From Iphione sp. A-MEVVRFRX5 (taxonomy: Eukaryota): a stretch of 64,000 nucleotides of DNA. Location of the stretch: contig OZ320318.1 of the NCBI GenBank assembly GCA_976226885.1, positions 35,402,001-35,466,000 on the forward strand, read 5' to 3'. Positions 1 through 64,000 of this stretch are shown piece by piece. The position numbers were made by a program, and so were the translations under genes. Positions within the stretch are counted from its first letter, which is position 1, and every line of letters begins with the position of its first letter. The notes beneath the pieces are model-generated. The model was given only the letters and a program-made list of their open reading frames with translations. It ran no database searches and was not told where the DNA came from.

Positions 1-1284
1 AGGTTGGTCGATGTTTGTTTTTTTAAACATAGAAATGTTCCAGTGAAAATCATACACAGTACTTTTCAGCCCTGGAATTATCACTTCAACTGCTTGGATC
101 TTTATGAAGCATATATTGTATGAAATTTATGATGTATCCATGTATAACATGAGTCTGTAGCGTTTGTGTGCTTGCACTGTGGTATGGAATGTATCTGTTT
201 TCAATCACAGGTTATGTACAAGACAATTATACTTTACTATAAAACTGTCAAAATTGATACATAATTGATGTGCATTCGGTAGTCCTGAGATGTTATCAGA
301 AAAGATTGTGCTCAGATTTCTTATTAAAACATCTGTTTTCTGCACAGTCCCTCTGAGTCCTTCTTCATATACTGGTGTGTCGCGAATATTTGGTAGTATA
401 GTCAGGATATCATATTCCCTTTGGTAGACAGGATAGTAGCCTTTATATTGAGCCTTTCGGTGTACCGCACATTTCAGTATCATTATTTAAGGATGGAGCT
501 TTTTGGGGGGGGATACTGGCCATCTCCACGATGTGCCTTAAAATCTTTCTTTCATTAACTAGGATTTCCAGTCATCTACCTTATTGTGTAACTTACTGTA
601 CACCACAAATAAAACCAGAAAAATGATGGAAATTAAAACCTTTTCTAATACGTAAATGCTAATGGTACAAATGACAAGATAATATTTTTACCTGGGTATA
701 ATAATTATGATTCGGTCAGGAGACGTTGCCCCTTAGTCAGGAACGTTTGGATATGATCACAGGGTTAGTATTAAATACGAATCCTTATCAAGGTAGATAC
801 CATCTTCTCTTCCGAAATTGTATTTTATCTTAAATGTCGACCACAAAGTTATGCTATGAAACCTGCGCTGAATAACTGTACTCGACCTTACATGTTTCAC
901 AAGAATTATTCCTGTGCTACCTACTCCAACAATCTGAACCTATACATTAACCTATAAAAGACTACACCATATAGAATGGCCCCTCTATAACCAACAATTC
1001 TCCTTAACCGAATGAGTTTTTACTCATAATGTGTTCTCACAACTGACAAGACTGATAAGATTGACAGAAACATCAGGAATAGAAAGTGTCAGTTAAGGCG
1101 GGACCACTTTGTTAGCTATAACCCACTTTGTCATGAGAATAATCATCGAAGTATTAGTAAATGAATGTTCTGCATAACAGTGACCTCACATCTATATTAC
1201 ATTGGGAACCTACAACCAAACAGCACCATGGAAGTTTAAAGGTCACAACCCTCCACATAAACACTTGTAACTACAGAGGTATTT

Positions 1285-1306
1285 AATTCAATTCAATTCA
1301 TTTATT
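1285..1306 (-). repeat. LINE-type 3' tail (AATAAA followed by (TGAAT)n); degraded LINE body probably extends to ~2100
   Basis: Minus strand reads aataaatgaattgaattgaatt; a VPQG-like RT remnant lies near 2020. Confidence 0.4.
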
Positions 1307-2357
1307 AATCTTCTCTGCTAGTGTTACAGAGTTCTCACAGATTGATAGTGAAAAGAAGAAGCAGTAAAGATGGTATTTAAGTCAGTAAATTAAGACAGTA
1401 AATTAGTTGATGCAGTGCAGCATTATAGTCAAGAAACCATGGCATTAGAAAATAGCATAAGGTAATAAGGTATCACAGACACCTATATAATTATAGTGTA
1501 GATGTATCTTTGTAGCCAGTAATGTAAGGCGATGATAAAAAATAAAGGTTTAGGTTGAGATCAGTCTTATGGAGAGCATGATAAACACTCCAGTTGTAAG
1601 GCAAGGATTGATTGGATGGTTATTAATGAATAGCGATTTGATCACAGTCTTGGGTAAAACAAGTTTAGTTTAACAGTATAGCATTCATGAGCAGTAGGTT
1701 GTTGTTAATCAAAAACTATTATAATAGTTGCTATGCATTTGGTCAGACATGGGTATCGTGTGATGCATTAATAATCAAGCTATACATACAGTCTTATCAT
1801 CTCACTCTCACAAGCATTGATGGACAAGTGACCTGTACCTAGTTCATGATTGACTACATTCATTATTAGTAACAATTAATGAAAAGACTTGCTTTGAAGT
1901 AGTTTCGTTGCTTCCTTGTAAATACTGGAGACAAAGGTAATGGACTCAGTAGTAACATTAACTTCTCTGTGATGACTTTGTTATCTATGAACTATAGTTG
2001 TATAGCCTTGAGGAACTGAGATTTTACCCTTGGTCAATTCACTCCTTGAAATCAATAACTAAGGGTACAATATGCTGTGTTGCAGTAAGTCAATTGAAAT
2101 CACATGTATCACAGAAGCCTTGTTTATAGCACTGATCTAGTCACAAACAACACCCATGGCATAAGTTACAGGGCTACAGCACATTCATTTTTAAGGCCCC
2201 CACTGGCTTAAACCAGGTTGAGCCCATTCATGATTCTTTTGCTCCATATCGGTGCTGATTTTACTGACTCTGGAAGTGCATGCCACAGCTGTATCTCAAG
2301 GACCTGGCATACCTTGCATTATTGGGCTTAGAGACTGATGTGTTAACTGAGGTTCCA

Positions 2358-2600
2358 CTATGAGTGGATAGTCTCCTTTTTACTGGTAGAAGTCCTAGAG
2401 ACATTTTGGTTGTGGATCGCACAAACCCCCCTCACCATTACCAGTTCCTTTACCCGCATTATCCCCAGCTTGTCAGACAATGTCTTACTACTGATGAAAT
2501 TGGTCAGTCTGAAGACTGATCCGGGCACATTTGTTTTGGTGTATTTGCACCTCCACCAGGCGACCTTCAGAGAGTCCAAAGTAGAGTGGAGCATGGTAGG
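2358..2600 (-). mobile_element. 3' RT fragment of an L2/Daphne-like LINE
   Basis: ISSKTLSDKLGIMRVKELVMVRGVCAIHNQ aligns with LSATRMASRFGIPRVEKLIRCRGIIATHNQ of the LINE ORF at 55261-55905. Confidence 0.6.
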
Positions 2601-5600
2601 TGATGTGGGGCATGACTAAGGCTTTGTAAAGCTTTAGTCTGGTTTGGAGTGGGATGAGTTGCTTAATTAAAGCAAGAGATTTCTAAAGTGCCATGATAGA
2701 ATTATTAACCAAGCCATTCAGGGTGCCACACACATTTCTAAAGCAGTATTTACTTGTCAAAACATAATTAAATAACACACTTTTTACAAGTTAGTAGTAC
2801 AGACATGGTCACTCTCCGTCATATTCCTCTACAGATGACAAAAAAGTTCACTTGGAATATTCAATCCTTAACAGTAATAAACCATAACTGTATAATCATA
2901 GGGGCTAAAGACAAACACTTTATGCTACCTATAATTATTATGGTTACAAAAATAAACCTACCAGATGTAACCAGCTGTGTTACTCTATTGTCTGGTTAAT
3001 TAAGCCGTTATTCACCATTTACAAGGTAAGCTAAAACTCATGAAACTAGCTACAACCTTCTTTATTTCCAGCTATCCAACTGTATCTTGTAGTCCTATCA
3101 CCTTTAGAATAAAGACAAATGATTCAAATGCACGTGGATAACTTTCATCTGGTTAGTCTATGCAGAGCCAAGTATCTTTTATGAGTATAGATAAATTTAC
3201 GTTTATCTGTTCGTATATATGTTACACTGTGAGACTATTCACTGATGTACTTGCATACCGTTAGTGGCAATGGGAAATGCACTTTGCCAGTCTGATTGTT
3301 TTAAACAAGATTAGTCTACGTCCCTATGTATGATGAGACAAGGAAAGCACTACGACTATGGCAAAAGACTTCAGATGTTGACTTTGAAAAAGCTGGATTG
3401 TTGGAGATCCAAGGAACACCAAAGGCCAACACTCCCTGGTCTATGTACTAAATCCAAGGAATTTACTCTATGTCCCTTAAGTCTCAGAGGAATGTTGTAA
3501 TACAGGCTGTTTCATTGGGGAAACATCGCAAACTTTGCTGTGTATGAATAGACAGACATTCGCGCCTCAGTGGAGGACTAAAGGACCAAAGGACCCTGTG
3601 GTTCTGTTAATACGAGTAATGGTCCAATGAGATCAGTACCAATCAGAAAAAAGAAGCAGAACCGGGAACACGGGGGCTTTAAAATAATTGAGGATAAGAG
3701 GGCCTTCAGGCGCCCGCATCGGTCTCGGTAAACAGAGCCGTGATGAGCAATAATTTGTATTTGCTGGTACTTGGGAGATATATCTATATGTTTCACATGA
3801 TAGATATTCGCTGTGCATAGGTGTTTGTTGAATTCGTTTCGTTACTAAAAACGAAGTATTTCCTAAAGATACTGTGCAATAAAATTCGTAAAAGCAAAAA
3901 ATATCAATTTTAAATGCATATACCTAACAGTCTTTTCACAATTTTTTGGACCCACCCATGGCTTAATAATATGGAGAGTGTGAGCAATATAATTGTACAC
4001 TCAAAGTAGACCATTTGCAGTACGATCTTTGAACTACACTAACAAATGAAGAAACTCTAAGCCCCGCTCCCTTCCCACAGCTACAGTGGTGCATGCTGCA
4101 AACATAAACAAAGCTTAGCAAAATGTCTTCAGCTCATTTCCCTTTGTACGAGAGGGGAGCCGGCTGCCGGTACATCTCCATAGACATGCACAGCACTAGC
4201 TCAGCAGGAGGCCCTGGTGATCCCACTTATCGAGCACGAACTTCTAGATTGTACTACTACACATCATGATGCATTAATGAATACATAATAATATATGAAA
4301 CGTTGGCATCAAACTACCAAACACAAGTATTCTCTGGAACTACATGATATCTACCACCCTCTGGGTGTGCTTCACATTTTTCATGGACCAGGAACATCCA
4401 CTACCAGAGTTGGTGTGCTTGCACTGAGGTATTGCATTTGACTTGTCGTTTATAGTATGAATTAAGATGAGAATTAACATACCTATTAATGCAATGAATA
4501 TTGGTAATAAATGCACACAACTCGTAATGCTTCCATGTGATGCTCTATTGTAGTAGGTAGCACATATCACTAAGCGGCAACAGCGACCTTATGTAGTTTT
4601 TCGTACGTCGGCAACACTGTTGGACCGTCCATGTTTTCTACATGTTAAAATATATAGAACACACTATGTCCGTATGAAATGCCAAAAAAAACGTCATAAT
4701 AATAATTGCTTGTCACACTATATACAGCGAACCTGTCCTGTTTTGTATAGGCCACTTGCGTTTGTACTGACAGAGAGACTGACACCACACAATAATAGTC
4801 CACGCATGACAGTTTTGTTGCAGAGGCTGGTAGTACGTATACTGCTCAGAACTAAAACTTTGTTCTAACCGAATAACTGTATGCATTCTAATCGAATATG
4901 ATTCGTGCTGATGCGAAAGAACAGTTTTCTCCAAGAACCTTACTTTAAAGGTTTGATAGAACGAATACAAATGGATGTGATCAATATCCACCTCCATGTC
5001 GATGGTTCACTGTGGTGTAGTCAGTATTGGGGTCTTTAGTTCTGCGTCTTAAAATGGAAGAAACTCTTGAAAAACACTTGTTACACTGACTTTGCATTTA
5101 CAAGTCCTCCCCAGCACTCTCAAATTGTAGAATTATAATTAAGAGTGGTCTTTGCAGGTCCCACTCTTAAGGTAGAATTGGCTGTTGCTTCCAGTGGTCG
5201 TATTGTAGGGTTTGTACTGTGTATGTCCTCAGTTATAGTAACATCTCTGGTATATCCTAATTCCGTAGTATAAGTCACAAACACACATCATGATCAGTTC
5301 ACACTCTTCATCTGGTAGAAGGTAAAATGATTAAGCAACTATGCTCGATCTCTCCATCAAAAGGTTAACTCATCTGAAGAACATATTTCTCTCTGATGTT
5401 TCAACGTAAGTTATAGTACATTCTGAGTCAGATGCGTCCAGTATACATTTCATCCCTAGTAGCATGGGATATCGGTATTGAGTTAAAGAAAATGGTATAT
5501 TTATGACGATACACGAAACGGTATACATGCACTTCCAACCTTTTAAGAGTCGTGTGCGTATGAATATATTTTTGGCACAAAAACGAAGAAATTATTTCAT

Positions 5601-6289
5601 GTATAGTACTCACAGATGCCCGTCTGGCTCCCTCCAGCTCCGGTCACCTACAGTCCCAATGTTGAGGGCTCGAGTCAACCAGTAGTCCTAGTCGGGGGTT
5701 ATTATATGACTGAAGTACCCGCACTATATAATGGCTTGTTTCGTCTCCAGCAAAATACCTCCTTGTTATCTTTCAGAGGCCATGGGCTTAATACAAACCT
5801 CCTCATATTCACTGATAAAATGAGGGGTAAATGAGCCATCATGACAATTATTTCCCTGACGACAGGCGTCATTCCAAATATATCTGAAGGAATTGGGTCA
5901 CCAGAATTGGAGGGGTGATATGACAATGCATAGCCCACATATTCTACACGATCTGACCTAAAGTGTACAGATAACTACTAAACATGTATGCGACCGTCAT
6001 AACCTCTGAAAATACTTGTTACTTAGCTCGGCACTGGGGCGAAAAAGTACGTATTATGTTTAAATTCCGTAGAAGTGAATTCTGTCAGGTAATTAGATTC
6101 ATAATATAATCATTTGTTGAAGTTTCTTTATTCACACTTCTTCTGATACAAATACGAAAGTTCTACTAATGAAACAGAACAAAAATGTTAACAAGGTACA
6201 TGTACACAATAAGAATAAAATAGAAAGAACAGAAAAAATGAAAAAGAGAAAAAAAGACATCGATAACAAGAAGTTATGATATAACATGA

Positions 6290-6690
6290 CACGCCTGAGA
6301 CTTCAGACTCCTATCATACATACAGAGCTTATTTGAATGCTGACTTTAGTCTAGATTTGAAAGATTTTATATTTTTAGCCAATTTCTATTCCATAGACCC
6401 ACACCTGAGTACCAGAAACAAGATTTAAAGGCTGTTGTGTTGAGCTTTTTTTACCTGAATTAAAATGGATACACTCTTTCTTGCTCTTCTCCTGTGACTC
6501 TTCTTTGTACACATGCCTAGGAGATGTAACCTATGCATAAGGCACATATAGAGAGTTTTTGCCTCTCTCTTCTAAGGTTTCTGGTTTAATTAGCCTATGT
6601 AGAGTCAAAGCACTTTTCCTTACATTTTGCAGACTCACAACTGACTTCAGTGATCTATTACACTCTAGTTGCAGGATCTTTACTAGCTTC
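6290..6690 (-). mobile_element. Degraded CR1/L2-group LINE 3' remnant
   Basis: Broken frames LQLECNRSLK...LHRLIKPETLEER and SGTQVW resemble the post-RT region of CR1/L2-group LINEs. Confidence 0.35.
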
Positions 6691-7120
6691 TCATGAGTTA
6701 TAGAAAATGGTAAACAAGTCGATCAAAGGCATGATGAATGATTTAAATTACCTTGATTTATCCTTGAAAGGCAATCATTGTACTGATTACCATAAAAGGT
6801 AAAAAGTCTTAATCTTGATTTTCCTGGATACCTCTTGGACGGAAAAATGGACGGTAAGAATTCACACGTAGAAAGTAACCCCAAACTAATGAGGTATTCC
6901 AGTATGCTCAGGCGTCAGACATCATAAATATGGAACTACATCAGCGGTTGTGTTGGCCGAGCAACATTCCATATCAATTTTAGTGGTAAGCATAGAAACC
7001 ACAGCACCAAGAAACCCTGAGCTGAACATCTCGAGTGGAACCTTGCTGTCCTGACCAAGGCCCCTGATCTCATGTAGGTGCATTATCATTCATACAACAC
7101 TTGCAAATAGCGTACGTATA

Positions 7121-7224
7121 CAGTCCAACCTTGTATAGGCGACCAGCCTTCTGACTGGAGGACTTTTGGTCGTTCCCTGACATTGGTCTTCCCTGTGAGT
7201 TAGTCTTTAAAAAGGTATTGACTG
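7121..7224. mobile_element. Small Tc1/mariner-type MITE
   Basis: TA|CAGTCCAACCTT ... AAAGGTATTGACTG|TA: imperfect TIRs with TA on both sides. Confidence 0.45.
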
Positions 7225-8848
7225 TACCTCAGGTACAGGACGATTACCTCAAAATCGATTCATAGTATTATTTTCCCACACCATAACGATAACACATTAT
7301 TACCCTCTCATGTCATTCCCAATTCGCAGCATCCCTGATTCAAGTACTCATATATCTCCCTGTAATGAAAGTAATTGGCTTGATATTTGCAGACATTTAA
7401 GACATATCTATCTTCTAATGCTACACTACAGGTTAAAACCTAGATGTTCTGGCCTTTTTAAGATGACAGAGGGTATCCGTGGTTGTGGCATGGGTTTCCG
7501 ATAGCATATGTTGGCGATACAATAATAGGTATCCATTATTCATAGTACTAGGAAAAAGAAATTTGGATTTTTTTTAGATTAAGAAGCAATGTATTATACC
7601 AGCAGAGAGAATTTGAAGCAGAATACTAGGTTTGGTATGTTCTCAGTTCCACATTCTCTGCGCTTTATTCCTTAACAAAAATGTAACAAACCATTTGTGT
7701 AATGTTTCCATAAGCGGATGTTTTTCGCAGTTTTGAAATGTATATGGCAGCTACCTCTGGCAGATAACAACATAGATCGGTAACGATGGGTTGATCAATA
7801 AATGTAGATAGTGTAAAGGTAATATTGCCTTGTTATGCTTCATTTAGATCTATTGCTCAGTTAACACAGTAACATATCCATGCAACATATACCTACTAAA
7901 AGTGATTTTTACAAGATCGGAGAACATCCTAGTAATTGTGATGAATAAATATGTCCACAGGGAGCTTAAAAATATTAGTACTGAATGGCGATGAAATACT
8001 GTAAAACGTTCGGTAAATATCCCTTATGTATTGCTACATCGTCGCAGGTTGGAGGTACGCATTGATGTTTCGCTTTACAGAGGTCTGTAAAGATTAAGCG
8101 ACATTTTATAGGTGTGTATGAATCCTGAGTCAGGCAAGATGGAAAAATAATTATGAAGACGTCAGCAGGAATCGAAGCGTCAAATTGCTATGAATATCGA
8201 AAGGACATCAAAAAAGCAGATTTGATAGCATCTAATTATGGGCGAATGCGATGATGGACAGTTGGTCACGTGACTATATAATGCATGTAGTATCATTCGT
8301 CACTGCTCTGTGAGTCCCCGCCATGTACATCGTGTGGGATCCGATAGTATTCGTGACTGGGATAGTTTGGATGACAGTCGACAGTTCGCAAGCGAACAAA
8401 ATTATTAACTACCATTGTTATTGTCCGATCTCCAAATACCATACCGTAGCTCACATTTATTGTACTTGGTTTTGTTGACAAAAATATATCTGACAATGGC
8501 GTCAATATCCATTATATGAATGCTAATTTCAACCATAAAAATGAAGAATTGTAGAATCAGAAAGCTTAACAGGGAAGTGTTTCACTTGATAGCTACGAGC
8601 ATTATGCCCAGTTTCTAGGACGTTTTTCTTACTGGAGTTAAGATCGGAGTTAAGTGTGGAGTTAACTCCAGTTTGAGATATATTGCCTCTTGAATATTTT
8701 ATTCAGACTTTTCAAGTAAAAGGTTACCTAAAGCTACATGATAATTTATGAAAATGTACAGAAACCCAAATCTGTGTCATTTATGATTTATTTTTATCAA
8801 TTTATTGTGGGTGTGTTTGCCCCAGTGTATCATATGCCATACATCCTG

Positions 8849-9790
8849 TTACTGGAACTCTTCATAAAAAAAGGTGGACAACATGGTAAGATCACACGGC
8901 ATTAGGGCTGTGCATTGTCTAATGGGACTAGGTACGCTAAAAGAGGCCCGAGTAACCAAGACACGACTTGGGAGTGGTCTGATGGGAGTGAGGGGCTCAG
9001 TAATCAAACCAAAAAGTGCCCCCTTCTCTAGGAGCCTTAGGCACCAAGGAGTCCTAGACTGGAACTCTCTAGGGCGAGACCTGAAAAGGGCTGGAAGACT
9101 CTCCCTCACTCAAATCGAGCATGCAATGCCATATGGCCAGCAATCTCTAGGATAACTGTTCTGGAAGGGACAGTAGTCTGACACTGAACTACTGCAGTAA
9201 TGCCAGACACAACGTGGAAATAAGGGTGCCCCCCCCTATTAACACAATACGCAACCATCACGGCTGACTTACTAACTGACAGTGACACTAGTTGACAGTT
9301 TCCAGCCCCCAGCCACTTGCTTTTTACCTGAGTACACCGACTATCAGTCTTGAGCACCACTCAAGCTCAGACTACTATGACGTCCCTGACTGCCAACCAA
9401 TCCAGCTATGAACACTCGGCCGATTGTCTTATCTCCTTCTACACCAAAACTTAGCTACTTAGCACTCCTGTATACCTTACCTGTGTTGCTGTTCTTATAT
9501 GACTGAAGTACACTGAAACAGCAGAGTTTGTAACCGAACATAACATTAACAGGAAACTAGCACATGCTATGACTTATAGTTTGATAAACACCATTTGTAT
9601 ATGTTAATTACGGACTTATGCATGAAGAAACTGCGTTATATTGTTTAATGCAAACTGACCCCATTACCTCCTTGTAATTGATGTTTACTCTACATTGAAA
9701 TCTCTTTCCTCATATTGTGCTGTGATAACTCTGGAATGTATTCGGAGAGGCTCAATAAACATATTCAATATTCAATATATTCAATAAAGA
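8849..9790 (+). mobile_element. 5'-truncated L2/Daphne-like LINE (RT C-terminus, 3' UTR and tail)
   Basis: MVRSHGIRAVH...KTRL...RSLRHQGVLDWNSLGRDLK matches the IRCRGIIATH...KTRL...SLRYLGVSYWNELP end of the copy at 54521-55905; aataaacatattcaatattcaat tail at ~9755-9785. Confidence 0.55.
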
Positions 9791-11179
9791 GGTTGTTTTT
9801 AACACTTCCTATGTAAAAGAAAATATTTGAAATTATGCTGTTTTTGGAGAATCTTCATATAAATTCAAAATATCAATGTTTAGTCTGATATCCTATTTTA
9901 CAACCTTTATTCCTTTTTTGAAAGTGATAACAGAAGACAGAAACAGCAAGTCATCTGTGTTGTAACTGCTTTGAAACTCTAAAAATGGCAAAAAACAGGG
10001 TTAACCCCCCAAATTTGTGGAGTTGAGTTGATCTGGATAAACACCAAAAAGTTGTGTTCTAGAAAGAGGATTAACCTCCTGGTTATCCAGATAATAGTTA
10101 ATCCAAATTAAAAAAAAAAACATCCTAGAAACCGGGCATTAGTGTACGTCCTACACGATGGAAAGCATTTATATGTTTGATTGCTCATACTAAATTGTGT
10201 TTGGGAGAACCGCATACTGATTATTACATGGTCAGCTTGCTTTTCTGTCCAGTTTACCTGGAAGATTATCATCAAAAGAAAAATGGGACTTGGAGTTGCC
10301 CCTCTTGTCACTAATGAACATTGGGCACGGACACTTTCTAATAATATACGCTGTGCACTTAATATGTATTTTGAAACGATATAGAAAGGGATAATACACC
10401 ATGGTCAAAATTACTTTATTGCCATCCCGGGAATGATGCAGCTAGTACATGTTATATATAATTAAGAAACGTTCCGAAACAAATGATGAGTCCTAAATTG
10501 TTATGATGGGCTATTTCCACTTAGCTATCATCTTATTGCTTCATGGATGCTAGCAATTTGTACACGAATATTGATACACGCATATACACCAAATTTTCAT
10601 GTGAAACTCTTCCTCTACACACGGAAGGGGTCGCCTTTTACAGTTGTGCCTCTATTAACCTTTCTTTCTGAGAGATAATGCATAGTACGTGTGTTTGCAT
10701 GACGCTGGTTGCAAAATAACACATCGTCTTTCTAATTTGAACATGATGTTCGATATAAGTATATCCCGTTATGGAATATGGGTATCCTGAGAACCTAAAA
10801 AAATTGAAGTTGATAAAGCAACATAATAATTCGAATAACAATCAGAAGATTTTGATATGCGTTATACGTATAGATGCTTCTGTTGTGGATCCGGCAAAAC
10901 CAGGAACAAAATAGAGGAGACGTATATCACTCAATGAACCTCAGACTCAGTGTATCTCCAATAAAAATGTTTTGACATAGCAGTGATACCACACATTGCA
11001 TTGTAACACAACTCCAGATGACACAGGCTTCCAAGTTAGTTGATGCTTTATTGTGACAGAGTAGACACATACAGGTAGCAGATGGAGCTGTCAAAAAGGC
11101 TGGAGGATTCAAGAATATTATATACCAATAGTTCAAGAACCTTATGTGTGTGTTTGCAACCTTCCAGTCATAGTTTGTT

Positions 11180-11235
11180 ACCATAGGTACATAGTTCACA
11201 ACCATAGGTGCATAGTTCACAACCTTTCATAACCT
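11180..11235. repeat. Short 21-bp tandem repeat (catagttcacaaccataggt)
   Basis: About 2.5 adjacent copies visible. Confidence 0.6.
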
Positions 11236-13327
11236 TAGGTCATAGGAAACATTAACTCTGACCTAGGCCCATGCCCTGGGTCATGACTGGTCAAATTTTT
11301 AATTAACCCCTGGTCCCACCCTAGCAGCCTTTGTAATATATGTCTTTTCTAGGTGTGAGCTGTCAACACCTACCCTGGAATTACCATGAAATTGCTCATT
11401 CCAATGTAGCATTTGTTATGTCCACATGCCACTTTTTGAGTTTCTGCTCTGCCAGACTGTCGGTGTCCGACTATCGATGGGACCACTTAGTAACATGGCA
11501 CAGCTGTTTTATTCACATGAACAGCACTTAAAGACATATAGCTGTACACTTTACAAGGAACTCTCTTTCTATTTCAGCACGATTAACAGGAATAGTATAA
11601 CATTATCTTAAGCATAAGTTATTATCTTAACTATCACATAATGCTATCTCATTCTGGCATAAGACTTCCAATCTATTGTCTGAATCATACATTATCCCAC
11701 TTACGTTCTTTCAATCACAATGTACAATAAATGCACAAAATATGTCCATACATTCATTTGTCCATATGTCCAAATGACTAGATGTCTGAATGTCCAAATA
11801 TGTGGATGTCTGCACAACCATCACAATATCTTTATTTAACACACTCTGTTCTTTTATTGAATGGGAAAGCTGCAAAACGTGTAGAATCCAAGTGTTTTTG
11901 ATTGTAATCATGACCGACCAAATTATTGTTGTGGTTTGAATTTAGGAGAAATAAAATGGAGGACCTGTAGAGGTTTAACCTTTTCACAATGAAATACTAC
12001 GTAAGTAGGGCTTTTCTGGCTAGACCATGCACTGACAGAATTAACCAATTATGTATGTTCATGATGGTTAGAGGTGCACATTATGGAGTTATTATAAGGT
12101 ATAATTACTTTCATTTTTTAAATAAGCTAGACAATTGCAAACCAGAGGCAAACTTACACTTGTACAATCTATATGTGTAAATCCTGACTGATAGTAATGC
12201 TTTCTTTTCGTAAATGCTCCCTGAAAATACTAAGAAAAGGGCACCAGTCACAAAAGGAAAATGGTGGTTAAAAACAGATGGACAAGAAACCTACAAAAAG
12301 GTTTTATTGTGCGTAAAGTTTCAGTAAAATGGCATGAAAAGTATATCAGAATAGCGACTGCGTATTTTGTCTTGTGACATGTGGAGAGATTAAACCACTG
12401 TGGGAATGGGTTCCACCTCTCTAACTTTGTCATTTAATTTTTCACACCTGTCACACTATCTCCATCTGAAAGGTATTTCTTTCAGAAAACTGTGGCATTG
12501 TCCTTTCTGTATTCAAATGGTTAATGTGTCACGTTTCCAGTATGGTACCCTCGTGTAAAAGGGCAGCAAAACCTAAATAAAATATTTCATTTGAAACCTC
12601 CCTCTCTGTGGACTTTTAACTAAAAAATGCTACACAGGTTAGGATATTTTATTAGGGTATTTTTTAAAAGTCTATGTTTAAGATTTCGAAATATCAGTAT
12701 GAAGGAAATACAGGAAAAGAAAAGTATTTTCGATGTTTACGGTTTTCCCGCATATTGCAGAAAATGTGGACAAAATGTGTTGTAGAGAACAAAATGAATG
12801 CATTAGCATTACCGATGTCTCTATGTACGTCATGTGGAACCAAAGTATGTATGAAAACATCCTGGGTGAATTTCTTGAAAAGAACAAATATTTGCGATGC
12901 ATGTTGCAACAATATGCTTATGATTTCAGTGATTGCTTTGCCAACAATAAGAACTTGAAGTTAAAGAAATGGAAGATGCTGTTCTGCTCGAAGGGCAACT
13001 CACGTATCCATGATCTGGGGTATATATATATTGTATTCGTACCCTTCAATATAGACCACGTAGTACTGTAAATTTATCAATTGACTATAGACGCTAAATC
13101 TTCAGTAAAAATGTGTTTCATGCTTGTTAGCAAAAGATGAGCATTTACTTACAATCCTGATTTACAGCAACAAACTATCAAATGTCTTTTTTTCACTTAC
13201 AATACCTTGTGAGAACGTATTTGGCTGTGGCGTGGCTTTACGACACAGATACGGACTCATGGAGCCGACTGCATGTACGCCTCTAAGGGGAGCAGTGTCC
13301 CTCGTCCAGTAGAGTGGTTGCCACGTA

Positions 13328-13735
13328 ATTGAGATTGAGATTGAGATTGAGAATAGTTTATTTTCTTAAATATACTTATACAAAGTACTGAGATTGTCAG
13401 TATGTGAGTATGAATGTGTTGGAGAATGCGGGAATGTAAGTGCTATTGCATAAGTGCCAGTGAATAAGTGTGTGGTTTGAGTATGCGTGTGAGAGCGAAG
13501 ATGTATGACCGTTTGAGTGCGGGTAATAGAGTATGTTAGTGAAAATATGAGTTTGGTGTCCTAAGTGAGTGTACAAATGAGCATGTCTGAGTATGGGAAG
13601 TTAGTTAGCATGAGTGCGTGAGTATATGTATGAGCGTACACTTACATAAGTGTGTGTGAGTGTGGATGTAAGGGACAACTGTAGTGTGTGTATGAATGTG
13701 AATTTGTATGAATTAATGTGACTGTATGTGTGAGT
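13328..13735 (-). repeat. LINE-type tail (AATAAA + (CTCAAT)n) next to a GT/TGAG-rich low-complexity tract
   Basis: (attgag)x4 at 13328-13351 followed by tttatt; degenerate tgtgag repeats continue to ~13735. Confidence 0.45.
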
Positions 13736-15038
13736 ATATAACTGGCTTCTCTCCCTGTAGTGTTCACGGGATATATGGGCACTAGTCAGTCCCGTCCCTC
13801 GACTGCTGCATTCCCACGACGATCTACAGCCCCCTCCCCCAGCTCGCCGCATAGCAGTCACTAAACAGCCGGTGATCGACCGTGAAAAATTAGGTCAATC
13901 TTATAAACTAATCACAAAACGTCAACTAAACGCTACTCTTCCACTGACTACCTGCACATGCGAGGTATGTTACATGGATTCCTTTGGTTGATCTACATGC
14001 TACTCTTAAAGATGCTGACAAGAAGTAAAGGGAAACATGAAGGGCATAAACCAAGTAAACATGAAGGAAGTATACATGATACATGATTGTACATGATTGC
14101 CCATGGGCTGGACCATAATTTTTATGATCAAGATGAAGCCAGTTGACGCACACTGAAAACTGTTGACCAGTGATCAGGCCAAAAAAGAGATATATGTTTC
14201 CGGTAACCCGAATGACTCGATATTTTGGTCATTTGAAACTGTTTATTTTTCAATTTTTTGTGTACAACTTCAGAATGATTGATGATAGAGACATGTGCTA
14301 TAAGCCATTTTGTTGCATATATTATCAGCTTCCATTTCATATAGGTATCATTAATATCTAATTGGTAAACATATATTATCATTTGCAATTTTTTCTTTGA
14401 GTATGAATTAACATAGAAAAAGAAGAATAAAAATAGAATACCACTGACCTACCACCCGCCCCCCTTTATTCAGCATGTTACCGGAAAGACAAATCTATTT
14501 TTAGGCCTCAGTGGATGGAATATATTGTAGCTATGTTTTACCATTGTCAGCCTCTTTCCATTAACAAAAAACTGACTAGTGGATAAGTAACAGCACTATG
14601 TGGTTCGAAATTCATTCAAGCATTTATTATTATTATTTCTAGGACTTACGTACAATCATTTACCAACGGACATTGTTTGCGAGTGACGCCTACTCGACAT
14701 TAATGAATTATTCCATTCGCAATAATATTATTCGGATGTCATGTACAGTTGTTCAATTGCAGAGGCATTTGTTGATGCTGTTCTGGCACTTCTGCACACT
14801 CCAAGACGTCGACAATCCAGTCTACAGAATGTACTATGTTGTTCTTGACCAATGATCATATTCATTATTGTCTTGAGCATTTTGCTAAAATCAAACGAGT
14901 ATTATTTAACACGAAATCTTCGTGCAAAGAGGGTCAATTCCTTCTCAAAGGATGTGGAATCTATTTGTATGTACCTACTATGTCCACCTGCCCGTCTCCA
15001 TTTCCTTTGTACTGTTCAGATACAGGGTTTTCACAAAG

Positions 15039-15339
15039 CAGGCCCGCATAGCCAAGGGGGTATCGGGGGTATTGTCCGATACCCCCGGAAAGAGGCCAGG
15101 AATTCTACCTCTCTAGGCCCATAGCAAAAGGTGTATCATCAGAAAGAGGAAGAGAGGGAGAGAGAGGGAGAGAGAGAGGGAGGAGAGAGAAAGAGAAAGA
15201 GAGAGCAGAGAGAGAAAGAGAAAGGAAGACTCCTCTAACCAGGAGTTCCACCTCTCTAACCAAGAGTTTTACATCTCTAGCTAAGAGTTCCACCTCTAAT
15301 TTAAGATACCCCCCACAAGACTTCCTTGCTACGGGCCTG
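15039..15339. mobile_element. Non-autonomous DNA transposon (MITE family A), CAGGCCCG..CGGGCCTG ends, 5-bp TSD CAAAG
   Basis: TIRs caggcccgcatagcc / gctacgggcctg; caaag on both flanks; 21-bp subterminal repeats (aaccaggagttccacctctct); inverted homolog at 28929-29251. Confidence 0.8.
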
Positions 15340-16173
15340 CAAAGTAAGGCATTTTAAAATCTCTGTGGTGAATAAAACGAGTGTGAAACATTTGGAAGGA
15401 ATGTAAAGTTAGAAAAATACTTTGTCGACACATTACCCAGCTATGAGCCCAACGTTGAGACATTTTTTATGCAGGTGTGAACCGAAACAATTCTAACGCA
15501 TTTATAACGGCACACATTGTGTCGGTCTTGTTCCTTTTGCCCTCTCCCTCATCCTGCAATCACTGTATGAGTAGTCACCTGTGTGATCAATCGTGATTGT
15601 AAGTATGAGATCAACCATAGTGGTGGTATGTTGGTATTGCGTCGGCCCTAACTTTCCTTTTGCTAGAATCTGCATATACCAAAGAACAATTGGAGGGACG
15701 TGTCCCCACATACAGGGGCCTTGAAAAAGACCGGCTTGGAGCAGTTCAATTTGGGGTCATTAGCAATGTACAAGTGTCCCTATTGCAGGCAAGGAAAGTA
15801 AGTGTTCCTCAAGTGAAAAACAAAGATATTGTTGCTAACACCTGACTTTAGTTGTGATTAGGGGTCCTTTTGCCAGTTGCACGACTGTTTTGTGGCGCTC
15901 TTATAGTGGTAGATTATGAACGAAGTTTCATAAGACATCCTTCTGGGATATTGGCCTAAGAAGAGAGCGTTACTTATGAAACTGATGTGAAGTCCCTTAG
16001 CGTAGTATAGGCAAGTATAGGCAAGAACAACGATTTTTAAACTAATGGTTGAAGACATACAGCACACATCCTGTCTACGGACGCCCAGACACACTGGACG
16101 ACCCCTACAATGGATGCCTTGAGGACAGTCCCAAATGAAAACACTGTATATCATGTTCAATACTGCTCGGATA

Positions 16174-16750
16174 CAGCGGACACTCATAGACAGCGGACAC
16201 TCATAGAGAGCGGACACTCACCACCGGACACTAGTTTTTCAGTCCCAAATATTCAATTTGCCATGTTTACAGTGGACACCTACCCTGAAGGACCCACTAT
16301 AGTAAGGGTACTTTCGCCAGGGAGAGGTGAGACCTAGTCTTAGCACCCTGTAGAAGGCGCAACTGGACTCTTCTTTGGTGGACTATCACACCCAGAAGAG
16401 GTATGACCTGGTCTTGGTACCTTGGAGGAGCTGCTCCTGTCCTTCCTTTGATTGGTGGTGTCGGCAGCTGACACTCTCTTCCATTGCTGGCAGAGAGGAG
16501 GCAGTGGTGGTGGCAGTGGGAGAGGACTGGCAGGCCTTAATTTTTATGCTACAGGTGCTAATTTTTCCAACATCAAAGATCTACCCAGTGGTAGAGAGAA
16601 GGCAGGCATTTGGGACCAGGAATTGGAAAACCATTGATTACATGATAGAGAGAGAGGGAGAAGGGGAAGCTCAGACACAGCAGACGCCCCCGACAATGGA
16701 CACTGTGGCTACAGTCCCAGTGTTGTCCGCTGTAGAGGGGTATCACTGCA
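16174..16750. mobile_element. Degenerate Tc1/pogo-like MITE with 17-bp subterminal repeats
   Basis: cagcggacactcataga x3 at 16174-16224; right end gtccgctgtagaggggtatcactg at ~16725-16748. Confidence 0.35.
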
Positions 16751-19244
16751 TACAGGCCTGTAACTATAGGTAGCTTGAAAGGTTCTTAACTCTCTTTAAA
16801 GAAATGTTTAGCTTTGCCTAAATAAAAAACGAGGATTTTCTGATGGAAAGAAATGATATGTGTGCTTTATATTGTAATGTGCTAGATCTCTGATAAGCGG
16901 TCTGCTGCGAAATAATAATGATGATCATAAAATATCTAGTTCACTCCAAGTGCAGAAAATAACCTGTTGGGGTGTAACTCTCTTGTAGTGCATGTGAAAG
17001 AATATCTGTTTATTCAGTGAAAGGTAGAGGCTTATATATGTACTCCTGAATAGGTAATGTGACATGGCTGTTCTTAGAAAGTTACATAAGTGTTTGCTAA
17101 AAATAACTCCCTCATCACTTCTGATTGGTTGCTTTGGTAACAATAGCAGAGTAATGGAGCACCTAATGGAGTGGTCATGTGATCACACAAGGTGCATTGT
17201 TGCATAATACTGATTACAATTGTACATAATAGCAAGCAACTCTAGTGGAGGTCACACTTCTCCACTACAATAGTACTTTTTTATTTCTAGTATTTTGAAA
17301 ACAGAACTAATAACATGTACAGAGTATTTAAATATAGTCCTTTAGAATGGTACATTATGATTACTTAGTTTTGTCATTTCAGGTAATTTAATTTAGAATC
17401 GATTGTCACAACTCCATTGTCCTTAAAGGTAGTCAGGGAGTAGGTTTTCTTGGTTTCTTGTTTGTCGATTGCTGAGGGAGGACTCACTCTGTAATCCGGT
17501 TGACTTCATTCCAGAGCGCCTTTAATCGAAATGCTTCTCCCGAGTCCCTTCTTTATGTTTATTTCCTTCGCTTTCTCTGTTTTTCTCCATTGAATCATCT
17601 CCGGCCAACTACAAATTCCTGGTGCAGGTGCACATTCTCATAAGATCCTTGAAAAAATCGTAGTTCATTTCAAATTAACCGTTCTGACGGACAAATTGGG
17701 TCACTGTTTGAAAAAAGCAAAATTCAAGATGATGTTTTCATCCTGATGCACTATGCATATAAAGAAGCTTATGTTCCAAATGAAAGGATTAAGTTATTCC
17801 ATCCTGATGATTATACTTACTTTGTCTCATCAAGAATGGTTACTGAGAACACATGACAAGTCTTTTTTTCGAATGAAACCCTGTATTGTTCTTTTTCGCA
17901 TGGCTCGATTCACAAAATTTACGTATATTAATTTATATACATATATATATTTACGTGAAACAGAATTTGCCACATGTTCCGAAGCACAGAATCGCGCTCT
18001 ATTCCACAGATGATGAGTATCTTCGCTTGGTTTGCCCGCATTTACTTGGTGAGGAGATGATTGCATATTAACGTCTCGCTGACAAAGGTTACCGTACTAC
18101 TGACATTGTCGACAGAACATAAAATATAATAATATACACACGTATACTCCAGAGTGTGCTTGTTTGTGTTTTTATGAATCATATACAAGAAGCCCTATAT
18201 TATTGTGTCTGCAATTATGTATATCTACCAGTTGTGTCGCGTAACTCCTCATGGGAAGCAATACACTTGTGACTGAAGCATTTGTATAACAGTTTCTGGA
18301 GAAATTCTCTCAATTGTTTCATGAAAGGCTTCACTTTCCAGGCGAATACTGCCCGAGGTAAGGTTGATTGTAAAGGACACCCCCTTATCTTTCACCTAAG
18401 CTTCTGAGTAAAAATAGAGGTGTTGACTCTTCAAAAACACATGATACAAATGTTTCTGGTTGTAATCCAATTCTGATGTAAAATTTCATCTTTTTATTCA
18501 TTCTAAATTAATCAATTTCTTTGGCTGTTCCTTCTGTTAACAATACTTGGCCTTTTTAAGATGTGAATGATTGTGTAGAAAGACCCAGTAATTTGGCCAT
18601 AATTATGTTAAAAGGGATCAGCTGCATAAAATCTAACAAAAAGCATAATTCTATAGAGAATTTATATGGGCCAATACTGAAGACGTGCACCATAATCAAT
18701 CAAGTACCTCCGAGCTAAAGGTTTCAATACGTAAAAGGTATATTCATTATTAACTCGGGTGTTCGGCTTTTTCTCGGAAAGCAACTGAAAATTATTTCAG
18801 AGAATTGCCACAAGATGGCAGAACACCGCAGATAGTGCTGCTCCCTGCAGGCATTGGATGTTACCACAAAGTTCCTGCGCAGTCACTTTTAAAACATCAG
18901 AGAAAGACACTGGGTACGTTTCTTGCTTATAGAAGTAAGGTTTCTCTTTTGTTTTGCAGATCTTCATTTTGCTTTTGACCATTTCTCTTGGTCTTGTCAG
19001 ACATGTAAATCAAATCAATCTACTGTGTGTTAAATGTTTATACAGGACAAGAGATCCAGCACAGCAAATTAATACCAAAGTAATGTGCAATCTAAAGAAG
19101 AGCATGTCTAAAGTTTCGTTCCTAGCTGCTTGAATACGATTAAAATGGAATTTTGTAGGACCTTTCAAATCTCCTCTCGGTTTATTTCTAATTGCCACTC
19201 AACAAAGTTAAGTCATCCTGAACCACTGAGATGGCAGAATTTCA

Positions 19245-19850
19245 TTGAGACAGAGAGGAGGGAGGGAGGGAGAAAGGGAGAGATCTCTCCCTATCTCTCT
19301 CTCCTTCCCTCTCCCTCTCTCCTTATGTCTGTCCTCCCCCTCTTCTTCTTCCTCTTTAACTGCCTCTTTCTCCCCCTCCCTACCTCACTTACTCTCTGCC
19401 ATTCTCTCTCTCTTCCTTCCCCTTACTGTCTCTCTTTCTCTGCCTTTGTTACTCTCTCTCCTTCTCCATATCTCTATTCCTCCCTCCGTGCCTCTCTATT
19501 TCTCTCCCCCTCCCTCCCTCTCTCCCTACTTGCTCTCTTCCCATTTTCTCTGTCCTCCCCATCTCTCTCTGCCTCTCCTTCTCGCCCTCCCTCTATCTCT
19601 TTCTGTCTGCCTCTTTCACCCTCTTCCCCCTCCCTCTCTGCCATTGTCTCCCTTTCCCTTTCTCTCTTTCTCTGCTCTCTCTCCTTCAATTTCTCTGCCT
19701 TTCCCTCTCTATCCCTCCCTCTATTTATCTTCCTCTCCCTCCCTCCCCTTTATGGTGTCCCTCCTCTTAACCCTCCTCCCCTCTCTCTCTATCTCCCCTT
19801 TTCTCCTTCCTTCCTCTCTCTCCCCCACCCTCCACTATCCACTGTGCCAA
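19245..19850. repeat. ~600-bp CT-rich (polypyrimidine) low-complexity tract
   Basis: Almost purine-free on the plus strand; produces spurious S/L/P-rich ORFs. Confidence 0.9.
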
Positions 19851-22800
19851 ACAGGCTAGACATAGGTTAGACCATTTTTCTTTCACTCATTACATGGTTT
19901 GTGCTAATCTATGGGTTGACCTTTCACTTTTCATTGAAATATGCTTTCGTTAATTAATGTGAGGTGACACGCCCCCCCCGACTTTCCTTCGTATATTTTT
20001 ATGAATTTAATGCATCTTTAACATTACTTCAGAAAGCATTTTCCATCTTTTCATAAATTCAATACATCGTTAGCTAAACCTCCAGTAAAATGCACACACA
20101 CGCACACACACACACCAGTCCACACACTCCTGTATAAAGAGGAGGACGTACACAGTGTACACGTATTCTACAGCATCAAAACTACCCCATTTTCACTGAC
20201 CTTTAGTTAATACGGCCGTCGATACAGCTGCCAATACGGCCACTGATACAGGATAGTATCTCTTCTTCACACTGATTTGTCAGTTCCTGACATGGTGACC
20301 AGATTGGGCCACACCAAGCTGCTCTGTCATTGGCTGTTCTCCCAAGTGTGTGCCCTTGTCAAAGCAAATCACGATAGTATCCCTACATCAACTGAAAAAG
20401 AAGTGCTGCTCCTCCCACAGACAACAAATGATAATCTCTATCTATGCTCAAAATATAGATAGACATTCCTCTTTCTTAATCAAATATCCTTAGGTGTCCT
20501 TCAGTAAAAAATGTACTTTTCTGAATTAACATCCTGGTGAGATGAGACTTCATGGGGATGGACTACTTTTGGGAGAGGTTTTTAATAGGTAGTGTAATCA
20601 AATACATCTTTAGCATAGTCTCCACATACAATCCTTTCTGTCATTAATGTTTGGGGAGTTCCCTCCCACCCCCTTCTCGTATTTTTCAAATAATAATTTT
20701 CTTCATTATAGATCCTTGATGATGCATGTTGTGGTGTGTCCTTCTGTTTGTGTGTGTATGTGTGTGGTGAGTGGGAATTAGGAACAATTCACATGTGGTA
20801 TGGCTACGTGACACCTGTGTTTTCAGTGATTCTGTTTTACACTACAATAATTAAGAAAAAAATCATAGGTTTGGTGTTTTATTCAGTGTTTTATTCCGTG
20901 TAGCACCCTGCCACTTTGTGCATTTTGAAACTCTGTGCCTGTTGTTGGACTTTATACTGCGTAATTCTCTTGTAGTCAAATTTTGTCAAAGCAGCTTCTC
21001 TACCGTTAATCTGGTGATTCTCAGTGTCGCCAGAACGTAATACTTTTAGCATATGCAAAGGTTTATGACCCAATATTCTATTTTCTTTCAGTCTCATTTG
21101 CACATTTTTCAATTAAGATAAAAACATATTTCGGCTCTGTGCGGCTTGCAAGCATGTGCGTGTGTTTAAGAATGTATATACAATTTGCTTTCGGATAAAA
21201 TGCATGGAGGCTAGGACACCAACTACGTACGAATCAGAAAGTGGAGGGTGTACAATATAAATTGCTATGTTAAGACTCTTTGCCATCCTTCAAAACTTTG
21301 ATTCGGCAGTACTGCCCAATGTCTCTGCTGATGGTATTCGAAAAATAGCAGATATTCATATTCACATAGTCCTGTCATACAAGATTATGATATTATTATC
21401 TCTACGATGAAAACGCTTAGCATACATAAGAGATATGCATTGAGATTCTATTATTGAAATTCACAATATCGCAAAAATGTTCGACTCCTTGATTTCACCT
21501 CATCTTCACTATATATCAAAGACCTGGACCTTAGGAAGCAATAGTAGTACGGGTTGTAGTCCAGCTAAAACCGGGTCAGACAGTGCTATCCTCCTATAAA
21601 ATATACGTGGCTAAAACGTTGCACATATAATGATACGTACAGTATATAAATACAAGAGCCACGGGCCACCTACCGATAATATCACATAACCTGACATTTC
21701 GTTTAGGTTCTTTCTAGAGATCTCCCTACCAGTGCATCAAAGTGCAACAGAAACCGTCACCTATGACCATGCTTTAGATGTTGTTTTTTCCCCGTTCTCA
21801 TCCCTGAGTTCGCCTTCTTACAGGATGGGTGATATACTTTAAATGTAGAGGGATTTAAACGATTTAAACTTTATCAAGAGGAAGTATCCCATTGGAGCTG
21901 GTCTTCCACTCTGGTCCTATGTATTTTGATGTCTTTTCCTTTAATATCAAGGTAATGTCACATACAGAAAATCACCTTAGCGCATATAAATTAGGTTTAA
22001 CGGATATGTACTTCCGCACCGATCTATGAGTTCTGTCAAATCCACTTGGCAGGATTCAAATCCTTTCAGTAATAATAGCACAAATTACAATCTCGGCCGC
22101 TATTTGTAGACAATACTCACCACATTCGTCAACTAAGCACTAGATCCTGAACGTTTGTGTTGTATATTTTCAGCATATTCATGATGCAGTGGAAGCGCTC
22201 ATTCTAGACGACTCTCAAATAAGGACATCTCACATCAAGGACAGATACTAGACAGAACCAAATCTATAAATTAAAGTTTACAATGGACACTGGACATCCC
22301 TCTTCATGGACGGCTTCTTGCCAGTTTCTTTGCTGTCTATAACGTGAAGATTCCTGATGTGAAATTTATCATTGATATATACGTTCTAAAAACCGTTCAG
22401 TAGGCAATATTACATAAATACAATTCTCAAATGCACAGTGATCTCTATGCTTTCTGCATTGCACAGAATGTGAAAACAAATACTCATACAACAGTCATGA
22501 ATAATAACTGTGTCTAATAATACTCCCCACAACTAGGTGGCAGCTGTAGTAGTCGATGGCAGCACAATAGTAGACGTTGCAGCGCGGTCAGATATATGAT
22601 AGCTTGCATCCCCACACATACACACACATGCATGCACACACAAATGCGCATACCACTACTACAAGGAAGGGAGCCCTGCTGAGATTACGCTAACTCAAGT
22701 CTTATCAGATAGGGGCTCTACTTGCCCACCAGTACTAACCTTTGTGGCTGCCAGATTTATCAGATCATCTCCCATTGGGATCACCCCATAGAGACACATG

Positions 22801-23332
22801 GCTCCCAAGCACCAGCTCCAGAGATCACAAAGCATGCTCCTTATTGGATACAATGTCAAGTATTTTATGTTTGCCTATAGGGCACTGAAGGAAATCGTGC
22901 ACGTGCGAGAAGTTGCAGACTTATATGGCTAGGCACTCAGTCCTATGGGAAACGCATATATACCAAATCAGTTTCTGTTTATAAAAGAATGAATATTGGT
23001 CATTTTTGCTTAAAAGTTGAAGAGAGGGTAGGTCCAAGAATGGGAATTATTTTAATATGAATATAATCTATGAATAAATAATTTCTAGGAGTACAATAGT
23101 TTCTCTTCTGGAGATATTGATAGGTCTGGTCCCATATTTTCAGCACTGTGAATGATAATAGCATTTTCCCATCTCAGTAACAAGGGGAAGTAGAACTCGT
23201 GTGAACTTCGGTGCCCTATAGTGAAGCCTCTATTAAAGCTCAGACATACTTAGATACTGTTGAGTTGACTCCATCAGTTGTCTGAGCTCCAGTGAAAAAA
23301 AAAACCTATTCAACAGGCGTGAATAAAACTAA

Positions 23333-23541
23333 GGGCCCCCCCCCCAAAAAAAAAAATAGGTGTGTTTCTGGTAACGACCAGCCAAAAACCTACTAAAGTT
23401 ACCAAAAACATGTGCCGTGAAAACACAGATCTAAGGAAATTCAGCTTTGGAATCTCTTTGGGGCCAAAAAATCTTTAGGTAGGATAAAGCTTTACTAGGT
23501 AGGGGTGGGTTACAAGAAACACACCTATTATTTTTTTGGCC
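23333..23541. mobile_element. PIF/Harbinger-type MITE with TAA TSD
   Basis: TAA|GGGCC..AAAATAGGTGTGTTTCTGGTAAC ... GTTACAAGAAACACACCTATTATTTTTTTGGCC|TAA; ~35-bp TIRs. Confidence 0.65.
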
Positions 23542-23922
23542 TAAGCCTAATTATACTCCGTACTACTTGGTGGCAGTCGCAGTAGCCAATGATACTACAA
23601 AATGGAGCCGGCGAATACCCAACTAATTCCTGCACGCTTATTGGTGGCAGAAAAAGTCGCAGTATTGGGTAGGCCGGTTGTTACGCATTCAATCTAGGGA
23701 ACGTTACTCACCATACATACATCGAACATTGCAATACCAATTGCCAGGGCTGGACTATACACTAGAGCTTTGAACTAACGGAGAAGGTAAGCTGACGTAG
23801 GCCTATTTTAAGAAACACAGCGAAGCACATCACGACACGTGTCACGTCCCTCGGCGATTCACCACGCCAGCAGTATGATATATGTACAGGCCCGAATGAC
23901 GACGGAGAAGCATATTGTAGTC

Positions 23923-24038
23923 ATTATTCCTCCTCGGGCGCCAATAGTATTGTGTGTTAAATAAGACGACATGGTTGGGCAAATTAGATATTTATTTCGT
24001 ATAAGACAATAAATAGATAAAATATCACATACACGCCA
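23923..24038 (-). repeat. Split direct repeat B2 (116 bp)
   Basis: Identical to 24305-24420 except one C/T difference. Confidence 0.95.
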
Positions 24039-24200
24039 CACTACTAATATCAATATATATAAAACTCGGTATATGAGGGTACTTATTTGACTATCCAGCA
24101 CCGTACATATAATAAACGAATAAGAACCCATGCATGCAGTTGGTTGCTTACACAAAGACTGTACAAAGAAGATTTACAATCACCGGAGTGGGAGGGTGGG

Positions 24201-24304
24201 CTTTCGCTGCGCCGCTACGAGAGAGTGCTGACCCGCAGCTACAGCGTATTTATAGTGGTGGGGCGCCCTCCCACCTAATGACTTCCCATTTACATGCGCG
24301 ACCC
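24201..24304 (-). repeat. Split direct repeat A2 (104 bp)
   Basis: Identical to 28609-28712. Confidence 0.95.
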
Positions 24305-24420
24305 ATTATTCCTCCTCGGGCGCCAATAGTATTGTGTGTTAAATAAGACGACATGGTTGGGCAAATTAGATATTTATTTTGTATAAGACAATAAATAGAT
24401 AAAATATCACATACACGCCA
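24305..24420 (-). repeat. Split direct repeat B1 (116 bp), contains AATAAA on the minus strand
   Basis: Abuts A2; tttatt at 24373-24378. Confidence 0.95.
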
Positions 24421-24448
24421 ATGCCCAACCATGCGTAGCGAAGGGTGA

Positions 24449-25435
24449 CTAGTGTAGTGCGAGGTTGTGTGTAAGGTTGTGCGCGACAATAGAGTTGTCG
24501 CGGTGTGTAATATATCTACCAACTGCGCCAGAGCGCCAACCTCCAAATCTTTGGATTTGGTCTTGTGTGAAACCTAATGACATAGCATGAGTGGCCGCGG
24601 AGCGGCGCAGACTGTGAAGGGATATGTGCCTGCCCTGGAGCCCAGCTCGATCTGCTAATAGCCTGAACTGTCTTGTCAACCATTGGGTGGTGATGGCCGA
24701 CGAATCAGAGAGGTGTGTAAGAAGGGGTTGTGCCGGGGCCAGGGTGGGTGAATAACTGATCATTTGTTGGTATGCGTGAACTGGACATAGAAGAGGCTCA
24801 GGGGCCTGCGGGAATGTGATAACCCTATTCTGATTGTAGTTCTGCATATTCTTGGCCCACTTCTGGAACCAGATTAACGCTCCCTGACTAAGACAAACAT
24901 CCCGGCGCGTGGGGTGCCTGAACGGGTCAAACCGGTGCGTTGCCGGAGGTGCGACCTCCGACTGGCGCAGGCCACCGTAATACATAATTAACAACGCCAG
25001 CCGGAGAGCCGCGCCGTCCGGAGTGTGGACTGTCTGTTGCACGATCGCTCTGATGTCCTGGGGGCGTAGAGGGTCCATTGGTCTTGCGACGTGGGTCTTG
25101 ACTCTCTTGATGGCGTCGAGCGTCAACAATGCCTCTCGCGATTCGAAGGCCGTGATGTCGCCTCTGGCATCCTTCAAGAACTGTCGTACGGCCGTCAGCG
25201 TGTTGACGATGGTGCCCGGACATCTCTGGAAGTCGAACAGGTAGCGAGTGAAGGCACAGGCATGGGTGACTGCTGGTAGCAGGGGATTGAAGTCGAACCA
25301 GTGCGCGAACGCCAAATAGAGGGAGGCTGCGGACCGCCGGTTCCTGAACGTACCCGGTGCCCTAGCTTGTAACATCAACTGCTCGGCCCCCTTTAGAAGT
25401 GGCATCAATGAGGCGTCTGGAATAGAGCGGAGCAT
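24449..25435 (-). CDS. Tyrosine recombinase (328 aa) of the Ngaro-like element
   Basis: Catalytic motifs YGGLRQSE (R), HSLRRSAAT (HxxR), GGWRS (W), AVGRYI (Y). Confidence 0.95.
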   Translation of the reverse strand: MLRSIPDASLMPLLKGAEQLMLQARAPGTFRNRRSAASLYLAFAHWFDFNPLLPAVTHACAFTRYLFDFQRCPGTIVNTLTAVRQFLKDARGDITAFESREALLTLDAIKRVKTHVARPMDPLRPQDIRAIVQQTVHTPDGAALRLALLIMYYGGLRQSEVAPPATHRFDPFRHPTRRDVCLSQGALIWFQKWAKNMQNYNQNRVITFPQAPEPLLCPVHAYQQMISYSPTLAPAQPLLTHLSDSSAITTQWLTRQFRLLADRAGLQGRHISLHSLRRSAATHAMSLGFTQDQIQRFGGWRSGAVGRYITHRDNSIVAHNLTHNLALH

Positions 25436-27580
25436 TTACACATTTAAGACAGGTGTAACATTGGGCCGTACTCGGTTGAGTGCGAGGCGGCGGACGTCAT
25501 CGGTCATCTTAGCTGCCTGGCGCTGGTCGGAGGTCGCCCTCGACATGGTGTCAGCCAATGTCATCGTGACACCAGGAGCGTGGACGTACTCCAGATGAAC
25601 CTGTGCCCAGGCCTGATGGAACCAGATCGTCCTGGCTGCTGCGAGCATCCGCGGGTCACGACCTCGCCCTGTCTGGAAGACTGCTACGGCCGCTTGGTTG
25701 TCACATTTGATACGAATGGTGGAACCTGCATCTGCTGAGGTGACAAATGTACATACTGCTAATGCGACGTTAGCCGCCTCAAGCTGTGAAATATGCATGG
25801 AACTATGTGACGGAAGCGTCTCACACGCATAATAAGCACGGCCATCGGTGGCTCCCACACCCTGCAGACATGCATCTGCCTCAATTGTTCGTGAATACAC
25901 CCGTTGCTGTATTATCGCCCTACCGTTCCACTGAGCCATGTACGCCAGGAACCATTCTAGATCCCGCCGCATCTCATTGTTGACCCTGATGTAGGATCCT
26001 TTTACTGCCCGGTACGTGGCGAGTATGCGCCCGAGAAAGAGTCTAGCCGGGGGAACACACTTCGCTATGAAGAGCAACCTACCCAACAACGACTGCATCT
26101 GTCTCCTTGTTAATGCCTTCCTCTTGTACGCGTGGGCAACGGCCCGCCTTACCTCTTGCAGCTTATCGGGGGGGACGGACAGGACCATGTGCTGGGCATC
26201 AATGTGGATTCCGAGCCACGTTGCCGTCCTCGCCAGGGGCTGCGCCTTGTCATATGCTTCCGGAAGTCCGAGCCTGGCGAGCAGCTGCCTAGCTTCGTCG
26301 TATGCCGCCCATGCTGCTGGCCCCGATGGTGCGACGACTACAAGGTCGTCCAGGTACATGAGGGCCCGGATCCCCCGCGCCGCCAACATGCTGACCAACG
26401 CATCGGCTACCTTCTGCATGTGGCACGAGGAGACCCGGGCCCCAAAAGGCATGGACGTATCCAGGTAGTACTTGGACTCCCACTGGAACAATAGCAGAGG
26501 CCAGTCGAGCGGGCACGTACGGAAGTTCTTGTATGCCCGCTCCAGGTCCAACACAAAGATATGTGGGTCCGGTCCGGTCTGCAATAGAATGTTGGTTAAT
26601 GCGTCAATCGATGGTAATGAGTGTGACTGCATTTGTCCCAGGACTGTGTTCTTTCCTATATATGCGTTTACCGACCTATCCAATGGAAAAGAGAGGTCGG
26701 TAATCACGCGTCTCTTATCAGGATGCTTTTTGGGCCTTGACATAAGTGGCGCCACGTGGGCCCATGGTGTAAACGGGGAGGCGTCGTACGGGCCATATAC
26801 CGCCTCGCATGTAAGCTCCTTTTGTATGAACTGGCGGACCTGATCTGGGTAGTTTTCTGCACTGGGATGGTTCTTAACATGTCTAGTATCAGATGTTGGA
26901 CCCATATATCCCAGCGGGAACCCGTAGCGTAAGAATAGGCGCAGCTGATCAAATCTGCTTTCATGAGATAGTTCCTGGTCCCACACTTCAAGGTTGAGGT
27001 TCGACGGGAGGTCTACCTTGGCCTGAAGGGCGTTGGGCATGCCTGTCTGCTTGACCGTATGGTATATCTGCTCTATGTGGGCTGGGAGTATATGGCCCTC
27101 AACTACCGGCCAGAACCTACGTCTATGTTGTTGCATCTTTGCACAATCATAGAGTCGCTTGCATTTAATTGTATCATCAGCACATGCCTTCTTAACCTGT
27201 TCAAATGGTACATACGACTCTTCTGAATTTTTAACTGTTTGGCTAATAGATTGTGATTTTGCAGACATAATATCATATGCGTCAGCCCTTACCTGGTCGG
27301 TCTGCGTATCGTCATGGTCCTGGCAGGGCGCTAGTCGTTTTTTGGTGGAGCGTATGATGGGTAGTGGTTGCGCTGTTGACCGTCCACCTGCTGCTGGGTG
27401 TGGGGCCACTGCTGGGCATGCCGAGGAGCGTTGTTGTACATGTTGTGTTGTTGCTGTGGGCGTTGTTGTGTATTGGAGTTGCTGTGCTGTCGCGGCGGTG
27501 CGGTGGCTCTCTGTCGTTTGCCACACGCCGACACGGAGTGTGGGTGTCTGGCGCCTGAAACAGCATAGCAGTATGCACAA
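25436..27580 (-). CDS. Reverse transcriptase-RNase H (pol); the true N-terminus is probably supplied by gag through a frameshift
   Basis: RT motifs LDLERAYK, MPFGARVSS, YLDD; RNase H motifs EADACLQG, QLEAAN, KCDNQAAV, ADTMSR. Confidence 0.95.
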   Translation of the reverse strand: MCILLCCFRRQTPTLRVGVWQTTESHRTAATAQQLQYTTTPTATTQHVQQRSSACPAVAPHPAAGGRSTAQPLPIIRSTKKRLAPCQDHDDTQTDQVRADAYDIMSAKSQSISQTVKNSEESYVPFEQVKKACADDTIKCKRLYDCAKMQQHRRRFWPVVEGHILPAHIEQIYHTVKQTGMPNALQAKVDLPSNLNLEVWDQELSHESRFDQLRLFLRYGFPLGYMGPTSDTRHVKNHPSAENYPDQVRQFIQKELTCEAVYGPYDASPFTPWAHVAPLMSRPKKHPDKRRVITDLSFPLDRSVNAYIGKNTVLGQMQSHSLPSIDALTNILLQTGPDPHIFVLDLERAYKNFRTCPLDWPLLLFQWESKYYLDTSMPFGARVSSCHMQKVADALVSMLAARGIRALMYLDDLVVVAPSGPAAWAAYDEARQLLARLGLPEAYDKAQPLARTATWLGIHIDAQHMVLSVPPDKLQEVRRAVAHAYKRKALTRRQMQSLLGRLLFIAKCVPPARLFLGRILATYRAVKGSYIRVNNEMRRDLEWFLAYMAQWNGRAIIQQRVYSRTIEADACLQGVGATDGRAYYACETLPSHSSMHISQLEAANVALAVCTFVTSADAGSTIRIKCDNQAAVAVFQTGRGRDPRMLAAARTIWFHQAWAQVHLEYVHAPGVTMTLADTMSRATSDQRQAAKMTDDVRRLALNRVRPNVTPVLNV

Positions 27581-28557
27581 ATGTGTAACATTCGATAGTG
27601 TTCAAACGTGTGGGAGTCACCTTTGAAAGCACATGACCCGGTTCCATACTCTGGGCACGGTGTCTCGACCTCCCGAGCAGTTGTCGACGGGGCCAGTGAC
27701 CACAACATCCTCTCGTGCTGTATCCGAGCGTCGTTGTCCCACGTGGCTTCCCCTCTTTCGACCATGTCGAATATCTTGTTCGACCATTTTCGAACGCCAG
27801 CCCACGTCCGCGTCTGGGTGTCTTGCGCGACTTGGCATGCGTGCTGAAGTAGAAACTTGGCATCCCTAGGTGAAGTAGAGTTCTCGTCAAGAATAAGGGC
27901 CAGCAGTGCCGGCATAAATTCTTTGTATGTTAGCTTCCCCCTGTATTCTGCCTTACTTTTAATAGTTGTTAAGCCTTCTTTGTCCAGATACATATGAGGT
28001 TTGGGTATTATCTGGCGAATACGAAAATCGTGATTACCTTTCTCTGGGGCATTCGCCGACAGCCAGGGAGCTGCGGACTCCAAGTATGAGTCCACGAACT
28101 CTTGTACCGCTGGTGTGCGCCGTAGCTGCGTAGGATTGGGCACTGCCATGTGCGTGGTTGTGCCTTGTTGCGCCGGCAGACCTGGTGGCACTCGCGTGGT
28201 CAGACGTGGGTCGACAGGGTGGGTCTGTGTGACGGGGACATTATAGGGGCCCGCCTGCTGCACCTGTTGCTGTGGTAGAACTTGGTTCTGCACTTGCGCC
28301 TGGGTCTGGAGTTGCTTGGCCATCGTCTGTTGTATAAGGGACGACAATTGGAATACATGAGATTTGAGGTCGTCCATGTCGCTTACCAGTTTTTGTTGTG
28401 TCGCTGCTGCTGACGGCCGTCGGCGGCGAGGCGTGGCTCCCGGGTTCACATTGTCCCTATTCTCGTCCTGGTTGTCTCGTATTTCTTGGTCTTGTTGGAC
28501 GTTGGGCTGTTCCGGGGCTCCCTGGACCTGTTCGTTTTGTGCTGCGTTGTCGGCCAT
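27331..28557 (-). CDS. Gag-like protein (408 aa) with a C-terminal Cys/His cluster
   Basis: First ORF after repeat A1; CPEYGTGSC...H...HICAYC...H...C zinc-binding pattern typical of DIRS/Ngaro gag; Q-rich linkers. Confidence 0.85.
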   Translation of the reverse strand: MADNAAQNEQVQGAPEQPNVQQDQEIRDNQDENRDNVNPGATPRRRRPSAAATQQKLVSDMDDLKSHVFQLSSLIQQTMAKQLQTQAQVQNQVLPQQQVQQAGPYNVPVTQTHPVDPRLTTRVPPGLPAQQGTTTHMAVPNPTQLRRTPAVQEFVDSYLESAAPWLSANAPEKGNHDFRIRQIIPKPHMYLDKEGLTTIKSKAEYRGKLTYKEFMPALLALILDENSTSPRDAKFLLQHACQVAQDTQTRTWAGVRKWSNKIFDMVERGEATWDNDARIQHERMLWSLAPSTTAREVETPCPEYGTGSCAFKGDSHTFEHYRMLHICAYCYAVSGARHPHSVSACGKRQRATAPPRQHSNSNTQQRPQQQHNMYNNAPRHAQQWPHTQQQVDGQQRNHYPSYAPPKND

Positions 28558-28608
28558 ATCGCACGTGTTCGCTTGTCAGCCGTTGGTCTGGTTGCCCTGG
28601 TCCGGTCC

Positions 28609-28712
28609 CTTTCGCTGCGCCGCTACGAGAGAGTGCTGACCCGCAGCTACAGCGTATTTATAGTGGTGGGGCGCCCTCCCACCTAATGACTTCCCATTTA
28701 CATGCGCGACCC
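28609..28712 (-). repeat. Split direct repeat A1 (5' end of the element)
   Basis: Identical to 24201-24304. Confidence 0.95.
28635..28662 (-). promoter_or_regulatory. Putative TATA box (TATAAA 28662-28657) and Inr-like TCAGC within repeat A
   Basis: Minus strand cacTATAAAtacgctgtagctgcgggTCAGCac, ~100 nt upstream of the gag ATG. Confidence 0.45.
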
Positions 28713-28928
28713 ATGATATTCGGGTCTGCAATAAAAGGTGAAATAAGTTATGAGCTTGCTTGTCCAAAAATTTGTTCGTCTTTTGTAATTGTTTTTGCAA
28801 TACGATCGCTGAATTTGAGAGAGGAACGCTAGTTTGATAGACGAACTGCTGACCTATTTTCGGAAACCGCAACTGCCGACGTTTTTCTCATTCTGTTGAT
28901 GGACACGCTATCGAAGCCTGGTAGAGAC

Positions 28929-29251
28929 CAGGCCCGTAGCCAGGAATTTTTGTGGGGGGTATCTGAATTTAAAGAGGTGGAACTCCTGATAAGAAAGGTG
29001 GAACTCCTGGTTAAAGAAGGGGAACTCCTGGCAAGCATTACAGCCATGTTAGCTATATTTCATGCAAAAAGCAACATATTTCCTCACTTTTCCTTACATC
29101 AGTTCACAAGTTTTGCTGTTTTATTGCCAAATTTGCATGAAATTCACACTTTTCCCAGTCTTCTGAAGCATTTTTCTTCTCAGGGTGGAACTCATGAGGC
29201 TTCTGGGGGGTATCTGAAGATACCCCCGATACCCCCTTCGCTACGGGCCTG
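28929..29251. mobile_element. MITE family A, second copy (inverted), 5-bp TSD GAGAC
   Basis: caggcccgtagcc ... gctacgggcctg; gagac on both flanks; same 21-bp subterminal repeats as 15039-15339. Confidence 0.8.
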
Positions 29252-32050
29252 GAGACCACGTGCGCCCTTCCCCGACACCAAAGCACCCGGAGCCCTTGTT
29301 AACTTCACCGTTCTAGACAGTCTTTCATTCATTCAGCCTAATAAATTAATTCCCCCCTGTGACCAGTATCAGCTATAAGTAACTACATGCGGGTTGTTTT
29401 TTCTGACAGGTGGAACTATTCAGGAAGAGGCAATTGAGATAATGAACTTCTCCTCTCTCCCTAAATCCTGCATCTCTGGGTTTTAAAGTAGTACGTCGAT
29501 GGAAAGGTCTAAGGGTGAAATGTCACGGAATGATTAATCGGTCCGCGTGAAACGGGGGGGGGGCGGAAACAGGCCAGGAATAAACAGGACGTTGGAGATA
29601 TTCAGAGGATGAGATGAGTTAGTCGAGCAATAAATTTGTCAGCAATGAATTGGTTGGGGAATTTGACACCGTAAAAGGAGATATTTTATGATTCAGCTAT
29701 TTTTACACACATGCTCTGTTACCCAAATTGCATTCCTAATCACATTTTTTCCTCAAACTACCTTTTTTCAGGGGATCGATAGACTGACACCAAATCCTCA
29801 TCACAAACATCCGCTCAGCATATGTAGCTGGCATGCAGTCTTTGTCCATTGGACGTCTCACTCTGTACAGTTCACTAAATGCAAACAATTACCGATATCA
29901 GGAGACGGGGGAAATCCCGGCGTTCTGGATACTTAGGACTCACAAAGTGAAAGTACCGCTCTTCGGGATTACCAGACGAGCATGCGTACTGGTTAAACCG
30001 CTAGTTTCGCGTCTGGACCCTGGATCGACTTATGTAGTGTCAAAGGCTGAGATCCGAAACTAGGTAGGGTAAAAACATATGAATCTATACCAAAGATGTC
30101 AAAACATGATTAAATACACGTTTGTAACAATGTGAGGGACAGTCTGGGTGTCTGTCTTTCTCGAATTTCCTCCAGCCTGCGGCAATTGTCTATAATTCGT
30201 CAGAATATGGAGAAGTGTATTGGAGGTTATGGTAAAGATGTCATCAATTAATTAAAATATGGGGAATTTTCTTGGAGGCGAGACCAAAGATGTCTTATAT
30301 TGATTAGAATAAGGAGGATTTTATTGGGGGTTACTCTAAAAGGGTCTATAATTCGCTAAAACCACGCATGGGTCGTACTTTGGTCATACATAACTTTGAC
30401 TAAACTTGCCACAGAATGACAACTCTTGCTCTAAATACAAAGGCCATCTTGCGGCCTACAACCACTGTCCTATTACCTACTATAGCTGATTCCCCACCCC
30501 ACCCCCACCACACGCCCAACCAATACCATGTATGAACGTTAGACCTCTATCACGCCCTGCATGAGCATAAGATCTCCTACCACATCCCGTGCGAGGGCCA
30601 GGCCCTCTCCGTCACCCCATAAGGCTATAAGCTCAGGCCCCTCCAAAGGTAAACATGCCTCTTAACAGTGAAAAATGGCATGAACCCGTCCTCAGAAGCA
30701 CGGACCATTACAGACGTTTCGGCCACCACAAGTCAGTATGAATATGGAGGTCGCCCTTTCCACAACAAGACATTTCCCATGCACGTTTTATGTAAGACCA
30801 TAAACAGGACTTGCTGCACGAATCCGTTATCGAGCATAAGAAATCAACGGCCTTGATTAATTACCGTGGAAAGGATAGGGAAAACTACCAAGTCACCTAG
30901 ATAATGAAGTAAAATATCAGACGAATATCTAGATCATGATACTTTCTACAATTGTAAATCACGTTTGACGATGAAAGCACATAAAAAAAACCTGTGGACT
31001 TAGCACATTTTTTCCAATATAAACTTTTAAAACTTATTCGATAAGACAGATAGATACTTTAAGTTAAAATGAGCCTTCTGTTATCCAGTAGAACCTTACA
31101 CATTGAATTTTTAATTAAATTACCGCATATTTCGGGAGGGAGACGAGTTTTTTTTTACATATTGCATACATGATCTAACTTCCCTCGAATAAACATCTTG
31201 TCTACACAAGCATTCTATTCAATTAAAATGAAAAGGATAATCATGCAGAGCATCTATTTAAGTTTGAGCCTGTGTTGTCTTTTATATATCGGCGGCTACT
31301 TATGAATGGCAACCCTGGGATGACCTTGAGCTTGTATCCATTCTTCTCCAGTTATGGTAATCAACGGCTCAGGTGTATGGATCTACATGTGCATGTATAT
31401 CATATAGCATGTTTTCATGGTTGTGCCACTGTGCTTTGGGGTTGGGAAAGTTTCTACATTCCATGTTTGTGTATGCACGTTTTCGGGATGTTTTTTTGGG
31501 GGGAGGGGGGAACTATGGTTGATAGAACGCATAATAGAAGATTGCACGCCAGTTCCCCTACTGTTTGACCAGAAATCACTGGTGTCAGTTGTTCATGCGA
31601 GCACAGGCACAAAAGCAGACCACAAGCCACACGCTACATGCATACATGAATTGAAAGCCTTAAGGTGCAGTTATATCAGATCACATACTCACCCTGCTTG
31701 CTTTCGTATTCTCTGTCCATGACAAGTAAAGGCTTCAGCGGCTCATCATCATAAGGATTGGAAAACCTGCATTAAAGGAAAGATCGGTGCTGACGGACGT
31801 AGATGTAATACATAAACTTGCCAAATTTGACGTCAGAGGGGAACATACTTCATACTTGAAGTGTGTACTATACAATTTACTCAACTCTTTGCATAAACTC
31901 TCGTAGTATTGTTCAAAGTAGAATCTGATGTCTAATACTATAGATATTTATATTCGTGTATGTAAACATGAAGCACGAAATCCAGTTCCATCAGTTATCT
32001 TGAGGCGGAAGAATCATTATGACCTAATCAATGAAATGAGAGCTACTCAC

Positions 32051-32128
32051 CGAGAGCCACCAGCAGTGTAATGTTAGGTGCCTCTTGACCAGACACTGGG
32101 AAACCTGCATAATCTTTGCACCAGGTCC
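32051..32128 (-). CDS. Candidate exon (phase 1-1) GTWCKDYAGFPVSGQEAPNITLLVAL
   Basis: Acceptor gttttctttag, donor gtgagt, open in the phase left by the 32307-32459 exon. Confidence 0.3.
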
Positions 32129-32306
32129 CTAAAGAAAACGTTTGCCAGAGATCAGTATATATATATATATAAACAGAAGCCCACTATCTGCATGTAATAC
32201 TTGGATACGAAAATGTGATGAGTGAGAGCAAACTAAAAGCACCAGGTTCTAATTCATTGGTCTACAACTGTGGAATTGATAGTTGTAGGGTAAATTTTGT
32301 AATCAC

Positions 32307-32459
32307 CTGGACAGAATCGCATGCACTGGAATTCATTCACCGGTCCACTTTGTTGGCACAGCATCTCACAAGACTCCTCTGTCGAAGGGATCGGTAAGCT
32401 TGACGTGAGGTTGTACCTTTCATTCTTGTATTGCTCTCTCCGGAGGTTATCTTCACACT
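32307..32459 (-). CDS. Candidate cysteine-rich extracellular exon (phase 1-1) ...CEMLCQQSGPVNEFQCMRFCP
   Basis: Acceptor ttctgtccacag, donor gtgatt; only the Cys-rich frame is open over all 153 nt; CxxxC...CxxxCP spacing resembles small TNFR-like Cys domains. Confidence 0.4.
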
Positions 32460-34081
32460 CTGTGGACAGAATTATTAGCGAATTTTATTACTGATGCTTA
32501 GCATGCCAAGCTATCAATACTCTGTTGTACAGAATTATCCATACCTGCATTTTGGTTGCATATACAGCTAAAATATAGAAGGTGGAATGCAGAATCGCAG
32601 CATTATCATTATTTGTTATGCAGCTTGCAGATAGTTTCTTTAACATCCTGTAGGTCATCTGTAATGCACTGAGATACAGTGAGGGAGACCTCTTGATTCA
32701 ATTCATACTGCAGCTTTATTATTAACATTGATACAGACTATGTTTTCAGAGCCGACATGATGCCAATGCTATACCAGTCCTGCTATCTAAATTATATTTT
32801 GTAGTGACATAAAGTCCTGACTCAATATCCATTGAACTACATGTCAAAAAAGAATACATAAGGTAAATGTGCATATAGTTTAAATGTCCTACTGCAAAGC
32901 ATGAATGGTGCACATAATTACAATAGTTAATTCCATCCTGGACCAAAGTTTACAATGGTACTCCTAGCTGTGCGATAGTTGAATCATCCTAACATTTATC
33001 AGACTTAATCTCTTAATTTTCTCTTGCACTTATAACCATGGAAACCTCAAGAACCTAACTTATGTCAAGCTGTTACACATTAAACTTTATGCATTCAAAA
33101 TAAAGAAAAGCTTTTCTCGTCTTTGTAACATGTCTTAACAATGGACAGGGAGTAGTTTGGGATAAACCATAATGTATCAATACAATTCGTTTGGAAATTA
33201 AATATTTTCAGATTGAAGAAGTCGGTGTTTGAGCTTTGACTATGCAACACACTAGAGTCAATGAGTAAATCGTCGCGTTTTTCCTTCAAACTTCTGTCTT
33301 TTCTTCATTCAGTATACTGATGACAGCAACTGTGTTACAGAAAACGGAAGCAGTAGGAAGCAGGCAAATAAGTTAATCAGTACAGTCCAGATTTCACCAC
33401 CATAAGCTGTATGCCATAGCATATAGTTCTCCGTTTCAGATCATTTAGTTATAGGAGGCCACAAATTTGGGCACTATTTACAATAGACTTGCTGCTAGGT
33501 AGGTAGCAAGCAGATCGATGGATTCCTGTCGGAATTAGTATTTAGATTCTATATCCTGTATCCATGTAGAGCATGTGTATTCTCTCCCTCTGTACAAATA
33601 TTCTGGAAATATGTAACAATTTCTTCGCAGACAGGCTATTTTTATAGGAATGTATCGCTTCATTTGAATTTTTATTGTTTTAATTTTGGAGGACATCTTT
33701 TGCGGTGAAACGGTGAATATCGTAAGTTTATGGAACACGGAGATGGAATATGAAAATTCCAATGCTTAGAGAGAACAATACTCGATAATAATATAAAGCA
33801 ATACTCAAGGATATAGTGACTTCCTTGTCAACAAATATCTATTTGGGAAACTAAAAATTATATATTCTGCCTATTGCAGTCATATATTCCTAAGCATTCC
33901 CGTCATATGTACCTAGATTGTAAAGAAATCGACCTATAGGTTTTGAAGGTAAGCGATCCATAAGATGGAAATTAATAGAGGACATATGGAAGATGGATAT
34001 TTCCAGGGATAATTACCATATGTGGCAAGTAATGTGAAAAGGGGTATCCAATACACTTGGGTCAAATGTCAAATAATGATT

Positions 34082-34111
34082 TCAATCAATCAATCAATCA
34101 ATCTTTTTATT
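34082..34111 (-). repeat. LINE-type 3' tail (AATAAA + (GATT)n)
   Basis: (caat)x5 followed by ctttttattg on the plus strand. Confidence 0.45.
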
Positions 34112-34697
34112 GTCAAACAGATCATTACAGCAGATGGGTAATGCTATACTCAGTTGACCAAATAGGTTTAATAGGCCTATAAATGAAGGAAATTAAAATC
34201 TAGTTATGAAAGACTTTATTTAATCTGTTGCAAGAATTAGTCTTGATAAAGTTTTATTCCTAATGAAGAATTGTGATGAATCATGTGATGAGATGTGTAA
34301 AAGAGCTAATTTACACGAGTACATGCAGTAAGTTCTCACTGTAATAAATTTTGGGGGATTGTTTAAATCACTATGTGAGGTAGAAATATGAACAAGGTTC
34401 TATTAAGGAATGAAAACCTTTCAAAAATACCTTTTCAAGAGCTGATTCTCATTAATGATTAAAATTCAAGATTAATTTACATATCTTACCGCATCCATAT
34501 GTTTAGCACTATAGGGTGTTAAAGAATGTATTAAATATTGATTTTGCAGTGATGTACAATTTTTCCCTGGCTTGTCACATACGTGTACATAAATTTGCAT
34601 GCATGCATAAACACACACACACACATGCACACACATCTGTAGAACTGATGTAAGACAGTGATTGGTTTCCCCTAAATTCTTTCTACACATCATACAC

Positions 34698-35072
34698 CAG
34701 TGGCGTAGGAAGCAGGGGGTCCAGGGGGGCCATGGCCCCACCACTTAAGAAAGTGGAGGGGCCATCATGTGGTTTGGCCCCCCCCCCACTTTTTGTGTGT
34801 GTGTGTGTATAATATTTTAATAATATAATATTATAAAAAATATTATACAGATTATAGCAAACACACTAAAAAATTATAAAAGAAAAGAAAAAAGATATAA
34901 TATACTTACAATTTAAAGCTCTTTAGATTGCAGTTTTAGTAATCAAAAATCCAAAATTTTCTGGGGGCCTTGAGCGGACCCCAGACCCCCTGCCACATAA
35001 GCTGCACCTCAGCCCTTCGGGCCTCAACTCAAACTTGGCCACCCCACTTTAATTTTACTTCCTACACCTCTG
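34698..35072. mobile_element. MITE family B, CAG..CTG ends, 5-bp TSD TACAC
   Basis: cagtggcgtaggaagc / acttcctacacctctg TIRs; tacac on both flanks; GC-rich subterminal arms. Confidence 0.75.
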
Positions 35073-35426
35073 TACACCTTTAAAACTTCCTTGCACAAAT
35101 AATATAAGGTACGCTTGCCTTCGGTTGAGGGGCACCACTGAATGCAGGTCATGTCATTCGGCCTGAAGTAGGAGCGTAGTTTTTCACACAGATCTTGACA
35201 CTTCAGTACCACATGCTGGAAAGATGTACATGTAGAATAAAATCATTTATTTACTTTCATGCTCTGCAGAAAATGTTTTATACTTATTAAGGACTACAAG
35301 AAAAACTAAGTTCATCGTATCGCAGAAACCCACCTTAGTGATTGTGGCCGCTGAAATCAGCAATCATTTCGAACAGCCCCCAGAGAGATCAAACTTAAGA
35401 AAGCACAAAACGATAAATATACTTAC

Positions 35427-35495
35427 AACATTAGCATCGCTCGTTTCCACCAATGATGTCAGGACGTAGAGGAGCATAAGAGGCGTGATTCCCAT
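35427..35495 (-). CDS. Candidate first coding exon encoding a signal peptide MGITPLMLLYVLTSLVETSDANV
   Basis: Acceptor gaattttag at 35507, ATG at 35495, hydrophobic core, perfect gtaagt donor at 35426. Confidence 0.4.
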
Positions 35496-36623
35496 AATAC
35501 GAATCTCTAAAATTCAACAGGAGCAGCAGATACAACTGTTGTCCGATCACTGTGTACCGTCCCAGCTCCGAGTAAACTGCCGTGCGCTTTCGCTACGTGT
35601 CAGAGGGCCGTCTTTGTTGAACGTATGGGATTCCCGGTTTTATCTCGTGGGTGTAGCCCTATAACCTCGCCAGTCTCCCTCCCATCCCTTCCACTGTTCT
35701 TCTTTTCTTCTTTTGTGTATATAAGTGTACGTATATTTGAATTCTATAATGTCGGCGTCGTATTTTCACAATACCTCAGTTCGTTTGCATTCAAACCTAA
35801 AGTTACACACGTAAGGATACGCTGACACTTGTTGACGCTGATGAGGGTAGACGGGTAAGGTGGGCAGTGTTTAAGTTGTTTGGCTACTTTGGCAAATTTC
35901 CGACAGCACGCCTTGGATGTGGCCTGCAGCGTTAATACCAGACCTGTCTGACAGAAATTAGACAGGGGCAAGGGAAGCATTTATATTTACCACACAGACT
36001 TCAACTCAGCCCGGACGGGTTGCACTGACCCTGGGCGGCTGGAGCTGTGCCAGTGGTTGTACTATCAAAACCACTCACCATTCAAACCAGACAAAGAAGA
36101 AGGCAAGAAAATATTTTGCCCGTCATTTGAACTTTCATATGTCTATGCGAACATTTAAAATAAATCATGTCCATTAAAACCGACTTAAACCGTTATAGTT
36201 AATAGGCGCATATGATTAATAATACACTGGTGCTTGGGTAACGATAGTTATCGGTCATGGTCACACCAAATTGTTCTCACCTACCGTTGTGTTGGCAGCA
36301 AGTGTCAGAGAATCACAGAACTTTGCGAGGGAAATCGATCACCTATTGCTCGCCTCTTCTCACGTCAGCTTCCTATTTGGTAACCCGTCATTCAAAGCTG
36401 GCCATCGCCCTCACAACAAGCCTGTTTACATTCATACTTCCATTCAGCCAACGGGTTGCACATGACTGTCCCGTGAGGATGAGTCACTAGCGTTGCACGA
36501 AAAAACCTTTGTCATCTAATTATGCAGCTAATGCCTCTTTTTTGAAATATATATATATATCTATGATGTCAATTGTCCTATTGCTTAAGACACAGGCACA
36601 CAAAGTTCTACGTGTACATGCAC

Positions 36624-36770
36624 CATGCCCATAGCCAAGGGGGTATCGGAGGTATCGTCCGATATCCCCCACACAAGTTAATGCCTTTATACATGCATAA
36701 AGATGGTATCAGGTGTTCCACCTCTGGGGTATTAGGGGTATCGTCCGATCAATACCAAAATACCCTTAGG
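36624..36770. mobile_element. Partial copy of MITE family A
   Basis: catgcccatagccaagggggtatcggaggtatcgtccgatatccccc resembles the left end of 15039; no right TIR found. Confidence 0.5.
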
Positions 36771-39700
36771 TCTTAATAAAATTTCTGTGTTTCTGGCAAC
36801 CCGACGAACCCTGATTCCTGCCCTAATGAATTTTTCTTGTTTTGTGAATATCTTCAGACTGAATAATGTTAGAGACATATACTACAGTATACACTATTTT
36901 CTTCCTCGTGACATTAGCTTTCATATGATACATATTTCACTAGAATCCAATCAGGAGAAGTGACAGTATCAGGCTTGACAAAGACTGACTATCTGTTTCA
37001 AGAGTGACTTTTATATGGAATAAGAAAAGGAAACCACCGACTGACCGACTCTACAATTTTTCATCATGTTACCGGAGACACAGATAATTTTAGACCTTAT
37101 AATGACAGTTAAAAATCCATCAAGAATAATTTCAAAAATAAAATCAGAAATGAATATTTTCATAAGGAAAAATGGTTGATGATATCTGTGATGGCCCTTA
37201 AAGTGAACTACATGCATCTGTAGATCTTCACTGAACAGTCAGCAGTGAGTAGATTGCTGATGTAGCCTCTAAGATTTTCGTTTGCTTAATTTTAACTAAT
37301 TTAGACGAGCTAGGGAGGGCTGGACAGAATGAGGTACAACGAGCGTATGATATCCTCATTTAAGACCTCTTACCCGCATGATTCGTCGCCACCCGCCCTT
37401 GAGTTTCACAGTGTCAGCCACTGATAAAATCTCTAAAGTAAATGTTCACCCCGTCCGCATTGAAGCACCCACAACTTTGTAACCATGATGGTGATTCATC
37501 CTTCACGGTAGATCGGTCTTTCAAACCAGATTTAAGGAGGTCAGAGTCCACCCTGTCGATCCTGGACATAACGGAGGGATCTTGAGGAGGTGTCGAGCCA
37601 GGCTCGTGACTTACTGGCATCCTCTTGGCTTTTAATACTGCGACGGTATTGTCTTGTAAATCTGGTATCTGGAACATTTATGAGATACCATTCAATATTG
37701 CAGTTCCTTTATTGTCGTATGCTAAACATCCACAGTTTCAATCAGGGCTTCCGTGCTGTTCTCATACACATATTTACCAGCTATATATATTGGCTGTGCC
37801 GCTGGGAGATGCTTCAATTCTAACGAAGTGGAAGCAAGTACAGTGTTAGCGGCTATCCAACTCATAGTATTTTGTAACGCCATATAGAGATAAATTTTCA
37901 CTGTCTTCATTTCATTTCATTGTATCTTTTACCAGTAATATATTCACCTATCCTACGACAGGGATCTCTTCAGCAAAAGTGACCGTTGTTAACCATTTTG
38001 TGACTGTTTTTGAATTCTTGGAGGAGCCACTTCCATGAAGGTGATCAGTAACTCATGGGGATGATTTTCTGTGTTGTTGTGTTCATGAAAATAATAAACA
38101 GGAAAGTGTCTCTTACACTCCTGACTGTGATAAAGTAAAATACTCGGATCTAAAAAATCGAAAAGAAAAGAAAATGGTTCGTGCGTTCGTACTGTCAATT
38201 CGAGGTTCAAATCAAACCTTCTACGTGTCTCTGCTTTGGTTACCCACCTAATTCCACGCGATGCCTGAAGATGAAGAAGGTAGAGGGCAGTGTCCTGTAT
38301 CCACACTAGAGGGCAGCAGTTGGTCGTGGTCTTTCCTATCCTTTTTATATAAAACGTTTTCATTTATTTACCAAAGAGGGAACTATTTAATCAAATGAAG
38401 TCTTTCATAATCTATATGGTCGGTGAAATGTTAGTATCAGATAAACACGTTTTTTAAAAATAAAACGTTAGGGGCGGGATGCTACATGAGCGTTGATTGA
38501 AATATGATAAAAGTATCCTGCTAATCGCAGATGTCTCACCTTTTCAATAAAACCTCAATATTAACAAGTACCATTAGCCTTATACACCGTGTAACGAAAA
38601 TTTCCAATCCCTTAGATCTGTGCTGTCTTTTACAATATCTCCAGGTGTGTTTGCATGTATGCATGTTTATTCAGAGTGAAGAGTCGAGATACATCGATTT
38701 TCGTCTTGCACTCGTGCAATCTTGATTAAAGTACCGGTACTTGTGATATATTCGTTCCTCTTTGTTAGTGTAGATATTTAGAGTATGGTATATAATTTAA
38801 GATTTATATACAGTATTGTAAGATATTAGTCATGCTCTAAGAGCCATTGTTTATAATATTGCTTAAAATCATATATGGTAAGACCAGCATCTGGTTTGCA
38901 TTGTTTGTACATGTATTCGATTCTCTCTGTACTGTATTTCTTGTATATTTTGGTATTACTTCCTTGATAAATATGGAGAAAGGATACACATTGAACAAGA
39001 CAACATTTATTTGCGGAACCTAACCGAGGTGGCACAGATTATCTGGCACCACTAAGCCCCGTATTTCTGATCAGGCCTGCTTTGCATACGTCCAGGTTGT
39101 ACACCTGCCGATGGGAGTGGCCTCAGGTCACAGAATGGCAAAAATCATTTTAGTTTGTAGCTTTCGACGTGGTACCCATCCACATGTATGGGTGCGAAGG
39201 CTTACTGGTTCGCCAGATCATACACATTGAAACCATGCCTAAGGTAGAGTTCGTTCAAATTACTTTGTGACTGTCATGAAATAGAAAGTTCCTTCCTCAT
39301 AAATTCAATTCCTTAGATCCGGGACATGCTAACACCAAAATGTCATTACTACTTTGAGTTGTTCATCTTGCATGGTGCATATATTTATTAACATGAGTAG
39401 TAATACTTTTCACCCATGAACATATATATATTCTGTATGTATATATATATTTAAGATATCCACGTGAATGCCTTCCAGAGCATAGAGCTTTATCTGCAAT
39501 GTAAATTACCAGTACAAAGTCGTCAGTAAGACACAGGTGAATCGGGGTAAATGGCCAGATCCATAACATAATTTAAACAGTCGGTGTTAAAAAGGCCTTA
39601 TAATTCCTCATTCTCTGAAGACCATTATTTGTACAGTGTGTAAATCGAAGAAAATAGGTTACAGTACATTGAAGTAAGACGTCATTCTAGCATATGCGTA

Positions 39701-40624
39701 AGGGAGCCAGAGCATCAATACTGCGCTGTACAAAAAGAGTGATTTAAGCCATTCATTAATAACGACAGGATGTAAATGAGTACAGCTTTGTTAATTAACA
39801 GCGTAACAAGATATCAGCGCATTGGAAGGAAAACATCAGAAGCTCATGACCTCGGGCAAAGGAGATATCCGTGAATTAATCGAAATCTTTACCCCATTTC
39901 GTAGTTGATATCACTTATTTTATTTACATCAACTAACATACATATAAAGGGTTTATAAAATCTATCATGCTCTTGTGAGCACTGCTCTATTCCATTCTGA
40001 ACCTGCTAGACCACGAACATCCTATCTCATTCCTTGACAAACCAGCAACACGTGTGATAAACCGAAAGAGTGGTCTCATGGGTACCTTATTACAGTGTTT
40101 CTTGCTATTTAGCAACTCGAATGATATAAATAGCTATTGAACCATACGTACATATATATATATATAGTTGGAGGTTTTGTAACATTTAACAGAGTTTTGT
40201 TAGCAGCCCAAAACAATTGACAAGTGCTAGTTCTCCACTGGTTGTTTTGGATGGCTGTTATTATCCTTTTTAATTCACTGGTATTTAGGAGGGACCTTTT
40301 TTCAATTCAGATGAGCTTCGGAAAAAATTAGTGAACAATACCATTTCATTCTACCTCGACGCAAAACGCCTATAGTATGGAGATACGTAATGTCTGTGGT
40401 CACGGTGTGACCATTAAAAAACCATAGAACCGTAAAGATTAATCAATTTAAGTCTATTGAACAAAGATATGTGTGAGCAATCGCTACTGTAAGAAGTGCC
40501 ACCAATATTGTACCATTTATCTCATCCGTCTGTTATTGAGTTTCGTTCAATACCCTGTTACCGTAGTAGAGGACTACCAGCAACGTTATACATAGAGAGA
40601 GCAGCTTTCTCTGGTCCAAGAGGC

Positions 40625-40738
40625 CTAAAGTCTTGTGTTTTGAACCACCGCTGTGTTTCTTGTTTTGAGGAACTTTACTACAATACTCATTGGATGAAGA
40701 AGACTCAGTAGAGCCACGCTGAGAAGAATACGGCTCAC
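40625..40738 (-). CDS. SLC43A3-like: SLC43A-family transporter, last coding exon VSRILLSVALLSLLHPMSIVVKFLKTRNTAVVQNTRL*
   Basis: Acceptor ctcttttcag, phase 0; TM12 ending in HP as in SLC43 proteins. Confidence 0.8.
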   Translation of the reverse strand: MSRILLSVALLSLLHPMSIVVKFLKTRNTAVVQNTRL

Positions 40739-41105
40739 CTGAAAAGAGTAATAAGTATGTTTGGTAAAGGGTGTATGACCAGTTTAACCGCGACGCACCT
40801 GTTTAATGTGCGATGTAAACCCTGCCCAAGTATACCATTAACAAACTAGCAAAGAAGCCTAAGCTTATGGCCGTGTTTGGAAAAGGTAAGCGTTAGGGAG
40901 TAAGTAGGTTCGAGAGGAAGTAATTAACCTGTATCACTGTAAAGTTTGTAATAATGTTACTCAAGACTTAGTTTTAATTTACTATGACCTGGGATATAAA
41001 ACGTTATAAAGAGAACTATTTTAGTGTCATTATCTTCATAATATCTAGTAAAAAGAATTTCGCTATTGGGGATTAAGACAGTCCCTTTGAAATGTCAATA
41101 TGGGA

Positions 41106-41450
41106 GGGGAGTTAGCTCTGTTGGTAGAGCACTGGTCCACTGATTGAGAGGTTCTAGGTTCAATCCCCGGTCTGGGACTCTTAATCATGACCAGACAGAT
41201 TTACTGTAGCCCCAACCCAAAGTGGTCCACAGCTCACAAATAAGGCTGTGGGTGTATAGGATTCTGTTCCCAATGCACACAAAGACCCAAGAAACCTATT
41301 TGAAATAAGAGTAGGGGGCATTCCGGTTTTTCGATTCTTAATGATAAATGGTAGTATGCTACTCCAGGAGGATATGAAAGAACCTTGACATGATGATAGG
41401 TGAATATCTATTTCCTGGAATAAAAATGACATGAAATGAAATAAATGATG
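41106..41450 (+). mobile_element. tRNA-derived SINE with a Deu/Nin-like central domain
   Basis: A box TAGCTCTGTTGG with GCTC/GAGC D-stem, B box GGTTCAATCCC (41157-41167), no valid acceptor stem; 41275-41330 resembles the Deu-domain consensus as recalled; A-rich tail. Confidence 0.6.
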
Positions 41451-41679
41451 CATGAAGTAGGTGTAGCCCTATGAATGAAAATAGCTCTTGTGAATGTCCC
41501 TTTGCTAGATGATGTACATCAAGCAATTCTCTTTTCAAGCACAATTAGTTTTCTACTAGTAGCTGAAAACTACATCGAATAAACCTTCATACATACAGCT
41601 TTTTTTAAAACACGGTAAGATAAATTATCAGTTTTGTATGGTTTTCAACAGTCAATCTTGCTGATAATCAGAATTTTAC

Positions 41680-41794
41680 CAGGGAAAAGCCATAGAGCTC
41701 CACCAAATATATGCATCCATAAGCAATCGCCGGAGACACCGCGCCCACTCCAAAGTTGAGTCCATTTAATATTCCTATATGGGCAACTGGAAAG
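41680..41794 (-). CDS. SLC43A3-like: SLC43A-family exon FPVAHIGILNGLNFGVGAVSPAIAYGCIYLVELYGFSL
   Basis: Acceptor tacatttttag, donor gtaaaa, phase 2-0; matches the FPxEHFGxLxG motif. Confidence 0.85.
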
Positions 41795-42206
41795 CTAAAA
41801 ATGTAAAACGATTAATGTGCACCTTTTATGAGAACTACTTTACAAACCGAAACCAGGTGAATGGGGTTTGTGTGCACTCGATGAAAAAATGTCTATATTT
41901 ATTTAAGCCTGAGTTAAAGATCATATGACTACACAATTGTTAAAATGAGTTTTTTTCTTGCTACCAGTCAATAATAGAATCACAATGTGAGCTGTCTTCT
42001 GTCAGTTGAAGCATTGACCGTTGTTTTCATATTCAGAATAACGTTTTTGAATGAAAACCAACATTTGACAAAAAACACTGAAGCAAAGTGTTGACATTTC
42101 AAATAGAATCTACCAAAAATGTGCCTGATACTCCAATAGAAAAACACAGCAATAAACAATGGCGTATTAGATCCATTCAGAATACGACTTTCAAGAATGC
42201 ACTCAC

Positions 42207-42428
42207 GATAGTGATATAAAGGCACTTTGATTGCCATAGAAAAAGCCTCTACATATTTCAAGACAAACAAAAACAAGATAGACACTCCATTTTTTGTTCA
42301 CATATACTGCAATCACGTCAACAACCATAGAGGTGGTGGCCAAGAGGAGTCCTGGGGAGGTAATGATGGCAGTTGAATATTTATGTTGGACAATACCTCC
42401 TGAAAGATAACACAAAACTCTGTCAATA
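42207..42428 (-). CDS. SLC43A3-like: SLC43A-family exon ...VYLVFVCLEICRGFFYGNQSAFISL (acceptor uncertain: 42428, 42419 or 42399)
   Basis: Donor gtgagt at 42206; RGFFYGNQSAF resembles SLC43A3 RSFLYGSNAAF. Confidence 0.8.
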
Positions 42429-43130
42429 CTGAGAAATAAGATCCATACATAAATGCACGGGATCTTTCTTTGATATTTTGAAGATCACCCAGCATATAAC
42501 CTGAAGTTCATCCAGCATATAACCTATAACATATGTGCTATACCTAGCATAATTGCAACTCTCGTTCACATTATCTAAACTATATAAAGTCAAAGACATA
42601 ATCAACTATTTTATAATATTCTTAACGTTATTCATGGCTAGATGTGAGTCAACATGAGGATATATTGTGGAATATACCCATAAATGATACATGGAAATCA
42701 TCTCAGTCATTCCTTAATAATATGACGGTGTTAAAGAGGCATGAGAATCTACAAGCAGTCACTGTCACCTCTATTCACTCAATGCGACACCGGCATAATT
42801 ACTGTGGATTGTACATAGTACGTGAAACGACATTCATTGGTACTTGCATGTGAAGTAATGCCGGCAACCCATTTTCACCCTCACGCAAATATTTGTTGTA
42901 TAGGGAGACACTATTAATATCTGTAGTTATATTGCAAACACTTCAATACACGGTTATACTACTCGTATATGATCGATTCTTTGATAATCTGGTTTCATGT
43001 GAGATGTCGGCTTCCCAGATGTGATCATCGGGGAAGAGTGCACTGCATTTATGGTTTTTTGATTGTGTGCATATGGAGACCTACCATCTACATTTACTTA
43101 TACTTGTAAATAAAATTCATATGACAGAAC

Positions 43131-43239
43131 CTGCCTAATAGCTTTGCAGTCATCAACTGGATAATTCCACCAGCAACAGGCCCGGTGACCAGTCCACTGG
43201 TAAATTGGATGAAGGCATACATGTTTAGGTAGAAGCTCA
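43131..43239 (-). CDS. SLC43A3-like: SLC43A-family exon VSFYLNMYAFIQFTSGLVTGPVAGGIIQLMTAKLLG
   Basis: Acceptor ttcttctccgcag, phase 1; resembles [22 protein letters not shown]. Confidence 0.85.
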
Positions 43240-43401
43240 CTGCGGAGAAGAAAACAACTAATCACACATAGAAGAAAAGTGGATGAATTCTTTATCTACC
43301 AATAAATTATTACACACCACTTAGATTCAGGTCTCGTGCAGAAATTCATCCGCCCTAAAATGTTTTATATGGGATTTGTGTCGACATAAAAGAAGATATA
43401 C

Positions 43402-43987
43402 CTCGTTCTTGGTCTCCTTGGAATATTTCTTTAAGCCAAACGTTCAATATCCCAATATGTAGAGTTATCAGTGTGGATATGATAGTGCAGTAAATAAGAT
43501 GTATAATGTATCTGAAACTGAGGATGTAGGTTAAAGCACCGTGGCCATTATGTTTGGCTTCAGCCTTTGGACTAAAGTCACTATGTATTTGACCATCGAT
43601 GCATCTTTGGTCATTGCTGAACCTTTCGACCTGTGAACCAAAGTTTCTAGGCAGTGACTGTTCCTTACAGTGTTCACGGGGATTTCTTATATCATGGCCA
43701 ATAGAATAGATTTCAGTTTTGGAGCCTCTCACAAAGGCTTCATCATGTTTGACCTTGGAAGATGAAATATCTGTGTGCAAATTCTGTCCTGTTTCACGTG
43801 CTGAGTTTGGCATTTTGCAGGTGTTTTCATCCGTCTCTCTGCAAGGTACTTGATCGTTTTTTCCTTTACTCTTCTGCAAGACCTTATGACGTGGTAGGAG
43901 GCCAAAGGTTGTAGCAACCACTACAAACCATAAACTTGAATGAACGAGAAAACTCCAACGACGACTGATACCTGTATCGAAGGCAAA
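43402..43987 (-). CDS. SLC43A3-like: SLC43A-family exon covering TM6, the large cytoplasmic loop and TM7 (FAFDTGIS...LLPRH...IGILNVWLKEIFQGDQER)
   Basis: 586 nt, phase 0-1; resembles GISLRASF...LLMPR and IGTLNSLL...GGD of SLC43 proteins. Confidence 0.85.
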
Positions 43988-44637
43988 CTGATCGGCAGAA
44001 CGATTAACAAGGATTCTTTGTATGCTAAATGAGACAATGCATTTCATAGAAAATTCGCACATTACATTTACATACTGGAACTCTATTAAAGCCCTGACTT
44101 TTATAACGTACCCCAGCATGTAACTAAATTTCATTTTCTTGGCATGCATCAGCGTAGAGCCTGGATGCCAACCCACCGTATGCCAAGTCAAACCCGTGCT
44201 GAATCACAACACCATAGGCGTGCATCTAATTAATGAATGTAGCATATAAAACGTAAGAGAATCCTCTATGTATATCTCAGAGCACAACGCGATGTAAACC
44301 GTCCCATCAGGACAAATTTATGCACGTAAATAATTGTGCTTTTTCGTAGTAGTAGTTTTGTTACCAGTTTGGTAATAAAGTGTGTTTGAGCAAGTCAGCT
44401 ATGTAAGTTGATATGGCATGCATCGTTTTGTACTATTAGTGTGTTTCCTTTGCAATTAACACTAATCAGACAGGAAGACTTTATCACTGACTGTTTTTAG
44501 ACCATGTTATAAAATCAGATTTCACCGTCTTGTAAGCAGGTATATTATTCTCCCCGTCATCATTTTGCTATCCAAATTTTGGATCGAGAACCAAAATATG
44601 AACAACTGTGCAATTTTGTTTTGTTCAAAATCATGTC

Positions 44638-44862
44638 AGTAGTTAAGTATGTGCACCAGATAGTGTGTTGCCTGATGCAAATAAGTTTCCTCCCAAGTCT
44701 CGTCTTTTTGCATTCATCTGAAACTAAGAACAGGCATGTGCTCTACCATGATCAAAGCAAACAGTACATCCCTACCAACTGAAGTGAGTATATGTACAAT
44801 GGACTGCGACCAAGGTGATCATTCACAGTCCTGTCTGTGAGCTGAATTTTAATGAGGATCAG
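44638..44862 (+). repeat. Polinton left TIR
   Basis: AGTAGTTAAGTATGTGCACCAGATAG... aligns with the reverse complement of 62608-62831. Confidence 0.85.
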
Positions 44863-47842
44863 AAAATGACGCAGTTATATCTCTAGAGCAAGGCATAACA
44901 TGAATGTGTTTGACTAGAACTGAGGTGTTTGAGAAGACTCCTTTCACCAACCCCACCAGCTCAACTTTCCTCTGTTTAGCAGCTAAGCAATTGACTAAAG
45001 GGAATGAAATATCTAGGTAACATAGAACCTCGCTTTTTTTTAGTTTAGGATATGAGGATCCCCTGAGGGGATTGATCCAAAAACTGTGATTCACTGATTA
45101 TGTTTTTGCTTCATCCTATGATTTGACTGATGATGATGTTCGATTTTGTCCAGATCTGGACAAGGTGCTCCACCTGCCAGGGCAGCACTGGCCCCTGTAC
45201 TAGGTCAGAGGCCTTTTCTTGAGAAAGCCTTGGAGAAGGGCTTATGTCTCTGTTTGTAGTGTCTCTTGGTGTGGTATGGGTCCTGCTGGGGCAGCTGGCT
45301 AGTAGATTTGGCATCTGATGTCATTGTCTGCAATGCATGGCCATGTGAATGGCTGTGGGCTGGGCTGTTACATGCCTGTTAGGTGTTGGGGTCTGAGAGT
45401 CTTTTGTAGCCTGTTCAGGTCTCCTGGGTGGCGGCTGCTTGCTGGAGGGTCAGTTGTTGATGCCCTAGGCTATGGGATGTTTATTTTACAGAGAGCCAAT
45501 GTCTGTGTGTGGTACAGAGTTTTTGGTGTCAGCAATTCTGGTGTGGTCTTGGAGTTTTGTTGAGCTGGGGATGTGATGACTTGGCATGTTGGGCAGCCAA
45601 TGCAGTGATGCAGGAATATGCTAGTCTCTCTTCCAATGATGTCTGAGGATGATGAAAGGTTTATGCCTAGTGATTCTATGTAAAGTCTCCAAAGAATTGT
45701 CCACCCGCACTTGACTCTTGTCTATGTGACAACCTTATTTCGCTGATCAAGTACACCTGGCTTGAAATAAAGAAAACAGATTTTGCCACAGCATGTAAAA
45801 CTCTTCCTTTCATTAGTGTTGCTTCAGCCAATTCTAAAATGTCTAGGAGTCTTATAAACTTATAAATATAATTTCACCTGCTGAAACTGAAGGCGCAATG
45901 TATCTGCAATGTGAAGATCTTGAAGTCCTACATTGCATGTTTGTAGGAGGGAATTACCCTATGGATTCCAATCTCCTGGCCAAATCTGGATTTTTTCCCT
46001 CGGTAGTGACAGAGTGAAGTTTTTTGTACAATGGAATCAGACTCTATGTCTCTGTGTATGTTTATTCATCAGGCACATGGTCAGCCTAAACATGCTTATG
46101 TTCTTGCTACACTCCTTAATGATATGAGTGATCTAATATATCAGATGAAGCGTATGGAGTTGCAAGTTTCCCATGAAATCTCACGTGAAATCTCCATGTT
46201 GACCTATGAGGTTGAGTGTTATTGTGAAGTGTGATGAGGATGCGATTAGGTCAAGAAACACAGACTTCAACTGGTTACTTTTTAAGTTTTAAAAGCGGAC
46301 TTCTTTAGAAGTCTGAGTGCTTGACTAGACTGTTAGCCAGGATATCTAGTGGTCAGGATTTGGAGTTTCAATCTAGTTCAGTTGCACTCAGTTATTTTAT
46401 ACTTATGAAGCCATAGCAGTGGTAGCTTTGACAAGTATTGTCATTAACCAATGAAAGTGGGTTAATCATATGCAATGAATTATAATCCTGACTGGTGTTT
46501 TATGATGTTGCAAAGTGAAACACAAATAAAGTACAATAGAGTCTTGATTTCCGACCTCTGCGATTTCTGACCAAAACAGCCATTCCAACCATTTGAGTTT
46601 GGAACTGAAATTTTCTTCATACATAACCTATATGATTGATTATCGATTTCCAAACAAATCAATTTCTAACCATTCTCAGCATTCGACCAGTCAATACAAG
46701 ATTAATTTAGCTCTATCTTACTATCGATTTGTGACCTCTCTGATAAACAATGGTTAGGAGAAGCCGGGGATGTCAACGGCGACCTCTCTGATGTCTCTCA
46801 CACCCTGGAAGGGCTGTCTATTATGTGAAAGATGATATGAAATATTTTCTAATTTGCTTATCATTTACATAAAAACCACACAGTTTCTACAGAAATGCCT
46901 CTGCCATCATGACAAACCACACAATTTCTCCCAGTATGCCTCAGCCTCCATGACAAACCGCACAATTTCTACTAACCTCACCTCCTACACAAACTTGCGA
47001 ATATCTCCATTCTTGCTTTCTGCTGCCATTTAGTGTTAAAAATGCATCAAGCAACTAGTCAAGAATTCAAGCACATTGGCTCAGCTGGTTTCATGGTCAC
47101 AAAAGCAAGGTGCCCTGGCCTATAGATTCCAGCCACTTGCTACCAGGTTTGAACCCAGCTCTGATGATGGTGCTCATCCCAATGAGGAAGAAGAGAATAG
47201 TGGAAAGAAGGAAAGTGATGAGAGCAGACTGTGGCCCAGGATGGTGAAAATATAGGTGCAGCTTGCCACGGTCACTCTATTCAGAATAGGCTTGCCACTT
47301 TCCCTTCTTGGGTCAGAAAATACAGGTGGCTTTCTGTCAGTTGCATCCTGAATTCAGATATTGAGAACTGTTGACAACTAGCATATGACTTGTGTTACCC
47401 AGGATAGATGTGGAATTGTGGAACCCAAGGCATTTTTTACTCTAAAAAAACAGATTAAGTTAGTATTGCTCAGTGAGACAGTGGTACATATTGACATTAA
47501 AATTCGACATTACCAGCCACTCGTACGTATTGAAACATTTACTCAAACTTTACATGGAGGTAAAATTGTTTTATTATCATTTTTTTGGGTGGGGTCATGT
47601 GATTTGGTTAGAGACAGAAGGTATTTTCATGAGTCACTTCTGTCTGATCCACCACCATCTCTTTCGTGATGGGAAAGAAGAAAAGTCTGGAATTTTTAAT
47701 TGTGAGGGATCAATAGACATAAGGACAAATATCCCTCCGAGGAAACTTTGGTCAAACATTATCTGAGGGTTTTGAAAAATATTAACCTCCAAAATATTAT
47801 ATTAGAGAGGACATATTCTTGCTGCATTATTTATGCTAGGCC

Positions 47843-48268
47843 ATGGGAAGAAGAGCATACAATATACTAATCACAAAAGGAATGATATGTAATACTTTCA
47901 CCTGGCAAGCCATCAAAGAAATTCCACATCTGTTTGATGTTATCACTGAGCTAGAAGATGTTCCTACTAAAACTGAATTGATGGAGAATGTTTATGTTTA
48001 TATTCTTCATGATAATTACCAGGCATTGAAGGTTACAGAGGATTGCACAGGGGAAAATTTTACAGATCAAGCATCAAACTGTTTTGCTAATGCCATGGCC
48101 TATATTGCTTCTTTGTATGGAATCAATTTATTTTATACCTATGAAGACAGTGCTGATTTCTTAATGCAACAATATCCAATACAGATCCTGACCAAACAAA
48201 CACCAAACAGGATTTACATGATAATTTATGAACATGTAAAGGTTGAAGCATCTGATACTATTTCTTGA
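47843..48268 (+). pseudogene. Unidentified 141-aa ORF remnant inside the Polinton boundaries
   Basis: Protein-like composition, with broken upstream frames from ~47660; no family recognised. Confidence 0.3.
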
Positions 48269-49275
48269 CATGTAGTTGTTGAATACATTAATCCATATAA
48301 TTTATAAGAAGAGTAGTGGGATATGTCACTCATTTATTATGCATTAAAAGTGATCTAGCCAATATTTAAACAGGCTGTACCTTTAAAGACAACTGGAGTG
48401 CATTGTCGCATACATAAGGTCTATTGCGTTAAAATGTGGAAGAGCAAATCACATGCAAACAGATAGAAAATAGAAAGATAAAGTTCCAAAGTACAGGTTT
48501 TGACAGAGGATGATTCTTTGAAGATAATTTGCAGGAAGACTGAAATATTTCACTATGTCAAAGTTCCTATGGACATCGTGTTGTGGGTAATTGAACATAA
48601 GGAACTCATTCATAAGGTGAAGTAAACTAGTGAAGGAGATAAATTGCTTTGCACTGATATTCTGAATTAGAAAATCACTATCTCTTATTTCATGGAGGTT
48701 TTTACATTGGGTTTGATAAATATGGTGATGTCGGAATAAGAAATGGGTAAGTCACACTAGTAATTTAGATGGTTGAGGCTTTATTGAGCATATTGTAGGA
48801 TGAGATTCAGACTTAGGCATGGATCCATACGTGGATGTGTTATCTCACATTTATTTAAACTCATCATTACTATATATGTATTGCAAGTTGAAATAGGTTA
48901 ATCTTCAACTGGATGAGTTTCACAAGTTAGAAATGTAAAAGAAAGAAATCTAACAGAAGTAGAAGGGTCTCCTTGATGGGTCTCCTTGATGTGTGTAAAA
49001 TTGGTGACAACGGGAGATTGTCTATAGCATTGGTATTAATTCAGTAAAATCAGAATCATGGTTTCTCTCAAGGGACAATGCAAATGATGATGCCGTTATT
49101 GTGATAGATAATCTGGAAGACAGAGATAAGTGTGATATTGAAATTTTTGGTTAGGAATTTCTTTTATCAAGCGCAAGAGAGAGAGATGAAAATGTGTACA
49201 AGTATATTCTACAAATAGAGTTCGAAATATGTATAAAACACATTTATAGTGGTGCACAGTGGACAGGCTGCACAT

Positions 49276-51730
49276 AGACACCCTTGATCCAAGCACTGGT
49301 AGCAAACTGGACCTAATCATCACCAGATGGTCCAATCTGTAAAGCATCCTTATCACATGAACCTTCCAAAGTGCAGATTGTAACACAGACCATTCCGTAG
49401 TCTGCTCTAAAATGAAGCTAATACCTAAAAAATTTCACCTAGCTAATCCAGAAAGGAAAAGTTGCATCAACACCTTCTTGACTACTCATCCTGAGGAAGT
49501 ATCAGCCTTAAAAGAGAGCCTCTACCAAGTTATCCATAACCTGCCAGACAGTGACGCCCCATCTTACTGGTACAGGCCAAGAGACAACATATATCAAGCT
49601 GCCTTGTCCATCTTTGGAAGGAAATCCAGGACCACAAACAACTAGTTTAAGGTCAACTTGGAAACCATGGAACCACGTTTAGAAACAAAAAAGAAAAGCA
49701 GAATTAGCATACAAGCAAAATCCAAGTGACACAACCAAAGTACATCTAAGAAACAGCAGCAACAACATCAAGCAGACATCCAGACAATATGCAAACAATT
49801 ATTGTCTGGAGCTATGCCAAAGCATCCAAACAGCAGCAGATATAGGAAACATCCAAAATATATATGATGGCATAAAAAAGGCTCTTGGACCAAGGACAGC
49901 AAAAACAGTCCCTTTGAAAACACTCACTGGGGAGGCAATATATGACAAAATGCATCAACTAAATCGCTGGGTCGAACATTGTTCTGAACTATACCAATGT
50001 GAGAACACAGGTAGCTGAACATGCACTGTATTCTATTCCCAACAATGAAGGAACTTGATTATCTACCAACAAAAGAAGATCTCTCAAAAGCAATTGACAA
50101 ATTGAAAACAGGCAAATCACAAGGACAGAATGGCATACCACCAGAAATCTTCAACTGTGCTAAAACCACAGTGCTAGCACAACGATACAAACTCCTGTGC
50201 CAGTGCTGGAACAACGGAGAGGTACCACCAAGACATATGTGATGCCAACATCATCACACTTTACAAGAACAAGGGAGACCATAGGGACTGCAATAACTAC
50301 AAAGGTATTTCTCTTCTTAGCATTACTGGAAAGCCATATGGAAAATTTGTGCTATGCAGACTCCAAAAGCTAGCGGAGAGAGTTTACCCAGAGTCACAGT
50401 GTGGGTTCTGCTCTAGAAGATTGACTATGGACATGGTATTCTCCAGCAGGCAACTGCAAGAAAAATGTAGGGAACAACAGATGCCACTCTACATAGCCTT
50501 CATAGATCTAGAAAAAGCTTTTGATCTAGTCAGCAAAGGAGGACTTTTTAAAATACTTCAGAGAATACACTGCACACCAAACCTGCTCAACCTCACTAAT
50601 TCCTTTTACACCAACATGAGGAGCACAGTGCAATATGACGGCTCTACCTCTGACCCCTTCGCAATCAATAGTGGGGTAAAACAAGGCTGTGTCCTTGTTC
50701 CAACACTCTTTGGCATATTCTTCTCTCCAACATGCCTTTGTCAACTCAACAGAAGGTGTCTACTTCCACACAAGATCAGATGGAAGCCTGTTCAACCCCA
50801 CTCGATTAAAGGACAAGATCAAGATAAGGGAGTCCTAGTGAGAGACATGCAATTTACAGATGAAACTGCCCTTGTTACCCACACAGAGGATGAACTACAA
50901 AAACTCATCAATGACTTTTCCAGAGCAAGCAAGGACTTATGGTTTACCATGAGCTTGAAAAGCCCAACATTCTAAGCACAATCAACAACCCAACCCCAGA
51001 AATTGAAATCAACAACTATACACTAGGTGTTGTGCATGACATTACATACCTTGGTTCAACAATCACTAACAACCTTTCCCTGGACAAGGAGCTAAACAGA
51101 CAGATAGGTAAAGCAGCAGGTACTCTAGCAGGACTCAAAACTAGAGTATAGGAACACCCAAACATTGCAAAATCAGTGTCCACAATGCTTGTATCCTGAG
51201 TTGCCTCCTCTATGGCATTAATACTTGGCATTGCCTGGAGTGATAAGGTCTCAAATCAAGAAGGTCTCACAAGAACAAAGTCATCAAGCATGTATACCAT
51301 CCTGAAGAAGCACTGACTTCTATGGCTTGGACACATCCAGAGAATGGAAGATCACAAGATACCCAAGACCATTCTGTTTGGTAAATTAGCCTCGGAATAT
51401 AGACCAGTAGGATGGCCGAAACTTCACTTTTAAGACCTGGTGAAGAAAGACCTCCAGGTTTTCAACTTGAACCCCCAAACTTGACAAGACCTGTCAAAAG
51501 ACAGCACTAAGTGGAGAGACTCCTTACACAAAGGAGCTACAAAACTGGAAGTGACTCTAAAACAATAGGCAGAAGAAAAAAAGATCACACAGAAAAGAGC
51601 CAAGTTGTGATCTGATACCCAGACACACCTGTGGGATGTGTGGCACGTCATGTCTATCTAAAATAGGCCTGTACAGCCACACTACAAAATGTGCAAATCC
51701 ATAGTCTACAAGACTGAAGGAGGCCAACTA
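49276..51730 (+). mobile_element. RTE-clade (BovB-like) LINE, 5'-truncated and frameshifted
   Basis: End of APE domain (LDLII...ADCNTDH); RT motifs PESQCGF, FIDLEKAFD, GVKQGCVL; RTE-type 3' end atccatagtctacaagactgaaggaggccaac. Confidence 0.9.
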
Positions 51731-52389
51731 TGTTAAATATTTCCCTGGGTTCTCCAACTGAATATAAAAAAGATTGATGTCTTATGCAACCAAGCCTGGC
51801 AGGAAGTGAAGAAGATGATTATCAAAACTGACTGTACGATACCCACATTTACAAACTTTACTTATCAAGGAGAGAAAACTAGTCCTGTAATATATACAGT
51901 CTCAGTCATGAGAGTCAGTAGCTGTAAAAGTCAGAATTCAGATAACCAGGTGAAATGACTATTGATTCTGGTTATGTTTGTATTGATTCTTCTGTTAGCT
52001 CCACTGATTATATTCATGTGTTGTCTCTGTAGAGAAACACAGAGAGTGCTGAATGGTGACAGACTTTTTCAGTGAATGAATGCTTAAATCGAGGAATTGC
52101 ACGTGGCTAGAGGACATGAAAAGCACTTTCTATCTTTTCATTCTCTCATATCCTATGACATCCATGACCTAGTCATGACCTAGTCATAAGTGTCTTGAAC
52201 AGGTACAAGCTCTCCCGCTGACCTATTGATGTCAGCTGTATTTTATATCATGCACCTTTTGCAACAACTGTTGCACAAAACTGTCTACTTTATGTCGAGC
52301 ACGGACATCCAAGTACAGCCTAGTCAGATGTGCTTGCTTTTTGTGACCTTCAACTATGTTGTTCCAATTCACAGCTGCTCAGTAGTGCA

Positions 52390-54160
52390 AACTGCACTTA
52401 AATAGCTTTCTTTTTTTGGCGTTCGACTTTGATTCTTAACGATTGCCCTCCTCTTGTACTTGACACATCTGCCAGTGGTAGCAAGCCTAGCTTAACCTGT
52501 CTGTGTGTGGCAGCTAATGCTCTCCACAGAATCAGGTCTTCTACCCTCTTAATACAGCCACGCTCACACAGTAACTTTGCAGATGCCTGAGGGTTTAGTT
52601 ATAGGCACATACTGACACATCTATTGAGATGTAGTTGCATGTTGCCCAGAACTGCCTTGGAGCAGTTGTACAGAACAATTGCTCGAAAATGCAAGTGTGG
52701 CATTACAAGCGTCTTGAACAGATGTAGCATAGTGTGCCACTGCAATAGCCTCTTGACCCTGGCTACTTTCAATGACACTGACACATTTTGCTTTTGATTT
52801 TCTTTAGGGCTTCTTCCCCATACCTTTGAGTTTAGCATGTAGCCAAGCAGTTGCACCTTCATGCATAATGCCAGCTCTACACCTTTTACTTTAATGTCTA
52901 ACAGTGTGCCCACTGCTGTGCCCATAGGCATATAACAGCATTTGCCTTCAGATAGTACTAGTCCTCTTCGACAACACCAGGCTGCCACAAGATCAATACT
53001 GTGTTGACAGGCTCCCCTAAGTCTCAGTAAGTCTTTCGCGATTACTATACTCGACAGGTCATCTGCATAGAGAACTTCATCGCTGTAGTTTGGCATGCAG
53101 TTGACCAGCTCGTCAATCACTAGACAGAATGCCACAGGGCCAAATACTGACCTCTGAGGTACTCCATGTTTGATACTCCTTCTTCTCGAGTCTTTGTCAC
53201 AACAGCAGACGTATTGTGTTCTATCAATAAAATAGCTTTGAACCAACCTATGAATGCTGTGGCTTGCGCCAGCTACTTCTAGTCTTCTGAGCACTTTTAT
53301 GGAGGGCACCAAGTCAAATGCCTTCCGCATATCAAAGGCCAGGAGACAGCAGTATAATCAAGCGTTCATGTATTCCCTTGCTTTGCCAATAATGTATGTC
53401 ACTGCAATCTCTGTGCTTCGCCAGGGTCGGAAGCGATATTGTTTGTTGCTTATGAATTTTTATTTGGCCAGTTGTCACATCAAGTCGGCAACAAACCACT
53501 TCTCGAAAATTTGTCCAGGGAGTGGCAATATAGACATGGGTTTGTAGTTACCTAGGCAATTTGCATCACCGTGTTTGTATAGTGGTGTGAACCATGCTTT
53601 TTACCACATCCCCAGATACTGCCCACACTTGACTATACAGTCGAAGATCCAATGAACAAAATCTTGATTGAGCAGCATGAGCTGTTTCAGTACCTTTGTT
53701 GGTATACCCTCTACACTAGAGGCTTTGTTAACACAGATTCCTCTGATGATTGGCCTGAGTTCTGATGGAGCCAGCAGCTTGACATCAAAGGTAGTATTGC
53801 TTTCCAACACATTGTCCATGCTTGACTCAGTGATGGGTGGTGCATGCGCTGCCACCTCATCTATGAAGTAATTGTTCAGTTGTTCTGCAACTGTTTCTGT
53901 TTTCTCTTCTCCTAGGATCTTTTTGTGTGGTAACTTCATGGCTCCCCTGCCACACCCCAGTTCTTCATTGAGGATTCCCCATGTTTTGGAGGAGCTACTG
54001 CCAGCTTCATCTAGCTTCATTTTCCAAAACTCTTGGTGATCTTGTTCCAGTGAATGACTGATTTGCTTGTTCAAATGTTTAAAGATGTGTAACATATCCT
54101 CACAGTGATACTTCTTCGACTTTTGGAAGAAGTACTTCTTGTCAGCATTTAATTCTTACC
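52390..54160 (-). mobile_element. L2/CR1-group (Daphne/Crack-like) LINE fragment
   Basis: KTWGILN, AEQLNNYF, KASSVEGIP; RT motifs KAFDLV, GVPQRSVFGP, LYADD; boundaries approximate. Confidence 0.85.
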
Positions 54161-54520
54161 CTTGAGGTTTTTGCAGGGCTGCAGGTTTAGGTCACTTGAT
54201 ATTAAATTTATATGGACACTAGATTAACAGTGCAAGTGCAGGTCACTTGCTGTACAAACACCTGTTACTAACCTGTTGATTTTATCATTACGCATGTATA
54301 TGTATGTGTACCTATTTCAGGAAGACTGAATTGACACCTGCAATGGCCACCTGTGAGGCAGTGGCCACAGTGGAAATCACTATAATTTCAAGGAGATGGG
54401 GCAGTAACAGAAGTGCTGTAGTGCCTTGCGAGACACCCAACCATTGTGGTAATTTAATTTGACATGATGATGATAATAGAAATGCTATAGAACATTTCAA
54501 GAGAACACCCAACCATTATA

Positions 54521-55905
54521 ATTTGTTTGAGTTTGAGTTCTTTATTCAATGTCTCTGATTACAATTCAGAGTTATCATTGTTGAATGTATGTGTTAACAA
54601 GGATTTTTTCAAACATGATGAATGTCTAACTGGTGCTGTTGAGAATTGATTACACACACAGCACAGAGCATAGAATAAATTATTGATCACAGAATCATGC
54701 AGTTGTTTCTCTATCTCACATAGTATTGCTACAAAATACAATTTGTGTTACAGTTACCACAGTATTAAACCATCTTTTCATGGTGAGCGTAAATAAGAGT
54801 CAATAATCAGCCTCTACTTTTGGCAGTAATTGTATACTCAAATGGTCATCATGCATGTAGTCATACTCTCTGCGTAGTATCATGGTATCTGGTCACAGAG
54901 TGCCAGTGTCAGGCTGAATCTGCCTGCAGTGTTTGTTTTTAACTTACTTCAATGACATGTACTACCATGTATACCACCCACCAGGCTTTTTACCAGCCAG
55001 GGTTTCATGCCACCAGGTTAGCGATAGACCGTAGGATGGTGTGATTGTCAGGTCTAGCCATCCAGTCACACATGACCTTCAAGATTGTCAAGTACTCTCC
55101 TGTTTAGTCTACGGAGCCTCTGCACCTCTACTGGGAGTTCATTCCAGTAACTGACACCAAGATATCTCAAGCTACTGGCATATTGGCAGCTCTTTGCACC
55201 GTCCTGCTCCTCCTCGTCTAGTCTTAGGTAATGGTAGACGTGGCTATGCTCCCTTCTCCCCTACAGTGCAAGTCTAGTCTTAGTGGGAACTTCAGCGGGG
55301 ATCATTCCAAGTCTCACCTGGTTGTGTGTCGCAATGATGCCCCGACACCTAATGAGTTTCTCCACTCTCGGTATGCCAAATCTACTTGCCATCCTTGTGG
55401 CAGATAGATGCTCGTGACCTTGCAGACATAGTCTGCCGCAGCAGTTTAAGTACACCTGTAGGTCCACTATCACAGACTTGGCTGCTCCAAACCAAAGTAC
55501 AGCATTGAACTGGTACAATGACATCACCAACACAAAGAAAAGGGTCAGCCTTGCTCTTAGTGGCAGAAAGAGTTTTGTTCTGCTGATCTTGAGCGATGTA
55601 ACCCAGGTCTTCTTTTTGACCTCATGGCAGCTCTCCATCATCTTCAGACCTGCATCAAGTCTATACCGTAGTAGTTTGGTCGACGTCTCTAGTTTCAGGG
55701 GCGAGTTGTTGAGTGTTAAGTCCAGATTTTTGCCTTTTGCCTTGCCCAAAGGGCAATGGGCGCACTTGGTTTCACTTAGGACGAAACCTTCCATACCACA
55801 CCACTTAGCAACCGCCCCTAACGTCCTTTGAGCCACACCGCGAAGTCTTAGTAAGTCGCTGGCTGATGCGATGACTGCCAGGTCATCTGCATACATGACC
55901 GCCAT
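54521..55905 (-). mobile_element. Related L2/Daphne-like LINE, 5'-truncated at YADD, with 3' tail
   Basis: MYADDLAVIASASDLLRLRG parallels LYADDLSSIVIAKDLLRLRG of the neighbouring copy; aataaagaactcaaactcaaac tail at 54521-54548. Confidence 0.85.
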
Positions 55906-55909
55906 AGTG

Positions 55910-56061
55910 CATCCTGAGACAAGAAGCTGGATCTGTGTTAATCACAAACAGGCTAGGATGCCTAACCTCTGTGGGGAGTTTATCATAAGCTGATACACTT
56001 TGGAATATTTTGAGGTACAGCTATCTGCTAACAGGTACTCAGTAATCTGTTGTCCATTCAT
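55910..56061 (-). pseudogene. Polinton adenain-like cysteine protease, N-terminal fragment
   Basis: MNGQQITEYL...(frameshift)...YDKLP...PSLFVINTDP...H fits the consensus MNTxQI..L..GVFxxDxLP..P..xVNTDP..GxHW; cut by the LINE at ~55905. Confidence 0.7.
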
Positions 56062-56206
56062 TTTACACTGTGAGGAACAGCATCCATCTGATGGTTACAT
56101 TGGTCATATGCATCACTGATTGGTTTAGACTTTAGTGATGACTATTAGTTCATTTTTATATGTTAGAGCATTACATTCCATCAGATGGCATTTCTTTTCC
56201 AAATTA

Positions 56207-57290
56207 TTATTCAACTATTACATTTCTGGCCTGATCAACTTTTATTACCACCTCAAAACTTTTGTAGAAGATTACTGAAACTGGTTCAGTTAAAGCTTTA
56301 ACAAACTTGGCAGTAAGATTAATTTGACCTCTATGTAGAGGGATGGTATAGTTAGAATCTTTCTCTTTGTCCAAATCAGAAAAATATAGACAATATCCAC
56401 CTTTTAAATAAGTTATATTAGGTGGTTGTTTCTGGTCAGGAGGCATACAGTCGAATGGTCTGGAATATGCTAAGACATACTTACTCTTCTTGTAGTCAGG
56501 CTGTAAGATTTGAGCTACACTAGATTGACCATTCACTGGAAAGTCAAGGTAATTTAAATCAAAATGTTGAACGTTGAATGGATTTTTTCCATCATCTCTA
56601 GAGTAAGTGCTTGACTGTACAAACCCTACTACTAATAGCTTTGGGATCGAATCTTTGAACAGGTTATCCATGCTGCAGCTTAGACTATCCTTGGGAATAC
56701 TGTAACTTTTAATTTCACTTCTCATAAAAGAATGCCATTTCCGTTTTGGACATCTCAGCTTGCACAGTGATCATATCTAGATGTATTCTAGCATAGGGAA
56801 CAATAGATTTTGCATCTGAGAGAGATGAATCATGTATGTATGATTTAGATGTAGTGGCTGGTGCAGTGGCTGTGGATGTCTTGTACAGAAGTCTAAACTT
56901 TGCTGTAATTGGATATTACTTGATGCTCAAGGATAAACCATTTAATAATAACTTATCTTGTGGTCAGATAACCATAAAAAGCCGAGATTAAAGAGTATCC
57001 TTGTTTTCAGTCTTAGTTTTATCATACCTTTGTGGCAGACCAGTGTTTCCACTTGTTTTCACCTGACAATCATTCATGTCATTCATGAGTAATGCATCAT
57101 CCTTTATAAGCAGCTATATGCATTGAGCTCATTTGATCATTATTCCCAGTGCAAGTAGAACTTTATATGGAAAATTAGCTCGGACAGTAGTAGTGATCAC
57201 CTGTTATTGAATTGCTGAATCAATTTGTCTACAGATTGAACAAGAGATGAAGTTGGCAAGGCTGACATCATTTGTTTCTTTAACATGTTT
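56207..57290 (-). pseudogene. Polinton double-jelly-roll major capsid protein
   Basis: C-terminal ORF NLF..IPKLLVVGFV..KNPFNVQHF..VNG..PDY..GYCLY..DL..IKVDQARNV; broken N-terminal motifs RQID, FPYK, GNTGLPQR, QDKLLLNG. Confidence 0.9.
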
Positions 57291-57443
57291 GTCCTGGTCA
57301 GTATATACAGTCAAACCTCATCTTCCAGACAACCTCTGGAATGTGATATTTTGTACGGATGGCGAATAATACGGAGTACAAAACAGTGACCCATCCATCT
57401 CCTGGTGGGGAAAACTGTCATAATGATAAAGTATGGGAACCTT

Positions 57444-58536
57444 CCCAGGCAGCACAGAACGTTTTAAAAACGTTTTATAACGTTTCTATTTGGTTATAAC
57501 ATTTAGAACCATTTTACAATGTTTTACGAACGTTTTTATTTGGTTACAATGTTTGCAACCATTTCACAACATTTTAAGAACGTTTTTATTTGGTTACAAC
57601 GTTTGCAACCATTTTACAATGTTTTAAGAACGTTTTTATTTGGTTACAATGTTTGCAGCACCTGACGAGGTGTGAGAGACCGCTGGGGGCAACATGAGGA
57701 TGGCCAAAGACTGAAACAGAACCTGACGAGGTGTGGGGACCTTTGGGGGCGACAGGAGGACGGCCAAAGACTGAAACAGGATCTGACGAGGTGTGGGGAC
57801 TTCTGAGTGCGACAGGAGGACAGTCAAAGGCTGGAACAGGACCTGACGAGGTGTGGGGACCTCTGAGCAGGACAGGAGGATGGCCAAAGCCTGGAGCAGC
57901 ACCTGACGAGGTGTGGGGACCTCTGAATGCGACAGGAGGACGGTAAAAGGCTGGAACAGGACCTGGCGAGGTGTGGGGACCTCTGAGTGTGACAGGAGGG
58001 TGGCCAAAGCCTGGAGCAGCACCTGACGAGGTGTGAGAGACCTCTGAATGCGACAGGAGGAAGGTAAAAGGCTGGAACAGGACCTGGCGAGGTGTGGGGA
58101 CCTCTGAGCATGACAGGAGGATGGCCAAAGCCTGGAGCAGCACCTGATGAGGTGTGAGAGACCTCTGAGTACAACAGGAGCACTGTCAAGGCCAGGAGAG
58201 GTGTGGGACAAGGTGTGAGAACCATGGTGACACATATGTGCAGCCCCAGTGGAGCAGTAGGTAAGAGTGCCAGGTACTACACTGGCTATGTATGGAAGAG
58301 ATTCCCCACATTGAAGAACCAGGTTCAAACCCTGCCTAGAACCCTCACATATTTTTTCAAAAATGCTGTGAAAAGGTTTTTTTAAAAACATTCTAAAAAT
58401 GTTTTTTTAAAAACGTTCTAAAAACGTTTTCTAGTCTGGTTAGGAAAACATTATGCAAACTTTCATTTACAACGTTTTGAGAACGTTTTTTACAACGTTT
58501 TTACAACGTTTTTACAACGTTTTTGTGTTGGCTGGG
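57444..58536. mobile_element. Non-autonomous EnSpm/CACTA-like element (CCCAG..CTGGG ends, 2-bp TT TSD)
   Basis: TIRs cccaggcagcacagaacgttt / aacgtttttgtgttggctggg; AACGTT-rich subterminal repeats, including a 50-bp unit x3.5 at 57481-57655. Confidence 0.7.
57660..58200. repeat. GC-rich minisatellite, ~9 units of 60-61 bp
   Basis: acctgacgaggtgtggggacctctgag..gacaggagga.. in register with the 60-nt lines; no unique spacers. Confidence 0.95.
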
Positions 58537-58541
58537 TTAAG

Positions 58542-58742
58542 GAGGTCACAGCCTGCATGTTGCTCTTATGTAATCATCTTGCATGTCTGTATTTGACTTT
58601 AAACGTATGTCAGTCGCTCTGCACTCTGTTGTCTCTTCCTTTTAGAGGTCACGGCTGGCATATTTCTGTTATATAATCATTTCACACATCTGTATTTTAC
58701 TTTGAACCCATGTTAGTCACTCTGCGCTTTGTTGTCTCTACG
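58542..58742. repeat. Diverged ~103-bp tandem duplication
   Basis: gaggtcac...tgttgtctct occurs at 58542 and 58645. Confidence 0.65.
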
Positions 58743-58949
58743 TTTAGGAATGTCTGGCCCGCTTCCTTTGTTCTCTCTAGTCCAGTTAACTGAGTGTATT
58801 TCCTATGTTAAATGCTCTAAAATGCAGCTAAATAGTGTACAAATATGGAATGTGAGTCTCCGGTTAACTAGTACAATTCATATAAAAAAACACTTGGTAA
58901 TTTAAAACCATTATGGTTAATGCGAAAATCCAATTGTTGATGCTACGGT

Positions 58950-59745
58950 ATACGAGTTTCCTCTGTATCTGGAGTGTCACTAATGGTGCAATTTCATTTG
59001 AAAGAATGTAGTCTGAAGAATTATTCACCACATCAACCTCTACGGTAGATGTGTCTTTGATTTGGACTTTTTTTCTTGCTACTGATTTTTCCATGCAATG
59101 ACAGAATTTGCAGACCTAGCCTGATGTGGGGTCATCCTAAGACTACAATGTTTTGAATGCTGAGATAATTTCAGCCAAGACATCTATCCACAGATGGGAG
59201 TCATTTTGTTGCATAGCATGAGTAATTTTAGTTTTAGGGGTTTTGATTGCTCTTTCTGCTAAATTCGTCTGCACAAGAGTGGTTTTACAGACATTGGTTG
59301 TAAAGAAATATTCAACACTTATATCTGTTAGGTATGACTGAACTCAGAACCAAAATCTGTCCTTAACTTGGTTGGCTTATGATGATTAAAAACTTCCTTT
59401 AAAGCTGCAACAATTTCCTTGCCTTTAAGGTATTTTAGAAATACTGTCCAAATAAACTGAGCAAATATACTGATTAGTAAAAGTATATAATCAAACCATC
59501 ATTTTCAGACTTATATTCATGTATATTGATAGTATCCCCATCCCACTGCTGATCCTTTATGTAAACCACTACCCTCAGTCTTTTGACTTTCTGATTCACT
59601 CACCTGTGTAAAATATATGCATTTTGTCCTTGTAACCATTCCTTAACAACCTTTCTCTTATATCCTGGAAGTTTAGTTGCTTGATGGAGATAATTAATGC
59701 TCCTGAATGATGCTGAATGGGAAGGCTCAAACGGAATGAAATAAC
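58950..59745 (-). pseudogene. Polinton retroviral-like (DDE) integrase
   Basis: PSHSASF, VKEWLQGQNAYILHR, QQWDGDT, ENDG.YILL, LRTDFGSEF, AERAIKT, WIDVL, MTP across frameshifts and stops. Confidence 0.88.
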
Positions 59746-59759
59746 CACTAGCTGATATA

Positions 59760-60160
59760 AATGTGTTATATTTGTCAAAGTCAATTGCTGTAATAGGGCA
59801 CCATATAACCGGTGTTAGTGTAGTAATCTCTGTCATGTGATTTACATGCATGCATAAGAGACCAGCTAGATATTGTAGTAGATCATTCTCAGAGGCATAT
59901 CTGGCAATAGAGCATCCATCTGTGGTGTCTCTTTTGATAAGATCACAGATACCACCAATGACAAATATTAATCTGAATGAAGAAATGTTACAGTCATTAT
60001 AGATATCTTTGGTGTTGTGATGCAAGTCGCCTGCTGGGTGTACCCTGACCACATATTCCACATCTCCATTAATCTCATTCAGGACAGCTTGCAATCCTTT
60101 TCAACAAGAGTCTGATAGAATTAATATTCGTTGTGGTTGATGGTTTACCAAACGATCACC
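59760..60160 (-). pseudogene. SGNH/GDSL hydrolase-like frame, 3'-truncated
   Basis: ILILSDSC*KGLQ (block I, DSRGxG consensus; stop at 60103-60101), FVIGGICDL, VIWCPITAIDFDKYN. Confidence 0.65.
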
Positions 60161-60186
60161 CTAAAAAAATGGGGAAAGGTAAGATG

Positions 60187-61486
60187 TTATTGGATTTCAT
60201 TACCTAGTTCCATCCAAATTTTGCCTACGACATTTTCGCCTTTGAATTTGTTTGCACGAAGGCGTTTTGACAGGAGGCCTATGCCAGATCCAAGAAGCTT
60301 ATCATTTGTAGAGTGTACGAGTGACTTTTCTTTTATGTTAACTAAGAATTTTTTTCAGTTTAGGGTTGGTTTTGATCTTAATCAATAATATTTTCTTGAG
60401 GTCCTTACCATTGCGAGCCTCTGCTTCTGGTGAATTAGGTAGTGATTTTCTAATATCATGCAGTTGTTGTATGGAATGTGACTGCGTTACTGATCTGACT
60501 AGGTCAGTTCTCCCCATCTCCTTTGCTTGTTTGTAGACAAAGGCATGAGCAACCATTGGGAGTGTTATGCAATCCATCAGTATGGGTGACCTATGTTGGT
60601 CTGAGAGTAGTGAATATTTACCCTGGAAGTAAACATGTGAGCTTGTTACTATCGTTGACGCTGCTTTTAGGTTCAATTCTGATAGCAACAGGTGTAATTG
60701 GGAGTGATGATATTTCTTTCCATTAATCATGATTAAGAGCCCAAAAACTGCAGACTTGAAGCCCTTCTGTTTAGCTAGGCTGGCTATTAGGTTTAAATCT
60801 TTTTGAATTTGTACTGCTTCAGACGGGAGATCCTCAGTAATCCACACATTAGAGTATTTTTTGGCAAGATTGTGTTGGTTTTTGAAAACTAGATCTCTGA
60901 CTTCAACGTTAGTGAACTGAGCATGGATTGCAGTAGGTGTAGTTTTCTTAACCAGATATATTTCCCTAATTTTATTGTCTGAGAACTTCGGTGTAATGTC
61001 TCGGAGCAATGCACCAACCTGCTGTTTGATAGGAGAAGAGGAATTGATGCTAAAACCATGTATAATGATATTAGCTCTTCTTTTCTTAATCTCTCTGTCC
61101 AGAAATTTGTTCCTTAGATCCTCAAGTTGAGCCTTGAATATCTGATTCTCATTTTTGAAGGCAGCAATCTCGATCTGGGCAGTTTTAAGGCTGTTTTTAT
61201 TGTTGTTGGTGTGAGTGTTATCTGTATTTGTGCTAGAGACAGGAGGAGAAGCGGGAGAAGTGTTGGTAGAGAGCTGATTCTTTGTGATATTATTGGAAGA
61301 CAGACTTATCTGTGTGCCGGGTGGTGTAGTCAGCTTGCCGTTACCACTGCCACGGTTGTTCTTGATGGTGGGTGACTCAGCTACAGGCCGGTTGATTGGA
61401 CTGTGTCCAGCGTCGGTCAGATTGGGGTCAGTCCTCTCAGGTGTGTTTACCCCTCTTCTGCGCGTATTCCTCTTTTTTCCGGCCAT
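60187..61486 (-). pseudogene. L1-type ORF1p (coiled coil, RRM, CTD) fused to a NADAR/YbiA-like domain; one +1 frameshift in an A7 run at ~60349-60355
   Basis: RRANIIIHG, VWITEDLP and INGKKY ORF1 motifs; then YFQGKYSLLS..AHAFVYKQAKEMG..ILLIKIKTNPKL and, one base off, LVHSTNDKLLGSG..FKGENVVGKIWMEL*. Confidence 0.75.
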
Positions 61487-61661
61487 AATCCTTCTTTGTA
61501 AGGGCTTAGTCCAATATGGTCTCTTCCTTTGTGTCTTTTAGTGATTTGGTTTAATGCTGGCTATGTATTTAGTGATGAGGAGATCAAGGAGTGAGGTAGA
61601 ATTTAGAAAAAAACCCAAAGCCCACCACAGACACGTCTCTACTCTACCCCGCCATTATATT

Positions 61662-62210
61662 AACCCTAATATTCTCTTACATTCCTTTTTCCCCCTGATT
61701 GTTGTTTCGCCAGTTTAGTGATATCACTTAAAGATAATGGACGGCCCTCCTATGATCTTTTTCTTGAAAATTCTGTACAAATCTTTGTCTTCACTTTCAA
61801 AACTTTGAGAAAATGAATTTGTTGCTCTACAGCTTTGAGAGAGTAATCTTCTGGCTAACCTGGGACACGATATCACTATCTTAAACACATCTATTCCTCT
61901 ATCAAAGTAAAATTATTGGAATTCATGTAGAGCACTCACAAATAGTTCCACATCTTTGTTATCATACCACATCAGAAAATCCTTAAAGGTTTGCATATTT
62001 TCCGACTGCCATATTTTCTGGAGGCATACATAATCATCCATTGAAATATTAGATTTTCTTAAACTCCAATAAAAGAAGGTGGCAGAAAGGTTTCCTTTAA
62101 TCAATCAAATGAGTCAAAATACTCATAGAGGAAAAGGCCTTTGGTTTCCTGTATCAAATAGGATTGCAGAAATATCAGCATTGATCATTAATTCATTTGA
62201 TCTATGTAAA
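61662..62210 (-). pseudogene. Polinton protein-primed DNA polymerase B fragment
   Basis: ETKGLFLYEYFDSF, DYVCLQKIW..MQTFKDFLMWYDNKDV, FYFDRGIDVFK, KIIGGPSIIF, CKRILG; ends just before motif A. Confidence 0.9.
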
Positions 62211-62607
62211 AATCCCACTCCGCTATGTTATAATTATGTTGATCAAACTATGATCGAGATCTAGCATTATCCTATCCAACTCGGGCACAGTATAAGACAA
62301 TGGTAAGTACCCTATCTATTTTTTTCAGACCTCCCTGAACACAATTAAGACTTATGGGCATTGTTTATATTTCATGTTTTGGCTGGATCCCCCAGTGGGA
62401 ATCCAAGGATGAAAGAAAGATTCCCCTTTAAAGTTAAGAGCCTTGTCCTCATGCTACTGGATGGTTTGTCAGATGTGACCATGACAAACAACTGGATCCC
62501 CCAGTGAGGATCTGATTATGAGAGAAAGAAAGATTCCATTGAACAGTTTACTGGATGCAATCATGACATACCTAAGACTGTAGTATTAAAGAAATAATAT
62601 GATTGTA

Positions 62608-62831
62608 TGATCCTGATTGAAATTCAGCTCACAGACAGGACTGTGGATGATCATCCCAGTTGTGGTCCACTTCATGCATACTCCCTTCAGTAGGTAGTGA
62701 TGGATTGTTTGCTTCAGTCATGGTTGAGCGCCAGCCTGTTCTTAGTTCCAGATTACAACAAACTGACAAAACTTGGGGGGAAACTCATTTGCATCAAGGA
62801 ACATACTATCTGGTGCTCATACTCTACTAGT
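62608..62831 (-). repeat. Polinton right TIR
   Basis: Reverse complement begins ACTAGTAGAGTATGAGCACCAGATAG (22/26 matches to the left terminus); followed by catgtc. Confidence 0.85.
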
Positions 62832-62945
62832 CATGTCTTACTACACATAATGTGAACTTTAACAAGAACTAAATCGAGTTGTTTATGAATTTATTCAGAA
62901 AGAGGGAGACCATAACACCCCCAAAAGCATTTCAAAATGACATAC

Positions 62946-63038
62946 CTTTATCAGATAAAAGCTTATGCTCGCTGAGGAAAGGCAAGCAGAATTTAGTATG
63001 GTAATTAGTGGAGACCATTTTCCCATTAGAAGAGATAT
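62946..63038 (-). CDS. SLC43A3-like: SLC43A-family exon ISLLMGKWSPLITILNSACLSSASISFYLIK
   Basis: Acceptor tttgatttgcag, donor gtatgt, phase 0-0; resembles [31 protein letters not shown]. Confidence 0.8.
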
Positions 63039-63185
63039 CTGCAAATCAAATATTCTCCGTGAATGTCACAGATGATCGTAGTTTACGTATGCAGGTAATT
63101 GTGTTCAAAAATCCTGGTGATTTCAGTCATCAATCAAATGTTAATGTGCTATTCCTTCTGTGGCAGCGGGATAAACGCTACTTAC

Positions 63186-63259
63186 GTTGTAGCTAGAGAT
63201 AATCATGCAACCACTGGCTGCAGCACAACATATACTGCCCACAAAAATTACAATTTCGG
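63186..63259 (-). CDS. SLC43A3-like: SLC43A-family exon (T)EIVIFVGSICCAAASGCMIISSYN
   Basis: Acceptor ctttgtctttgtag, donor gtaagt, phase 1-0. Confidence 0.8.
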
Positions 63260-63545
63260 CTACAAAGACAAAGGGATAATAAAATTCATTTATAATAAAC
63301 TAATAAACTGCACAAAATAGATACATGTATAATCCTACAATCAGTATCAAGCACAAGCTGACTGCTTATGTCAATGAAGGTCTCAGTAGGGTGGGTTCTG
63401 AGAGATCGGTCCTACCTTTAAGGGTCAAAGTTGTAAACTTTAAGAGTTAATTTGTATATAACTATTAGAACATGGAAGGGGTTTACCGGCTCATATTGCG
63501 TCACTAAAAAGGAACCTGGTAACTGGGTGGATTACTGATACTGAC

Positions 63546-63595
63546 TTTCTTTCGTGGAGAATCCAAAACAGAGGTTGCAAGCGATACCAGTAATG
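63546..63595 (-). CDS. SLC43A3-like: SLC43A-family exon ITGIACNLCFGFSTKE
   Basis: Acceptor tttttcatcatgtcag, donor gtcagt, phase 2-1, consistent with both neighbours. Confidence 0.75.
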
Positions 63596-63840
63596 CTGAC
63601 ATGATGAAAAACAAATAATGCATCATATATATATATATTCAGCATATGTAAGTTTAGTTGTTATAATGCATAAGTTTATGTCTTTAACAATATTTTACTC
63701 TGCGTCTCCGCCTACATACTTTTTAGTTCCAGTTTCAGGCAAACGTGTACCGAATGACAGCCATGATTATGGGATTACCTCACATATGTTATTGCAATAT
63801 TTATTTCAGAATCGTCATGAGTTATGTAATGTTTACTAAC

Positions 63841-64000
63841 ATGGCAATTGATCGTGTGACGCGCAGCCCATAGTGGTCTAAAATCCAACCTGCTGGCAAG
63901 CACATCAAACGTGTAGCAGCGCTACCAACTATGAATGCAAGGGACAATAGATCTTCTTGGGGTCTGCATATCACATTCTTGCGAACACTTGATACATTCT
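63841..64000 (-). CDS. SLC43A3-like: SLC43A-family exon, partial (runs off the window) CRPQEDLLSLAFIVGSAATRLMCLPAGWILDHYGLRVTRSIA
   Basis: Resembles CKAQDERFSLIFTLGSF...FPTGYIFDRF; MFS G-x3-D-x2-G-x-R loop; donor gttagt, phase 2. Confidence 0.85.

What the first reader, a model, noticed from the sequence alone, without database searches (positions are those of the whole stretch)
60187..61661. L1-type ORF1p fused to a NADAR domain: a candidate retroelement anti-ADP-ribosylation module
Seen: after a ~175-nt leader starting ATAATGGCGG (YY1-like, as at L1 5' ends), one ORF encodes a basic N-terminus, a coiled coil and L1-ORF1-like RRM/CTD motifs. It continues into a region matching the NADAR pattern along its length (F.G..S.LS; H...K.A...G; IL..K..NP.L; LV....D...G.G; F.G.N..GKI.MEL). 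It is much less decayed than the surrounding Polinton, so it is probably a later insertion. Known: NADAR/YbiA proteins are N-glycosidases; bacterial and phage NADARs reverse DarT1 guanine ADP-ribosylation of DNA; guanine-specific DNA ADP-ribosyltransferases exist in animals (pierisins, clam CARP-1). Inference: a retroelement family packaging an eraser of nucleic-acid ADP-ribosylation into its RNP, with a downstream SGNH ORF. Caveat: two normally conserved Glu positions read A (VAHAF) and H (LVHST), so this copy may be decayed or a pseudo-enzyme. I do not know whether the fusion has been described.
Basis: partly seen in the sequence, partly recalled or inferred. Interest (0 to 1): 0.8.

Follow-up and report, generated by a model that had tools for sequence, protein, structure and literature searches.

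The report
LINE with dead NADAR, spliced esterase
This is the broken front end of a jumping gene (a LINE) whose RNA-coating protein carries a NADAR domain that has lost the residues needed to cut ADP-ribose and so likely only binds, while the same DNA holds conserved splice signals that are predicted to hand a start codon to a third gene, an esterase.

Summary
Observation confirmed, interpretation only partly. The stretch is the 5' 1.9 kb of a three-ORF LINE, inserted in a Polinton and cut by a deletion at ~59732. Intact relatives in the same genome show L1-type ORF1p fused to NADAR (Pfam above cut-off; Foldseek hits 2yko, 8bau), an SGNH ORF, and a ~955-aa APE-RT with CR1-group motifs. The missing glutamates are family-wide, not decay: 0 of 34 relatives keep E43, K50, W89 or E125, yet dN/dS is ~0.16. 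So this family is probably not an eraser. Sister LINE families keep those residues (38 of 39), as do 125 of 142 public fusions. New here: the SGNH ORF usually has no ATG of its own; 39 of 41 copies carry ATG|GTAAG inside the NADAR and an in-frame acceptor about 245-300 nt on, with Kozak -3 A in 37 of 39. The 5' leader also pairs best with its own inter-ORF spacer (15 of 17). No RNA data were seen. The ORF1-NADAR fusion is already in print (oyster Tx1, PMC12477816), and this scan found it, including degenerate forms, on other DNA four times.

The parts
61612..61658 (-). Conserved 5' end of the element (ATGGCG..TAG..GACGTG motif, probable internal promoter) and the 5' arm of the long-range helix (about 61640-61612, degenerate here; its partner is deleted in this copy)
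60338..61486 (-). ORF1, main frame: basic disordered N-terminus, coiled coil (~61192-61080), RRM (~61078-60833), CTD (~60832-60650), first two thirds of the NADAR domain
60187..60348 (-). C-terminal ~50 codons of the NADAR domain in a shifted frame, ending at the family's normal stop
60349..60355 (-). Run of seven A in which the ORF1 frame breaks
60187..60650 (-). NADAR-fold domain lacking E43, K50, W89, E125; keeps H44, D130 and the G-x-N-x-x-G motif
61304..61312 (-). Nucleotide-constrained CAG ATA AGT motif in the ORF1 N-terminus (GATA-site-like, label recalled)
60545..60574 (-). Nucleotide-constrained motif over the codons around the lost E43 (bZIP-like and Myb-like sites, labels recalled); candidate internal promoter 135-165 nt upstream of the SGNH ATG; partly decayed here
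60404..60411 (-). ATG|GTAAG: predicted start codon of the SGNH ORF (60411-60409, +1 frame of ORF1) followed by a splice donor
60161..60408 (-). Predicted 248-nt GT-AG intron covering the NADAR C-terminus and the ORF1 stop; polypyrimidine tract and TAG acceptor at 60180-60161
59733..60160 (-). SGNH esterase exon, first ~140 of ~222 codons; stop at 60103-60101; cut at the deletion junction before the D-x-x-H motif
61695..62184 (-). 5' flank: decayed Polinton protein-primed DNA polymerase B interrupted by the LINE
59039..59731 (-). 3' flank: decayed Polinton integrase from about codon 13, joined directly to the SGNH remnant

Best explanation
This is the 5' remnant of a three-ORF LINE whose L1-type ORF1 protein ends in a conserved NADAR-fold domain lacking the catalytic residues, likely a non-catalytic nucleic-acid-binding module, and whose SGNH esterase is predicted to be made from a spliced RNA that takes its start codon from inside the NADAR coding sequence. 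Shown: architecture, folds, family-wide residue loss, purifying selection, conserved splice signals, Kozak context, 5' leader/spacer complementarity, insertion in a Polinton and later deletion. Inferred: unspliced RNA makes ORF1p and is the template that is copied into the genome; ORF1p trimers coat it and the basic dead NADAR (net charge +7 against 0 in sister families) adds a binding surface for RNA/DNA or ADP-ribosylated bases. A second RNA, probably started at an internal promoter over the old active-site codons, splices ATG to the SGNH exon and makes a free ~223-aa esterase that would serve membrane-linked RNP traffic as proposed for ZfL2-1. The long-range helix would bring the 5' end within ~300 nt of ORF2 and most likely helps ORF2 translation. 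Odds: identity and dead active site 0.85; splicing real 0.8; internal promoter rather than stop-restart 0.55; binding role 0.5; helix aids ORF2 translation 0.4.
For: Architecture: 18 of 20 ten-kb loci have APE/RT downstream, 9 in one frame of 844-996 aa; 14 of 20 have a full ORF1 with NADAR in frame. Folds. Residues: 0 of 34 keep E43, K50, W89, E125; sister E-type families 38, 39, 39, 38 of 39. Selection: NADAR pN/pS 0.34, median dN/dS 0.16 on 36 unsaturated of 78 pairs, like RRM 0.18 and CTD 0.11. Charge. Splicing: of 44 sequences, 41 had a recognisable SGNH start; 39 have both donor and acceptor; acceptor-like YAG in the SGNH frame 40 against 4 and 6 in the other frames; -3 A in 37 of 39 although that codon codes Y, H, Q, N or D. 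35 of 39 have no Met between acceptor and block I. Only 4 of 81 invariant amino-acid columns with synonymous options use a single codon, two being the donor. Wider clade: 14 of 14 distant SGNH families have an in-frame acceptor, 11 as YAG|ATG; E-type families show acceptors 1-9 nt before their ORF1b ATG. Helix: cognate partner best in 15 of 17, permutation 0 of 20000, against 1 of 13 in E-type.
Against: No RNA reads were seen, and no spliced genomic copy was found among the 41 SGNH starts examined, so splicing is untested. His at the E125 position (23 of 34) is the residue of active phage NADARs (PMC11125620), E88A (=E43) only mildly lowered activity in vitro (PMC11543638), and D130 is kept in 33 of 34, so some activity is not excluded. 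ATG depletion upstream of the predicted start is weak. No donor-like site was listed 60-330 nt upstream in 5 of 14 distant families or in some E-type copies. ATGs lie between the helix arm and ORF2 in sequences read. Synonymous sites are near saturation (pS 0.75), so dN/dS is rough. The RT clade was not placed against reference clades.
Confidence: 0.72

Rival explanations
1. One reading: this family's ORF1p-NADAR is an active eraser that removes guanine ADP-ribose from the element's RNA or cDNA, using a remodelled site with His at the E125 position as phage NADARs do.
For: Fold kept; His at that position in 23 of 34, H44 33 of 34, D130 33 of 34; phage NADARs have His there (PMC11125620); NADARs act on RNA guanine-ADPr (PMC11833690).
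Against: K50, essential in E. coli C7 NADAR, is Q/L/E/C in 33 of 34 and R in 1; E43 and W89 are gone in all; the His is Tyr or Phe in 11 of 34 equally intact families. No host Scabin-like or DarT family match (inconclusive).
Confidence: 0.1
2. The domain has no ligand role: it is kept as a folded structural cap of ORF1p while its DNA serves as promoter and splice signals for the esterase.
For: Nucleotide-level constraint sits exactly on the codons around the lost E43 and just after the lost W89; spliced RNA would remove the C-terminal half of the domain.
Against: Amino-acid constraint covers the whole domain, far beyond ~12 constrained codons; a strongly basic surface and an invariant C-terminal block are kept.
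Confidence: 0.12
3. The esterase is made from the spliced full-length RNA by stop-restart: ribosomes end a shortened ORF1 just after the junction and restart at the overlapping ATG; or the signals are not used for splicing at all.
For: After splicing the ORF1 frame stops within 1-5 codons in 20 of 39 copies; some E-type junctions give overlapping stop-start or in-frame fusions (read).
Against: The stop lies 10-31 codons away in 19 of 39 copies; the conserved motif 135-165 nt upstream pairs with nothing cognate (1 of 11) and looks like DNA sites; the frame-specific acceptor and Kozak A argue for real use.
Confidence: 0.3
4. An ordinary host gene fragment or chance match, with no link to a reverse transcriptase.
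For: The window copy itself has no RT downstream and only a weak Pfam score.
Against: 28 related loci at 65-70% DNA identity besides the window's own, 18 of 20 fetched with APE-RT, poly(A) signal and (TAT)n tails, deletion junction explains the loss.
Confidence: 0.01

Closest known systems
NADAR domains in ORF1 of Crassostrea gigas Tx1 LINEs and in Pol of Ectocarpus Gypsy elements (PMC12477816; three text passages and the Fig. S2 legend seen, the alignment itself not held as text)
   Same: YbiA-family NADAR attached to a LINE ORF1 protein; role in handling the RNA intermediate proposed there.
   Different: Here ORF2 has CR1-group motifs, not Tx1 features; the catalytic residues are lost family-wide; a third, SGNH ORF with splice signals follows. 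The passages seen say nothing on residues, splicing or esterase.
NADAR hydrolases: P. nicotianae NADAR (8BAU), E. coli YbiA (2B3W), DarT1 antitoxins, T4 gp30.3 (PMC11543638, PMC11125620, PMC11833690; passages seen)
   Same: Fold, H44, D130, G-x-N-x-x-G.
   Different: E43, K50, W89, E125 and W133 absent; fused to an RNA chaperone; net basic.
Human L1 ORF1p and type II (Tnp22) ORF1s of CR1/L2 lineages (PDB 2YKO; PMC4120745, passages seen)
   Same: Coiled coil-RRM-CTD; type II ORF1s are known in CR1 and L2 subgroups.
   Different: Extra C-terminal NADAR-fold domain; no such domain in the table of that survey.
Esterase-type ORF1p of ZfL2-1, CR1 and RTEX (PMC3905857, PMC4120745; passages seen); GDSL extra ORFs of rotifer LTR elements (PMC5408684; passages seen)
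   Same: SGNH fold with Ser and D-x-x-H kept.
   Different: In those LINEs the esterase is the ORF1 protein itself; here it is a separate ORF beside an L1-type ORF1, mostly without its own ATG; block III Asn reads Cys (G-I-C-D).
Spliced subgenomic mRNAs of retroviruses and Ty1/Copia elements (PMC5580714 seen in a search listing only; otherwise recalled)
   Same: One RNA kept unspliced as genome, a spliced form for another protein.
   Different: This is a non-LTR element; the start codon itself is delivered by the splice.

Membership tests
NADAR/YbiA superfamily (fold) | Pfam PF08719 above gathering score and YbiA fold | tested here: met
   7 of 7 intact ORF1 relatives 50-63 bits, cut-off 35.1; Foldseek 8bau, 2b3w. 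Window fragment alone 15.9 bits.
Active NADAR hydrolases | E43, K50 and an acidic (or phage His) residue at E125, W89 | tested here: not met
   E43 0 of 34, K50 0 of 34 (1 Arg), W89 0 of 34, E125 0 of 34 (His 23, Tyr 9, Phe 2) (numbering).
Active NADAR hydrolases | Hydrolysis of guanine-ADP-ribose or N-glycosides | not testable with these tools
   Needs an assay.
L1-type (type II) ORF1p | Coiled coil, RRM, CTD | tested here: met
   Top Foldseek hits are human L1 ORF1p; no Pfam Transposase_22 hit.
Autonomous APE-type LINE | Downstream APE-RT ORF and 3' tail | tested here: met
   18 of 20 loci; AATAAA plus (TAT)n tail in 12 of 13 elements. Absent in the window copy by deletion.
CR1 group (CR1/L2/Crack/Daphne/Kiri) | ~950-aa ORF2, G-V-P-Q-G-S and W-N-x-L motifs, no C-terminal CCHC (features recalled) | tested here: met
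   8 of 8 window-type ORF2s 953-972 aa with GVPQGSTLGP and FADD, 0-3 Cys in the last 120 aa.
CR1 group (CR1/L2/Crack/Daphne/Kiri) | RT phylogeny with reference clades | not tested
   No reference sequences were available from the tools; trees hold only this genome's families.
Tx1 / L1 clades | Long ORF2 with C-terminal CCHC finger and G-x-R-Q-G motif (recalled) | tested here: not met
SGNH hydrolases | Fold and Ser...Asp-x-x-His triad | tested here: met
   Foldseek E 2.5e-6 to GDSL esterases; both motifs in 31 of 36 window-type and 14 of 14 distant loci. Oxyanion Asn replaced by Cys.
Spliceosomal GT-AG intron | Conserved donor, polypyrimidine tract, acceptor in productive phase | tested here: met
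   39 of 41; lengths 243-301 nt.
Spliceosomal GT-AG intron | Spliced RNA observed | not testable with these tools

The most novel reading that the evidence does not exclude
A clade of three-ORF LINEs expresses an accessory protein from a spliced subgenomic RNA, as retroviruses do; in this lineage promoter, start codon and splice donor were written over the NADAR active site, leaving a dead, basic NADAR beside a live esterase, while the sister lineage kept a live NADAR beside a dead esterase, and a 2.3-kb-span RNA helix steers ORF2 expression.
Probability: 0.5. Interest if true: 0.68.

Novelty: new variant of a known kind. Interest (0 to 1): 0.5.

Why it matters
The ORF1-NADAR fusion is common (142 of the 150 best clusters in a 1.8-billion-protein library) and has no tested function. 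One genome here holds matched live-site and dead-site versions, a natural pair for asking whether retroelements fight nucleic-acid ADP-ribosylation or only use the fold to bind. LINEs are taken to be intronless two-ORF units; a conserved intron that delivers a start codon, and a covarying helix between the 5' leader and the pre-ORF2 spacer, give directly testable answers to how downstream ORFs of LINEs are expressed.

Tried and rejected
Homologue search with the window ORF1 alone found nothing (0 of 6483 candidates); with alignment A1 one protein of 8000 scored. Sequence search of PDB with the SGNH alignment gave nothing meaningful. An in-frame ORF1-SGNH fusion for the window family was considered: phase-0 GT columns exist but none is donor-like, and the best (GTAAC) lacks GT in 2 of 13. 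RNA pairing as the reason for the four nucleotide-constrained motifs in ORF1: cognate best in only 1 of 13, 1 of 13, 1 of 11 and 0 of 13. ATG depletion test for an internal 5' UTR: weak. A tandem double-ORF1 element at L039: rejected, it is a window-type element nested between ORF1 and ORF1b of a sister element. Reciprocal loss (live NADAR/dead esterase versus the reverse) cannot be tested statistically: it is two lineages on an unrooted tree; the careful tree did not finish and the quick one was used. Rfam: 0 matches in 3 loci. Host Scabin-like and DarT family searches: no match, but no control rang. Cluster look-ups gave no names or taxa for 10 public homologues. No complex prediction was run.

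Full report
Observation. ORF1 runs from 61486 to 60338, breaks in a run of seven A at 60355-60349, and its last ~50 codons end at 60187. On the window piece alone Pfam NADAR is weak (E=0.016) and a homologue search was empty, so the test had to come from relatives.

The element. A DNA search of the own genome gave 41 matches; 28 loci besides the window's own were ORF1/SGNH relatives among the 30 returned as loci or Polinton integrase matches at the query's end. Twenty were fetched at 10 kb. Fourteen have a full ORF1 with NADAR in frame and 18 have APE/RT downstream, 9 in one frame. The layout is: conserved 5' motif, ORF1 of ~410-490 aa, an SGNH ORF of ~222 aa, a 580-860-nt spacer, ORF2 of 953-972 aa, and a tail of AATAAA plus (TAT)n. 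ORF2 has GVPQGSTLGP and FADD and no C-terminal CCHC finger, which by recalled criteria is CR1-group, not Tx1 or L1; no reference tree was possible. AlphaFold and Foldseek confirm L1 ORF1p and NADAR folds and the SGNH fold.

The window copy. Its 5' end interrupts a Polinton pPolB gene and its 3' end, at ~59732, is joined to a Polinton integrase at about codon 13. Against another Polinton of this genome about 5 kb of Polinton is missing there, as is about 4 kb of the LINE, so insertion followed by deletion is the simplest account. The copy cannot transpose by itself.

Is the NADAR an enzyme? PMC11543638 (passages) names E43, K50 and E125 of Phytophthora NADAR, and shows K and the E125-equivalent essential, E43-to-Ala mild in vitro. 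Of 43 window-type loci, 34 had a scorable domain; none keeps E43, K50, W89 or E125. The domain is under purifying selection (median dN/dS 0.16 on 36 of 78 pairs) and is basic (mean +7, n=33, against 0, n=36). Against a fully dead reading: His at E125 in 23 of 34 is the residue of active phage NADARs (PMC11125620, passages), and D130 is kept.

Sister families. An ORF1 upstream of one relative (L039) had all three residues; searching with it gave 150 of 150 scored candidates as matches. Twenty fetched loci show the same three-ORF plan in 19. In 39 scorable domains of 40 loci, E43, K50, W89, E125 are kept in 38, 39, 39, 38. Their middle ORF is weakly homologous to the SGNH ORF (hhalign prob 67%, E 5e-5) but has no block I Ser in 19 of 19 and no D-G-x-H motif (one unrelated D-x-x-H string). 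Conversely, a search with the SGNH protein gave 151 matches; 14 distant ones keep the triad in 14 of 14 and lack E43 and E125 in 9 of 9 scorable domains. RT trees put live-esterase and live-NADAR families on opposite sides of one branch (unrooted), so the reciprocity is two lineages, not a statistic. In public data the fusion is common: 142 of the 150 best clusters span both parts, 125 with E43, K/R50 and E125; no taxa were given.

How the esterase is likely made. The SGNH ORF begins with a polypyrimidine tract and YAG 20-70 nt after the ORF1 stop. A codon alignment of 13 ORF1s shows one invariant donor, ATG|GTAAG, inside the NADAR. Of 44 sequences, 41 had a recognisable SGNH start and 39 have both signals; the two others are a decayed copy and one mis-located by the script that shows both signals; three were dropped for lack of a start. 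Acceptors are frame-specific (40 versus 4 and 6). Splicing joins the ATG in frame to SGNH and out of frame for ORF1; 35 of 39 have no other Met before block I. The base at -3 is A in 37 of 39 while the ORF1 residue varies among Y, H, Q, N, D: selection for a start context rather than for an amino acid. Distant families have YAG|ATG instead (11 of 14). A second nucleotide-constrained motif lies on the codons around the lost E43; it pairs with nothing cognate and resembles bZIP and Myb sites (recalled), so an internal promoter is favoured over stop-restart, about 55 to 30. No RNA evidence was seen and no spliced genomic copy was found.

Long-range helix. In 17 scorable elements of 22, nt ~19-52 of the 5' end pair best with their own spacer in 15, mostly 240-320 nt before the conserved ORF2 start motif (mean -36.6 versus -24.3 kcal/mol for non-cognate pairs; 0 of 20000 permutations); 43 of 431 pairs are G-U and the sense strand pairs better in 13 of 17. 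E-type elements do not show it (1 of 13). Its role is a guess.

What is known. PMC12477816 already notes NADAR in ORF1 of C. gigas Tx1 LINEs and in Ectocarpus Gypsy Pol (supplement legend only: the Fig. S2 alignment could not be read and may show residue states). Esterase ORF1s and type II ORF1s in CR1/L2 are known (PMC3905857, PMC4120745, PMC5408684; passages). PMC11203168 has no NADAR, esterase or intron mention in the main text. Seven searches showed no listing that describes a LINE with NADAR-ORF1 plus a separate spliced SGNH ORF; Repbase entries and subscription journals were not searchable. Four earlier notes of this scan report the fusion, two in degenerate form, in other genomes.

Verdict. 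Real feature; known fusion; this family is most likely a pseudo-enzyme, not an eraser. The added value is the predicted splice-delivered third ORF, the reciprocal sister lineage and the covarying helix. New variant of a known kind, interest 0.5.

Noticed in passing
spacer between SGNH and ORF2 in L031-L048, L131, L136: A repeated hairpin-like motif, GG(T)RAA-N4-TTTACC, often with a bulged extension, 1-3 copies in 15 of 17 elements (mean 1.8 versus 0.008 in shuffles); no Rfam match. Candidate protein-binding site.
   Followed up: partly
L039:1672-9996: A window-type element inserted between ORF1 and ORF1b of a live-NADAR sister element.
   Followed up: yes
L081-L099, upstream of ORF1b: E-type families also have acceptors just before the ORF1b ATG and donors 185-290 nt upstream in many; in L081-L087 splicing would give an in-frame ORF1-ORF1b fusion, in others an overlapping stop-start (read).
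   Followed up: partly
window 61304-61312 and ORF1 alignment columns 40-42: Two nucleotide-constrained motifs in the disordered ORF1 N-terminus (GGG TCR CCC; CAG ATA AGT) of unknown role.
   Followed up: partly
3' UTR of L031-L043: Conserved CGTCCGATAGGACG hairpin-like sequence just before the poly(A) signal and (TAT)n tail, a probable RT recognition site.
   Followed up: no
L049:3430-4800: A copy in which an internal deletion joins the ORF1 RRM directly to the RT in one frame.
   Followed up: no
window 47722-62422: Decayed Polinton (pPolB, integrase, capsid-like ORF at 57314-56210, probable terminal repeat near 62302-62422) broken by several insertions, including other LINE RT remnants at 54140-52446 and 50244-50726 and a tandem repeat near 57586-58406.
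   Followed up: partly
P0004, P0005, P0008, P0134, P0138: Public proteins with 3-7 tandem NADAR-like stretches (up to 4240 aa) that score highly against the profile.
   Followed up: no
L152 (Polinton of G000): This genome's Polinton family carries an IAP/BIR-like ORF between the ATPase and integrase region (read; label recalled).
   Followed up: no
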